A stretch of DNA of 64,000 nt from positions 6,944,001 through 7,008,000 of the forward strand of contig OZ059896.1 in the NCBI GenBank assembly GCA_964057225.1, in the 5' to 3' direction. Both the position numbers and the translations under genes were made by a program. Of this stretch, positions 1 to 64,000 are shown one piece after another; position 1 is the first letter of the stretch, and each line of letters starts with the position of its first letter. The notes under the pieces are model-generated. The model was not told the origin of the DNA. It saw only the letters and a program-made list of their open reading frames with translations, and did not search any database. This stretch comes from Auanema rhodensis (Eukaryota; Animalia; Nematoda).

Positions 1-926
1 CGCTTTTATATAACTCTTGATCTGACTAATTTAAATCGTTTCGGTTTTTTAACTGAAATTTAGGTTACCACTGCCTATATTAATTAAGTATTATCAACGA
101 ATTCTAATAAGTGGTAGATTGTTTTCAAGGACAATATTGCTTTCTGTGAGTGACAAGTTTTTTTGCTGTTTTGCACTCATTCATTGACATTAGATACTCG
201 ACCAGTTTTGTTTCTGATAAAACTAATTAAGAATATTGTTGTTAGAAGTGGACCTTATTTGTTTTGATATTAACGCTGCATTTATTTCTAATCATGATAT
301 GTTTGCAGTTCTAAATCATCTGATTTATAAGTGAACAGTTTAAATTTATTTCATATAATAATAGAAATAGTCCTATCTTTAGTTCTATCAATATGAAAAG
401 AACAGGATTTTATCATTATTTTTCACTTCGTTTTCTTATCCCCGTAAACTAGTAAAACTCAAAGTTAATTCATCGCTTTCTCTTCAGTAATACGAAGAAA
501 AACATGAAAATTGTTGATTTTTTTTTCAAATATGCTATACATAAGATAGTGAAATGTTTTCGTTACTACTTTTTGTATTAATTCTAATTCGGTATGACCT
601 TAATAATCTTCAAATTAATGTAACGTTAATTAGTCTTAAGAAGTAATATAGTATTAATTAATCTTGAAAGTATTATAGTTTCAATTTTATAATCATGATA
701 AGCTATTATAATTATGATTTTAACGATTAGGTTGAATTGTTTCTTTCAAGTTTTTTATGGACTCTTTTGTTTTAGTTTTAAGTAAGAAGTAGATATATGA
801 TATATAAACTTTATTTTGCAAATCATACATAGTTAACCAACACCATACAACATTTGCACTTATTATTAAGTATCAATCTTTAGAGTTTCAATCGGCTTCT
901 AAAAATATTTTTAGAAGGCTAGAAGT

Positions 927-3440
927 TTAAGCACGGCGACGGTAAGATTGCTCTGGCTCTGGGGCTGGGAGGATGTGCTTTCTAACGGTATCGTAGCTGA
1001 AATATGTTGATTAAGTAATGAAAGTTTGGAAGCATTGTATTACCTTGGGGAGCTTCCTCCGTTGTTATTGGTTTGTCCAACATTGATGTTGTTGGAGTTG
1101 GTGTTGTGGTTGATCATATCACCTCCCTTTTGGACGCTGGTTTGTCCTTGGTTGTTGGTTTGGGCGAGATCCTTGGCGTTGAAGATGTTTCCGGTAACAA
1201 CGTGTGGTGCAACGTAGCCTCCGTAGCTTCCGTAGTTTGGTTGGGATGGGTAAGATATATATGGTTGTGGGTAGCTTGGTTGAACGTATTGGGTATCGTA
1301 TTGTGGTCCCTTTCCGTTGTTGTTGGTTTGTCCGATGTTGATGGAGTTGGTGTTTTGTCCAACGTTGGTTTGGGCTCCTCCGACTTGGGTGTTGGATTGT
1401 CCTTGTTGGTTGGTCTGTCCAAGGTTTTGGGTGTTGATCTTGTTAGCGGCCAAGAGTTGTCCAATGTTGTGTGGGTATACTGGGATAGTATGGTAGGAAT
1501 CCAACAATTTGATGTTAACATTTGGGCTGAGGATAGATTGGCTGTTGGAGTTTCCGTTTCCAGTTTGCTTGGTTCCCAAAAGACCGCCGAGAAGGCCTCC
1601 GAGGAGTCCACCAGACTTTTCTGAAGAAACAGCGGTAGTCTGAACGGTTGGCTCATTGCGAGCTGGTTGTCCGTATCCTGGTTCTGGTTGTCCGTAGCTT
1701 GGCTGTCCGTAGCTTGGTTGTCCGTATTGGGAATCGTATTGTGGTCCCTTTCCGTTGTTGTTGGTTTGTCCGATGTTGATGGCATTGGAGTTCTCTCCAA
1801 CGTTGGTTTGGGCTCCTCCGACTTGGGTGCTGGATTGTCCTTGGTTGTTGTTTTGTCCTAATCCAGTGTAGTCAACCTTGTTTCCGGCGAAGATGTTTTG
1901 TGGAAGGTATTGTCCAACGTTTCCGTAGCTTGGTTGAGATGGGTAGCTTGGTTGAGCTGGGTAGGTGGTTGGGACGTAGGTTGGGGCGTACTTGGAGGCA
2001 TCGTATTGTGGGGCTCCGTATCCGGCTCCTTGTCCTCCGTTTTGGTTGGTTTGTCCGATGTTGATGGCGTTAGCGTTGGATCCAACGTTGGTTTGTTCTC
2101 CTCCGACTTGGGTGCTGGATTGTCCTTGGTTGTTGTTTTGTCCTAATCCAGTGTAGTCAACCTTGTTTCCGGCGAAGATGTTTTGTGGAAGGTATTGTCC
2201 AATGTTTCCGTAGCTTGGTTGAGCTGGGTAGGTGGTTGGGACGTAGGTTGGGGCGTACTTGGAGGCATCGTATTGTGGGGCTCCGTATCCGGCTCCTTGT
2301 CCTCCGTTTTGGTTGGTTTGTCCGATGTTGATGGCGTTAGCGTTGTTTCCTACATTGGTTTGGGCTCCTCCAACTTGGGTGTTTTCTTGTCCTTGGTTGT
2401 TAGTTTGTCCAAGATTTTTGGTGTTGATGAGGTTTCCGGCGAGAATGTTTTGTGGGATGTAGCTTCCGGCGTTTCCGTAGCTTGGTTGAGATGGGTAGAT
2501 TGGTTGGGATGGGTAAGCTGGATAGGTTTGTGGGTAGCTTGGTTGTCCGTATTGGGAATCGTATTGTGGTCCCTTTCCGTTGTTGTTGGTTTGTCCGATG
2601 TTGATGGAGTTTTGGTTAGATCCAACGTTGGTTTGGGCTCCTCCGACTTGGGTGTTGGATTGTCCTTGTTGGTTGTTCTGTCCAAGGTTTTGAGTGTTGA
2701 TGAGGTTTCCGGCGAGAATGTTTTGTGGGATGTAGCTTCCGGCGTTTCCGTAGCTTGGTTGAGATGGGTAGGTTGGTGGGGCATTGGTGTAAGCTGGTGG
2801 AGCAGTGGTGTAGACTGGGCGAGCAGTGGTGTAAGTTGGTGGGGCAGTGGTGTAAGCTGGTGGAGCAGTGGTGTAAGCTGGTGGGGCAGTGGTGTAAGCT
2901 GGTGGAGCAGTGTTGTAAGATGGTGGAGCTGTTCCGTAGGTGGCCTTGGAGTTTTTGCTTGGCTTGTCCTTCTTGTATTTCTCTTCAGATGAAGAGTTCT
3001 TGTATTTTTTCTTGGCATCATATTGTGGTCCCTTTCCGTTGTCATTGGTTTGTCCAATGTTGATGGCATTGGAGTTTTGTCCGACGTTAGTCTGTTCTCC
3101 TCCAACTTGGGTGTTGGTCTGTCCCTGGTTGTTAAGCTGGGAGAGGTTGGTAAGATCGAATTTGTTTCCAAGAACGGTGCCGGCGGATCCGATAGATGGG
3201 ATTGAGATCTTTGGCTGAAATAATATGTAATTAATTACGTAATATTATCATTGGGCTTACGAGGTTGAAAGCTGGGTCATGAACGGCCTTTCCGTTGTTG
3301 GTGTAATCCTTTGGTGAGACCTTTGGAGAATCAGCAGCTACCTTCATAACAGCTTCAGCATCGTTTCCACCGTAACCGGATGCATCGAGGTCGTAGCAGA
3401 AAGCTACAGCAACGACAGCTGAGATGAGGAACAACTTCAT
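927..3440 (-). CDS. Secreted Asn/Gln/Gly/Tyr-rich tandem-repeat protein, paralogue A (~806 aa)
   Basis: Exons 3440-3261, 3214-1044 and 996-927, with GT..TTTCAG introns of 46 and 47 bp. Signal peptide MKLFLISAVVAVAFC; 7 copies of NNQGQxxTQVGGAQTNVGxNxNAINIGQTN; TAPPAY repeats; ends SYRRRA*. Exon 2 is one open frame; the ORF track only shows its end (1040..1579) because no start codon occurs earlier in frame. Confidence 0.9.
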
Positions 3441-3519
3441 TACCTAAACATTTGGAAATAACACTAGAAAATGAGCCAAAATATTATTTGCGAATAAGCA
3501 CACATATATAAATGAATTT

Positions 3520-3552
3520 GTATATATATTTATATATATATATATATATATG
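3520..3552. repeat. (TA)n microsatellite
   Basis: Interrupted TA dinucleotide run upstream of paralogue A. Confidence 0.8.
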
Positions 3553-3647
3553 TATTCATTTATTATAAAATAAATATAATTATTATTTGTAATGAATAGA
3601 AGAATATTGAGATCGAATGCGATATGTCTTTTATCCATCGAACTCGC

Positions 3648-3656
3648 CTTATATAC
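3648..3656 (-). promoter_or_regulatory. TATA box (GTATATAAG) of repeat gene A
   Basis: GTATATAAG ~210 bp upstream of the ATG; same motif upstream of paralogue B in otherwise diverged flanks. Confidence 0.6.
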
Positions 3657-4787
3657 CTTGCCATATGAAGATTTTCAGTTTTTATGCATTTGTATGCAAG
3701 TCTTGCATTTAATAACCTTGACTAAATAAACTAAGTTTTGCTTGATAACCTAGTTGGGACAACCTTCCAAATTACAGTTTCCACTCTTGAACTTCGTTGG
3801 TGAACTGTTTATTTAACCCAATAGGCAATATCTTTTGATGGTGTACTGTAAATTTTCAGAAAAATACTGGTATAATTCGAAGTTATTAACTTCAGCTAAA
3901 ATGATTGACATCAAGTTCAGTTATTCGTGACGACTTTTGGAGGAAAATCAGAATATCAAGGTTATGAACCTGATTAGTAGAGTAGCTTTTACTACAAATC
4001 CATAAGCAATTTATCAAAATCGTTCAATCAAAAAAATCGCTTGTGATGCTTACAAGTTCCTCATTAGGTCAGAATCGTTAGATCAATTTACAATGTTTTG
4101 CAGAAATGTATAAATCAGATAATTATTATTTAAACGATTTCCCGGATTTAAATTTAGTGAAAAATTTTAATATTTTCATATTTGTTTATTTGGATCAAAT
4201 ATTCAATATTTATTGTTTTGTAATGTCTGACACACTCATATCTAAGCTGCATATGCTGTAAACTATAAAACTCGTGTAAATTATATAGTTATTTGCTGTT
4301 TCTGTACGATCTATGAAATTGCGATCGCTAAATCGTGAAACTGAAAGTTTGTTTTCATGAATTGGATACTTAATTAGTTATTGTTTTTGATCTTTATACA
4401 AAGTGCGAAAAACTGTTCTAAAACTGTTTTTCGAGTATTTCTTTTGAAGATTAGTTCGATAAAACTGTAAGATGTACCGCTATTCCCATTTCGCTTTTCT
4501 TAATTTGTCTATACTTATCTTTTGGAAATTTCTTTGAAAACAGTTTCAGTAATCATTGTACTTTCCATAATCATATACAATTGTCCTTTCATGTTTAGAG
4601 TAACTAATTCATTTTGGTTCTTTAATACTGTTCATACACTTTCTTTTGAAAATACTTGAATAAGCTTTTAATATTTAATAATTTCATTTTGCGAGAAGAC
4701 AATTAATACAATTACCACTTAATATTTATTAATTAATATTATTATAAACCCATTCAACCAATTTGTTTAAAACTTTGAGAAGTTAAT

Positions 4788-7426
4788 CTAAGCACGGCGA
4801 CGGTAAGATTGCTCTGGCTCTGGGGCTGGGAGGATGTGCTTTCTAACGGTATCGTAGCTGAAATATGTTGATTAAGTAATGAAAGTTTGGAAGCATTGTA
4901 TTACCTTGGGGAGCTTCCTCCGTTTTGGTTGGTTTGTCCGATGTTGATAGCGTTAGAGTTTTGTCCAACGTTGGTTTGGTCACCTCCCTTTTGGACGCTG
5001 TTTTGTCCTTGGTTGTTGGTTTGAGCGAGATCCTTGGTGTTGAAGAGGTTTCCGGCAACAACATTTTGTGGAAGGTAGCTTCCGGCATTTCCGTAGCTTG
5101 GGATGGTTGGGTAGATTGGTTGAGATGGGTAGATTTGGGTTTGTGGTTGTCCGTAACGAGAATCGTATTGTGGTCCCTTTCCGTTGTTGTTGGTTTGTCC
5201 GATGTTGATGGCATTGGAGTTCTCTCCAACGTTGGTTTGGGCTCCTCCGACTTGGGTGTTGGTCTGTCCTTGTTGGTTGTTTTGGTTCAAAAGTTGAGAG
5301 AAAAGAGCGTTGTCCTTGATAAGTGATCCGGCTCCTCCGGCTGGAGCGTATCCTCCGGCTGGAGCGTATCCTCCGACGGTTGGCTTCTTGATGAGGAGGT
5401 ATCCAAGGGGCTCATCGTAATGTGGGGCTCCGTATCCGGCTCCTTGTCCTCCGTTTTGGTTGGTTTGTCCGATGTTGATGGCGTTAGCGTTGGATCCAAC
5501 GTTGGTTTGTTCTCCTCCGACTTGGGTGTTGGATTGTCCTTGTTGGTTGTTTTGTCCAAGGTTTTGGGTGTGGATGAGGTTGTTCTTGATCAAATCAGCG
5601 GCTCCAGCTCCAGTTCCGTAAGTTGGGAGTTGTGGCATGTAGGTGGATGGGGATGGCATGTACTTGGAGGCATCGTATTGTGGGGCTCCGTATCCGGCTC
5701 CTTGTCCTCCGTTTTGGTTGGTTTGTCCGATGTTGATGGCGTTTTGGTTAGATCCAACGTTGGTTTGGGCTCCTCCGACTTGGGTGTTGGATTGTCCTTG
5801 TTGGTTGTTCTGTCCAAGGTTTTGGGTGTTGATGAGGTTTCCGGCGAGAATGTTTTGTGGGATGTAGCTTCCAGCGTTTCCGTAGCTTGGTTGAGATGGG
5901 TAGCTTGGTTGAGCTGGGTAGGTGGTTGGGACGTAGGTTGGGGCGTACTTGGAGGCATCGTATTGTGGTCCCTTTCCGTTGTTGTTGGTTTGTCCGATGT
6001 TGATGGCATTGGAGTTCTCTCCAACGTTGGTTTGGGCTCCTCCGACTTGGGTGCTGGATTGTCCTTGGTTGTTGTTTTGTCCTAATCCAGTGTAGTCAAC
6101 CTTGTTTCCGGCGAAGATGTTTTGTGGAAGGTATTGTCCAACGTTTCCGTAGCTTGGTTGAGATGGGTAGCTTGGTTGAGCTGGGTAGGTGGTTGGGACG
6201 TAGGTTGGGGCGTACTTGGAGGCATCGTATTGTGGGGCTCCGTATCCGGCTCCTTGTCCTCCGTTTTGGTTGGTTTGTCCGATGTTGATGGCGTTTTGGT
6301 TTTGTCCAACGTTGGTTTGGGCTCCTCCTACTTGAGTGTTTTCTTGTCCTTGGTTGTTAGTTTGTCCAAGATTTTTGGTGTTGATGAGGTTTCCGGCGAG
6401 AATGTTTTGTGGGATGTAGCTTCCGGCGTTTCCGTAGCTTGGTTGAGATGGGTAGCTTGGTTGAGCTGGGTAGGTGGTTGGGACGTAGGTTGGGGCGTAC
6501 TTGGAGGCATCGTATTGTGGGGCTCCGTATCCAGCTCCTTGTCCTCCGTTTTGGTTGGTTTGTCCGATGTTGATGGCGTTAGCGTTGGATCCAACGTTGG
6601 TTTGGGCTCCTCCGACTTGGGTGTTGGATTGTCCTTGGTTGTTGTTTTGTCCGAGGTTTTGGGTGTGGATGAGGTTGTTCTTGATCAAGTCAGCGGCTCC
6701 AGCTCCAGTTCCGTAAGTTGGGAGTTGTGGCATGTAGGTGGATGGGGATGGCATGTACTTGGAGGCATCGTATTGTGGTCCTCCGTATCCAGCTCCTTGT
6801 CCTCCGTTTTGGTTGGTTTGTCCGATGTTGATGGCGTTTTGGTTAGATCCAACGTTGGTTTGGGCTCCTCCAACTTGAACGTTTTCTTGTCCTTGGTTGG
6901 AAGTCTGTCCGAGGTTTTGGATGTTGAAGAGGTTGTTCTTGATCAAGTCAGCGGCTCCAGCTCCGGATCCGTAGGTTGGAATTTGTGGAACATAGGTGGA
7001 TGGGGATGGCATGTACTTGGAGGCATCGTATTGTGGTCCCTTTCCGTTTTGGTTGGTTTGTCCAATGTTGATGGCGTTAGCGTTGTTTCCTACATTGGTT
7101 TGAGCTCCTCCAACTTGGGTGTTGGTCTGTCCCTGGTTGTTAAGCTGGGAGAGGTTGGTGAGGTCCATCTTGTTTCCGGTGACGATGTTTGGAAGAGCAA
7201 TTTTTGGGAGCTGAAAATTGGAGTATGTTTTGAATGTTTTTAGCAGCAAGCTTACAGCGAAGTCACGGATTGGCTTTCCGTTGTTGGTGTAATCCTTTGG
7301 TGAAACCTTTGGTGAATGGGCAGCTACTTTCTTGACAGCTTCAGCATCGTTTCCACCGTAACCGGAGGCATCGAGGTCGTAGCAGAAAGCTACAGCGACG
7401 ACAGCGGAGATGAGGATCAACTTCAT
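4788..7426 (-). CDS. Secreted Asn/Gln/Gly/Tyr-rich tandem-repeat protein, paralogue B (~848 aa)
   Basis: ORF 4901..7426; exons 7426-7256, 7210-4905 and 4857-4788. Signal peptide; 9 copies of the N/Q/G core alternating with Y/P-rich spacers (PQYDASKY.., YPSQPSYG, AGGYAPAGGY); ends SYRRRA*. Confidence 0.92.
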
Positions 7427-7601
7427 TACCTAAACATTTGGAAATAAAATTAACATTTAAAAGAAAGAAAAAGAATAATTGAATGAACGAAATAAGTAAA
7501 AGTGTTGATATTATTTTATAAGCGAGCAACAATTTTTATTGGTTAAATAGATATTGTTGTTTGTTGTTTGGTTGGTATGCTCTATCTTGGTGAGCCTCTC
7601 G

Positions 7602-7610
7602 CTTATATAC
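7602..7610 (-). promoter_or_regulatory. TATA box (GTATATAAG) of repeat gene B
   Basis: GTATATAAGCGAG ~180 bp upstream of the ATG, matching the motif upstream of gene A. Confidence 0.6.
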
Positions 7611-8111
7611 TCGAGTTGCTGGGATTTCGATTCACACTACAAAGTTTTGACCGTCGATTTAGGGCAAGTTGATATATCGTTTACGATTTCTGACAAAGCT
7701 AACGTCAACTTGAGATTAACTAGTAGTTTTCTATCGGCAGAATCTGTCATAGAGTATTTCCCAACAACTTTGTTTTCGATTCTTCGATCGACTGGCGCAA
7801 CTTCGTTCGTTCTTTCTGTCTGTTGAGTGCGGCAAGTCAATCAAAAAGTCAATAAAATATTAGATATAGCAGACGATGTATTGAAAACATGAATAATCTC
7901 AGCTAACTTATCTTCATAACTTTCCTTTCTTTCGATTCTTAAACATGATTTTTACTTCCTGGTAGATTTCCGTCTATTATCTACAATGTCTGGGATTTTA
8001 TCCCCCTTTCCTATCACTGTTCTATGCTATTTGCTAAATAATACAAACTCTAACTATAGTTTTAATTAACATATTTATTCAATTCATTCATACAACTACA
8101 AATAAATATTA

Positions 8112-8980
8112 TCAATGAGCATATGGTCGGCCTGGTAGAGGAGGTGGTACTGCGATTCTGGGAGCATCAGCCTTAAAATTGGTTTGCTTTTCCTCAAATA
8201 CAAAGATGTTTTTCTTACCATTGATTTCTTGAGCCGTAGATCTAGATTTATAACGATTGAACTAGCAACTTCATTATATGTATTTCCCACTTTCACATAA
8301 GTATTCTATTCAAAAAGCTGTCAATCATAGATCGAATAGAAGAATTACCTGCGTTTGTCGGACATTTTGATTCGCCTTTTGAGCAGCCTTTGTCACTGCT
8401 GGTCTAGCTGTGGTTCTAACAGTTTTAGCAGTTGCTTTTTTTGTTGTTGCTTTTCTGATTTTGTATTTACGGTGACCAAAAATTATTTTCCAAAACTACC
8501 TGGGCGTAACTCTTGTCGTTGCTCTTGTGGTAGCCCGGACTATTCTTTGTCTGAGCAGATCAACATCTTCTGTGTCATCATAACTCAAATTATTTGTCGC
8601 ATCAAAATCGTTTGAAGCTATTTCTTGGACGTCTGAAGATTGTTTATTTTGAATTATGGCTTAACTTGTATTTAATACCATCTCCCATATTAGGCGAAAG
8701 GAAAAATTTTACATTGTCATGAACACCTGTCTTACAACAATCATCTCCCTTTCTTCTTTAATATTTGAAATTAGTTTTATATTATACGATTAATACCTAC
8801 TGAAGGTGCTGTAGAAGATAATCTGTGATTCGTTTATCTAACAATGGAGCTACATTCATGAAGCACGCAAACAAAAATAAAAATGTGATGCTAAACGACG
8901 AATTTACTATAATGATCTTTACCAAAGAAGAATTTACTATTATGATCTTTTGCAAATATAGGACAAACTTACATTCTCAT
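8112..8980 (-). CDS. Small secreted orphan protein with a basic Thr/Ala/Arg/Lys-rich segment
   Basis: Seven exons with phase-compatible GT-AG introns give MRIITFLFLFACFMNVAPLLDKR...DDCCKTG...RATTRATTRVTPRKATTKKATAKTVRTTARPAVTK...ADAPRIAVPPPLPGRPYAH*. Confidence 0.65.
8901..8950. repeat. Short tandem duplication (30 bp period) in intron 1 of the orphan gene
   Basis: aatttactat(a/t)atgatcttt at 8901 and 8931. Confidence 0.7.
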
Positions 8981-9281
8981 GACAGGCTATAGATCAAGCT
9001 AGATTTTGCAAACGACGGGACTGCTGCCAGTAGTTGATCGAGTAATACTAGTGAAAAGCAACGTAATGGCTATTTTTCAGTTCGAGAGTTTGGGTGATTC
9101 AAGGTCGAATCATTCATCAATTATTAGTATATAGTAAAAACGATTTTACTACGGCATTTACTATTTTTTTTGTAAAGCTTGTGTGTACATATCGTCACCC
9201 CGGTCAAACTTGATCTGCAATGAAGCCGGTTTACTTTTGCAAAAAACCCTTATAGTTTTTAAAGATAAACTTATATTTCAG

Positions 9282-9901
9282 ATTCTTTGTCTGTTGGACT
9301 TCTATGTACACTACAGCTGTCAACGACAAGGAATTGGAAAGTCCGTTATTGAGTATATGCTCCAAAATGAGCATGCTGAGCCATATCAGGTATGTAGAAG
9401 ATCATATATATTAAAAACTAATACTTAAACAATGTAGCTCGCTCTGGATAATCCATCTGTTACTCTACTCGGCTTTATGTCACGAGGTTTTGGTTTGAGC
9501 AAGCCTGTATGGCAAAACACCAACTTTGTTGTGTTCGACGAACTTTTCAAATCTGTTTCTGTTACCGGAAAGGATGGATGTATGTTGACAAACACACACC
9601 ACAAGGTCGAAACTTATATTTAGGTGATGCTCCACCAGAGGGCTGGCGTCGACCACAAACACCACGACGTATTGGTAACGGTACTACTGACACTCGTTGG
9701 CTTAATCACGCTATCAGCGGGCATGCAGCCAAGGTCTGTTTTAATACTTGGCAGTTTTTTCTAAAGGAGTTTCTATTAAAGGGTCATGCTATGGCCGCTC
9801 CTGTTGATGCCGATCAAACTCCTGAAGGCGCTCTTGCGAACAGAGCTCACCAAGCAAAAGCAAGAAAGGCCCACATTCTTAGCAGCAAGCCCCTGTGGTA
9901 A
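9282..9901 (+). CDS. mec-17: Alpha-tubulin N-acetyltransferase MEC-17, 3' exons only (5' exons not in window)
   Basis: Spliced [79 protein letters not shown] matches my recollection of the C-terminal half of C. elegans MEC-17; starts at a phase-0 TTTCAG acceptor. Confidence 0.93.
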
Positions 9902-10371
9902 AGAGCGTTCTACCCATTACCCAGCTTCCAGCTTTTGGTCCAGAAGCGTATGCATTGAGCAGAGTCCACAACTGATTAACCAACGCTTTTTAGATTAAAC
10001 TTTTCAATTTTCTTGCATACCCTTGTTCTATAAAGTGGACTGCTTTAATAAATGCTCTGTGCTATGTTGCGACAACACTTCATAAATATATGTTTATAAA
10101 CAGCATGATCCACACATCCACCGATAATAAAATTAAAAGTTAAACAACCAGCGAAAGGTAGACAGCTACAGTACAAGCCCGATAGCAAACGTTCGCAGGA
10201 ACATACCATGAATTAATAATATTAACGGGTCCATATCACAATAAAGGCCCGGCCGGTATACAAGTCATTATGAGAAAGGTGATTGCAATGCCCAGCTTCG
10301 CCAAGGAACATTAACGTATTACAGAATTATTTAGGGTTAAAATATTACAAAGAATATCTTCATCACATCAA

Positions 10372-11551
<1,180 letters not shown>

Positions 11552-11947
11552 CTTGGTTGGATTAGATTCAACTTCCTAAACGTTTAAATAATATATATCA
11601 TAATACTTATAAGCGGAAAATATAGAGAGCAATATTTAAGCTATTTAATTCCTCTTTTTAAAATAAAAATAAAAATTTATACTATATCAAATGCAATTAA
11701 ACATAAATCAGAAGGATGAGAAAGGTGAATAATCGCCAACAACGGCTCTACAACACGTGTAAATTCGATTGGATATTTCGTGTCGGGAGTATATTGCGCG
11801 CATATTGGTACAGACCTTTAAGTTTTTTTGTCAAACATATTTTTATACTAAACAAAAAAAATATATTTTAAAGTATAAATATTTATTGAATTAAATTCAG
11901 TTGGTTAACTTGAATACCCGACAATTGTTCAAATATATTAAATACAT

Positions 11948-13784
11948 TCATAGCAGCTCTGAGATTCTTTCAGCGAGATACTTTAAGGAAAGAGCATCTT
12001 GAATGGATCCTTTTATTTTTAAGGAGCCATCCATATAAGCGTTAATAGGAGAAACAGTTTTTTTAATTAATTGGAAGAAAACTACTTCAGATGTTTCGAA
12101 GACAACATCGGGATTACTGGCTTGCCCGAGAGCGCAACTGCCAGGAGGGTGTTTGAGGTCTATGTACATTGGTTGTAAGCCACTACAATTGACTTGGAAA
12201 ACTTTTCCAATCGAGCGTGTCAGGGGTTCATCAATAGCAAGATTAATAACAGAAATAAGCTTGTCAACATCTAGACCAGGACTGAGATCAATCAGTACTC
12301 CCTCTGATGTACCAGGTTCCGGATTTGAACTCGATTCTTCTTCTTGTGGTTCACGATCCTTACTGAATTCTGTTAGGGCCGGTTCAATTACCTGAAAAAA
12401 AAATAAGTCTGAGCTGTATAATAATTTTTAATGAGTGACCTGCCAAATTTGTTTGCCTGTTTCTGAGGATGCTACAGCACTTAAAGCGGCTAAGCCCATA
12501 TTTTCTCCCTCTTTAATAATTTTAATCTCTGATAACTCAACGTTAGTTATTTCAACACCAAATTGAGCTGTGAAAGCTTGTAATTCATTCTGAATGTTGT
12601 TATCTTATACTATTTTTACAATTATAATCAATACCTGAAAATCGCCAGAAATAATCTTTCGATCTTGTGCATTTGTTAATTCACATATTCTTTTTTTACT
12701 AATGTATCTGTAGAGCATTGTATTCGCAAGCGTTCTTGTAGAACTATTTCTGTCCTGAAAAACAAATATTTATTTTATATTTTACACGTATGAAGTATCA
12801 ATACGTGTATCATGTTGGTAGAAGGTGGAACAGTACTTAGAATGAAAAACAAACTGATGGTTTTCGAAAATAAAGTAGGAAAAGTTTACCTGGACACCAC
12901 AAACAGCCGAGATGGGATCACGAATTTTCAAAAAAATTGTAGCACCAAGTTCTACTAGTCCTCTATCAATTGTGATAATCTGAAAGAATATTGTAACAAA
13001 GTGTATTATCCTGAAAAAATTACTTGTTGTGGTGGCACATTGAATGCTGTTATTGAAGTATTAATACGATGTGTACTATCGATACATGGAAAAACCAAAG
13101 CTACTCCTGGTCCTTTAGTTTTTTGTGCTCGACCAAGCCTTAATATGACCAATCGTTCTGATGCCGATATAAACTATAATATTATTTATTAAGTAAATAT
13201 GCTATTTTAATTATTTTTTTTACTTTTAGAACAAACATCAATGAAAAAGGTAATGTAATTGCTGCTAATATTACACTCATTCCATAAATAAATAGTTCAA
13301 CAGCATTCATTGGAGGAATCTAAAATTTAAAATAAGTTTTATTGTGATAATGAGACAAAAATTCAAATAGCTTTATATCGAAGATAGTTTTGATATTTAT
13401 AACGTTATAGATAAAGATATATTTTTGAATAATATTTTTCACAAACAATAACTATATCGAAAAACATAATTATTATAAATTCATACCTCTTCTTCATCTC
13501 TATTGAACATATGAGAATAAGTAAAACGACTATACTTATTTCCTTGTCGTCCATATCTAAAATTATAAAATTATGATATAAAAATAAATTTAAAAAATAA
13601 CAAAGTTATACCTTTTGGGCACCTCATATCCCATACGATCTAAATCATTATAAGTGGCATAGGTGAAGGCGCTACCGAACGTTCCATCAGGAACTCCATA
13701 TTCAATTTCGTTATTATATTTTGCCATTCTGTCTTCTTCATCGTCATTCGGCAAAGCCGAATAATGAACAGATGATAGAGGCAT
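11948..13784 (-). CDS. unc-24: Stomatin-like protein with C-terminal SCP2 domain (UNC-24/STOML1)
   Basis: Band-7 domain (RLGRAQKTKGPG..AFNVPPQQIITIDRGLVELGA..DPISAVCGVQDRN) plus SCP2 tail (SPINAYMDGSLKIKGSIQDA); N-terminal EYGVPDG..YNDLDRMGY as in UNC-24. Confidence 0.92.
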
Positions 13785-15652
13785 CTGAGCAACTTCACCC
13801 CTCTTCGTGTGTTACTTAAAAATTTAAAATGGTTTCATAAAAAAGGAATAAGATGAAAGACAGACATACGAATGTTTAAACATCATCAAAGATCATATAC
13901 TTTTTAATTGTTTTCACTAATTTTGAAAAAAAAATTATAATACAAATAAAATTAAAAAAAGAATTGTTTTATTATAAAATAATCAAATTGTTCTATATTA
14001 TAAAATTTTTTATTAAAAACTAATTAAATGAATGAACAGAATTGTATTTGAATTTAAACAATTATAGTAACAAAAACAACAGGATTGATGTAGAATAAAG
14101 GAATAATGGCAGGATGACGATGAGTAGAAGCCGTACCAGATATGACCAGATGAAGCTATTGGTCCGTTCCAGTCAGCCTAGACGCCAATAGCAATGTCTG
14201 CTTTCTCTCTTCTTGACATCCTTACTCAACTGTCTCTGACGTCTGCTTGCTCTCCAACTAGCCTGCTCTACTCATATTTCAGCTGTTCTGCCGCAACGTC
14301 CAGAAGTGCTATTTCAATGGTTAGTGCTCTCCATTCATAGAATATTACTCTGCTCATGCTCTTTATCTCTGTATTATCTGAATCAAGAATTCTATTTTCC
14401 TTTAAGTAATGAGGCATCGATCATTTTATTAAGAGAAGAAGTCTCAATGGAGACGCAGAGAACACAAGAAAAGAAAGCCAGTAGAAGAACAACAGCCGGT
14501 GGCAATAAAATATGAGAGAGAACAGACAAAAGATGGAATAAGAAAGCGAAAAGGCAAGGCTATATTGTAAAGAAGAAAAGAGAGGAGCAATAGTGGTAAA
14601 GAAAAAACAAGAGAGAGATAGAGATAGAGAGAGAGAGCAATGAGAGAATAGGAGGAAGGAATAGAGATTAAAGACTTCCAAAGAGTTTGTCCTTATTCTT
14701 TGTAAAATATAAGAAATATTCTAGAATAAGCTTCTCGTGTCATTGTTGAATAGCTTTTCATAAATGCATGTAGAGACATTCATTGCAAAATCATCCTTAT
14801 AGATTTATGAACATGCAACGATATGTATGTATATCTGAATAGAAACTGTAATGACCTCTTACGATAGATGTGAGTAGGCTTCAGCATGAAGTACAAGTAT
14901 TCGATGTTCTAACATGATGATAAATATCAACAAAATATCTTATTTTAAGGGATCAAACACAAACTATTTCATTTAATTTACATTTATTAAGATTAACAAA
15001 TCATTTTTTCTTATTTTCATTATTGAATTATACGTTTATTTCTGGAAAATTGACTTCATAGACTAGCTAACACAATCATTTTAATGTCATATGAAGGTCA
15101 TTTGAACTATTCAGTTTCTGCTACTTCTTTTATTGATTATTTTAATAATAATAGAAATAAGTTTTAGTGCAACCTGTATTCTTAGTATCGTATCAAACAT
15201 CATTATATTTCTTAATTTCTCACTGAATATTGGGTTCTTTCGAGACTTTGCAAGATGAAATGTTTATAGAATTCAACAATATAGATTCGAAAATATTATT
15301 CATGTGTAGACAAATTATTATATTACATACTATTGTACTTCCTTCTTTTTTTAAAATAATTTTTGTAACTATATATATATATTATAACCAAATTTCAACT
15401 TATAAAAACTATTTGAGTTGTATTTGTCGATTTTTAATTTTTTTTAATATTAGTAGTAGAAATAAAAAATATACATGTTTAATATAATAAATAATATTTA
15501 TTTTATAATTATTTAGTAATATATATTTAATTATAATACATATATTAAAGTCAGACATATGATGGGGCTTAAGTATAAGGAATGTTACAAGTACAACTGT
15601 ACAGCTTAAACATTCTCGTTTAGAGCATTAATAGTGGAATGAATAATCAATC

Positions 15653-16451
15653 TTAGTGGTGACGATGTCTAAGTCCACGTCCACCACGCATACCGTGATG
15701 TCCGAAATGTCCGAAGCGTTCTTTGTGGAGTTCGAACAATTCATCACGTGCATCCTCAGAGAGAGCAGTGTAGATATCACGCTTTTGTTGGTCGAGTTTC
15801 TCGAGTTTATCATAGGCATCACGAGCTTCCTTGCTCAATTTCTCAACCTTAGCTTTGTAAGCTTCACGATCATCTTCCATTTTCTTGTGGAATTTGTTGA
15901 ATTCTTCAAGAAGATCTCCAGTGAGGATTTTGTCAGCAAGTTCTCTAAGCTTAGCTGGCTTTTCATCGTGCTTGATGCTTCTGTCCTTAAAATTGAATAT
16001 ATGATAGATGATCAATTAGTATACTGTATCAATACCTTGAAGATAGCACGGAACTGTTCTTGGATATCCTTGGAGGCATTCTTAAGGAATGGTGGAAGTG
16101 GTGGGCCTCTCTTGAAGATAGATTTACGTTGTTCCTTAGTGAGTCCTTCCATCTAATAGATCAAATAAGAATTTTCAAACAAATCACATTATTCTAACCA
16201 ATTCACGGGTCTGTCCTTGTTGATTGTAACATTTGTCTCCCTCTTTGTAATCGGCCCAAATTTCCTTCATTTTGGTTTGCATTTCTTCTGGGAGATCTTC
16301 AATAAATGGTGGAAGCCCGCATGGTGGAGGTCCCTAAGAATAAGCAACATTTTTAAAAATCACACACTATTAGGTTTACCTTTCTGAATCCTCCAAATGC
16401 CTGAGTTACCGATACCAGCAACGCAGCAGCCAAAATAAAACGAAGAGACAT
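15653..16451 (-). CDS. Secreted helical SXP/RAL-2 (DUF148)-like protein
   Basis: Four exons; signal peptide MSLRFILAAALLVSVTQA; CGLPPF and PPFLKNASKDIQEQFRAIFKD..EKPAKLRELA motifs; His/Gly/Arg-rich tail; TATA (CTATATAAG) at ~16515-16523. Confidence 0.75.
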
Positions 16452-17594
16452 TTAGATATAAGTTAGACGACGATTTGAATTGTCGTTGGATGCTTTCTGT
16501 TCTCCGGGACTGTTCTTATATAGGTGAGTCTATCGTCCAACCCCAACAACTGTCCATACAAATAGATGATAGACTAACTAGAGACTGTATTAACGACAGA
16601 GAACGACAGTGCGCGACAGAAGAAAGTTTGCACGAATGATGATGATCAGACAGTTAGTGATGAAGACCACGAGTATACTTGCCGAATATGGCAGATGATC
16701 ATTGCCGTCAATGAGCGAATTCGGCGTACGTTGATGAATCTTTGATGACAATAGTTCATCACAACTATTAGGATTTGGCGATTTCTTCCTCAGTGATTAG
16801 TCATGCTTGATAAAATCGTCATTCTTGTCCTGTTTCGTTGTATATGAGCTGAAAACTTAGTGAAAGCTGTAATAGAACTTAATTTCACAGCAAACACCAC
16901 TAATTTACAGCGAAACGAATACCCCCCCCCCCCCTCTCTCTCTTCCGTTTTTGTCCCCTTTTGACAGTAGTTTATAGGAACTTAAGATATATGATATGAT
17001 TTCTGAAAGTTATGAAAGATATATAACTTTTCCAACAATTTTTATATTTGTTGTCTTTCTATATCTAATCTGGTGGTCATGATCATTTTTATTTTCGTAT
17101 TTGTTCATGTTTCTCCTAACCCGCAAGCACACAAACTATTTCGCATTCAACAACGGATGCTTTTTTTGGATTTTTACGTCTCCTCCATTCCCAATATCTC
17201 TCATTTCTTCGTGATAATCCTGGGGAAACTTATGATGATCGTCTGCTCTTCCTACCGATCACTCCTAGTGTCAACATCAGAGATCTCGATCATGCATTGT
17301 TCTCTACCACAAAATCTTCTGAAGCGAACAAAACATAATGTGCAAGAGCCCTCAAAATAGAAAGTTCCAGTTTATCCTCCTCATAATCTTTGCTGGATGA
17401 ATCACCATATCTGTCAGTATAGTGTGACACATAGTAGTATCCTCTTAAAACTACAATTCAGAAAAAAACAGGTTGTATTTTTAATATCAAGCATAAAAAG
17501 TGCTGTACAAATGAATATTATACTATGATAAAACTTTTGCATATAAAACATTATGAATTCAACTTATGATATATCTAATGCATTTTTTCTATTA

Positions 17595-19724
<2,130 letters not shown>

Positions 19725-20515
19725 TTATGCTAGAATATAATTATAACTAAACATAATTTATAAATTATAAAAGAAATGGCAAACTCTCCAAAATGATCTA
19801 TAACTGATTTCGAGACCTGATTACGTGGTAACAAGAACAGTTCAAATATCTCTTGTTATGGTTTTGAATGGAGCACATTTCAAACTATAGTAAAATTAAA
19901 GTCAACCATCGGTTAATCGAAAACAGTTTATTATTTATTTGTAGTATGGAGTACAGTATTTTTTTCTTTATTTTAACAATTATTCGAATAATTATTCATA
20001 TTATTAAAGCGGGGCTAACTAAATTATTGTTTAGTTTTTGTATTAAATAAATAATAAAACAGATTAACATCACATCATATGCTTAAGACCTAGTTTTTTA
20101 TGAAATACAGAATCATATATAATATATTGCACTTTCAAGATTGCTTAGAGCATTATGGTCATGTCAGGCTTTCGAACAGATAATAGTTCCGCTTTTGAAT
20201 AAAGCTTGTTTAGTATGGAACAAGAAAACAATTCTCCATGGGTGTGGCAGTAATGCTTGTACAGTACGAAAACGTGTGAGATTCCTGTGTATATTTCTGA
20301 ATGGTCGGTTAAAAGAGAAATAACGGGCTTACGAAGTGCTTTGTTCTATCTTTGATATATGAACTAAGAAGCGCAACACATGCTTGTTTTTTTTTTATTT
20401 TGCAACTTTGCGATATCATAGAATTGAATCTTCATTTTTTTAAATAAATAAGAAAAACAACAAATATGTACAGACAATGATCAGAAAAGAAAGCTTTGAA
20501 ATAGATACATAGTTT

Positions 20516-21774
20516 TTAATGACTCTTCAAGATATCGGCTTGTTGCTGAATTGTTCCGAACAGCACTTGTTCGTGTGATTTCGCAGTATGCTGAAAAAAA
20601 AAAGATTTTCAATTCAGACGAATACTGCTTTTTAAAAGTTCATATAACGTTTCGTTTATCATGAGACTTTTCAAGTTTTTTGTTTTTAAAGAGAAGAGTT
20701 AACTTACGAGAATCTCTTTAGCTCCGGAGAACATGTGAACCTTTCCTCCACATGGTGAATAATATCCTATGATTTCGTCAGATGTGGAACCAATAGAGTA
20801 GACATGCTTTGCAAGCTTTCTAAAACAACTTAAGTTTATAACATATTTCAAATTAAAACTAACTGATTTTGATTAATATCCTTGATAAATTTAGAAGTAC
20901 AACTGAGACCATTAATATTGCTACATACTCCATTTGGAAGTGGAATAGCGCATAAGAGAGATCCTTTAATGCATAAATATGAGTTATAAAATTAATTTAA
21001 TTATTACCTTGGTTAGCTCCTCCTACAGATAAGAAAGTAATAATATTATTAGCAATTGACTTTCCAATATATTCATTTGTATCAACACATCTTCCTCCCA
21101 AAATAGCCTTAAATCGTTTTTATAAAGTGAGAAAGTAATAGCATTGTTACCTTTCTGGCAATTGGAGATCCCATTGATAATCCAACAACATCAATAGTAG
21201 AATGATAATATTTAATTGTAGCTTCAAGCATTTTACGAACCTAAAAATAATAAAAATAAAAAGTAAGTAGAATATATAATAAGTATAATATACCTGCTTA
21301 ACATATTCACATTTCATAGTTTCTTGAAGAACTCTAGCATCTAAGGATTCTCCTGGTCCATAAGATGTAGCTAGGATACGTTCACCAGAAAGTCCTAGAA
21401 AAATAAATTGTTCATTAACTGAATATTAAAAAAAGTTTTATCAAATATTACCACGAGAAGCATAGATTTTACGCTGATTCCATAAAGAACCAGCCATGGA
21501 ACGTAACCCATGAACAACAACTATTGGTCTATGACTGTAATATATCAATTAGAATAAAAATAAAATAAATAATAGAAAAGTGTACAAACCTTCCACGGTA
21601 GCTTGGACCACCACCAAAACTTCCTTGATTATGTTTGCCAAGGTCGGCTCTAGTTAGTTTATGAAGCGTTGCACTTCCAAAACGTTTTTGGATAAATCGT
21701 GCAAAATTTGGATGAAATTCTGCACTTACTATGCTAACAATAACTAACAGAATGGCAATGTTTCGGACAAACAT
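20516..21774 (-). CDS. Secreted class 2 lipase (LIPS family, Lipase_2)
   Basis: Signal peptide, GSFGGG, PIVVVHG, nucleophile elbow VVGLSMGSPIARKAILGGRCVDT, GGANQG, NGLSCTSKFIKDIN; multi-exon. Confidence 0.9.
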
Positions 21775-21793
21775 TATAGACAAAAATGGTTGC

Positions 21794-21920
21794 CAGATAA
21801 GGCTTATGGCTTTATATACCTGCGCTATAATGATATTCCTGCCGAAGGCGTGCGCACGGTAGAGGTGGATCGACGTCTGGCTCAAGGGCGACAGATAAAA
21901 GAAATTATCAGATACGCTGA
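21794..21920 (-). promoter_or_regulatory. TATA box plus GATA-site cluster upstream of the lipase
   Basis: GTATATAAAG at ~21810-21819; AGATAA at ~21795 and ~21893; TTATCA at ~21905. Confidence 0.4.
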
Positions 21921-22854
21921 GAATGATTTTCCAGATATAAGGTTCAGGCTGTGCAGAGAAATCATATCCAGCGAAATTCAAGTTACGTCTTTTGCACTGT
22001 TCATGCCAAGTCTATCTTCTTTTTTGCGACCAATTATAGTCATTCTCTAAAATTTCCAAAGAATCTACCTATCACTATATATATCCAATGTATCTTTTCC
22101 CAAAAATCTTGTTTACTGGAGGTCGTTAAATTCAGCTAATCACAATAAGGAATAAAATGAATGATCATTTGGTTTTGATAAATTAAAAAAAGAAGTAGAA
22201 GAAGAAAATGATCTGAATAGAATACAATGTGAGATTATAACATTTATTATCATAAATTATATATTAGAATTAAAGCATTACTTGTTTAGATTCGTGATCA
22301 AAAAGATTTATTCTTTGGTTTAGCTGTTTTCTTTGTTATATTCATATATTTATATTTATTTTCTTTATTCATTTCATAGATATGATATCATGAAAGAAAT
22401 GTTGTTTATTGCTTATCTATATTCTCATTAATCAATGGCATAATTCGTTTTAAGAATGAATAATTACATATAGTTAACGATAAAGTCTTTGAAACCTAAA
22501 CTAAATCTTTAACATCACTGTAATTAATGAAAGTCGACGAAACATCTAAAGCTGAACTGAAAATGAAAATTATCTTCCTTGTAGAAAGTACGTGGAAAAA
22601 CAATATCTTAATCTCATTTTAATCTCATAGATTCGTACATAAGTACTGTTTTTCTGACACAAAATGGTTTTGTAATATCATATTCATAATATAAACAAAC
22701 TTTGATAGGTTAAGTTTCTATGGTTAAGGGTTAATCAAAATTATAAATATCATCATATATCCTAATGATATCATCATTTAATGAAAATTTTCAAGATGTT
22801 TCTCTTTTATTTCTTTTCCCTTAGTCTATGAAACTACACACATGCGTATATAGA

Positions 22855-24652
22855 CTAATGTGTGATAGAAGATAATTGACCAGCTTAATCAATGAATGAA
22901 CTTTCTAATTGATTTTCAAGATTTAATACTTTCATAATAATTTTATTTTTAAAAAAAAATTATAAATTAGACTTTATATAATCTGAATATATTTGTATTT
23001 CTCATCAAATTATTTTTTTAATTTTTTAAAAATATTTTCTAATAAACTGGATTTCATTTTATTGAAATGTTGAATTCACACGTATGTGTCAATGGGTTGG
23101 TAGGCTTGACATTTTACGGATCTCCGGCCTTTTATTTCTAAAAATATGAACCCAGAAAGTTCAAAAACATATGAATTGTGAAGCAGAATGAATATATTTT
23201 CAAAATTTATTATTACATAATGTTATATCTTTATGAAATAATTTCAAAGGTAGATGAATGAATTGTTTCGATTTTCGATTTCATTATCGTCAAACTTTCA
23301 ATCTTTTTATTTTCTAAATTGCTTCCTTTTTCTTGCACAAACTACAACATACGATATGATATCTAACGATTTAAAGAATATCTGAACAATTTTTTTATAT
23401 TCTTATACACATTTCCAATCTTATAAGCAATTAAATAAAGAAAATGATATATGTTCGTATAAAAGAATAATCCAATAAATTTAAATGGATTATGATTCTT
23501 TCAACAAACAAATAAAACGAAGATGTTTATTTAAATTTCCAATGTAAAACTTTACTTTTTCTGAAATTTCTAATTAAAATGTATGATGAATGACAAAAAA
23601 ATGATTGTAAACGATATCATTGAAATACAAGGAAATCGAGTTAACTTGCTTTTTGCACTTTCAGCGCACTTAACTATTGCATTGAGAAGCTAGATGAAAT
23701 GAAAACTACCGGCTTTCGAATCAAGTTTTTTTTATTTTATTCTAAGAATCGGGAGACTTTTTTTTAAAACTTTTTTATAATCGTTAATATAAACATTATA
23801 TTTTTAAATAAAATGATATATGTATTATAGAATGTATAAGATATTCACCATTCATCTATTTTATCATATACATGTGTATACAACTCTTATATCCTTAACC
23901 ATATATATTATTTTCAGAATTATTTTATTTATTAAGAAAAGTTTGTTATTTAGTGATTTTTTTTGTGATTATATGTTTTCAAAACTTTTTTAGTTAATTA
24001 AAATAATATTTTTGACTCCTTATAAGCTTTAACTTCGCTTTTTTTTTGTTGAAATTTGCAAAGCTTCTAAACCAAACTGGAAGACACCTTTTGATTCCAA
24101 GCATTTCGGATAGGGGGTATACCTCTTGTACGGATTAACATAGTAGCATGCTTTAAGCTTTCCCTTCTAATTAGATTAAAGTTCTTCAAAAATTGTGAAT
24201 CATGTCCTTGATCGTAGAATACATAAAGCTCCTTTCTTGATGTGCTTCTCCTGGCATCATATAAACGTTTTTAGGGATAAGATGGATATCATATATCGCA
24301 ATTAATCTCTTGTTAACACAGTCAAGAAAAAGAACTTCCCTTTCCTGTCATTTGTAGAAAAATTTTATTTCATTTCATAAATATCTTAAAATATTATCAT
24401 TATATATATTATACATATGTACATACGTGTGAATTCAACATTTCAATAAGATGAAATCCAGTTTATTAGAAAATATTTTTAAAAAATTAAAAAAATAATT
24501 TGATGAGAAATACAAATATATTCAGATTATATAAAGTCTAATTTATAATTTTTTTTTTAAATAAAATTATTATGAAAGTATTAAATCTTGAAAATCAATT
24601 AGAAAGTTCATTCATTGATTAAGCTGGTCAATTATCTTCTATCACACATTAG
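22855..24652. mobile_element. Element bounded by ~233 bp near-perfect inverted repeats (putative non-autonomous foldback/DNA transposon)
   Basis: 22855-23087 is the reverse complement of 24421-24652, with one substitution and a homopolymer difference; ~1.33 kb interior with no long ORF. Confidence 0.7.
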
Positions 24653-25369
24653 ACATGTCCATGTGTCATATGTATGTATGTATATGTATGTAACATTGTC
24701 CAGGAACCAGATTACGAGAGATGAACGGAAGCAAAAAAAAAGAAATTTCACTGAGATAAAAAGAAATTTTGTGAAACAAGAAGATAATGCTTTCCCTATC
24801 AAACAGAGAAGGGGGGATTCCTAACGCTCCTGATGTTTCAAGATCATTTCTTTTATAATTTTTATGTTTATTAAGAAAAAAAAGGAAAATGTTACATTTT
24901 AATTGAAATTTTTAAGAAAAATAGAAGAATTACATGCTCATACTGTATTAAAGTTTTCGTTGGTTTTGTTATGAATTAGATTTATATTTGATATACAAAT
25001 ATTTAGGTGAAAATTATTAGTTGTGAAGATTAAAAGAAAAAAAAACTTAAAAAAGGATGAAATAGATACAAGATAAAGTGAGATATACATCTCAAATTTA
25101 AAGAAATAAATGAGTTAAACAGAGCTTCTAAATTTTTAATTACCCGCACGAAGACCAAAAACAAGTTTAATCAACTTTTCAAGAGCTAAATGCTGACTAA
25201 AAATACATCTCAATCTATCTAGTGAAATTTAATTCAAGTTTTTCATCAGGTTATTTTTCACTTTTCGATATAAAACTCATGTAATATGCTATACTATCAA
25301 ATACTTATAGTTTTGGCAATCATGTCATATCTTTCTATCTATCTATATGCATATATAGATAGTATTATA

Positions 25370-25651
25370 CAGTCCTGTGCAAAAAACGTCGGAAAAAAAT
25401 ATCTTAGAGGCCCCAGAAATACCTTCAAACTAGAAAAAAATTTTTTTTTAATTTTATAAGTTTCGTAAGGTCACATAGTATATATTCAGTCAAAATATAT
25501 GTTAATATAATGAAAACTGATTTTTTTAGATTTTTTCTGAATTCATTATCGTTTTTTAACACTCAAAATATGTTTTTTCTGATTTTTTGTAGTTTGTCTG
25601 AGAAGGTATAAGGGATTCTAAAAGTTGTCCGAGGTTTTTTGCACATGACTC
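25370..25651. mobile_element. Tc1/mariner-type MITE (~282 bp)
   Basis: TA|CAGTCCTGTGCAAAAAACGTCGGA ... TCCGAGGTTTTTTGCACATGACTC|TA: imperfect TIRs, TA target duplication, weaker inverted similarity extending ~70 bp. Confidence 0.8.
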
Positions 25652-26688
25652 TATATAGATATGTAGATAGTATTGTGTAATATTGTCTATTTTTAAAGAA
25701 TAATATTTAATCTTTCTATTTAGCAATTAAAACTTTAATTTAAAAAAGAATTATATCAAATACAGTATGTTAAGAGCTTAAGAATTATAAATATTTATAT
25801 AATTATAAATAAGTTTTATAACTATTGTTGAATCATATCGTATACTCAGTTACATTTCAGAATCAAGAATCTGTTTCAAGTCATTAATCATGAAACTACA
25901 TGTTACCGTAATAAAGGAAACTTAAATCAGTACAATAGGAAAATCAGGAAAAATGAAAAATGACCCATTGGTATATCAGAGTAGTAGCGGAAGTCTTAGA
26001 ATAAAAATTGAACTGAGAAGAGAAGAAAAGAGAAGAGAAAAGTTTCATAATAATGTGAAAAAAAAAGAAGAAAATGTAAGAAGTAGGTGAAGGATAAAGA
26101 TATTTATATTCATGTATTTTAGAAAATAAAATTATGTTTTTTTAAATATTTCTTAATAAACAAGAAATATTTAACAAAAATATATTTATTTAGAAATATG
26201 AAAAATTAATGTTTTTGGTCAAAATTTATAAATTAGTGTTATGGACTGGGTTGAACAGATACAGTTTTGAGCTCGATTTGATAAATTAACCAAAAATACA
26301 GTATATCAGATTGGACTGATGAAACATTCATAGTTTCAGCAGATTTTAGTAACTTTTTTAGATTTAAAATCCGGGTTTTCCTAGTCAAATGTGGCGATGG
26401 AACATATGCTGTAGTCATACTTCTGACCTCAACGTCGAAATAATTTTTTTCCATTGTATTGAAACTACGTGTTTCATATTCTCAAAACTTAGTAAATTAA
26501 GTAACAATTAGGAAAATGCATTTATTAAGTTGATAAAACATAAAAATAAATAAAAAATTAGTATAATATATCATAAATTGATTTTAACAATTTATAATAA
26601 ATAATTATTATTAGATATTGCCATTAACTTAAACAATGTTATTATTATTATATCTGTTAATACTATACAAACTTATATTTTATAAAAG

Positions 26689-29600
26689 TTAAGAGAGGAA
26701 TGTTGGTGAAAGGACATTAGCAGCTAAGGCTGAATCAGTGAAAACAGATGGTGATAAGACTGATGGTGAAAGAATAGTACCTGAGAGAATAGTTGGTGAT
26801 AGTACATCTGGACATAATACAAATGGAGATAATATTAAAGGGGATAAAACATAAGGATTAATAACATTAGGAGCTAAAACATAAGGAGAAAAGACGTAAA
26901 CATTGAATACTGCAGCTGATAAGACGTTGGGTCCTAATACGTATGGGGAAAAGATAAGTGGATTACCGACCTGTTAAAAAATAAAAATAAATTATATCAT
27001 ATAATTAATAAAATTTTATTTTATTTTTTAATAAATTTGAACTTAAAACTATACCTGCGGAGATATAACTGGTGGAGAGATTAAAAGAGGGGATAAGATA
27101 TTAGGTGAGAAAATTGATGGTGACAAGGTAACAGGACCAAGAACAGATAACTGAAATAGAAGTATCATTAACTCAATTATTATCTGATTGAACTAAAACT
27201 TTTTAGTCTTAAAACTTTATAATATAAGTTATAAATTAAATATTTTAATATTTACCGTATTAACAGTTGGGGAAAAGGCATATGGAGATAATGTCACATG
27301 TTGGAAGTATACAGTAGCACGTTTAGAACGATTTGGTGACAACATATTATGAGGATCTCCCATTTTTCCATCAGCTATTAATCGAATTGTATTTCGAAGG
27401 CTTTCTTCTTTTTCAAATTCAGACATTTCTCCATAACGTTCCATATCAAATGGAAATTCATTTGATCTATTTAATAAAGCTGAAAAATAATTAGATAAAA
27501 GCTTAATATAGTTTTTATAATAATTACCATTTTCTCCATATAATTGTTGCATTTGTTCTTTTTCCAAAAATGAATATTTTCTATCTTCTAAATGTTTTTT
27601 CTGATGAGGATGAAGGGCATTCTCTAATTCTTTAAATGTTGTTTCTAATAAATTAGTTATATCTACAACATCTTTATCTAAATTAAGAGATTTTAATCCT
27701 TTTACAGATTTCATGGCTTCATCAACAGCATTATTAACACCTGTAAATATATAATTATTAATGAAAATATTTGATTATTTCCAATAAAAACCTGATAAAT
27801 CCATTACAAGTTCCATAATTGTATCACGATCTTTTTCATTCATTCCAGTACTTTCAAGAATAGTAGGTATTGGTAATATACTATTTTCACTATCATCCTT
27901 ATATAATGGGAAAAGATTTGGTGATAATAATTTTCTTAAATTATAAATAAATAAATAATTTTAAAAATAAAATATAAATACTCACTTGCTTGTTGAATAT
28001 TTGTCTGGCATAATTGGTAAAAAGCGAGGTGATAACATATTATAGTTTATATCTTTTGTATGTTTTGATACAGTATCTACAAGACCATAAAGCTTTTCAT
28101 CAGCCATACTTGGAACATCCGGCATAATATCACGGAATCTAAGATAAATATATCATATTAAAATATTTTTTTAAATATTAATTATATAAATACCTATCAG
28201 TAAATGTTTTTCGTGATCTTAATGGATTATTTTTTCCTACAACCATATCAAGCATACGATGTTTGAATTGACCATCATTATTCTTTTTTTCTACCATATC
28301 TTGAAGCTAAAAAAAATTAAATTATAAATTGGTTTTTTAATTATTATATTTATTTACCTCACGAATTTTTTTATAAGATTCTTTTAGTTTTAAAGTTTCT
28401 TGTACAGTTTCATTTCGAAGTGTTCCAACAACTGTAGAAATTAGATTTGTTACAGTCTAGAAAGAAAGAAATTAAGAATATTTTGTTTTCATTCAAAACA
28501 AAACATCAAAGTTCTTTTATTTTTTATTTATTTTTCTAGTTGCTTAGCTTCCGCATATTATTTGAATGTGTGAACATATTAATATTTTTAAAAAAATTAA
28601 TAATTTTAATTAAATAATATTTTTAAAATTAATTAATATAATTCAAAAATTTATTATACTCTGTTAATTACCTTGACTGGTGATTTATTATTTGATAATA
28701 AACTAGGCATGTGATCCATCTTAGTAACTCTGAATCCATGAGTTGTGTCACCTCGATCTAGTCTCTTGGCTTCCGCTACCATTTCCTCCTAAAATGATAA
28801 TATAATATAATAATAATTATATTATTTTAATAATATTACATTTGCATATAAGGATAGTATATTACGCTTAAATCTACGATGTCTAAACTTGTTAAAATCA
28901 ATTCGTATTGGAGTGCGTAAATTTGATTCATGTTGTTCACTGAAAAAAGGTAATGTTTAATGATTAATCTAAAATTGAAATAATAAATTTGAGAAGATAC
29001 GGTAGTGACATCTTCATTGACATGAAAATCATGTGACGTTCAATATCCATAGAAAGTGCACGATTTTTTAAAATCGAAATTTAGTTCATGATTAACAAAA
29101 AAAAGCGACATTTTGACGATATTTAGTGATAATACATATGTTAATTGGATTATTTTTAATTAATTAATAAACATAAATCAAGCATATTATCATTATTTAT
29201 ATAATAACAAATGTTTTAAATTAATAGTCATATCATATGAAGAACTGGAAGTTTGATTTATCAATAAAGTTTCGAACGGATAATTCTAGTCTTATCCTTC
29301 AAGCTAAATAAATTATTTATAGATATCTTGTCTCTTTCTTTGTTTCTGATGATCGGATTCGAAGCAGGAGTGATTGCTACGGATATATGAAAAGCACAAG
29401 TTCATTTCAAATGAATGAACTATCATGTTATTTCAAAAAGTGAACGTCATCGGCTGATGTTTCACTTGGCCGATTGACCCACTTCATCATTAGAAAGTAG
29501 ATATGTAGTCAATCTTCCTTTTTTTTTGTCATATCACGTAGAGCATTTCCATTGTTTCTCAATACTTTACATCCTGTAATTTCTTACAGGTTCGATATTA

Positions 29601-31099
29601 TTATTCTTTTCAAAAAAGTAAAAGGTTAGTTGTTTATATACATATGTATATCGTTTTTGTTTAAAAACTTGTAGAAATACATACAGTTGAATGATTATTA
29701 TAAGAAAAAAGACATACTGATACTTGGACTTGGAACGATGATGATGATCATCATGAGAATGACGATGATGTTTGGAACGTTTCCAAGGTTGTGATGAGAT
29801 AAACATGTAATGCATCGGATGTGACGTTAGTGGTACATGTGTTCTCAGTGCTTCTTGAGTCGTTGGATGTCGATAAGCATGTAAAGCTGGGTTAGAATAG
29901 ACAGTACGATTTAGAGAATTAAGCATAGGTGTCATTGCTTTTGAATTATTAATAATATTAGTTTGAGCATTGGTATGAGTTGGTGTAATAGTTGCTTGAC
30001 TTCGAATCTTGGACGTTAATAGGCGATGGTTAGATGCTTTTGATTTTCTGTGCCTAAAAGAAATCTTCTTTCCTTATTTTCTATATATGTATATCTACAT
30101 CTCTACATATATTTTACTATATAATTATTAATAAAAAAATATATTTACTTACAGTTTATGAACTTTAACTTTTCCAGAAGTCTTGTCAGAGTTCTCTTTC
30201 TGCCTTTCAGTTGCCATACCGTTATCGGTGCTGCTCAAGTTTTTTGGCTTCTTTTCGAGTGCGGTGTCCTTCGTCTTAGTTTTTTTGTGCGTTTTTGACC
30301 CAATACGGGATTCCTTCAATATTTTGTGAACTCTCTTCTCTGACATATCTTTCAAATATTTTTTAATTTTTCTTTTCTTCTCTTTTCGTTTAGAGTTTTG
30401 CATATAACTCTCAGGAGGGTAGTCTTTATCTACAAAGTCAAACTGCGGCGAGTTCACAGCATCTGGATATGACGATAACTGAAAAAAATATAAATGAATC
30501 TAGATTATTTCAAGAATGATGTCATATAATCACATAGTTTATTTATAAAGAAAAATATTAAAACTAAGTTAATCTTGTATTATCTTATAGAATTGACGGC
30601 TCAAGAAACATTTACTAACATACCAGCATGCCATCGAAGGCCTTGACCAAACAGTTGGCTCCCATCTGGAGGTCATGTTCTCGCTCAATTTTATTCATAC
30701 AAGCCACAAAAGCTTTCTTGTTTGCTCTAATTGTGAAATTGTATAAACTAATGATTAACATGAAATACCTATCCATTTTGCTATACATTTCCTTGCCCAT
30801 GGCTCCAATCAAGGCACTAACAGCTTGAACATACCAGCCAAAATGAAGCTGCTCAACTTTTTTGATTTCCTAGAAAATAAAATAAAAGAAGAAAAAATAA
30901 AATATTTATACCTTAGGAGTCATAGCAATTTTACTAAGTTTTTCATTTAATTCTTCTCTTTTATTATCTTTCATATGAGCATTTGCCGAAATTATTAAGA
31001 AAGTAACTAGAAAATATAAATTAAATGATATATACGATGTAAAAATTAGATAATACCTATAACAGTAAATAAAAAATATCTGAATATTGATGAAATCAT
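26689..31099 (-). CDS. MLT-10-like (mltn) moulting protein
   Basis: Signal peptide MISSIFRYFLFTVIVTFLIISANA; N-terminal HFGWYVQAVSALIG..CMNKI..ANCLV; LSPRFLPIMPDK, LLSPNLFPLYKDD; C-terminal LSPxxxSP repeats ending LSPTFLS*; ~16 exons. Confidence 0.88.
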
Positions 31100-34000
31100 G
31101 TTGAATAAGATGTAGCTCCTTGGAGCACTTGGAATCAAGAAGGACGGGGGTGAGGTAACACTTCAAGTAGATGTGTTGTAGTAGTCAGTAGTCAAAGTAT
31201 AAGCTTAAAAGAGTTAATTGTTGAATAGACAAATTTGGAACTATCGTTCGAACCTAGCCAATGACTACACGTATGAATGCAAACTTCTGGAAAAGATATT
31301 CTTCTTCTTCTCTCTCTTATTCTTCTTCCTTAGGGGCTAAATCGGGTTTCTCCCGCCTTTCGTGTCTCCTCCCACCCTCCTCGTTTGGGATGATTAGGAA
31401 AGGTGACGATGATAGACTTTTACTAAAGATATATCACCAATACCGTATTTCTCCTTTTGTCACTCTCGTTTCTGTTGTTAACAGTTGACGTTGTAACTAT
31501 TCTAGGTTGTATATCACAATTAATTACAGAAAAATGAAATTTATGAAGAAAATGAAGAGTAAATCAGTACAAAACTAAATATACATCTAAACTATAAATT
31601 AAAAATTATTTTATTAGAATATAAACAAATCAAAAAATAACAAGAATCATGATTTATGATATAAACATTGAAATAGTACTGTACGCTTTGAATATCATAT
31701 ATATCCAAAACGGAAACTATTTTTGAACTCGATTGAATAGAAGCATTGCTAATTTGGGTCAGAATAGATAATAAAAAATTTTTATTATCAAGCAGCATTG
31801 TGATAGTTTCAAATTGTTTCTATATAATCAAAATAGTGTTTATTATATCCAAACAATTTCTTATTTAATCTTATATAATAATATCAGCATAATTTTATAA
31901 AACTTTATAAAATTTTATAAAATTTGATAATAATATAAAAAATAAAAACAAGGTAATAATTGTTATTTAATAATATTATTAAATAATAATTATAATTATA
32001 TTTATAATTACGATTAAAATGGAATATTATATGATTTTAATATTTCAAAAAAAAAATAATTTTGATCTCAAATAAATTATTAAAAATGTAAATTTAATAT
32101 AATAAAATTATAAAAACTATAAAAATATTTCATTATATATGTATATATTCATTGGATAATGTTTCATTTTTCAATTGCAACTTTCTACAAATACATGTTT
32201 TGTATGTATACGGTAGCTAATGGGTGGATACAATTTGGTATTTTGAACCAATTGAAATGGTTTCTATTCAAAAGATAAAATCAAAATGAGAAAAAAAAAT
32301 ATTTTTTTTATAAGAAAATAAGAAAAATATGTTTTATGAAAAGAAAAAAAAAGAATTTCGCTTTAGTTTTCTTTATTTGTGCATATGGAAGTTGATCACA
32401 CTATATAGAAATTGAAAAAGCAAAAACAATAATCTACGCCAGAATTACATGCGAAAATTGGCCGGTATTCATTCCATTATATATGATCTTCCTCTTCAGG
32501 AATAAAGAAAAAACCAGAACATCTCATATGAATGAATGAGACTAGCTTTTGACCGATCAAAATGTACTTATTTTGAATTTGAAAATGGATTTAGAGATTA
32601 TAATTTGATAGTAAATTGAAAATTAATGATACAGATATATAAATCGTATAATATATCAATATCAATATATGTTATTAAATATAATATATTATTTATTATA
32701 ATAGAATAATAATAATAATATATTATTATAATTATTTTAATAAAACAATTTATTTAATTATTTATTGTTTTTTTAAGTTTTACAAGTTTTACTTTATAGT
32801 TCCAATGTTGCAAATTAATTCATTTTGCATTGATTGTATTCCAAGAATCAGATATCCAATACTGATAATTCAAAGTTCAAATTGTTCAAGAGTGAGCGAA
32901 AAAAGCTAAAATTTTCGCATTAGTGAGTTCAAACTTAAACAGCAGCATACGGTTTTTCTCTCGAAATCATTCTCACTTCTCTCTTTCTCAAAACTCTCAT
33001 AGCCTCTTTGTTTTAAATTTTCTTTTACCTCTCTATTATCTCTCAAATTTTCTTTTCCTTCATGCCTTTCTATCCCCTATATCTCTTAAATTTCTATAAT
33101 CACTTATACCTTCTGAAAACTATTTTAGCGGTCATTTTCCCGGGTTTTATGCAACGCTCACATAAACTTTATCTCGTACAAATTCATCAAATTTTACACA
33201 AAGAACTGTTCAACTAATTCAAAAAACATTACAACAAACAATCTTTTTTTTTTTTTTGTTTTTGACAAATTGAAACATTACCCAGGGGCAAGACTATTGA
33301 GTGGAGATCATGAATTGGTCAGATTGTCCTATGTTGAACATAAAGGTCGGCTGAACCGCCTGGCATCTGACCGGTCATACCTGGCTCAGATCGCTAGAAG
33401 GCCCCTTGTGTCGTCTTTTGACTTCATGCTGTCTCGAAGCAAGGTATAGGCAGTGAGAATGGACAAATGAATCGGAAATAGTAGATGATTATTAGAGTTC
33501 TTCCTCTGCCACTTTTCAAGAATAACAGCTTGCCAGCCTATGATCATTTTATCATTTAGTATTGTCACATTGATAGATCAAACAATATCAGATCTTATGA
33601 TATAGATTGAGAATCATAAAAAAGGAGTGAGATTATGACTGAGAGACATCTAGAAAGAAAGAGAAAAAGAATGAGAGAGAGGGAGGGAGAAAAAGAAAGG
33701 GAAAAAGAGAGAGAGAAAGAAATATAGACGATTTTAAAGACATTTAAAAACTTGATGAGTTCCATACTTATATGAAAATGCTCTGTTTCTTATTTTGATC
33801 TTCGTGATCATTAATTTTTACTTTTCGAATTTTTCCTTCCCATAAATGAAATCAATGAAAAGTCTTTTCATTAGATCTCATCTTTAGTTTTCTGAATCTC
33901 TCTCGTATTGTCATATATTCTCTGTATACCTATTCTCTTTAGCTTCCTATTGTCACCTGTAACAGCCTGATTGGTTTCATCATTTTCATCTAATTCTTTA

Positions 34001-35402
34001 GGCTTTTTTTCACTTCTTATCCTAAATTGAACATTTTTTTTTGTAATTTGCTTTGTGTTCAGCAACGTTCTTTTCATCTCTTACCTCGTCTTGTAATTAA
34101 ATTATATTATTTATCTTTTTATCCTTTCTATCAGTTTTTTCTCTCCTACTTTTAAAACTTTTTTTTGTATCTAAAACTTTTTTTAACATATATTGTCAAT
34201 ATATGAAATGGTTTTCCATGATCGTGTTGTTTCTTCAGTATCTTTGAATCGCATTCATATATACATTCTTCTAGACCAATTAGGTACGGTAACAGATAAA
34301 AGCAACAATCTTACGATATCTATCATTTTTTTTGCCACTTTTGTTCTTTTTAACGGTTTGCCCTAAATTTAAACTGGGATGACATACTGTAACTTAAACT
34401 GGATTATATTAAATTGTTGTCGTACTGTAATTGCTCACGAGTTTCAATGAAACATTGTCCTTATTTTTGTTTCAATAGATTATTTTCATTAATTATTTAA
34501 TTGAATTTAAAGATCATAAACATTACAGTTGATAAAATTTTTGTTTCTTGTACAATAATAATAATGTTTTAATTTTAAAAGTTAATTATTCCCAATACTA
34601 CCATATATGTATATACTTTGATTTTAAAAATTTTCTAACCCATAGTTTAATCTACCGTATTCATGTTATGTCCAATCTGTCACACGATTTCATAAAAAAA
34701 AAGAAAGAACTATTCTTATTAAATATTTTCTTATTACATATATATATATATATTATATTATATTGAATATGAATCATGTTGTAGCATGTATTAGTATTAT
34801 TTTGTACAAATTTTCAAAAGGAAAGTAAAAATCGATTTTTTAAAACGTAAAACATAATGGTTCACAAGCTCACAAAATTCATAGTTTGATAATATTGTGT
34901 AAAGTTGTAACCAATCAGGATCTATGTCTGGATTGGTGTATCGCGAACCCTACCAAAACTTGCCTTTTTATCTTAAAATGTTTTCTTTCATGAAGAAAAT
35001 ATTAAGTTTTAACCCAAATTTTAATTTAAAAGATAATATGAATAATCAAGATAGGCACTGTATTTTTCTTCATTTTACATGTGAAAAAGAACTTGAATAC
35101 TGTAGATAGAAAGTCTATTGACTACCAACCTTCAGTGTATACTATGGAACACTTCTTCGTTTTTTTCATATTTGTACAAATATTTTTTCATAAAAAATCG
35201 TTATTTCCAGAAAATTAAAATAACTTTATTAGCTTAATTTTGAAAAATAATTTAAATGTATATGTTAATACTTAAATATACATATTTTAAAATCATATCA
35301 TAATCATATAAAGGGAATATCACAGACTTAGATTAGGTCATTTTATATGATATGATAAAAAATTAAATTATATCACAACATTTAACTTTTAATCTCAAAC
35401 AG

Positions 35403-37580
<2,178 letters not shown>

Positions 37581-39140
37581 TTGACCTCTACAATTAATTT
37601 AAATTGATTGAAAACATATGAGGAAACGATAAAGTAATATTGTAGAACGATAACGCAAAATAACAATTTGCAAGAGTGATCAAAATTTGAAAGGTAATGC
37701 TAATAGAGTATGGATATTTGTATAGACTTTGAACGATCAAACACGTACGAGTCTAATCGTAAGTTATTCATATCTAATTTGAAAATATACAATTTTAAAA
37801 TTTAATTAACAAGAAATGTCACAAGGTAAAATTAGATAAGTGTTCTGATGGTTCAGGTTAGAATAACCTATTTATAGAATAAAAGGAGGTGCACGTGGAT
37901 TAAAGAGGACTTTAAAAAGATCTTTCGATGAGATATTCCAGACATGAACCCTTTTCAAACGTGTAATTCCTAACATCCAATAACAACATGTCAATTCATA
38001 CTAACAGATAGATATGAAGTTCGCCGAAATATACAAATATATCCAAGAATAAAATTGAAAAGCATTATAATTCGATATGAATGGTAAAAATCGAATATGA
38101 AGTCTTCATATCGTTGAAAAAGTCAATTACAAGAACACCCAAATAGAAATGTTAAAAAAATTGTAGAAACTCATTTTCATCGAAATGAAAAATAATTGTA
38201 AAGAAAAACCTAAGTATAATACAAGTGTCTTTGCTCAAACCACAGCTGGATAAACGTTGTGAATAGCATATTGATATTAAAATATATCTCTATAACTATT
38301 GAAGAATGAGAAGCATGTAACAAACTACTATCGATCATATATTCCAATGTTCCTTTCCCTCTACTTTTCTTTGTTGCTCTCTGTAACTTGTATTCTCTCT
38401 CTCTCTTTTTCACAATATGGTTCATGACCGTTAGTGATTACGAGCTGCTGTTGTTGCTGGGCAAATATTAATCATTACAATAGGAATGATACGTGGCTTC
38501 ATAGTATAGTCACGCCCTTCCCATGATGATAATAATACAAACGTTTCTCTGACTCAATAGCGAAGCTGGGATGGCACTGCTGATTATTTTGAAATCGTTC
38601 GAGTGCACAAAAGTTGGTAATGAATATTTTTTTCTCAATTGTAGAAGAAATTTAACTAACCTTTCAGTCCGAAGAGTCCGAGTAAGTTTACGTGGAATAA
38701 CGTGGAAATCTATTGTACGAACGTGGCAAGAATTAGATTGAGCAGACCTATAAGAACGAAAAAAATCAATAGTTGCCCCAACAACCAACCTCTTCAACAG
38801 CCCACCAGACGGAGCCTAACAGCTGGTCCTGTATCCTCTCGGTCAGCGTTCACTGAGAAAAAAGGGCTTCCATTGGACATATCGGTCAAATAGAAAACAA
38901 CATGTAATATACTGAAAATAGTATTTCTGGCATACTAAAAGTCAGATAGAAGCATTATTATGGGTAACACATGAAGAATTCATTCAAAAGTTGTTATAAA
39001 AATATACAAATTATCCTTTTCAGATATCCACCAATTTGAAAAAATTATAAAATAAATTTGGGTACAAACAAATATTCGATTATAAGAGACTGTGGCAAGA
39101 AGATTGTTATGTAGACAAAATGAATAAATGGATAATAATT

Positions 39141-40389
39141 CTACGAAGACAATGTCTTAAACAAAGTGAAGAGATTGATTTCTTGTCCACTAGTATGGAT
39201 GAAGTTTATTTTACCAAGTTGGTAAAGAGCTATAATTATGGAAGTATTCTTGTAGTCAGTACTCAGTTTTTGTATATTCAATGGACCGTTAGAAGCACTG
39301 AAATTCATGTTGAGAACGATATCTTAGCATTACTTACTCAAAACATATTACTCTATAAGTGGGTTCCAAGGGAGAATGAAATGAGTAAGTTGTTGGGTAC
39401 AACTCAAAATCAATTTCACTGTATTTTCTTACGTCATTTCCATTACTAAACAGGGTCATTAGATAAGTGCTAAAGATAAGAATACCCGCGAGCTGTATAA
39501 CTTTTTTTGTAACGGTTCTTCCTGTTTAATGTCATATTTTTCAACAATATGAATTCTTTCCAGTTTTTTGCTTCAATAATCTTTCCTAGTTCCGGCATAT
39601 ATTGAGGGCGACAGGGTGCAAGCCTATTAGAATCCTATAAACATCTTCTTATATCTTATGAGCTGTACTCTTCACAAACTCTTGTGAATTGTAACACAGA
39701 AAGATGAGGTGGTTGTAAATCGTTGCAAATACCAGGAGTCAAAGTATTCAACCCTATGAAAGGCAAATGTAACCCATTCTTATCCAAAGATGGAAAACAA
39801 TCCAAAAGATGTGCTCTTGAATCTTTTTCAACAATTGTTGGCTTAGAGTCATTCCTTGATAATTTTGACGCTGCTTCCTTGCGGCTGTAGATAAAGTCAT
39901 TTAGATCGAAAAGCCGATTTTGGCAAACTTCGGTCGGACTACAACGAATCCCGACTTTTTCAAAGTTGCGTAGATCAGATATTTGAAATGGGGAACTTTT
40001 TTTTCTTCTAAAATGCGATAAGCTTCCAAAACAGTCAAAGGTCTGTCATTGGCGAATATGACAGCACTGCAAGTCTAAACTACGAACGTTCCCATAATAT
40101 TCCCTTTATAAAAACTTCTAATAAATATACAGCTTCTTCAGGCCAGAGGAAATGTTCTCCATTACTTCGAGGAAGCCCCATTGTAGCTAAATAGGACTTC
40201 TGCAACATTTATCTATTGTTATGCGATTTTTTTCTTATTAACTCTTACGCATTTTCGAGCAACTTTTAAATTCGGATATCGTCTATCATAATTTAAAGCC
40301 AACAAGTTGCTTCTGAAAAATTGTTTTTTTTTGGTATTAAATCAATAGTATTACTTGCTTCGAGATCTTGACTGATATTCTTCACTCAT
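39141..40389 (-). CDS. tsen-54: tRNA-splicing endonuclease subunit Sen54-like
   Basis: Spliced MSEGISVKISKSNLLAL..YLATMGLPRSNGEHFLWPEEAVYLLE..LTVLEAY..YLIYATLKKSGFVVVRP (Sen54 N-terminal motifs); not present in the ORF track. Confidence 0.78.
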
Positions 40390-40739
40390 AAAGGACTTTA
40401 TAGAAAATAATGTTTATTTGGGTAGATGTTTACTAAAGCGATATACAACAGGGAATTGCACCTTCAAATACCTTTAAAATGATATAACTGGGAAAATAAA
40501 ATAATTTATTATAGCTAAAATAATTATTTAGAGCAAAGAAGAAATCACAACTTTATAACCGAACCATAAAGGACTCGTACGCGATGCGAATTGAGATGTG
40601 TTAATAGAAAATAAGCATATCAAACATCACCAGGATACATATCACATAACTGTCACTAACAAAAAGAGTTTTTGATAAAGCTATCAAATGGCTTGTATAA
40701 TAGAGCTTAGAAACCGTATAAAAAACAAAAATTAGTTTA

Positions 40740-43700
40740 CTAAATGAGATCTAAAGGCAAAAAGATTTTTCTACATGCACGCAAAACTGGTTTTTGTGGC
40801 AAATCGTAGAATGGCAATAAATTCCGAATTCGTACAGGAAGATGTTCAAACTCAAGTGGATACTGCACATCCAAGTTATCTCTTAGCAGCCCTCGCCCGA
40901 AACAGTCTAAGCTTGCAAAAAGTACATCGCTAAAAAAAAATAGAAAAATATTATCTGCTAATCACGGATTACCGGAATACAGGAAAATGTGGGGCTAAGA
41001 TGACTCGCCCATTTTGAGTAACTCTGTAGTTATTGATAAGCACTTGAAGAGCACTGAATAATTTATTATCTTGAACAGCTTTCGTTACATTCTGCCACAT
41101 TTCTGCTGTACGTGTACTGGATTTACCCTCACCGAACTGAAAATTTAAACTTAAGAACTTAAAAGATGATATCGTAACTATCACTTACATAATTATTTGG
41201 ATTAGAAAAATATAAAGGCAAAATATCAGTATGTTGCCAAGGTCGATCATAAACACAACGAATGTGATGTCGAGGCGATATCCAACTAAAGAAACAAGTA
41301 AGAGCAAAGAAAAAAATTTGAAAAAATTTACTTGAACATATGTGATGGCAAATTCAATCTTCTCATATAGTATACGAAATTCCAGAAAACTATTGGATGG
41401 CTTTCCATCAATTCTTTTCCCTGAATATTGCCAGTATAAACGTGATGTGTATCATCAAAGTACCTTCAAAGCATACAAATCAGATGCAAGCAACGACTCA
41501 AGCTCTCTTCGTAGTACGAGAGGACTCACAAAGGCTACGGATAAAGGTTCAGGCTTTTCGGGTAATTGAGCAGCCTTATCAGCCTGAAATATCATTGAGA
41601 AGAGAAACCAAACCCAGAAAAACCTCAGAATCAGATTTTAGCCCTCCCGGTTGGTACCAGCTTCCATCTGGAGCACATTTCCAATTAAACTCTATGGAAA
41701 GTCGAGGAACAAATTCTGCATTGCTTGGATCCTTGTCATAACAGTACGGGCAGGTGCTATTCATATTTTGATCATCAACCTGGAATAAAACACAACACTA
41801 GGTTTTCAAAATGTTCATATTTTACCTTCCAACCACCCATAATTTCCTCATCATAAACGATTCTACGACAATTCGAGCAAGGGGAACTAGAGCATATGGT
41901 AACTTCTAAGACATCAGAATTAACTGGGTATGTAGCAGGTGATTCGGTAGAATCCTTAGCTTTGGTTCTTTCTTCATTTCTTTTCATTTGCAGATAAACC
42001 TAAAAAAATTTAAAAAATCATTGCAAAAAATAAAACTGTGGACCTCAGAAAGCCACCAATGTTCCGACAATAATGCTCCACTAGATCCTTTATCAAGTTG
42101 GAATGCAGGATCAGTAACATCCACGTCCTGCTGTGTTCCTTCAGTCTAGAATAAATTTATGGAAACATATCAAGGATTTTTCTTACATGATCTTCCCCAA
42201 ACAATGCACTACTATTTAAACTTCGTACTTCATGAACTAAAGAGGACATGCCGAGCTTGAACTTTGAGGAAACTCCTAAATATTTTTTAGATTTGCAAAC
42301 CTAAAGAAATATTTAATACCTTCTTTTATAACGTCATCATAGCCTTTCTTAACATGATTAACAATAGCATGGAGGCTAGGACTTACAGACACTGACGAGC
42401 CTTCCAAAGAAGCATTGTCGAGTGATTTTGGACTTTCTAAAAAATAAAATGTTTTCGCAAAAAAAAAGCATAAGTAAATACCAAAAGTTTGACTTCTCAT
42501 TATTTTCATAAGCATTGGACTATTTGTAATGCCTTTAAACCAACTTCCGGATCTTCCCGTCTGAAAAAAAGATGCAATGAGTGCTTGAAGTTTACTTTAC
42601 CTTAGATGTACTCTTCGGAGTTTCATCGTTAGCGAATGGAGAAGCAGCATGTTCTGCTAAAAATTTGGCTCTGCTTGGACTCATTGTAGCTTGTATAGCC
42701 TAACAGTATGAATAAAAAATTTTAATTTAATTCAAATATATTTTACATACTTTCTCTTCTTCGGCTTTACCAGATAAAGCTCCTAACGGATCCATTTCAG
42801 TAGGTTCACCCGCGACATTTGTTTGGGAATTCAGTGTTTGTAATTCCGAAAGCTGAATCAAAGTCAAGTAAATATATTAACACAAGTAAGCAAACCACAT
42901 CACTGCCTTCATACGATGAATTATCCAACGGCTCATATGATATTGTATATGGCACATTCTACAAAAATATAATAAACATTATATAGTTCTAACACTTACA
43001 TCAATAGAAGCTTGAGCAGCAGTATCACTACTTTTAATTGATTGATTATCTGGAGTGTTTTTATTTTGCAATACAAAATCTTTTTTTAGCTTTCTGATGA
43101 CAAGAATCACTAATCTGAAATACAAAAAAAACTTGAAATAAGTTCTATTATTGATATTTTTACCGAAGCTTCCCCCAGGCTTGTATCGCTTTTTGTCTAG
43201 CCTCAGTTGGCCACTGTGCATTAATAACAGCTCTATGATATATTCCATATGTTACTGCATTTTGTTCTAAACCAGCCCGTTGCATAGCCTGAAGAAGACA
43301 CGTTAATGTCATCCTAGGACTCTGAAGCTTACGTGTAGAACTTTTACAGCCATCATAGGTTCTTCATATTCACCACAGAGTTCAATAAGAATGCGATAAC
43401 AAACTTGGTCAAGAAGTTGAACACCTGATTGCTCAATGCGATCCAATACCTTTAATAATTGCGACGCTATATTAAATTGAAACATTTCTTACATGGAAAG
43501 CTAAACGAAGAATTTTCCTTTTATTTGGAGCAACCGATAGAAGACTAGGTAGTTGCATGAACCACAATGAATATGAATAGAATAGTAAAATCTTAGGCCA
43601 GTACAAAGGATTAGTTCGAACAGCATTTGTTGCAGCTAAGTTTGAAGATCGTGTTTCAGGTTTTGTTCGTACGGCTGAGCATCTTGATAATTCTAAAATT

Positions 43701-46700
43701 AAAAAAAAATTATAAACTAAACTTGTCTGTTCTTTTTGAATAACTCACCGTGTTGCATAGGCACTTTTTCGGAATCAACTTTCTCATTTACGTTAATTGA
43801 ATCAAGTTGGAACAATTCTGTGTTTAATTTTCTTGGAAAACCATTATATTTAAAAGTTCGTTCTTCTCCAGTGGAGGGGTCGATAAAAGGTTCGGGAGGA
43901 GCAATAAATACCTGAGGAAGAAAAAACAGATGAAGAAAGAAAAAAAAACTAACATTTGGATGCTTTTCCGAAGAAGACGTATCAGTTTCCAACAATGGTA
44001 AGGGAGGAGTATCATCTAAAAATGAGATTATAATAAAAATATAAATATATAAAAAAAACAAACCATTAATTTTATTAATGCAGTCGTCAAAAAAAGCATT
44101 GAACGTATTTTTATCAGATACAAAGCTACGCTCCTCGATAAAACGAATAAAAGACTGAGTTTCACAAAATCTAAAAAAACGTATATCACTATTTGTAAGA
44201 GGAAAAAGTTGATACTTTCTGAAAAACGGTTCACTAGTCTTATCCCGAGATTTCATAAATCCTTCTATATCAAACAAATTTCCTGTATCCGTGGCATTTA
44301 CAGTTGCTGAAGCACTTTTAATAGGACGTAAGTATGACTGATAGCCCTTCATGATATTTGCCATAAATCTGTTAAATATAAAATAATTATAACGATAAAA
44401 AGAGTTTGAATATACCTAAGGAAAGCATCTTGTATTTCAGTTTCTATTTCTTTCCGTTTCCTATGCATTTGTTGTTCTTCATCTAGAGGTAAAAAATCAT
44501 TTCGCTTATGACGGGTAAGAAACTCATAAGATTGAGCACAAATTCTAAAAAAAAATTTTTTTTAATACAAAATTCATATCCCAGTTGTTTTACCTTTTGT
44601 ATAACTCTTCTAATGAGTATTTCAACTGTTTTGTTGCTTTCTTAGGAAGCATAGAGAGTTTGATGGACTGTCTAACCTTTGACCCACTAATAGTACATGT
44701 ATCTAAGTCAAAACATGTGACATCGTCTGGAGGATCTTCATACAGTTCGAAATATCTGAATATTATTGTAAAAGAATATAAATAGTCTAAAATATATAAA
44801 AAAAACCTTGAATCTACACCCGCGATAAAAGGTAAAGGGGCATGAAGTACTCCTGCTAAGCCTAATGGACATTGAGGAACATACGGACATTGCCAATGAA
44901 ACGGAAACATTAGAGCCCGGATTGATTCGGCAACAGCAGTAAGCATCCATGATCTACAATTAAAAAAAAACAAATAATGAAATAAAATTCATGTGAAAAA
45001 ACCTCAAGGAATGAACAAGAATTTTTTGCTCCAATAATGCCAAAAGCATTAGATACATCAAATTTTCAGATCCTAAACTTCTTAGAGTTTCAAATAATTG
45101 TGCACCTGTGAAATAAAAGTAAAAACAGCAAATTGAAAAAATAAAACCATTTAAGGGCAACTGGCAATCATCTTGAGATTCAAAGCTAATAGTTTCGTTG
45201 CCTAATTCAACAACAACTTGAGGCCTTCGAGGAGTTGGAAAAGATACTTCATATCTCTGCAAATAACATTAATCACATTAAACAAAAAAAAACATACCAA
45301 GTGTGATAGATATCGTTCAATAGGAACTGATGTTTCAGTTACTTTTTGACTTATCCTGTGAATATAATAAAGAAAGCGCTTAAATGAATGGAAAAAGGGA
45401 TAACGAGAAATTAAGCAAATCGCTATGTTGGTATGGAATTCGATCTGGAAGCAAAAAACTAGATTAACTTTCTTGTTTAGTATGTACTTGGTCAGCAGGA
45501 TCATTATTACTTGAAGAATCATCTGCAACAACTCCACTAATACCATCTCCTGGAGTTAATTCCAGTTGTTCTAACTGTTCGTCCGTCAATTTATCAGTAT
45601 ATTTCTCATAAAACGATACAGCTGCACCATAGAATTTAGTTCCATTCTATGAAAAAAAGATTTAATAAGAAAGCTAAAACAAAATCAACTTCATCAGTTA
45701 ACACGAATGTAGTAAAAGATCTATCTGGAGCTTGGCAATTAGATGGCCAACATTCAATGACAGCTCCCATTGGCAAACAAAATAAGGGCACATTTTGAGC
45801 AAGACGAAACTGATCGTCATTCGAGACACGTAAAGGAAAAGAATCTAGCACCTGGACAACATGTATTATTAAATGTATTAATTAAGCTTAACAAACAGTG
45901 GGTTTATAAGCAAGTCGTTTAGATGTTCCCTGTGTTTTCTTATAACATATATAAACATCAGAACCAACCATACCCTGAATAAAAAAAACAATTGTTCGAG
46001 GCTTCAATAAAACTTCAAACCTTATTCAGATTTTTTGAAATTTTATAATAAGTATGCGGTGGAACTTCTCCTTTATTTGCTAATATTACAACAATGTTAG
46101 TTACCACAAATTGACTAGGTGTGCTATTTTGAGGTGCGCGACGATAAGTGAGAAATATTCCCTGTAATTTTTATTCCAAAGATATCAAAGTAATTAAGCA
46201 AACCGGAGTCGCGTTATTTACATTAGCTGTTTTTCCAAAAGGTGTCGTTTGAACAACATTGATGTCTACCATTGGTTTATCACCACGTCCTACATCTTGT
46301 AATAAGCCAACTAATAAGCTAATTTCAAACCTTGATCAAGAATCCCAATATCTACTATAGGTGGTTTATGATAGCCTCGTCGGAACCCAAGAAAAACACT
46401 TGGCATTCTTATCGAACCATGATTCAAATCAGCAGGATGTCCTAATGGAGTGGTAGAGATCATTTCGAAGCCATTGGGCATCTATATTAATAAGTATGAA
46501 AATTGTGCTCAACAATGATGAGTAACCGTTTCACCCTGCGAAGGAAAAATAACACATATATCTGTTATAGGAGCCAGAGGTTGAGTATTTCTGCATCCAC
46601 ATTCTTGTGATGATGGAGATAATTGCTCAAGTGACGATTTATCTAATCCAGCAATCACGAAATGTTCAAAAATTTGATGCTCATCATCACGCATTGTCAT
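40740..46700 (-). CDS. denn-4: DENND4-like Rab GEF (MABP-uDENN-DENN-dDENN-PPR)
   Basis: [84 protein letters not shown]-like [38 protein letters not shown]. Confidence 0.93.
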
Positions 46701-47053
46701 TGTTGCTGATAATCAGTGGTACATCTCGAAATTTTAAAATGCGAAAGCTAAAATATAAGGATTGAAAATATTTAGAAGTATAAGCACATATCCAGAAAGT
46801 ATGCTTAGAAATGGAAATACGTAGCGCATGGTGATATTTGTACACTAGTCACAGAAAACAAAAACCAAAGGGTTGAACGTCATCAATTATATAAAAACTA
46901 TTAATTCATAAAGAGTTATGGTAAATATTTATTAAAATTCGAAAAAAAGAAGAACTTCTGTATTCATGCATCCGTAATATTCAGTACACCACATATCGAG
47001 GTGACGTAGTTCAAAAAACAGTAGGTTTGAGATCAAAGTAAATATGAGGTCTT

Positions 47054-48895
47054 CTATTGTCCTCTATGTTGTCTCCACCACTGTTTCACAAGTGAATGTC
47101 CTTCATCAGTTACAATAACAAGTTTTTGTGTGCTCTCAGCCCATAGAAGAACATCCTCGTTAGCAGCAAAGTCGCGAACACCTTGCAATAATTAATTATA
47201 AGAAGCTTTCGAAAAATTACTTACCGACAAACTCATCTTCCGTTTCAAACACTGAGTAAAGAGTAGCATCTGTGAATACAAGACGCTTTCTCTCATCTTC
47301 CCAAAGACGAATTTGATCCGCAACCTGAAATGAATAAATCAAGTGCTAACATGTGTTTATCAGGGTACTGTAATGGGTAGACAATTCAAAGGTCCAGATG
47401 AGGCCAGACATTTCGGATGAGCATTCGATCGCAAGAAAGATATGATTTGAATAGCTGTAATCCCCACCTGAAAAAAGAAAAATATTAAAACTCTCTAAAT
47501 CAAGAACTAAACCTGTAGTGCTCTACGTACAGAATCTCTAGTGAGAATTCCTACAGACATATCATTGAACCTAAGCTAAAATTGAAAAAAAAAGAAATTA
47601 AAAAAAAGAAACCTGTATGTCATTTCTGTAAAAGTGGATAAAATTGCTAATTCTAAGCTACTATTGGTATAAGCATACAAACGGAAGTTTGTTTCTACAA
47701 TAATATAGCCGTCTTTACGCTCCTGTGATCCCTGATCTTCATCAGATCTACTAGATAAGTGCCATAATAATGGAGTTAAGAAAAACACACTGAAAGAAAA
47801 TAATAAATAGAAATAAATAAATAAATAAAATTTACCCATCTTTACGCTTTCGTATGAAAATTAAACCTAATTCTCTCATGTGCATTACCAGCTCATTCTG
47901 ACCTTCACTCCATGTAGGATCGAGTTCGAAAGCCCGTTTGGTTATATCATCTCCTGTATAAACAAAATACTCAAAACTCATAGAAAATTGGTTATTACCC
48001 TTGTCGACACATAAAATTATTCTTATCATTACCCACATTAATTCCTTGAGTTCGCGGCCTTCAACTTGAGCCAATCTCAGGTATTCTTTAACTCCTCAAT
48101 TAAGTAAAACGACGATAGGTTAAACCTGTCATATATGTCCATAGTTGTTGGATTGGACTAAGAAGAAGGAACTGGAAACCTGTGGAAGTTATTTCTAAAT
48201 CATTTTCTCCTTCTCCACTAGTAAACTTTGCACTATGAAATAACTTTCTGGTTGTGGCAGAAACCGAAGCTTTGTTCTGCTCAGAAGGCAAAGCCAAATA
48301 TCTGCAACTTTGAATTTTCTGTATTTTCGTTTTATATTCAAACCTTAAAATACATTCCCATCTTTCATTTGATTTTCTAACAATTTCTTTATTACGTTTC
48401 TTATCTTCGATTTCGGAAGAATTTATATTAGCACATCGCTTCGAGCCATTCATTACAGCGGCTAGATATGCTCTACGGAACCGGTCCTAGACAAGTCATT
48501 TTTAGAGAAAATAAAAAACACCATGACAAACATTGATCATGAGTTTACTATCAACCGTATGAACAAGCCTCAACTTTTTCAATAAATCAATATTATTTCC
48601 AATTTCTTTACATTCCTGTTTCAACGAATCACTGCAAAACTTAAAAATAATAAGAACCCGTTTAATACAACTTACATTACGTGTGAATTCCATATTATTT
48701 TCACGAGTAACTGCTGAGCAACAGTGGGTAAAAGACGAAACAAGAAAAAAGCTATGAATCGACTACTGTTAGCATGCCAATTCATTAAAACAAACCAGAT
48801 GACGGCTCTTTTTGTAGGAAAGATATGTTCTCATCCGATAATCCAATTACAAAATCAAGAAAAATATTAGTTTCAGAAGATTCAACTACAGTCAT
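47054..48895 (-). CDS. gtf-2H4: TFIIH p52 subunit (GTF2H4/Tfb2)
   Basis: ITSTGFQFLLL, GYIIVETNFRLYAYTNS, ILTRDSVRRAL..GITAIQIISFL, DQIRLWEDERKR; ATG immediately after a TTAG acceptor. Confidence 0.93.
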
Positions 48896-49012
48896 CTAAG
48901 TTATAAATAAAGTAAAATCAAATCACTAAGTCAGCATATAAGCAACGAGCTTTAAACTCAATTGAAAGCAATTAAGTAAAAATATTCTATCATAATTTTT
49001 AATATCACACAT

Positions 49013-51236
49013 CTATTGCTCTGCAGGTAATTTACCACAACCACTAACGATAATTTGATATAGTATAGTAGCTTCCTTGACATCTCTATATTTTAAGACA
49101 AATTCTTGTATTCCCGTTAAAATACTCTGAATAGATATATAACAGGAGAATAGAAGTTAGAAATACTTACGCTATCTTTCAAAAGGCCATGCTTGACTAA
49201 AGATGTTACAAACATACAAATCATGCGTACCGTGCGAGTTAATTGGGATGAGGAGACATTACTATATTGGCAATAATTCATAATAGAAAATACATATTCT
49301 CTCAAGGCATCAGCATTCAGATTTGGTATGTTCTATAAAGGATTCAAAATAAAAATAAATAGCAAATACAATTTTACCTCATATAATCGTCTTACTAATT
49401 CCAAGCTCTGAACAGACACATTCATATGCAAAAGCACTGACATATACCTAAAACAAATGTAAGACATGATAATTACTAAAATAATTTAAATTGCTTACAC
49501 GTCTATTAAGTCTGGATTCTTCGAAACTATTTTGAATGCGGCTTCGGACGCAACCTTAATAACTTTTGATTACTGTTTTTGTGTCAGTACTTACTTTAAC
49601 ATTATCTTCAATGAACTTCCTCAAAGGACCTCCATCCAACACCTTTAATCGTTCTAATATTGGATCATCCAGAGAACAATCGTTGACAACTTTTAGCATC
49701 GCTCGAATCTCATTGGGGCTGTTAACAAAAACACTTATAGATATAATAAAAACGAATAAAACCTCAAACTCTGTCCATTTACAATTTTTTCAGTAGTCGT
49801 CATATCCACAGAGTGACCTGTTGTGATATGTCCTGAACAACTCAGATAATAGATATGACAGTGCTTCTAAACCTTTTGAATCTTCAGCTACAATATCTAC
49901 ATTCCATTTGAGTGCATTTGAAGTATTGGTATCTGATGATAAATCCATATATTTTTAAATTAAAATAATAACAGAATACCAAGTGATCTGACGTGTTCAA
50001 TTTGTTGATTAAGAGCATACATATCTTCTACATCAGTTTCATGATCACAAGGTCCAGGTCTTGGATTCTGAGTAAGCAATAACATGAGTCACTGTATTTT
50101 ATACTTACATGTTCATATTCATGAGTACTAGGCTCAAGAAAACTCATCATTTCATAAAGTCCTAAATCACGAGGTGGCATTAGGCCCGGTGAATTCACCA
50201 AAATTTTTTCACCCATGCAAGCTAACTCTTCAATTGTAAGAACTCCACTAAACAAAAAAAATATAAATTTAAAATAGATAAGTTAACTTGCATGTTCAAA
50301 TCAGGCTTCGATCTTCCACAATTGGATACAGTTGAAGGTAACAAATTATATTCATAGCTTACGGGCCATCGAATTTGACAGGATAAGAGAAAATGTTCAA
50401 TTTCAGAGACGTCCTAACGATCAAAAAGGAAACTGTAACTTTTATAAAACTACAATTAATTACTTACAATCTTTTCTTCTTTATTATTTGAAAGTTCTGA
50501 GGCTTTTACTATATCCATCGGTAGCAAGCTTCCCAACTCATGCCCTCTCTTACTCAAAATTCTAGAAGCCATCAATATTTCGACAAGATTTTCATTGTCA
50601 CTAGTCTAAAAAATGTAAGCATTATTCTTTTTAAAGAATATTCATTAAATTGAAATCCAACTGACCAAACCAAGAAAAAAGTCAATAAATGGATGCCCCA
50701 TAATACTATCTTTTCCTTTTTCGGATTTATCTTGCTTCCTTTTCAAAGTAGGCTCTAATTCCCGAACCCTTAATTTGCCATGATTAAAAAAAAGCTATTC
50801 TTTGCAAACCTGTAGATTAAGTACACCAGAACAACACGAAATAGAATGGCCTTCTGGCCTTCATCACAATTTACGTTCGAAAGGAGATCATAAAACGTTA
50901 CAAGAGCAGAACCTACAGTTAAAGAGCACCGGTTTTTAAATACCTACAAACATTTTAGAAATAGATAAGAACTAGTATTCTACCTCCAGAAACGCTGTGG
51001 CCGTCTTGCTCAACTGTTTACCGATAGAAAATATTAACCTAAATATAAATTGTAAAGTAATTGTTGCACTTTTCTAATCATCACTTGCTAATTTCCAAAC
51101 AATCTAAAGTAGAGATCGAGCCATCGTCGTCATATGTAACTACATCGGCAAATTCATCATCATCTGCATTTGATTTACTTACTTTCCCACTAGAAGATGG
51201 CGTTTTTTTTTTATTTTTCTTTTTTTGACTTGACAT
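49013..51236 (-). CDS. ntl-11: CCR4-NOT subunit 11 (CNOT11, DUF2363)
   Basis: C-terminal YMSVLLHMNVSVQSLELVRRL..YVFSIMNYC..RTVRMICMFVTSLVKHG..IQEFVLKYRDVKEATILY aligns with the CNOT11 C-terminal domain; HPFIDFF in the N-terminal part. Confidence 0.8.
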
Positions 51237-51477
51237 TCTATAATTATAATTTTGTTCACACACTAGCTACAACATATATTTAAAAATCCTTATTATAAAA
51301 GCTGAAGAAGGCTGTCCAATTTTCAAACTTACGATTTTTAATATTGAACTGTGCACCAATTGCGTACAGTAGGAAAGAAAGTCTGCAATTACGCCTTTCT
51401 TACTTTTTTTAATTAATTTATTTTTCATTAACGTTTAAGCAATTGTTGAAATATAAGATTATAAATTTGAAGTTTAG
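51237..51477. promoter_or_regulatory. Bidirectional promoter between CNOT11 (putative operon head) and DHRS4
   Basis: Head-to-head ATGs ~240 bp apart, each preceded by an AG acceptor. Confidence 0.55.
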
Positions 51478-52525
51478 ATGACATCATTGCCAGTAACTAA
51501 GTTTTTAACCGATCGCGTAGCAGTTGTGTCAGCTTCAACTAAGGTTCCAGTTCAACCATCAAAATTGTGATCATTTCGCTCCTTTGTCTAGGGTATCGGC
51601 TACGCCATTGCGCAACGGCTTGGATTAGATGGAGCATCCGTTGTGGTGAATAGCAGAAAGCCAAAAAATGTGGAGGTATTTGATTGCTCTTATAAAAATA
51701 TATTTCGTTTTTATCAGGATGCCGTGGCCGCCTTGCGGCTTGATGGAATCGAGGCATCGGGGGTAGTTGGGCACGTCGGAATTCAAGATGACCGTAAAAA
51801 ATTAATTGAGTATGCCGTAGAAAGGTGTAGTGATTTTTGTCTTTAATTGTCTTTAATGTTTTTTTTCCTAGATATGGAAAACTTGATATTCTGGTGTCCA
51901 ATGCAGCGGTAAGCCCCCATTACGGAGATATGCTTACCATTACAGACAAACAATGGAACAAGCTTGTACAAATGAATGTAATTTACCATTTGACTAAGAA
52001 GACAGTATAATGATATTCTTAGGTCAAATCTTCATTGGAACTCAGTACAGAAGCTGTCCCTCATATTGAGGCTGCAGGAAGAGGAAGTATAGTGTTTGTG
52101 TCATCAATTGCTGGATATGCTCCAATGGATGGTATTGGAGGGTATTCTGTCATGAAATCTGCTATAATTGGATTAAATAAAGCCCTTAGTCAAAGCTTAG
52201 CTAGAAAAAATATTCGTGTAAACGCAGTAGCTCCAGGTATTTCTCATACAATTTGTCGTTTTGTTTATGTTATGTTTTTTTAGGAATCATAACTACAGAT
52301 TTCAGTAAATCTTTGTATACCAATGAGATCGAACATAAAAATTGGTTAAGACAAATTCCTTTAAATCGGTTTGGTCTCTCGGAAGAATGTGCTGGTGCCG
52401 TGTCTTTCTTAGTATGTAAATCTTAGTTTTCTTTTTTATGTATTTTCCTTTAGGTATCTGATGAAGCATGCTATATGACCGGCGAAACGATTGGAATTAA
52501 TGGTGGTATGCAAGCTCGAATGTAA
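51478..52525 (+). CDS. dhs-13: Peroxisomal short-chain dehydrogenase DHRS4-like
   Basis: VAVVSASTKGIGYAIA, LDILVSNAAV, catalytic YSVMK, IRVNAVAPG; ends in the PTS1-like tripeptide ARM*. Confidence 0.9.
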
Positions 52526-53373
52526 AAATCCGCCAATGCCGATAGAATTTCAAAGAAGAATCGACAGGTCGGGTATACAATTACGTCTGATGTTCAGAAC
52601 TAAGTTCGGTACACTAATATTGTCATTCTCAAGTGAATATTATGTTTTTTTTTGCATATCAATCATATCAGAGTATCGCTCAGTATGCCAATAATAAGGT
52701 TCTATTTATACTGCTCAAAATAAAATTTGACCAGATCAAACAGTTTATATGATACATACAAAAGAGTAAGACTTAGTTGCATTGTAATAATTGAAAATTC
52801 ATTATTGAAAAAGCTGGCAATATATCACTAATTGAGAAGAACTTCTTCATTAGGTTTTGTTCAGCAATTGTTAAAATCAAAAAAAAAAATCTTTTGTTAG
52901 TGCGTTTTTAAATTTTACAGCATTAAAGTTGTTCAGATCGTTGAGTGGAACATACTCATTCGAGCATCTAAAATGTATTATTAGTTTCGTCCTAAAGTAC
53001 AAAACGTACTGATAGTCAGGTTCATCAGTAAGCATAGAACTATCTTTCCCTTAAAAAATAAATGATAAAAAGTACATTTAACACAATTATTTTGTATCAT
53101 AAATATTTAATTTACTACTACAGCTAGTGGGATGCGAAATAACCATCTTTTTCGTCTAAGTAAGCATATAGAGATTCTTCGTTGTCAAAAGTTCTTGGTT
53201 AAATGTCACGTCTAAGTTCTTTATAAGTTTATATGAAGAGAGCGGAGAAAAAACCAGTTTGTAACAGATAATCATCAAAAATTTTTCTATCGACGATCTT
53301 CATGAGATTTGATATGTTAACAAAAGAAGGAATATCAATACTGTTTTCTTTAGGGTTTCTTAAGGTATAAAGC

Positions 53374-53387
53374 GGGGGGGGGGGGGG
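53374..53387 (+). repeat. Poly-G tract (G14), potential G-quadruplex
   Basis: Uninterrupted G run; a C13 run lies at 16922-16934. Confidence 0.85.
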
Positions 53388-55702
53388 AGTTTCAACCTAG
53401 AAGATCTAATGATTGTATCGAATTCAGCATTAGATGAATATTGAGGACCTGTAAAACTTGTACATGAGTAATTTCTACTAAGATTAAGTAAAACTAAAAC
53501 AATTTGTTTGTAAGCCCTCATGACAGCTCATGTAGTTGTAACATAAATTTGTCTTAATATAGAATTCATGAATTGTTAAGATTAGGAACCTCCTGAAAGA
53601 AACCTCCTAAAAAACATTAGAAATATATTTTGAGAGTATGTATATAATCAAAATGGCTAAAATATGACAAAATTAATTTCGACATGGTAGAATATGAAAC
53701 TTTTCAATTTTTTCACCATGCTGAATCTGTAATGTGATTGGTTCTTATAGATATTTTGATAAAAACTAATTTAATCATAGAACAGCCGTGAAATCATAGA
53801 CAAAGAAGGCTGTTTCTTTGTTAGAAATATACTCAACTAATTATTGAGAAAATAGTTTCTTAACTAATATAAAAGTCGTATTATTGTTAATTTTATCAAT
53901 GATATATGCGCTGCATTTAATATCCAACTTCAAATATGAAAACAAACGTTCGCAATAACTTGCACCGTGGAATAAACCGAAAGATCAAGATGATAAACTA
54001 CTTCAGATGTACATTCTTTTGGAACAGATAGCGCATAATTTTCAAAAAAAAGTACAAACAACAATTAATTATTATAAAAACTGGTGAAAAGTGACGAAGT
54101 TGCAGATAAATTCATATCTTCCTCGTTCGTTGCTTGAAAACTAAAAAATTACTCTCTCAAATATAAAATAATAATATATATGAGAATTATATAAGTGAAA
54201 ATTCTTGGAGAAGGGAAAGAACGACCCCCTATAGTTTTAAAAATTTGTTTCATTTACTCGATAGGTGGGTGAGTTGGTCCATAGAGTTGAAAACCTTAGA
54301 GATTTAACGTAAAAAGATTTATCCATAGTTTCCTGTTTATAGATAGATACTTTGATTTAATGCACAACTGGACATATTATATGTATCCCTATCAGAATTT
54401 ACTCCCAGATAAAAATGAAATTAATATTTTTATACAAAAGGATTATCTGATTTTCAAGTATTTAACGAATGTTACCTGAGTTAAATGGAAAGTTAAAAAA
54501 AACATGATTTCATGATTATAACTGCATACTAAAGTATTCAAGAAAATATACTGATATAAAACATTGGATCAATCTTCTTTTCATAATTTATAATTAAGAA
54601 ATGTTAGTTTTCAGCTGATATAAGTTCAACTAATTATTGATTTACTATGGACTTGTATGGCAAACATTATAAAACTCAAAAAGAAAAGTTGTTAACTGTA
54701 TTCAATAACAATTTACAGTATGAATTATGATTTGACCAACGGGCTGTACCTAATGAAATATTATAAGTGTTAACTTAGTATCATGGTAAGCCTGTGGCTT
54801 TGGCAACTTTAATATATTGTAAATCATTTCACATAAACAATAAAGATGGTTATCAATAGTTGCATATCATACAACTTTTCTAGACAACAATCATAAATAT
54901 TGAAGAATAAAATACACAATCAGATTGCCTTATGGCGTATTGCCATCGGGAATATATTTAAATCTTTAATCCGAAGAATTAACTACGTAGCTATGATATT
55001 CGATTTCTTGATCGCATACTAGAAATATTGTTCTTCATTACGTTTCAATAACTTATTCTTATTTTTATAATTTCAATTATGAAAACTTAACATTTTAATA
55101 TTGAAAATCAGCTCATTCGTTACAGTTTCGGTTAATTACAGACATCAAAAGAATATACAACAGTGATAGAAAATATGAACAATTCATAAACAACCGTATC
55201 GTAATTATTAGTTCAATATTTTTAGTACCAGAGGTGAAAATTTTAAGCCTTAAACCATACCACCTTACAGTTCATATTTGAATTTTAACACTTGTTCACG
55301 AGTATAATATGCATGCAAGCCATTGGCAAAGCAATTTAATACTGAAGTGAGAGGAGTAAACGTCTGATTGACAGCCACATCAAGAGGATGCGGCATGCTC
55401 AAAGGCTACAAAACCAAAAAAGCTAAATGCCTACTTAGCTCCTCCTACTGAGGATATACGTTCTTAATCTTACATCAGTATCATCACTTGCCATTGTCTG
55501 GGTTGGGTAGCAAGTTCCGCCCAGACTGCCATTCGGTCTGATTTGTTCTCTGCAATTTATATGTTTTGATCTTCTTATGTGTTTTGCACTTTGATACTTG
55601 TAATACAGTGTATATATATATATATATATCGTATGATAATCCTTGAATAATCGTTATTATCTTTATATTTACTGTAAATTAATTGTGATATATTTAGAAG
55701 AA

Positions 55703-56627
55703 ATGCAAGCCTCCTCTGAATCTTTCTGTGTTGATCATATACCTGATGAGATGTTTGATATTTCTGGATATGATGACGAAAATGCCTATGAATATTTGGA
55801 TCTTGACCGTTCTCAGAGAAGAACTTTCTCAGCATCTGTATGTTTAAATTTCAAATGTTATTTTTTATATTCTACTTATTACAGAGAGCTTCAACTTCTG
55901 TGAGATCTGATGATACATCCAGCAGTTATTCGAGTATCCATTCTCCCAGAAAAAGTATGACATTAATATCATGGTCAATCGTAAACGTTCAGTATTTTCA
56001 GATGGTTTAAATCGTTTATTACGACGTGATTATCCCATTCCTCGGAATACCAGAAGATCATACGATGATATGATACTAAATTTTAATTCAAAACAGGAAA
56101 CAGAGGATGATGAAGCAGTATATCAAAATATTAACTCTTTTAATGGATCCGAAGATACTTCTCATCTTTATGGTATGTTTTTTCAAGTTAAGTTGCTGTA
56201 ATAATGTTCTCAATTTAGCTCGTCTTTTATGCTCTGTCCTACTTCAAGTACTAGACTCTTTTGATGGTTCCAGAAGATTAGCAAAAATTGAAAAAGGAAT
56301 AGAAAAAATCGTAGGAATTGAAACTGAGAAGCGCCTTGATCTTCTTAATTATGATGAGAAGAAGGAACACATATACTTTTTCTGTAAGTTTTTTATTTCC
56401 TTGTCCAGACTCCTTGTTGCTTTTTTTTTTCATTTTCGAAATTTATAGTTTAAATTTCAGGTAAACAAGTAGAAATTTGTCTACGTCGTATTAATCGCTC
56501 TTCTCTAGCTAATTATAGAAGAGTTTCTGATGAACTTTGTGCAATTTTGAGCTCAGCTCGCAAGCCCCAGCAGTCAAAACTGCAGAAGTTAACTAACAGT
56601 TTTAAGAAAGTGTTTTATTCATCATAG
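55703..56627 (+). CDS. Uncharacterised protein with Tyr-motif-rich disordered N-terminus and helical C-terminus
   Basis: Five exons with canonical phase-compatible introns: MQASSESF..ENAYEYLDL..SSYSSI..SYDDM..EAVYQNI..LYARLLCSVLLQVLD..FKKVFYSS*. Confidence 0.7.
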
Positions 56628-57008
56628 TTTCTGTATTGCCAATATTAATTGTTTCTTGTTCTGCCTTGTCATATAATAATTGCTTAGTAATAGTAATAAA
56701 TTCTACGATTTAAAATTTTTAGAAATAGTAAGACAAATTATTTATAATCAGATCAATTAGTACTTGTCAGATCATACGCGTATTCGATCTTAAATTGGTA
56801 CAATACAATGTTACTTCACAAAAAAAAACGAAAATAAGCTCTGCTCATGAAACAGGAAATTGTTCGAGAATTTTAAAATACTGAGTAATAGTAATGATAA
56901 TGGCACAATGGCCGTCAGATGTACCTTGTATAAGTTTAATTTGAGAATAACATTTCCTGTCATTAAAACATACTACATATATATCGTGTTTAAGTAAATA
57001 ATTTGTTA

Positions 57009-58037
57009 CTAACATGAAGGTTGTTGACAAGACTGTGGCTGATTCAATCCCATTGGAGGCATATTAGAACAAGCTGAATAAGGTGGTGCGAAACCAGGTA
57101 GAGCATTTGGATCAGTCATAAGGGAAGGATAATTGCCCCGATCCATATCCGCTTTCCCTTGGCTAACAACTAACATCCCTAAAACGACATTTTATGATAA
57201 AGATATATTTGTGATATTGTACCTCCTGGTGGCCCATCTTGTCCCATTGGTGGTTTAGGAAGTGGACTTTGTGCATAAGGGGAATTTAGAGACTGTAAAA
57301 ATAAAATAATATAAGAATTCATAAAAGTCTAACCTTATCAGCAGGTGGTGCTGAGTTTGGAGCACCTATCACTCCAGAAGGAGGACCATTCAAATAAGGA
57401 ACAGGGCCACTCAAGGCACTTTGTAGAGGTGGGTGCATTCCTGGTATATAGCCTGGGGGTAACTGAGAGGGAGGAAAAGCTCCAGTTGGAAAAGGTACAG
57501 AAGGAGATCGACCGGGTGGCGGAATAATTCCTGAACAATTGAAATAGGTTATAATGTTATATGCTAACTTACCACGAGCATGAGGGGGTAAATACATAGG
57601 GTGACCAGGATGCATCATAGGCATAGGCCTATAACCAGGCATTCCTGGATGAGGAAAAGCTCCAGGAGATGGTGCAACTCCGGGAAGCCGAGGCATAGGT
57701 CCTGGATGAGGTCCAATAATAGGGCTATATGCAGGAGAGAAAGCAGCGGGATGGGGCCCGAATCCTAAAACTAAAATATGCATATATGTATTATGAATAA
57801 AGAGTACGAACCATTAGGAGGATAACCTCCAGGATATGCAGGAGAAGTCATTGGAATGAAAGGCGATGGAGAAGACATAGAATGCATACGCTGCCTCTCA
57901 ATCATCTTCAAAAAATACAGTATTTTAGTTGTTCGAAACGTTTTACCTGTTGATGATACATGGCAACTTGATGCTGATGTTGCATATGCTGAGCTTGCAT
58001 GTGCTGTTGATGTTGCTGCTGCTGTTGATGCTGTTGC

Positions 58038-58071
<34 letters not shown>

Positions 58072-59101
58072 GCTGTTGCTGTTGTTGTTGCTGCTGCTGC
58101 TGTTGCTGCATTGCTCGATTCTTCTGTTCAATAACGTCTTTCTCAGCTTTAACAAGGCGTTCATCCCTGAAGTTTAAGATTATTTAGATAGTTGTATAAA
58201 ACCACAAACTTTTTAGCATCGCTTATAGCATCAGATATACCATTAGCACTATTGAAAGCTGATGAATTAGTCATAAGCTCCATTCTTCGTAAAGGATTTT
58301 CATCTTCAGTTTTGTTATGATCGCTTTGACCTGATGAAGTACTTTCGGTATCATCTTGACCATCATTACTGGTTTCGTTTGGTAAAAAGCGTTTTACAGA
58401 TGGTTCCTCCGCATCATCCTTAAAAAGGGCCAGATAAAAATATTTTGAACTATAAGAATCTCACGTTTAGTTTTCTTTTAGCCCTCAACCTTTCTCCTTC
58501 GGTTTCCCTTCCAAAATCATCTACATTGTTATTAACTATAGCATTATTATCATCGTTCTTATTACTGTTATTAGATGTTTCGAGTTGTTGTATTCTTTCT
58601 TGGTTCCTAAAAAAACATATTTCATAAACGAGGGAATTAAAAACAAAATAAGAAAAAGAAGAAGGGAGATTCCTACCTATAATACCACTGTACAATACTA
58701 TCGAATTTTTCTAACTCATAATCCTCAGCAGCTTTATTGGCAAGCTCAGATCTGAATTAACATATCATTGGTCAGAAAAATGAAAAAGTTGAAACTTACG
58801 TAAAATATATCACACTTTGCCCTGTGGGTTCGGGATAGTGAGGTTCTTGATAAGGAGGGACAGAGTTAGCAACAGCAGGTGAAGACGTATTAGAAGAGCC
58901 CTCATTACACTAACAATCAATTGGAGTAATATGAATAAAGAAATTAAAAATTCCTACCTTTGCTGTTGTTAACGCGAAAGCTTCTGTAGTCGGCGCATTA
59001 TTGGGCGAAGGCACCGAAGTAGATGCTTGATAATTACATCGCTGAGGAGCAGAAGAATCGCAAGACGATGGATTGGTACTAGAAGGAGAAGAACTCAACA
59101 T
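57009..59101 (-). CDS. Ser/Gln/Pro-rich protein with a BCL9/Legless HD1-like motif
   Basis: About 11 phase-compatible exons; spliced VIYFTSELANKAAEDYELEKFDSIVQWYYRN; basic RLRAKRK; Q26 tract; Pro/Met/Gly-rich C-terminus. Start codon uncertain. Confidence 0.75.
58031..58108 (-). repeat. Coding CAA/CAG repeat (26 Gln)
   Basis: 78 nt of CAA/CAG codons in frame after the ATG at 58111. Confidence 0.95.
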
Positions 59102-59863
59102 GTCCACATCTTAAAATTAAATTATGAGAAAAAGAAATTGAAAAATGTTCACAAAATAACAAGAGGAGAAGCACATTATCCACAATATTGTTACAATAAT
59201 ATTTTAAGACGTGTGGTAAAAGATATAAAATTTCAAAAAATCAACGCATTCCTTACTGAGCTTGAAGTAGCAGCACAGGTCATGCACAACTGGCTAGTGC
59301 CGCCGACCCATTGGCAATCTGCCATGCGCCCTAGAAAGAAGGGCAGGGATAGAGAGTAGAGGGATTAATAGATGACGAGAACATATTTGGTAAAGTGAAA
59401 ACCAATGCAAATAAGCTCAGATTACAGGTCAGAATATAGCGCATATCTTTGCAAAAATAAAAATATTGTTAAAAGAATCACTAATTTCCGTTTAATATAA
59501 CCTAAGGCTCAAGTTTGCTAAAAGGCGCGGACTATGTATATATTACAACATTGCCAAATGACGTAGTTTACAAATAAATTAAGTATTGAGTTTAATGAAT
59601 GTGGGATAAGCTATATCATTTGGATTACGCAGGTCAGATGATAAAAATGAGAGTTGAAATTGAATGGCATTGAAAGCGAGAGTCTAGTGAATAACATTGA
59701 AGTAGGAAGGCATCAGTTCAGACAACTGTCAAGTGTCCTTGTAGAGAATGCAGGTGAAACGATAAGACAAAGGAATTACGGTATAGCTTCGTTTAAAACT
59801 TCATCACTAAAAATCAGATAAATATCGTTTCAACGAGATAAATTATTTAAAATTACCTAAAAT

Positions 59864-61628
59864 TTAAAAATATTTATTTCTTTCTGTAAATAACTTATCA
59901 GCAACCTTACATAATAACCTATCTTGCAATAATTTGCCTACTAATTGCACACCAATAGGAAGTCCTTTTTGACATTTACCAATCGGGATAGACATAGCAG
60001 GAAGACCCAAAATAAAACAAATATAGTTTTTTTTAAACTTTGTTGGAACCAACCCGCTAAATTAACCGGTTGTGTATAATAATCATCTTTATCTTCTCTT
60101 GCAAACTTGGAATTAACTTGCTCTGAATGTAGAGGAGCAGCACCAGTAGCGGTAGGTGTTAAAATAAAATCAACTTCTTCGAAGGCTTTATGAAACTCTT
60201 GAGAAATCAGCCTCCGTACCTTCTTGGCATGTTCAACATATGTTTTCTTATTTCTATTTTTAAATATTAAAAAAGGATAAATATGAATCTCACTCTTTCA
60301 TTAGGAAAAAATTTCCAACCATTATTCTTTTTCGCACAGTCTCATTAAGAGATTCACTTCGTGATCGAGCATACAAATCAACAGTGGAGTTTTCAATATT
60401 AGCACGATGTCCATATGCAACACCATCATACCTTCAAAAACATTTTTGAAAAATATTTTCCTTTTGCGATACCTAGCCATATTTGAAGCAATATCAGCTG
60501 CAGACAGTACTTGATAGCAATCCAATGAATATTCAGTAGAGGGTAAAGAAATCTCAACAATATCAGCACCAAGATCACTGAACAGTAAAGCAGTTTTATT
60601 CCAAACAGACCACGCATCTTCCGTAAGAAATTCATTGTTGTATTCCTAGAAGAAATAGAATGAATTGTAATTTTAATATTATTAAAGTAACCTTGGGGAT
60701 ACCAATTTTAAGACCTTTCAAGCTCCATCTTTCATTTCCCTCATTTAGCTCAACTGAAGTAGGATCATTTGTATCAATGCCGTGAATCATATCTGCAACG
60801 ACAGAAAAAATGCATGTGAAAAGAATATTAGGAATACTAAGATATAATAAGCATTCTTTAGCGGAGGTTGAGAATATAGATGGCGAATCCAACGAATTAA
60901 CCTTAAATAAAAAAATTAGAAATTAAGTTGAAACATCATTAACTAAAGGTATCAGTCCATATCTTGATAGAACTCCATAAGTTGGCTTAAATCCAAAAAT
61001 TCCATTGAGAGCAGCAGGATTACGAGTTGAACCACCGGTATCAGTGCCCATAGCCCTAATTTCATTACATTTTCAGATAAGCATTACATGTACCCACATT
61101 GAAGCTATTCCTAGTTGTACGGCCACTGCGGGTCCTCCAGATGATCCTCCAGGTATGAACCAATCATCTTCAACATTTGTGGAAAGTCCACTTTTGACAG
61201 GACCGAAATATCCTAGAGCACTTGAAGTACCCATGCTGAATTCATCTAAATTTCCTTTCCCAATTATACAGCCACCTACGAATGAGTATTGGTATTATGA
61301 ATATTAACGAAACATAAATTAATTTACCATTAGCTATTAGTCGAGTAACCACTGTTGCTGTGTATGTCGGAATATATGTTTCCAGCATTTTCGACGCGCA
61401 TGTTGTCTTTATATTTTCAACACTATAAATATTTAAAATTATAAATAGCTTATAAAATCAATTCAAGCCTTACGTAAAGCAATCTTTAATAACAACAGGA
61501 AACGGTTCAAGTCCAAGACTGAGAGCTTTTGATGCTTGTTGCCTTGCAAGTTCAAAAGTTTCAGTAATTAACGCACCATGTTTTCGAAATTTTATGGCAT
61601 TAGCTATGGCTCTTTCGATGCTAATCAT
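59864..61628 (-). CDS. Mitochondrial Glu-tRNA(Gln) amidotransferase subunit A (QRSL1/GatA)
   Basis: Amidase signature: [81 protein letters not shown]. Confidence 0.93.
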
Positions 61629-62134
61629 TTCTATAAAGCAACATTAAAAAGTTAAATGTATTTTAAACTTACTTTGATATTACATTACTGAATTAAAATA
61701 GTAATAAAATATTTGAATGTTTAGTATATTAGAGGCTAAAATTGCTCTACTGCTAAAAATACAAAATTTGGCTTTCGTCCAAAAAATCTTAAATACAGTA
61801 ATCCAGCTCGATTCCCTTTTTGTTCCTGTGCTCTCCTCTTTCCATACGCTCTTTTTGCTACACCTCATTGCCACGCATTAGTTTCTTTTAAGCATTTATA
61901 TATTAAATAAACTATGATAAAATGAATTTTTGCTTTTTTATTAAGTTCAAAAAAATGTTCATCGCACTCAGTTATGTCAAAATACTTAATTTTGTATCCT
62001 TAATCGCTCAGCACGATTGTTTTAGGTTCCATAATTAATGAAGCATTGAGTTCTTGAATTCACGGACAATATACTCGTTAAAGGTTTATTTTTTAATTTA
62101 AAACAAGTATAAATACATATCTTAAGCTTTCAAA

Positions 62135-64000
62135 ATGAGGTTTTTACTGACTCTGTTGGTCTTGTCCTCATTTGTCTCTGCTGATGAACATGATCACATG
62201 TACGAAAATGACGAAGAAGTGGTATTATGGATGAATACTGTTTGTTTTTATCTGTTTTGTTTATTATCCTGGTAATTTGTTTAGGTTGGTCCTTATAGTA
62301 ATAGACAAGAAACTTACACATATTTTTCTTTACCCTTCTGTCGTGGTCCTAAAACTTCAATTGGGCATTATCATGAAACCATGGGAGAATCATTGTTAGG
62401 AGTTGAACTAGATTTCTCTGGTCTGGATATTAAATTCAGAAGTATCTTTAAGGAAAAAAATGTAGTTAATTAACACATTATATTACAGCCAGCCAAAAGA
62501 AGACAATTTATTGCACATATAAACTTACCTTGGAGGATTATAAAACTTTTGTTTATGCCATTAAAAACAGCTATTACTATCAAATGTATTTAGATGATAT
62601 GCCAATCTGGGGTTTGTTTTTTTGCCTTGAATGCACTATATAGTTTAATGATTTAGGCATGATCGGAGAGGTAGATAATTCTGTCAAGCCTCCTGCTTAC
62701 AAACTTTATACTCATAAAAAACTCGATGTTGGATTTAATCAGAAGCAAGTAGTCGATGTTAATCTCACCTCTGATGGTCGTGTTGAAATTCATCCTGATG
62801 TTGAGCTAGAGTTCAGTTATGAGGTTTGCTTCATTATTGAATATTCCCATTTGAATATAAACTTCTAGGTTACTTGGAAATCGAGTTCTATTCAGTTTGC
62901 TGACCGTTTTGACAAATATTTGGATCCCAGCTTTTTCCAACACAGAGTAAGTTATATTTGTATTATGCTTTGTTAATTTCTTTTTTGTAGATTCATTGGT
63001 TCTCCATTTTTAATAGTTTCATGATGGTAGTTTTCCTCGTTGGTCTTGTATGGATGATTCTAGTTCGCACATTGAGAAAGGATTATGCTCGTTATCAAAG
63101 AGAGGACAGCCTGGAAGAACTAGTTTGTGTACCGGTAGTAGTTATTTTAGTATGATTTTTTGTAGGATGCCGATCTCGGAGATGAGTATGGTTGGAAACA
63201 AGTACATGGAGATGTGTTCCGTGCTCCTTCTATGCCTTTGCTTTTCGCTTCATGCATTGGGGCTGGATATCATGTTTTTACAGTATCATCCATTACAGTT
63301 TTACTTGCCATTGTTGGAGAATTCTACACAGAGTGAGAACTATATTCATTTTCTAAAAACATAATTTTGTAGACGTGGCTCCCTTCTCTCAGCCGCTATA
63401 TTTGTTTATGCGGCTAGTTCCCCTGTGAATGGTTATGCTGGAGGCTCTATGTATGCTCGTTTTGGGGGAAGACATTGGATTCGCCAGATGTTACTAGGAG
63501 CCTTCTTACTTCCAAGTCTTGTAAGTGACAAATAGTCTTTAAATTGATTAACATCTAATTTATAGGTATGTGGAGTTGCCTTTTTAATTAACTTTATTGC
63601 TATTTATTATCACGCTTCACGCGCTATTCCATTCACGACTATGGTCTGTTTATCTTGTTCCAAAACCTTATAAATGTTTAATTTATTCAGTTGGCCGTCA
63701 CGGCAATTTGTTTATTCGTAATTCTGCCATTAACTCTTGTCGGAACTGTCCTGGGAAGAAATATGTCCGGACAAGGAGATTATCCCTGCCGGTATATCAG
63801 TTATACGTGGATAAAATTGAATTATTTTTTTAGTGTAAACGCAGTTCCTCGTCCAATTCCTGACAAAAAATGGTTTGTTCAACCATGGCTTATCACTTTA
63901 ATGGGAGGAGTTTTACCATTTGGTAGTATTTTCATCGAAATGTAAGATTATAATTACATTATAATTTATTCATTATGTAAAAAATTAAACTTGCAGGTAC
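62135..64000 (+). CDS. Transmembrane 9 superfamily member 3 (nonaspanin), 3' end beyond window
   Basis: Signal peptide then [90 protein letters not shown]. Confidence 0.95.

What the first reader, a model, noticed from the sequence alone, without database searches (positions are those of the whole stretch)
927..7426. Tandem pair of secreted N/Q/G repeat proteins with functional-amyloid / beta-solenoid architecture
Seen: two signal-peptide proteins with no Cys after the signal. Each is built from a ~35-aa core (NLGQ-NNQQGQ-SNTQVGG-AQTNVGS-NQNAINIGQ-TNQNGG; 7 copies in A, 9 in B) alternating with Tyr/Pro spacers (PQYDASKY, YPSQPSYG, TAPPAY, AGGY), with a shared basic tail SYRRRA. Established: short polar-x-hydrophobic-Gly strands with N/Q ladders form beta-arcade amyloids (curli CsgA, FapC, HET-s), and Tyr/GGY spacers are dityrosine cross-linked in nematode cuticle. 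These proteins differ from the Cys-containing ABU/PQN family and lack epicuticlin YGDE motifs. Inference: an undescribed secreted cross-beta fibre or coating (cuticle/sheath, eggshell, glue, or desiccation/ice protection).
Basis: partly seen in the sequence, partly recalled or inferred. Interest (0 to 1): 0.8.

Follow-up and report, generated by a model that had tools for sequence, protein, structure and literature searches.

The report
Secreted Asn/Gln repeat proteins, nematode
Two neighbouring, transcribed roundworm genes encode secreted proteins in which rigidly conserved asparagine/glutamine/glycine blocks alternate with tyrosine/proline linkers. They belong to an unnamed family otherwise found only in hookworms, Nippostrongylus and Auanema, and are most likely a bulk structural material, but where they go and what they build is untested.

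Summary
Genes A (927-3440) and B (4788-7426) lie on the minus strand. Each has three exons, 45-47 nt GT..AG introns, a signal peptide holding the only Cys, 7 (A) or 9 (B) copies of a 47-residue N/Q/G core, Tyr/Pro spacers, and a separate last exon ending SYRRRA.

RNA-like contigs cover the exons, skip the intergenic DNA, and carry spliced junctions. A third paralogue lies just upstream of the window. The scan had already noted this family on the adjacent DNA of the same genome (s1-409944, s1-410067).

The family is conserved, not an orphan. Relatives are tandem clusters of "hypothetical proteins" in Necator, four Ancylostoma species and Nippostrongylus (38-48% identity), and Auanema sp. JU1783 (57%). 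An exhaustive profile search of 1.84 billion representatives found only 13. There is no Pfam match, no PDB relative and no paper.

Seventeen core positions are invariant across 49 modules, and codon bias is extreme. This indicates an ordered unit made in bulk.

AlphaFold confidence is low (pLDDT 41.6). Even so, the model stacks the cores, and all 50 listed structural matches I recognise as parallel beta-helices (Z up to 10.1). A single core does not fold alone. Curli membership was tested and rejected.

The beta-solenoid reading is plausible but unproven. Fibre formation, tissue and function are untested.

The parts
927..3440 (-). Gene A, ATG to stop: three exons, 7 core modules
   Evidence: Frame reading and splice sites. 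RNA-like contigs cover 3100-3469 but not 3470-4653.
3261..3440 (-). Gene A exon 1: signal peptide MKLFLISAVVAVAFC (holds the only Cys) plus a conserved N-terminal segment (SGYGGND..SPK..DYT)
   Evidence: The N-terminal segment is conserved in the strongylid relatives.
3215..3260 (-). Gene A intron 1 (46 nt, GTAAGC..TTTCAG)
   Evidence: A low-depth joint 3212>3261 in RNA-like run X3.
1044..3214 (-). Gene A exon 2: 7 N/Q/G cores and Tyr/Pro spacers. One spacer is Lys-rich. A 99-residue spacer contains GGLLGGLLGGLLG.
2774..2929 (-). Array of about 7 copies of a 21-nt repeat encoding the heptad TAPPAYT, inside the 106-residue spacer after the first core of gene A
   Evidence: Tandem Repeats Finder: period 21, 7.4 copies; translation.
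997..1043 (-). Gene A last intron (47 nt), identical to that of gene B
927..996 (-). Gene A last exon, encoding ..YDTVRKHILPAPEPEQSYRRRA and the stop
4788..7426 (-). Gene B, ATG to stop: three exons, 9 core modules
   Evidence: RNA-like contigs cover 4654-5300.
7256..7426 (-). Gene B exon 1: signal peptide and conserved N-terminal segment
7211..7255 (-). Gene B intron 1 (45 nt, in frame, so the raw ORF reads through it)
   Evidence: The loose-end sequence at 3288 in X3 and X4 equals the spliced exon 1-exon 2 junction of gene B.
4905..7210 (-). Gene B exon 2: 9 cores of 47 residues (N 25%, Q 17%, G 17%, no Pro, almost no Tyr) alternating with spacers of 33-48 residues (Tyr 14%, Pro 16%)
4858..4904 (-). 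Gene B last intron (47 nt)
   Evidence: Joint 4857>4905 skipping 47 nt in RNA-like runs X3, X4 and X5, absent from DNA run X1.
4788..4857 (-). Gene B last exon, encoding ..PEPEQSYRRRA and the stop
3441..3461 (-). 21 nt before the ATG of gene A, ending TTTAG. Identical copy before gene B at 7427-7447. Likely a 3' splice or trans-splice acceptor (inferred).
3643..3656 (-). GTATATAAGGCGAG, a TATA-like element upstream of gene A. Gene B has GTATATAAGCGAG at 7598-7610.
   Evidence: a function as promoter is inferred only.

Best explanation
A and B are two of at least three tandem paralogues of an unnamed, conserved nematode family of abundant secreted structural proteins.

Each protein has:
- a signal peptide and a conserved N-terminal segment of about 40 residues;
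- 7 or 9 copies of a 47-residue Asn/Gln/Gly core with fixed positions (N-x-hydrophobic-x-x-Q-x-L-G-Q-x-N-x-Q-G-Q-x-N-x-Q-x-G-G-x-Q-T-N-V-G-x-N-x-N-A-I-N-I-G-Q-T-N-x-N-G);
- spacers of 33-106 residues, rich in Tyr and Pro, and almost always containing the motif P-x-Y-D at or within ten residues of their start;
- a short tail ending Y-R-R-R-A.

Shown here: the gene structure, transcription and splicing, conservation, strict partition of composition between cores and spacers, and very strong codon optimisation.

Inferred: each core forms about four short beta-strands, with turns at the invariant Gly positions. Cores stack on one another, within a chain and possibly between chains, into a parallel beta-helix or cross-beta rod lined by Asn/Gln ladders. 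The Tyr/Pro spacers loop out and provide sites for oxidative Tyr cross-linking. The result would be an insoluble extracellular material. Which matrix it belongs to (cuticle, sheath, eggshell or another) is unknown.
For: - Gene models and splicing.
- Transcription: RNA-like contigs cover exons only, while a DNA run covers all 30 bins.
- Bulk expression is suggested by codon use in a genome whose intergenic DNA is 28% G+C: AAC 93%, CAA 93%, GGA 96%, CCA 99%, TAC 96%. That these are the preferred codons of highly expressed rhabditid genes is my own knowledge.
- Conservation is position-specific, not merely compositional. 13 columns are invariant relative to the first sequence, and 17 columns are invariant across 49 modules from this worm, Ancylostoma, Necator and Nippostrongylus. 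Core dN/dS among the 23 local modules is about 0.35.
- Cores have 0% Pro and 0-1% Tyr. Spacers have 16% Pro and 13-14% Tyr.
- The residues flanking the invariant GG are coupled: K-GG-D versus V/I/Q-GG-A, 61/1/9/69. This fits a tight turn, although module lineage could also explain it.
- The AlphaFold full-length model puts about 4 strands in each of the six better-modelled cores and none in the spacers.
- The structural matches of that model that I recognise are all parallel beta-helices: SufD/SufB (Z 10.1-9.1), PfbA, autotransporters, tailspikes and pectate-lyase-like enzymes. About 200 residues align, spread over model residues 85-768, which means cores from along the chain are stacked.
- A single core alone gets no fold, as expected if stability needs stacking.
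Against: - AlphaFold confidence is low: mean pLDDT 41.6 and no residue at 90 or above. From my own knowledge, AlphaFold tends to draw beta-solenoids for repetitive sequences.
- Foldseek found nothing.
- There are no data on protein location, solubility, fibres or cross-links.
- The RNA status of runs X3-X5 is the tool's guess, and contig depth cannot rank expression.
- Family identifiers were not found in the held supplements of three hookworm secretome papers. This is weak, because identifiers differ between annotations and the files are partial.
- The K/D coupling may only reflect two old module subtypes.
Confidence: 0.5

Rival explanations
1. Disordered, phase-separating matrix or glue protein. 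The cores never adopt a fixed fold, and the protein acts through multivalent weak Asn/Gln and Tyr contacts, like the low-complexity proteins of the C. elegans pharyngeal cuticle.
For: AlphaFold pLDDT is low overall, and a single core has no predicted structure. There were no usable language-model neighbours. Nematode pharyngeal cuticle is reported to be rich in secreted low-complexity, phase-separating, amyloid-like proteins (PMC9629831).
Against: Seventeen positions are invariant over 49 modules from distant genera, with no length variation inside the core. Disordered regions usually conserve composition, not position. Pro is excluded from the cores entirely.
Confidence: 0.2
2. Soluble beta-helix binding protein or adhesin. 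The stacked cores would form a flat Asn/Gln/Thr-lined surface that binds a polysaccharide, a surface, ice or, in the parasites, a host molecule.
For: Many of the structural neighbours of the model are beta-helix adhesins and polysaccharide-binding or polysaccharide-cleaving proteins: PfbA, UpaB, HMW1, EtpA, Awp3b and tailspikes.
Against: The matches show a shared arrangement only, at 4-14% identity. The cores have no aromatic residues, which such binding sites commonly use (my knowledge). The family also occurs in a free-living worm, so a host-directed role cannot be ancestral.
Confidence: 0.12
3. Polyprotein precursor, cut at or near the recurring P-x-Y-D motif into units of about 90 residues or into peptides.
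For: P-x-Y-D-A follows nearly every core. In the 49-module alignment P is present in 37, Y in 42, D in 41 and A in 35. It occurs 6 times in A and 8 times in B.
Against: There are no dibasic or other known convertase sites between modules; the only basic cluster is the last four residues. Spacer lengths and sequences vary widely. RNA-like contigs say nothing about processing.
Confidence: 0.06
4. Annotation artefact: repetitive DNA with open frames but no real genes.
For: Long antisense ORFs also run through the repeats, for example 6122-7243 on the plus strand.
Against: Canonical introns are spliced out in RNA-like contigs. Signal peptide, N-terminal segment and tail are conserved across genera. 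dN/dS is below 1 and codon bias is strong on the minus-strand frame only.
Confidence: 0.01

Closest known systems
Uncharacterised tandem gene clusters of Strongylida and Auanema: A. ceylanicum Y032_0132g1713-1721, N. americanus NECAME_09018/09020 and RB195_002928-002932, A. duodenale Aduo_010691-010694, A. caninum ANCCAN_05905/05906, N. brasiliensis Q1695_007655-007676, Auanema sp. JU1783 CAI4220765.1
   Same: Same architecture throughout: signal peptide, N-terminal SGYG.N..V..A.KSP..KP.DYT segment, the same core with the same invariant N/Q/G positions, P-x-Y-D-A after each core, Tyr/Pro spacers, and a C-terminus ending Y plus basic residues. All are arranged as same-strand tandem clusters.
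   Different: Identity is 38-48% to the strongylids and 57% to Auanema. The strongylids mostly use the K-GG-D form of the core and often end with a distinct NVSQTNNQSVN module. Here the V-GG-A form dominates, and K-GG-D occurs only in the last module. All relatives are annotated only as hypothetical, or with automatic names such as 'fibroin heavy chain-like' and 'hyphally regulated cell wall protein'.
Bacterial functional amyloids: curli CsgA (Pfam Curlin_rpt) and FapC
   Same: Secreted proteins with imperfect tandem units rich in conserved Gln/Asn/Gly, and short hydrophobic-Gly strands predicted to stack as a beta-solenoid. This is what it may work like.
   Different: No sequence kinship. There was no Curlin_rpt hit at E up to 1. 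hhalign of the module profile against E. coli CsgA gave probability 0.1%. There are no bacterial relatives in 1.84 billion representatives. Here the cores are separated by long Tyr/Pro spacers, which curli lacks.
C. elegans pharyngeal-cuticle low-complexity proteins (ABU/PQN paralogue group and related disordered families; PMC4232772, PMC9629831)
   Same: Secreted, Q/N-rich, repeat-built nematode matrix proteins proposed to be amyloid-like.
   Different: Exon 2 of both genes here has no Cys. No Caenorhabditis protein was found by word search, profile word search or exhaustive HMM.
Parallel beta-helix proteins (SufD/SufB, PfbA, autotransporter passengers, phage tailspikes, Candida Awp3b)
   Same: They are the best structural neighbours of the AlphaFold model, at Z 10.1-6 over about 170-210 residues.
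   Different: Identity is only 4-14%. The model is low-confidence. The known proteins are continuous helices without looped-out spacers of 30-100 residues between every pair of turns.
Tyr/Pro/Lys repeat cross-linking proteins (mussel foot protein 1 decapeptides, plant extensins). Recalled from memory, not tested.
   Same: The spacer arrays TAPPAYT x7 here and YKP(A/S)PP(A/S)YKP in hookworm members resemble those Tyr-Pro repeats, which are cross-linked through Tyr or DOPA.
   Different: This is compositional resemblance only. No homology was tested, and the modification chemistry in these worms is unknown.

Membership tests
Unnamed strongylid/Auanema N/Q-core family | 47-residue core with the invariant pattern N..L.Q...QGQ...Q.GG.Q.N.G.N.N..N..Q.N | tested here: met
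   Alignment A1 of 49 modules. All 16 window modules score E 1e-19 to 3e-24 against the profile.
Unnamed strongylid/Auanema N/Q-core family | Signal peptide plus conserved N-terminal segment (SGYG.N...V...A..SP...P.DYT) | tested here: met
   Exon 1 of A and B compared with P0003, P0006-P0008 and others.
Unnamed strongylid/Auanema N/Q-core family | P-x-Y-D-A motif after each core, and a C-terminus ending Y plus basic residues | tested here: met
   Auanema P0026 ends ..PEPEPEQAYRRRA.
Unnamed strongylid/Auanema N/Q-core family | Same-strand tandem gene cluster | tested here: met
   Three genes here. Six called same-strand genes in 23 kb of the A. ceylanicum locus, where only P0003 was confirmed as family by sequence, the 661- and 460-aa neighbours fit P0009 and P0019 by length, and the rest were not checked. 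Consecutive locus tags in the other species.
Curli / Curlin repeat (PF07012) | Match to the Curlin_rpt profile or to CsgA | tested here: not met
   No hit at E up to 1 or 0.1. hhalign against E. coli K-12 CsgA gave probability 0.1% with 5 aligned columns.
Functional amyloid (as a mode of action, not a family) | Cross-beta fibres, dye binding, detergent insolubility | not testable with these tools
   Only a low-confidence stacked-beta model is available.
ABU/PQN paralogue group of C. elegans | Cys-containing repeats and Caenorhabditis homologues | tested here: not met
   No Cys in exon 2. No Caenorhabditis hit.
   YGDE is absent from A and B.
Parallel beta-helix fold | Confident model or solved structure with stacked coils | tested here: inconclusive
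   pLDDT 41.6 and pTM 0.46. VIA-align Z 10.1 to SufD, and the listed rows that I recognise are beta-helices. Foldseek found no match.

The most novel reading that the evidence does not exclude
This is an animal-encoded functional beta-solenoid or amyloid. It would have arisen independently of bacterial curli and be made in bulk by a subset of clade V nematodes, including the human hookworms. Asn/Gln-ladder cores would polymerise by stacking, and looped-out Tyr/Pro spacers would then be covalently cross-linked, giving a new class of nematode extracellular fibre.
Probability: 0.2. Interest if true: 0.8.

Novelty: new variant of a known kind. Interest (0 to 1): 0.55.

Why it matters
If the cores do stack into a beta-helix or cross-beta fibre, this would be a rare case of a dedicated animal structural amyloid with a clean modular design. 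It would have arisen independently of curli. It would also add an unrecognised bulk component to nematode extracellular matrices.

The family is absent from the Caenorhabditis proteomes searched. It is present as expanded tandem clusters in human and animal hookworms and in the laboratory model Nippostrongylus, so it could be a parasite-relevant structural antigen or marker that C. elegans work cannot reveal. A free-living Auanema-type worm that carries it offers a tractable system for testing function.

Even if it proves to be an ordinary matrix protein, the family deserves a name and a profile. Current annotations are "hypothetical" or misleading automatic names.

Tried and rejected
- **Pfam.** Scans of both proteins and of 17 family members gave only sub-threshold noise: EsV_1_7_cys and Glycine zipper for the two window proteins, and ivWA-helical_N in 2 of 17 (best E 3.7e-10, gathering score not checked; I read it as low-complexity noise).
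- **PDB by sequence.** A profile search at E up to 10 found nothing.
- **ESM Atlas.** No usable hit by features.
- **Foldseek against PDB.** Nothing; one row at E 8.8.
- **AlphaFold on a single module with 49 sequences.** No fold, pLDDT 50.
- **Curli kinship.** Rejected.
- **Bacterial origin.** Rejected: all named hits of the exhaustive search are nematode, and two unnamed Logan contigs resemble hookworm members.
- **Literature.** Six locus tags gave no paper. 'Hyphally regulated cell wall' plus Nippostrongylus gave none. Supplements of five hookworm papers were either not held or had no identifier match. The Nippostrongylus EST paper I recalled could not be fetched. The Ancylostoma EST paper gave no usable lead.
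- **Promoter comparison for tissue clues.** Only a TATA-like element and the 21 nt before the ATG are shared. No informative GATA, PHA-4 or E-box pattern appeared.
- **Organism name.** Run and organism names are coded. I ran no further search on it.
- **Exon joining.** Exons were never joined. Every search, alignment and fold used exon 2, or parts of it, by reference.

Full report
**What is in the sequence**

The region 927-7426 holds two genes on the minus strand. Their G+C content is about 50%, against 28% for the flanking DNA. Reading the three minus-strand frames and the DNA at the junctions gives the same three-exon structure for both.

- Gene A: exon 1 3261-3440, intron 3215-3260, exon 2 1044-3214, intron 997-1043, last exon 927-996.
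- Gene B: exon 1 7256-7426, intron 7211-7255, exon 2 4905-7210, intron 4858-4904, last exon 4788-4857.
- All four introns are 45-47 nt with GTAAG/GTAAT...TTTCAG ends.
- Intron 1 of B is in frame. The mechanical 841-aa ORF therefore reads through it and then stops inside the last intron, so that ORF is not the true product.
- The last intron and last exon of A and B are identical base for base up to the stop codon.

**Transcription**

One sequencing-run search found 15 holders in four studies, with coded names. I laid three small runs that the tool guesses to be RNA (X3-X5) and one DNA run (X1) on 3100-5300.

- The DNA run covers all 30 bins.
- The three small runs cover only 3100-3469 (the 5' end of A) and 4654-5300 (the 3' end of B), with nothing across the intergenic 3470-4653.
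- They carry a joint 4857>4905 that skips 47 nt with GT..AG on the minus strand. The DNA run lacks it.
- A low-depth joint removes intron 1 of A.
- A loose end at 3288 in X3 and X4 reads exactly as the spliced exon 1-exon 2 junction of B (compare).

Both genes are therefore transcribed and spliced as modelled. The caveat is that "RNA" is the tool's guess, and contig depth cannot rank expression.

**Protein anatomy**

- Exon 1 encodes MKL(F/I)LISAVVAVAFC..., a typical signal peptide holding the only Cys. Exon 2 of both genes has none.
- Exon 2 carries 7 (A) or 9 (B) cores. A whole-genome scan with the module profile confirms these counts.
- Cores and spacers are sharply different in composition. 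Cores are N 25%, Q 15-17% and G 17%, with 0% Pro and 0-1% Tyr. Spacers are Tyr 13-14% and Pro 16%.
- Spacers are 33-48 residues in B and 38-106 in A. Nearly all contain (G/A)PQYD at or within ten residues of their start.
- A has extra spacer features: a Lys-rich stretch, seven TAPPAYT heptads (a 21-nt repeat at 2774-2929), and a GGLLGGLLGGLLG stretch.
- The last exon adds ..YDTVRKHILPAPEPEQSYRRRA.
YGDE is absent.

**Family**

- A word-indexed search with exon 2 of B found 18 proteins. All come from Necator americanus, Ancylostoma ceylanicum, A. duodenale, A. caninum and Nippostrongylus brasiliensis, at 34-45% identity. All are "hypothetical" or carry automatic names.
- Repeating the search with a 17-sequence alignment gave 28 proteins from the same species only.
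- I built a 67-position profile of one module from 49 modules. I ran it, without any word index, against 1.84 billion cluster representatives. There were 13 hits at E up to 0.001, and 11 at 1e-10 or better.
- The new hits are further hookworm and Nippostrongylus proteins, three partial proteins of Auanema sp. JU1783, and two unnamed contigs from public runs.
- The Auanema protein P0029 is the closest relative, at 57% identity. Auanema P0026 ends ...PEPEPEQAYRRRA.
- Earlier agents of this scan call this genome Auanema-type. That fits these results, but I did not test it independently.
- In every species the genes carry consecutive locus tags. In A. ceylanicum six same-strand genes were called within 23 kb around P0003.
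- No Caenorhabditis, Haemonchus or non-nematode protein appeared. The representative library hides members that are more than 50% identical to a listed one, so absence from other strongylids is not proven.

**The cluster in this genome**

The profile finds 26 modules in the 181-Mb assembly.

- 9 are in B and 7 in A.
- 7 are in a third paralogue, C, just upstream of the window (window coordinates about -1560 to -3500). C has the same last-intron and last-exon design, and its tail ends EQSYRRRL.
- 2 divergent modules lie between C and A.
- 1 lone divergent module lies 6.2 Mb away, beside a collagen gene.

**Is the core ordered or merely low-complexity?**

Four observations argue for an ordered unit.

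1. Conservation is positional. 17 columns are invariant in all 49 modules from distant genera, several more are at least 90% conserved, and the core has no length variation.
2. Pro is completely excluded from the cores but makes up 16% of the spacers.
3. The two residues flanking the invariant GG are coupled: K-GG-D versus V/I/Q-GG-A, with counts of 61/1/9/69 over 140 non-identical modules. This is what a tight turn with a cross-turn contact would give. Two old module lineages could also produce it, so it is only suggestive.
4. Among the 23 local cores, dN/dS is about 0.35, even though dS is depressed by codon selection.

Codon use is extreme for an AT-rich genome: AAC 93%, CAA 93%, GGA 96%, CCA 99%, TAC 96%, ATC 85% and AAG 81%. 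From my own knowledge of rhabditid codon bias, this marks very highly expressed genes. It fits a bulk structural product better than a signalling one.

**Structure prediction**

- AlphaFold on exon 2 of B with 17 sequences gave mean pLDDT 41.6 and pTM 0.46.
- Strands fall only in the cores, about four per core in the six better-modelled ones. pLDDT there is 50-70. The spacers are unstructured.
- One core alone, with 49 sequences, gave no structure (pLDDT 50).
- Foldseek found nothing.
- An exhaustive structural alignment against 48,161 PDB representatives gave 91 chains at Z 5 or more. Those of the 50 listed that I recognise are parallel beta-helices: SufD (Z 10.1), SufB-type proteins (9.8 and 9.1), the adhesin PfbA (8.7), IgA1 protease, VacA, autotransporters, tailspikes and pectate-lyase-like enzymes.
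- Each match aligns about 170-210 residues spread over model residues 85-768. The model therefore stacks the cores of one chain into a single helix and loops the spacers out.
- The tool's own note puts the typical best Z for unmatched models at 7-8, so 10.1 is only moderately above background. AlphaFold is also prone to draw solenoids for repeats (my knowledge).
- I take this as consistent with the beta-solenoid reading, not as proof of it.

**Comparison with known systems**

- Curli is the nearest functional analogue, but it is not a relative. There is no Curlin_rpt match. hhalign of the module profile against E. coli K-12 CsgA, fetched, gave probability 0.1%.
- The ABU/PQN proteins and other low-complexity proteins of the C. 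elegans pharyngeal cuticle show that nematodes do build matrices from secreted Q/N-rich, possibly amyloid-like proteins (PMC4232772, PMC9629831).
- The Tyr/Pro spacers, and the YKPAPPAYKP arrays of hookworm members, recall Tyr-cross-linked adhesive or wall proteins. That is from memory and was not tested.

**Conclusion**

- This is a real, expressed, conserved and undescribed family with a block-copolymer design.
- The cores behave like an ordered unit that probably needs stacking.
- Fibre or amyloid formation, cross-linking, tissue and biological role remain inferences.
- I put 0.5 on a stacked-beta structural matrix protein. I put 0.2 on a disordered matrix or glue protein, 0.12 on a soluble binding beta-helix, and 0.06 on a processed polyprotein.

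- Exons were never joined. All searches used exon 2 or parts of it by reference.

Noticed in passing
G000:C4:6940600-6943300 (window coordinates about -3400 to -700; locus L013): A third paralogue, C, has 7 cores, the same last-intron and last-exon design, and a tail ending EQSYRRRL. Upstream of it lie two divergent modules of the NVSQ/EVSQVNNN type, which resemble the C-terminal module of the hookworm proteins. I could not find its 5' end or signal peptide.
   Followed up: partly
L018:1434-1595 (-) with upstream ORFs 1637-1846 (-) and 2613-2765 (-); G000:C4 about 13.18 Mb: A lone divergent module ends ...SGYRK, like the hookworm C-termini. Upstream on the same strand are a Thr-rich, mucin-like ORF and a signal-peptide-like ORF. 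The whole lies next to a cuticle collagen gene (448-1122 +). It may be a separate small member of the family.
   Followed up: partly
window 1073-7243, plus strand: Long open frames on the antisense strand of both genes (for example 6122-7243, 373 aa, and 2183-2992, 269 aa) are shadows of the stop-poor repeats, not genes.
   Followed up: yes
window 927-1060 and 4788-4921: The last 16 nt of exon 2, the last intron and the last exon of A and B are 100% identical up to the stop codon and diverge right after it. The upstream flanks share only 21 nt and a TATA-like element. This suggests recent gene conversion of the 3' end.
   Followed up: partly
window 27232-27714 (-): An exon-like ORF has a weak match to Pfam Moulting_cycle (MLT-10-like): E 2.7e-4, 20.8 bits, just under the cut-off of 22. 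This would be a moulting-matrix gene about 20 kb from the cluster.
   Followed up: no
window 43720-44364 (-): An exon with a dDENN domain (E 5e-8), probably part of a MADD/AEX-3-like gene.
   Followed up: no
window 9183-9428 (+), 10918-11190 (-), 11948-12169 (-), 15653-16015 (-): By eye, these are exons of housekeeping-type neighbours: a GNAT-like QRQGIG motif, an ARF/ARL-like GTPase, an SCP2-like domain, and a coiled SXP/RAL-2-like protein with a His-rich end. None was tested with a profile.
   Followed up: no
P0006, P0008, P0017 (hookworm relatives): Some hookworm members end in 8-10 copies of YKP(A/S)PP(A/S). This parallels the TAPPAYT array of gene A, so Tyr-Pro heptad or octad arrays recur in the family at different places.
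   Followed up: no

What the first reader, a model, noticed from the sequence alone, without database searches (positions are those of the whole stretch)
57009..59101. Candidate nematode BCL9/Legless: intron-split HD1 (Pygopus-binding) motif
Seen: joining the exon ending at 58800, exon 58751-58677 and the next exon gives SVIYFTSELANKAAEDYELEKFDSIVQWYYRN. This aligns without gaps to HD1 as I recall it from human BCL9 (VVYVFSTEMANKAAEAVLKGQVETIVSFHIQN) and fly Legless (IFVFSTQLANKGAESVLSGQFQTIIAYH). The architecture also fits: Ser-rich N-terminus, HD1, a downstream helix (ISDAKKDERLVKAEKDVIEQ) weakly like the beta-catenin-binding HD2, and a Pro/Met/Gly-rich tail. Established: HD1 binds the Pygo PHD finger in the Wnt enhanceosome, and BCL9/Legless is usually described as not identified in C. 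elegans. Inference: nematodes may retain a divergent, shortened Legless-Pygo module that is missed because introns split the motif.
Basis: partly seen in the sequence, partly recalled or inferred. Interest (0 to 1): 0.88.

Follow-up and report, generated by a model that had tools for sequence, protein, structure and literature searches.

The report
Nematode BCL9/Legless-like gene with HD1
This expressed 11-exon nematode gene is the counterpart of the uncharacterised, embryonic-essential C. elegans gene C02B10.5, and its best-conserved part is a real copy of the Pygopus-binding HD1 motif of the Wnt co-activator BCL9/Legless, a family the literature reports as missing from C. elegans.

Summary
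Spliced contigs from four public runs (one study) confirm all ten GT-AG introns, including the two that split the motif.

- **Family:** the protein belongs to a nematode-wide family of "hypothetical" proteins with no Pfam domain. I found members in strongylids, Heterorhabditis and Caenorhabditis, including C. elegans C02B10.5. Two intron positions and phases match the C. elegans gene.
- **HD1 is supported:**
  - A nematode-only profile hits BCL9/B9L HD1 chains in the PDB at E 6e-5 to 1e-3; the next unrelated hit is E 6.6.
  - hhalign gives 96.6% probability (P 6e-10), and 96.0% without the window sequence. Column shuffles score at most 17.6 against 42.5.
  - All seven HD1 positions that Fiedler 2008 names as contacting the Pygo PHD finger or pairing with its strand are kept or conservatively replaced.
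- **HD2 is not supported:** no Pfam PF11502 hit, no PDB hit, hhalign 0.2%. An HD3-type tryptophan is also absent.
- **Not tested:** no Pygo partner could be searched for.

Verdict: a divergent, HD1-only BCL9/Legless-like adaptor. I found no paper or source protein name that links it to BCL9. It can be tested directly in C. elegans.

The parts
56799..59115 (-). Transcribed span (mRNA) of the gene
   Evidence: The spliced contigs of runs X1-X4 reach from 56799 to 59111-59115 (table 8). The polyQ repeat 57996-58113 was skipped by the tool.
58958..59101 (-). Exon 1 (start codon 59101-59099); Ser/Pro/Thr-rich N-terminus
   Evidence: Model. Joint 58909/58958. A 4-codon out-of-frame ATG at 59109 overlaps the start.
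58800..58909 (-). Exon 2; ends with ..GQSVIYFT, the beta-strand part of HD1
   Evidence: The phase-2 intron inside the Thr codon after Phe is at the same place and phase in C. elegans C02B10.5.
58677..58751 (-). Exon 3; SELANKAAEDYELEKFDSIVQWYYR, the HD1 helix
   Evidence: HD1 tests.
58465..58606 (-). Exon 4; end of HD1, Asn/Asp-rich linker and basic RLRAKRKLN (NLS-like; this reading is inference)
   Evidence: The KRK block is conserved in most of the orthologues aligned.
58210..58418 (-). Exon 5; acidic linker and conserved block C1 (NPLRRMELMTNSSAF)
57947..58166 (-). Exon 6; conserved block C2 (KK|DERLVKAEK..), then a 54-residue Gln/His tract
   Evidence: The phase-2 intron in KK|DER is shared with C. 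elegans.
57812..57905 (-). Exon 7; start of the Pro/Gly/Ser/Met-rich tail
57573..57770 (-). Exon 8 (the transcripts use the acceptor at 57770)
   Evidence: Joint 57770/57812.
57334..57530 (-). Exon 9
57223..57292 (-). Exon 10
57009..57178 (-). Exon 11, with stop TAG at 57011-57009
58603..58816 (-). HD1-like element, residues 80-111, interrupted by introns 2 and 3
   Evidence: Coordinates. Homology tests. Contact residues from PMC2726290.
58109..58304 (-). Block C, residues 196-246: two nematode-conserved helices (interrupted by intron 5); not HD2-like
   Evidence: Helices predicted in the orthologue.
56799..57008 (-). 3' UTR
   Evidence: The contigs extend to 56799-56820.

Best explanation
The gene encodes a largely disordered protein, probably nuclear, that is the orthologue of C. 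elegans C02B10.5. It is a divergent, HD1-only relative of BCL9/Legless.

Shown:
- The gene is expressed and spliced as modelled.
- It belongs to a family found in strongylids, Heterorhabditis and Caenorhabditis.
- The family's most conserved element is homologous to BCL9/Legless homology domain 1.
- That element keeps the seven positions Fiedler 2008 names at the Pygo PHD interface: F180 of the strand, plus T182, A185, N186, A189, I200 and V201.

Inferred:
- The short strand (..IYF) pairs with a beta-strand on the rear face of a Pygo-type PHD finger, and the following helix (T/S-E-L-A-N-x-A-A) packs on it.
- This would tether the protein to a chromatin reader.
- The two downstream conserved helices (PLRRMEMMTNS and KKDER..K.EKL) and the Pro/Gly/Met/Gln-rich tail would recruit other transcription factors.
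- Whether one of those factors is a beta-catenin is open, because no HD2 is detectable.
For: - **Splicing:** all ten introns are confirmed by transcript contigs.
- **Family and orthology:**. Blocks A, B and C are conserved. Two intron positions and phases are identical to C02B10.5.
- **HD1, profile against sequence:** a nematode-only profile against 177,635 PDB sequences gives B9L HD1 E 6.3e-5, BCL9 HD1 6.5e-4 to 1.2e-3 and Lgs 0.33; the next hit is E 6.6.
- **HD1, without the window sequence:** B9L still scores E 0.0024, and hhalign gives 96.0%, P 4.5e-9.
- **HD1, profile against profile:** hhalign against BCL9/B9L/Lgs gives 96.6%, P 5.8e-10, over 31 ungapped columns. In 300 column shuffles the mean score was 7.7 and the maximum 17.6, against 42.5 observed.
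- **Contact residues:** the family's invariant residues F, T, A, N, A, A fall on the PHD-contact positions given in PMC2726290.
- **Structure:** AF2 puts a confident helix (pLDDT 92-95) starting at the Thr after Phe, where the BCL9 helix starts. It predicts two further helices in block C, and the rest is disordered.
- **Language-model search:** for C02B10.5 the three nearest named clusters are arthropod "BCL9 homolog" clusters, score 0.78. This is a lead only.
- **Possible partner:** a Pygo orthologue is reported in at least one nematode, Prionchulus (PMC3851687).
- **Phenotype:** C02B10.5 RNAi gave 87% embryonic lethality and clustered with gene-expression phenotypes.
Against: - No HD2. Pfam PF11502 hits neither the window pieces nor six full-length orthologues at E up to 10. 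The block C profile finds no BCL9 HD2 chain in the PDB. hhalign against human HD2 gives 0.2%.
- No HD3-type invariant Trp. The only Trp in the protein lies inside HD1.
- The homology rests on about 31 residues.
- E-values of 1e-3 to 1e-5 hold for a PDB-sized database only.
- The language-model score is below the tool's reliability level.
- No Pygo-type PHD finger could be looked for in this genome or in C. elegans, and the literature reports none in C. elegans.
- C. elegans itself carries Ile at the invariant Ala equivalent to A185.
Confidence: 0.7

Rival explanations
1. The HD1 is real, but the module has been rewired. The family descends from BCL9/Legless but no longer works with Pygo or beta-catenin. 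HD1 would dock on a different PHD finger or another partner, and the protein would act as a general, Wnt-independent transcription or RNA-processing cofactor.
For: - HD2 and HD3 are absent.
- No Pygo family member was identified in C. elegans (PMC2874024).
- The C. elegans RNAi phenotype is early embryonic lethality, grouped with nucleic-acid metabolism, gene-expression and splicing clusters rather than a Wnt-specific class.
- C. elegans has Ala to Ile at a PHD-contact position, and an isoform that starts inside HD1.
Against: - The named PHD-contact positions are kept or conservatively replaced across the family, apart from Ile at the A185 position in C. elegans. That argues the same type of surface is still being bound.
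- A Pygo orthologue exists in at least one nematode.
Confidence: 0.3
2. The resemblance is chance or convergence. A nematode-specific disordered protein happens to carry an amphipathic strand-plus-helix motif that resembles HD1, with no common ancestry with BCL9/Legless.
For: - The similarity covers only about 31 residues.
- Single-sequence E-values are about 0.4-1.
- No other BCL9 element is detectable.
- Ala/Glu-rich helices are common.
Against: - Adding more nematode sequences raises the score, from 14 to 26 bits.
- The match survives removal of the window sequence.
- Composition-preserving column shuffles never come near the observed score.
- No unrelated PDB sequence scores below E 6.
- The conserved positions are the functional contact positions.
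- The independent language-model search also points to BCL9.
Confidence: 0.1

Closest known systems
BCL9 / BCL9L (B9L) / Drosophila Legless, Wnt enhanceosome adaptors
   Same: - An HD1 element in the same register, with the seven positions Fiedler 2008 names at the Pygo PHD interface retained (F180, T182, A185, N186, A189, I200, V201).
- HD1 lies near the N-terminus of a long disordered protein, followed by short conserved helices and a Pro/Gly/Met-rich tail.
- The language-model search of C02B10.5 puts arthropod BCL9 homologues nearest (lead only).
   Different: - Much shorter: 542 aa, against roughly 1,230-1,320 aa for the arthropod BCL9-homologue clusters.
- No detectable beta-catenin-binding HD2 (Pfam PF11502).
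- No HD3-type Trp.
- The downstream conserved helices are nematode-specific.
- No Pygo partner is known in most nematodes.
C. elegans C02B10.5 (NP_500719.1, UniProt O44447) and its strongylid, Heterorhabditis and Caenorhabditis orthologues
   Same: - The same three conserved blocks (HD1, KRK, PLRRMEMMTNS..KKDER) and tail composition.
- Identical position and phase for the intron inside HD1 and the intron in KK|DER.
- None carries a Pfam domain.
- The names their sources give them are "hypothetical" or mutually inconsistent automatic labels.
   Different: - Only about 45% identity in the conserved blocks.
- The window protein keeps ANKAAE, identical to human BCL9, where clade V has ANQAAL and C. 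elegans has INQAAL.
- The window protein has a 54-residue Gln/His tract that is not seen in the others.
- The window protein itself is in neither protein database.

Membership tests
BCL9/Legless | HD1: a beta-strand plus helix that binds the Pygo PHD finger (BCL9 V177-I205; invariant T182, A185, N186, A189, I200) | tested here: met
   - Profile against PDB: E 6.3e-5 to 1.2e-3 on BCL9/B9L HD1 chains only.
- hhalign: 96.6%, P 5.8e-10. Shuffle control. Holds without the window sequence.
- The contact positions match those in PMC2726290.
BCL9/Legless | HD2: the beta-catenin/Armadillo-binding helix (Pfam PF11502) | tested here: not met
   - No PF11502 hit at E up to 10 in the window pieces or in six orthologues.
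- The block C profile finds no HD2 chain in the PDB.
- hhalign against the 2gl7 HD2 sequence gives 0.2%.
BCL9/Legless | HD3: the ChiLS-binding helix with an invariant Trp and a Phe/Tyr doublet, said to occur in all orthologues (PMC5352222) | tested here: not met
   The only Trp of the 542-aa protein is residue 107, inside HD1. No Trp outside HD1 is conserved across the family. I had no HD3 sequence to align, so this is a residue-level test only.
BCL9/Legless | Physical binding to a Pygo PHD finger, and presence of a Pygo gene in the same genome | not testable with these tools
   Only the 64-kb window is held, and it has no single-exon C4HC3 pattern. The scan's notes on this genome mention only PHF10.
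BCL9/Legless | Role in Wnt/beta-catenin-dependent transcription | not testable with these tools
   The only indirect evidence is that C02B10.5 RNAi is embryonic lethal and clusters with gene-expression phenotypes.
Nematode C02B10.5 family | Conserved blocks A (HD1), B (KRK) and C (PLRRMEMMTNS..KKDER), plus shared intron positions | tested here: met
   - The representative search finds only this family, at E 4e-6.
- Alignments.
- Intron position and phase are identical at FT|T/S and at KK|DER.

The most novel reading that the evidence does not exclude
Rhabditid nematodes, including C. elegans, still run a Legless-Pygo type chain of adaptors. On this reading C02B10.5 and its orthologues are the long-missing BCL9. 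Their conserved HD1 would imply a still-unrecognised Pygo-type PHD reader in these genomes, and the nematode-specific helices of block C would replace HD2 as the docking site for one of the divergent nematode beta-catenins (BAR-1 or SYS-1).
Probability: 0.3. Interest if true: 0.92.

Novelty: new variant of a known kind. Interest (0 to 1): 0.8.

Why it matters
Legless/BCL9 and Pygopus are obligatory Wnt co-activators in flies and are cancer-relevant in mammals. A five-phylum survey singled them out as the only Wnt or TGF-beta pathway families it examined without a C. elegans member (PMC2874024). How nematode beta-catenins activate transcription without them has therefore been an open point.

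This gene carries a statistically supported HD1 with an intact PHD-contact surface. Its family is conserved from this nematode to C. elegans, where the orthologue C02B10.5 is uncharacterised and gave 87% embryonic lethality on RNAi. That gives a named, genetically tractable candidate.

The finding also predicts a hidden PHD partner. It further suggests that HD1 is the ancient core of the family and that HD2 and HD3 are dispensable or replaceable.

Tried and rejected
- **Pfam.** Searches on the window pieces and six orthologues gave no BCL9 hit and no meaningful hit at all.
I rejected it after three negative tests. PLRRMELM as an alternative HD2 has no support either.
- **Rfam.** The window gave nothing.
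- **ESM Atlas.** The HD1 piece alone gave no usable hit.
- **Family profile search.** It was swamped by low-complexity tail words and added only C. auriculariae. No clade I, III or IV members, and no close relatives of the window species, were retrieved. The window protein itself is in neither protein database.
- **C. elegans orthologue.** It looked absent in three searches because its 90% cluster is represented by a Logan fragment. I found it only through the cluster listing.
- **PHD finger in the window.** A regex scan for a single-exon PHD finger found none.
- **Scan notes.** The scan's own notes held nothing on Pygo or BCL9 in this genome.
- **Literature.** Searches for a described nematode BCL9, or for C02B10.5 as BCL9, found nothing.
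- **Species.** It stayed coded as "organism A". I infer a nematode from the gene family and from SXP/RAL-2 and Moulting_cycle neighbours.
- **Ortholog databases.** I could not check WormBase, PANTHER or DIOPT. [quoted passage not shown]

Full report
**1. Observation**

Reading the minus strand of 56500-59600 and joining exons at GT..AG sites gives an 11-exon open reading frame. It runs from the ATG at 59101 to the TAG at 57011-57009.

Contigs from four public runs of one study, 100% identical to the window over the gene body, skip exactly these ten introns. So they are spliced transcripts of the same organism. They correct one acceptor (exon 8 starts at 57770), giving 542 aa, and they place the mRNA ends near 59111-59115 and 56799.

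Residues 80-111 are SVIYFTSELANKAAEDYELEKFDSIVQWYYRN.

**2. Is the resemblance to HD1 more than chance?**

- **Single sequence.** A 39-aa piece searched against 177,635 distinct PDB sequences returns only five chains at E<10. All are HD1 peptides of BCL9, B9L or Legless, aligned without gaps in one register (E 0.4-0.55). That is suggestive, not significant.
- **Finding relatives.** An exhaustive phmmer search of 1.84 billion representative proteins with a 63-aa piece found three proteins (E 4e-6 to 4e-5). These led to 15 strongylid "hypothetical proteins" and then to Caenorhabditis proteins.
- **Profile against sequence.** A profile of eight nematode HD1 segments (A1) hits B9L HD1 at E 6.3e-5, BCL9 HD1 at 6.5e-4 to 1.2e-3 and Legless at 0.33. 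The next PDB sequence is at E 6.6.
- **Without the window sequence.** A profile built without the window sequence still hits B9L at E 0.0024.
- **Profile against profile.** Comparison with the three HD1 peptides taken from the PDB outputs (A3) gives 96.6% probability, P 5.8e-10, over 31 ungapped columns. Without the window sequence it gives 96.0%, P 4.5e-9.
- **Shuffle control.** In 300 column shuffles of A3 the mean score was 7.7 and the maximum 17.6, against 42.5 observed. The reversed alignment scores 10.1.
- **Contact residues.** Fiedler et al. 2008 list the HD1 residues that touch the Pygo PHD finger: the strand Y178-V179-F180, and T182, A185, N186, A189, I200 and V201 (PMC2726290). In the ungapped alignment the last of the three strand positions and the six side-chain positions fall on F, T (S in the window), A, N, A, I/L and V/L. 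F, A, N and A are invariant columns in the nematode alignment.

I conclude that the element is a homologue of HD1.

**3. What the gene is**

The family alignment shows four parts:
- **Block A:** SVPSSQEATSP followed by HD1.
- **Block B:** a basic KRK block.
- **Block C:** PLRRMEMMTNSSAF ... KKDER..K.EKL.
- **Tail:** a Pro/Gly/Met(/Gln)-rich C-terminal region.

A cluster listing showed that one Logan-derived representative stands for C. elegans C02B10.5 (NP_500719.1, O44447, 698 aa). In C. elegans genomic DNA the intron inside HD1 lies in the Thr codon after Phe, phase 2, and another lies in KK|DER, phase 2. Both match the window gene exactly, so orthology is secure.

No member has a Pfam domain. 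The names their sources give them are "hypothetical" or mutually inconsistent automatic labels: SH3, bZIP, Remorin_C and FAR1.

AF2 on the Angiostrongylus orthologue predicts only three confident helices in an otherwise disordered chain:
- the HD1 helix, starting at the Thr after Phe (pLDDT 92-95);
- PLRKMEMMTNSS;
- the KKDER helix.

A language-model feature search of C02B10.5 puts three arthropod "BCL9 homolog" clusters first among named clusters. The score is 0.78, which the tool rates as a lead only.

**4. What is not there**

- **HD2.** Pfam PF11502 does not hit it or any orthologue at E up to 10. The block C profile finds no BCL9 HD2 chain in the PDB. hhalign against the HD2 sequence of 2gl7 gives 0.2%.
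- **HD3.** It is described as a helix with an invariant Trp present in all orthologues (PMC5352222). It has no counterpart here: the only Trp of the window protein lies inside HD1.
- **Pygo.** I could not search for a partner. The window has no PHD pattern and the scan's notes list only PHF10. The literature records a nematode Pygo only in Prionchulus (PMC3851687) and none in C. elegans (PMC2874024).

**5. Mechanism**

Shown: this is an expressed, conserved, disordered protein whose HD1 has an intact PHD-contact surface.

Inferred: HD1 docks by strand pairing and helix packing on the rear of a Pygo-type PHD finger. Block C and the tail then recruit further factors. A link to beta-catenin is possible but unsupported.

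The main rival is that HD1 is retained but rewired to another partner in a general transcription role. This fits three observations:
- the early embryonic lethality of C02B10.5 RNAi (194 of 223 eggs unhatched) and its clustering with gene-expression and splicing phenotypes;
- the Ala to Ile change at the A185 position in C. elegans;
- an isoform that begins inside HD1.

Pure chance or convergence is unlikely given the controls.

**6. Comparison and novelty**

The protein works like the HD1 end of BCL9/Legless. Because HD2 and HD3 were tested and not found, I do not file it as a full family member. It is an HD1-only variant.

Searches of 8.4 million papers found no description of a nematode BCL9 and only one paper naming C02B10.5, as an uncharacterised essential gene. 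I could not check ortholog databases.

**7. Verdict**

This is a new variant of a known kind, of high interest because it can be tested directly in C. elegans.

Noticed in passing
window 4901-7426 (-), also 1040-1579 and 2350-3171: A single 841-aa ORF with a signal-peptide-like start and about ten tandem repeats of roughly 80 aa, rich in Asn/Gln/Gly (..QVGGAQTNVG..AINIGQTNQNG..). Related partial ORFs lie nearby. Region 1-8000 has higher GC (40-43%) and strong GC skew (+0.23 to +0.25). No Pfam family matches.
   Followed up: partly
window 43720-44973 (-): Exons of a DENN-domain protein: DENN at E 3e-21 and dDENN at E 5e-8.
   Followed up: partly
window 48103-48453 (-): An exon of a TFIIH subunit Tfb2/p52 homologue (Pfam E 4e-13).
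   Followed up: partly
window 15656-16015 (-) and 27232-27714 (-): Weak, below-threshold matches to two nematode-typical families: SXP/RAL-2 (Ani s 5-like) and Moulting_cycle. They fit a nematode origin for the window.
   Followed up: partly
window 57947-58108 (-): A 54-residue Gln/His tract (CAA/CAG repeat) directly after block C. It is absent from the clade V orthologues. The read tool skipped 57996-58113 as a repeat, so its exact length is not confirmed by transcripts.
   Followed up: partly
window 59101-59109 (-): An out-of-frame ATG at 59109 opens a 4-codon ORF that overlaps the main start codon. The transcript contigs begin only 10-14 nt upstream of the main ATG, just after a ttttaag acceptor-like site, which suggests trans-splicing.
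   Followed up: no
L001 10001-12885 (C. elegans chromosome IV, C02B10.5): C. elegans isoform b (594 aa) starts at the Met inside HD1 and so lacks the strand half of the motif. C. elegans alone among the retrieved orthologues has Ile at the invariant Ala equivalent to BCL9 A185.
   Followed up: partly
P0009 (Cooperia oncophora), P0004, P0008, P0010: Several strongylid gene models look mispredicted at this locus. One has a retained intron between YFT and TELAN, and others have duplicated or interrupted block C. These errors help hide the family.
   Followed up: no
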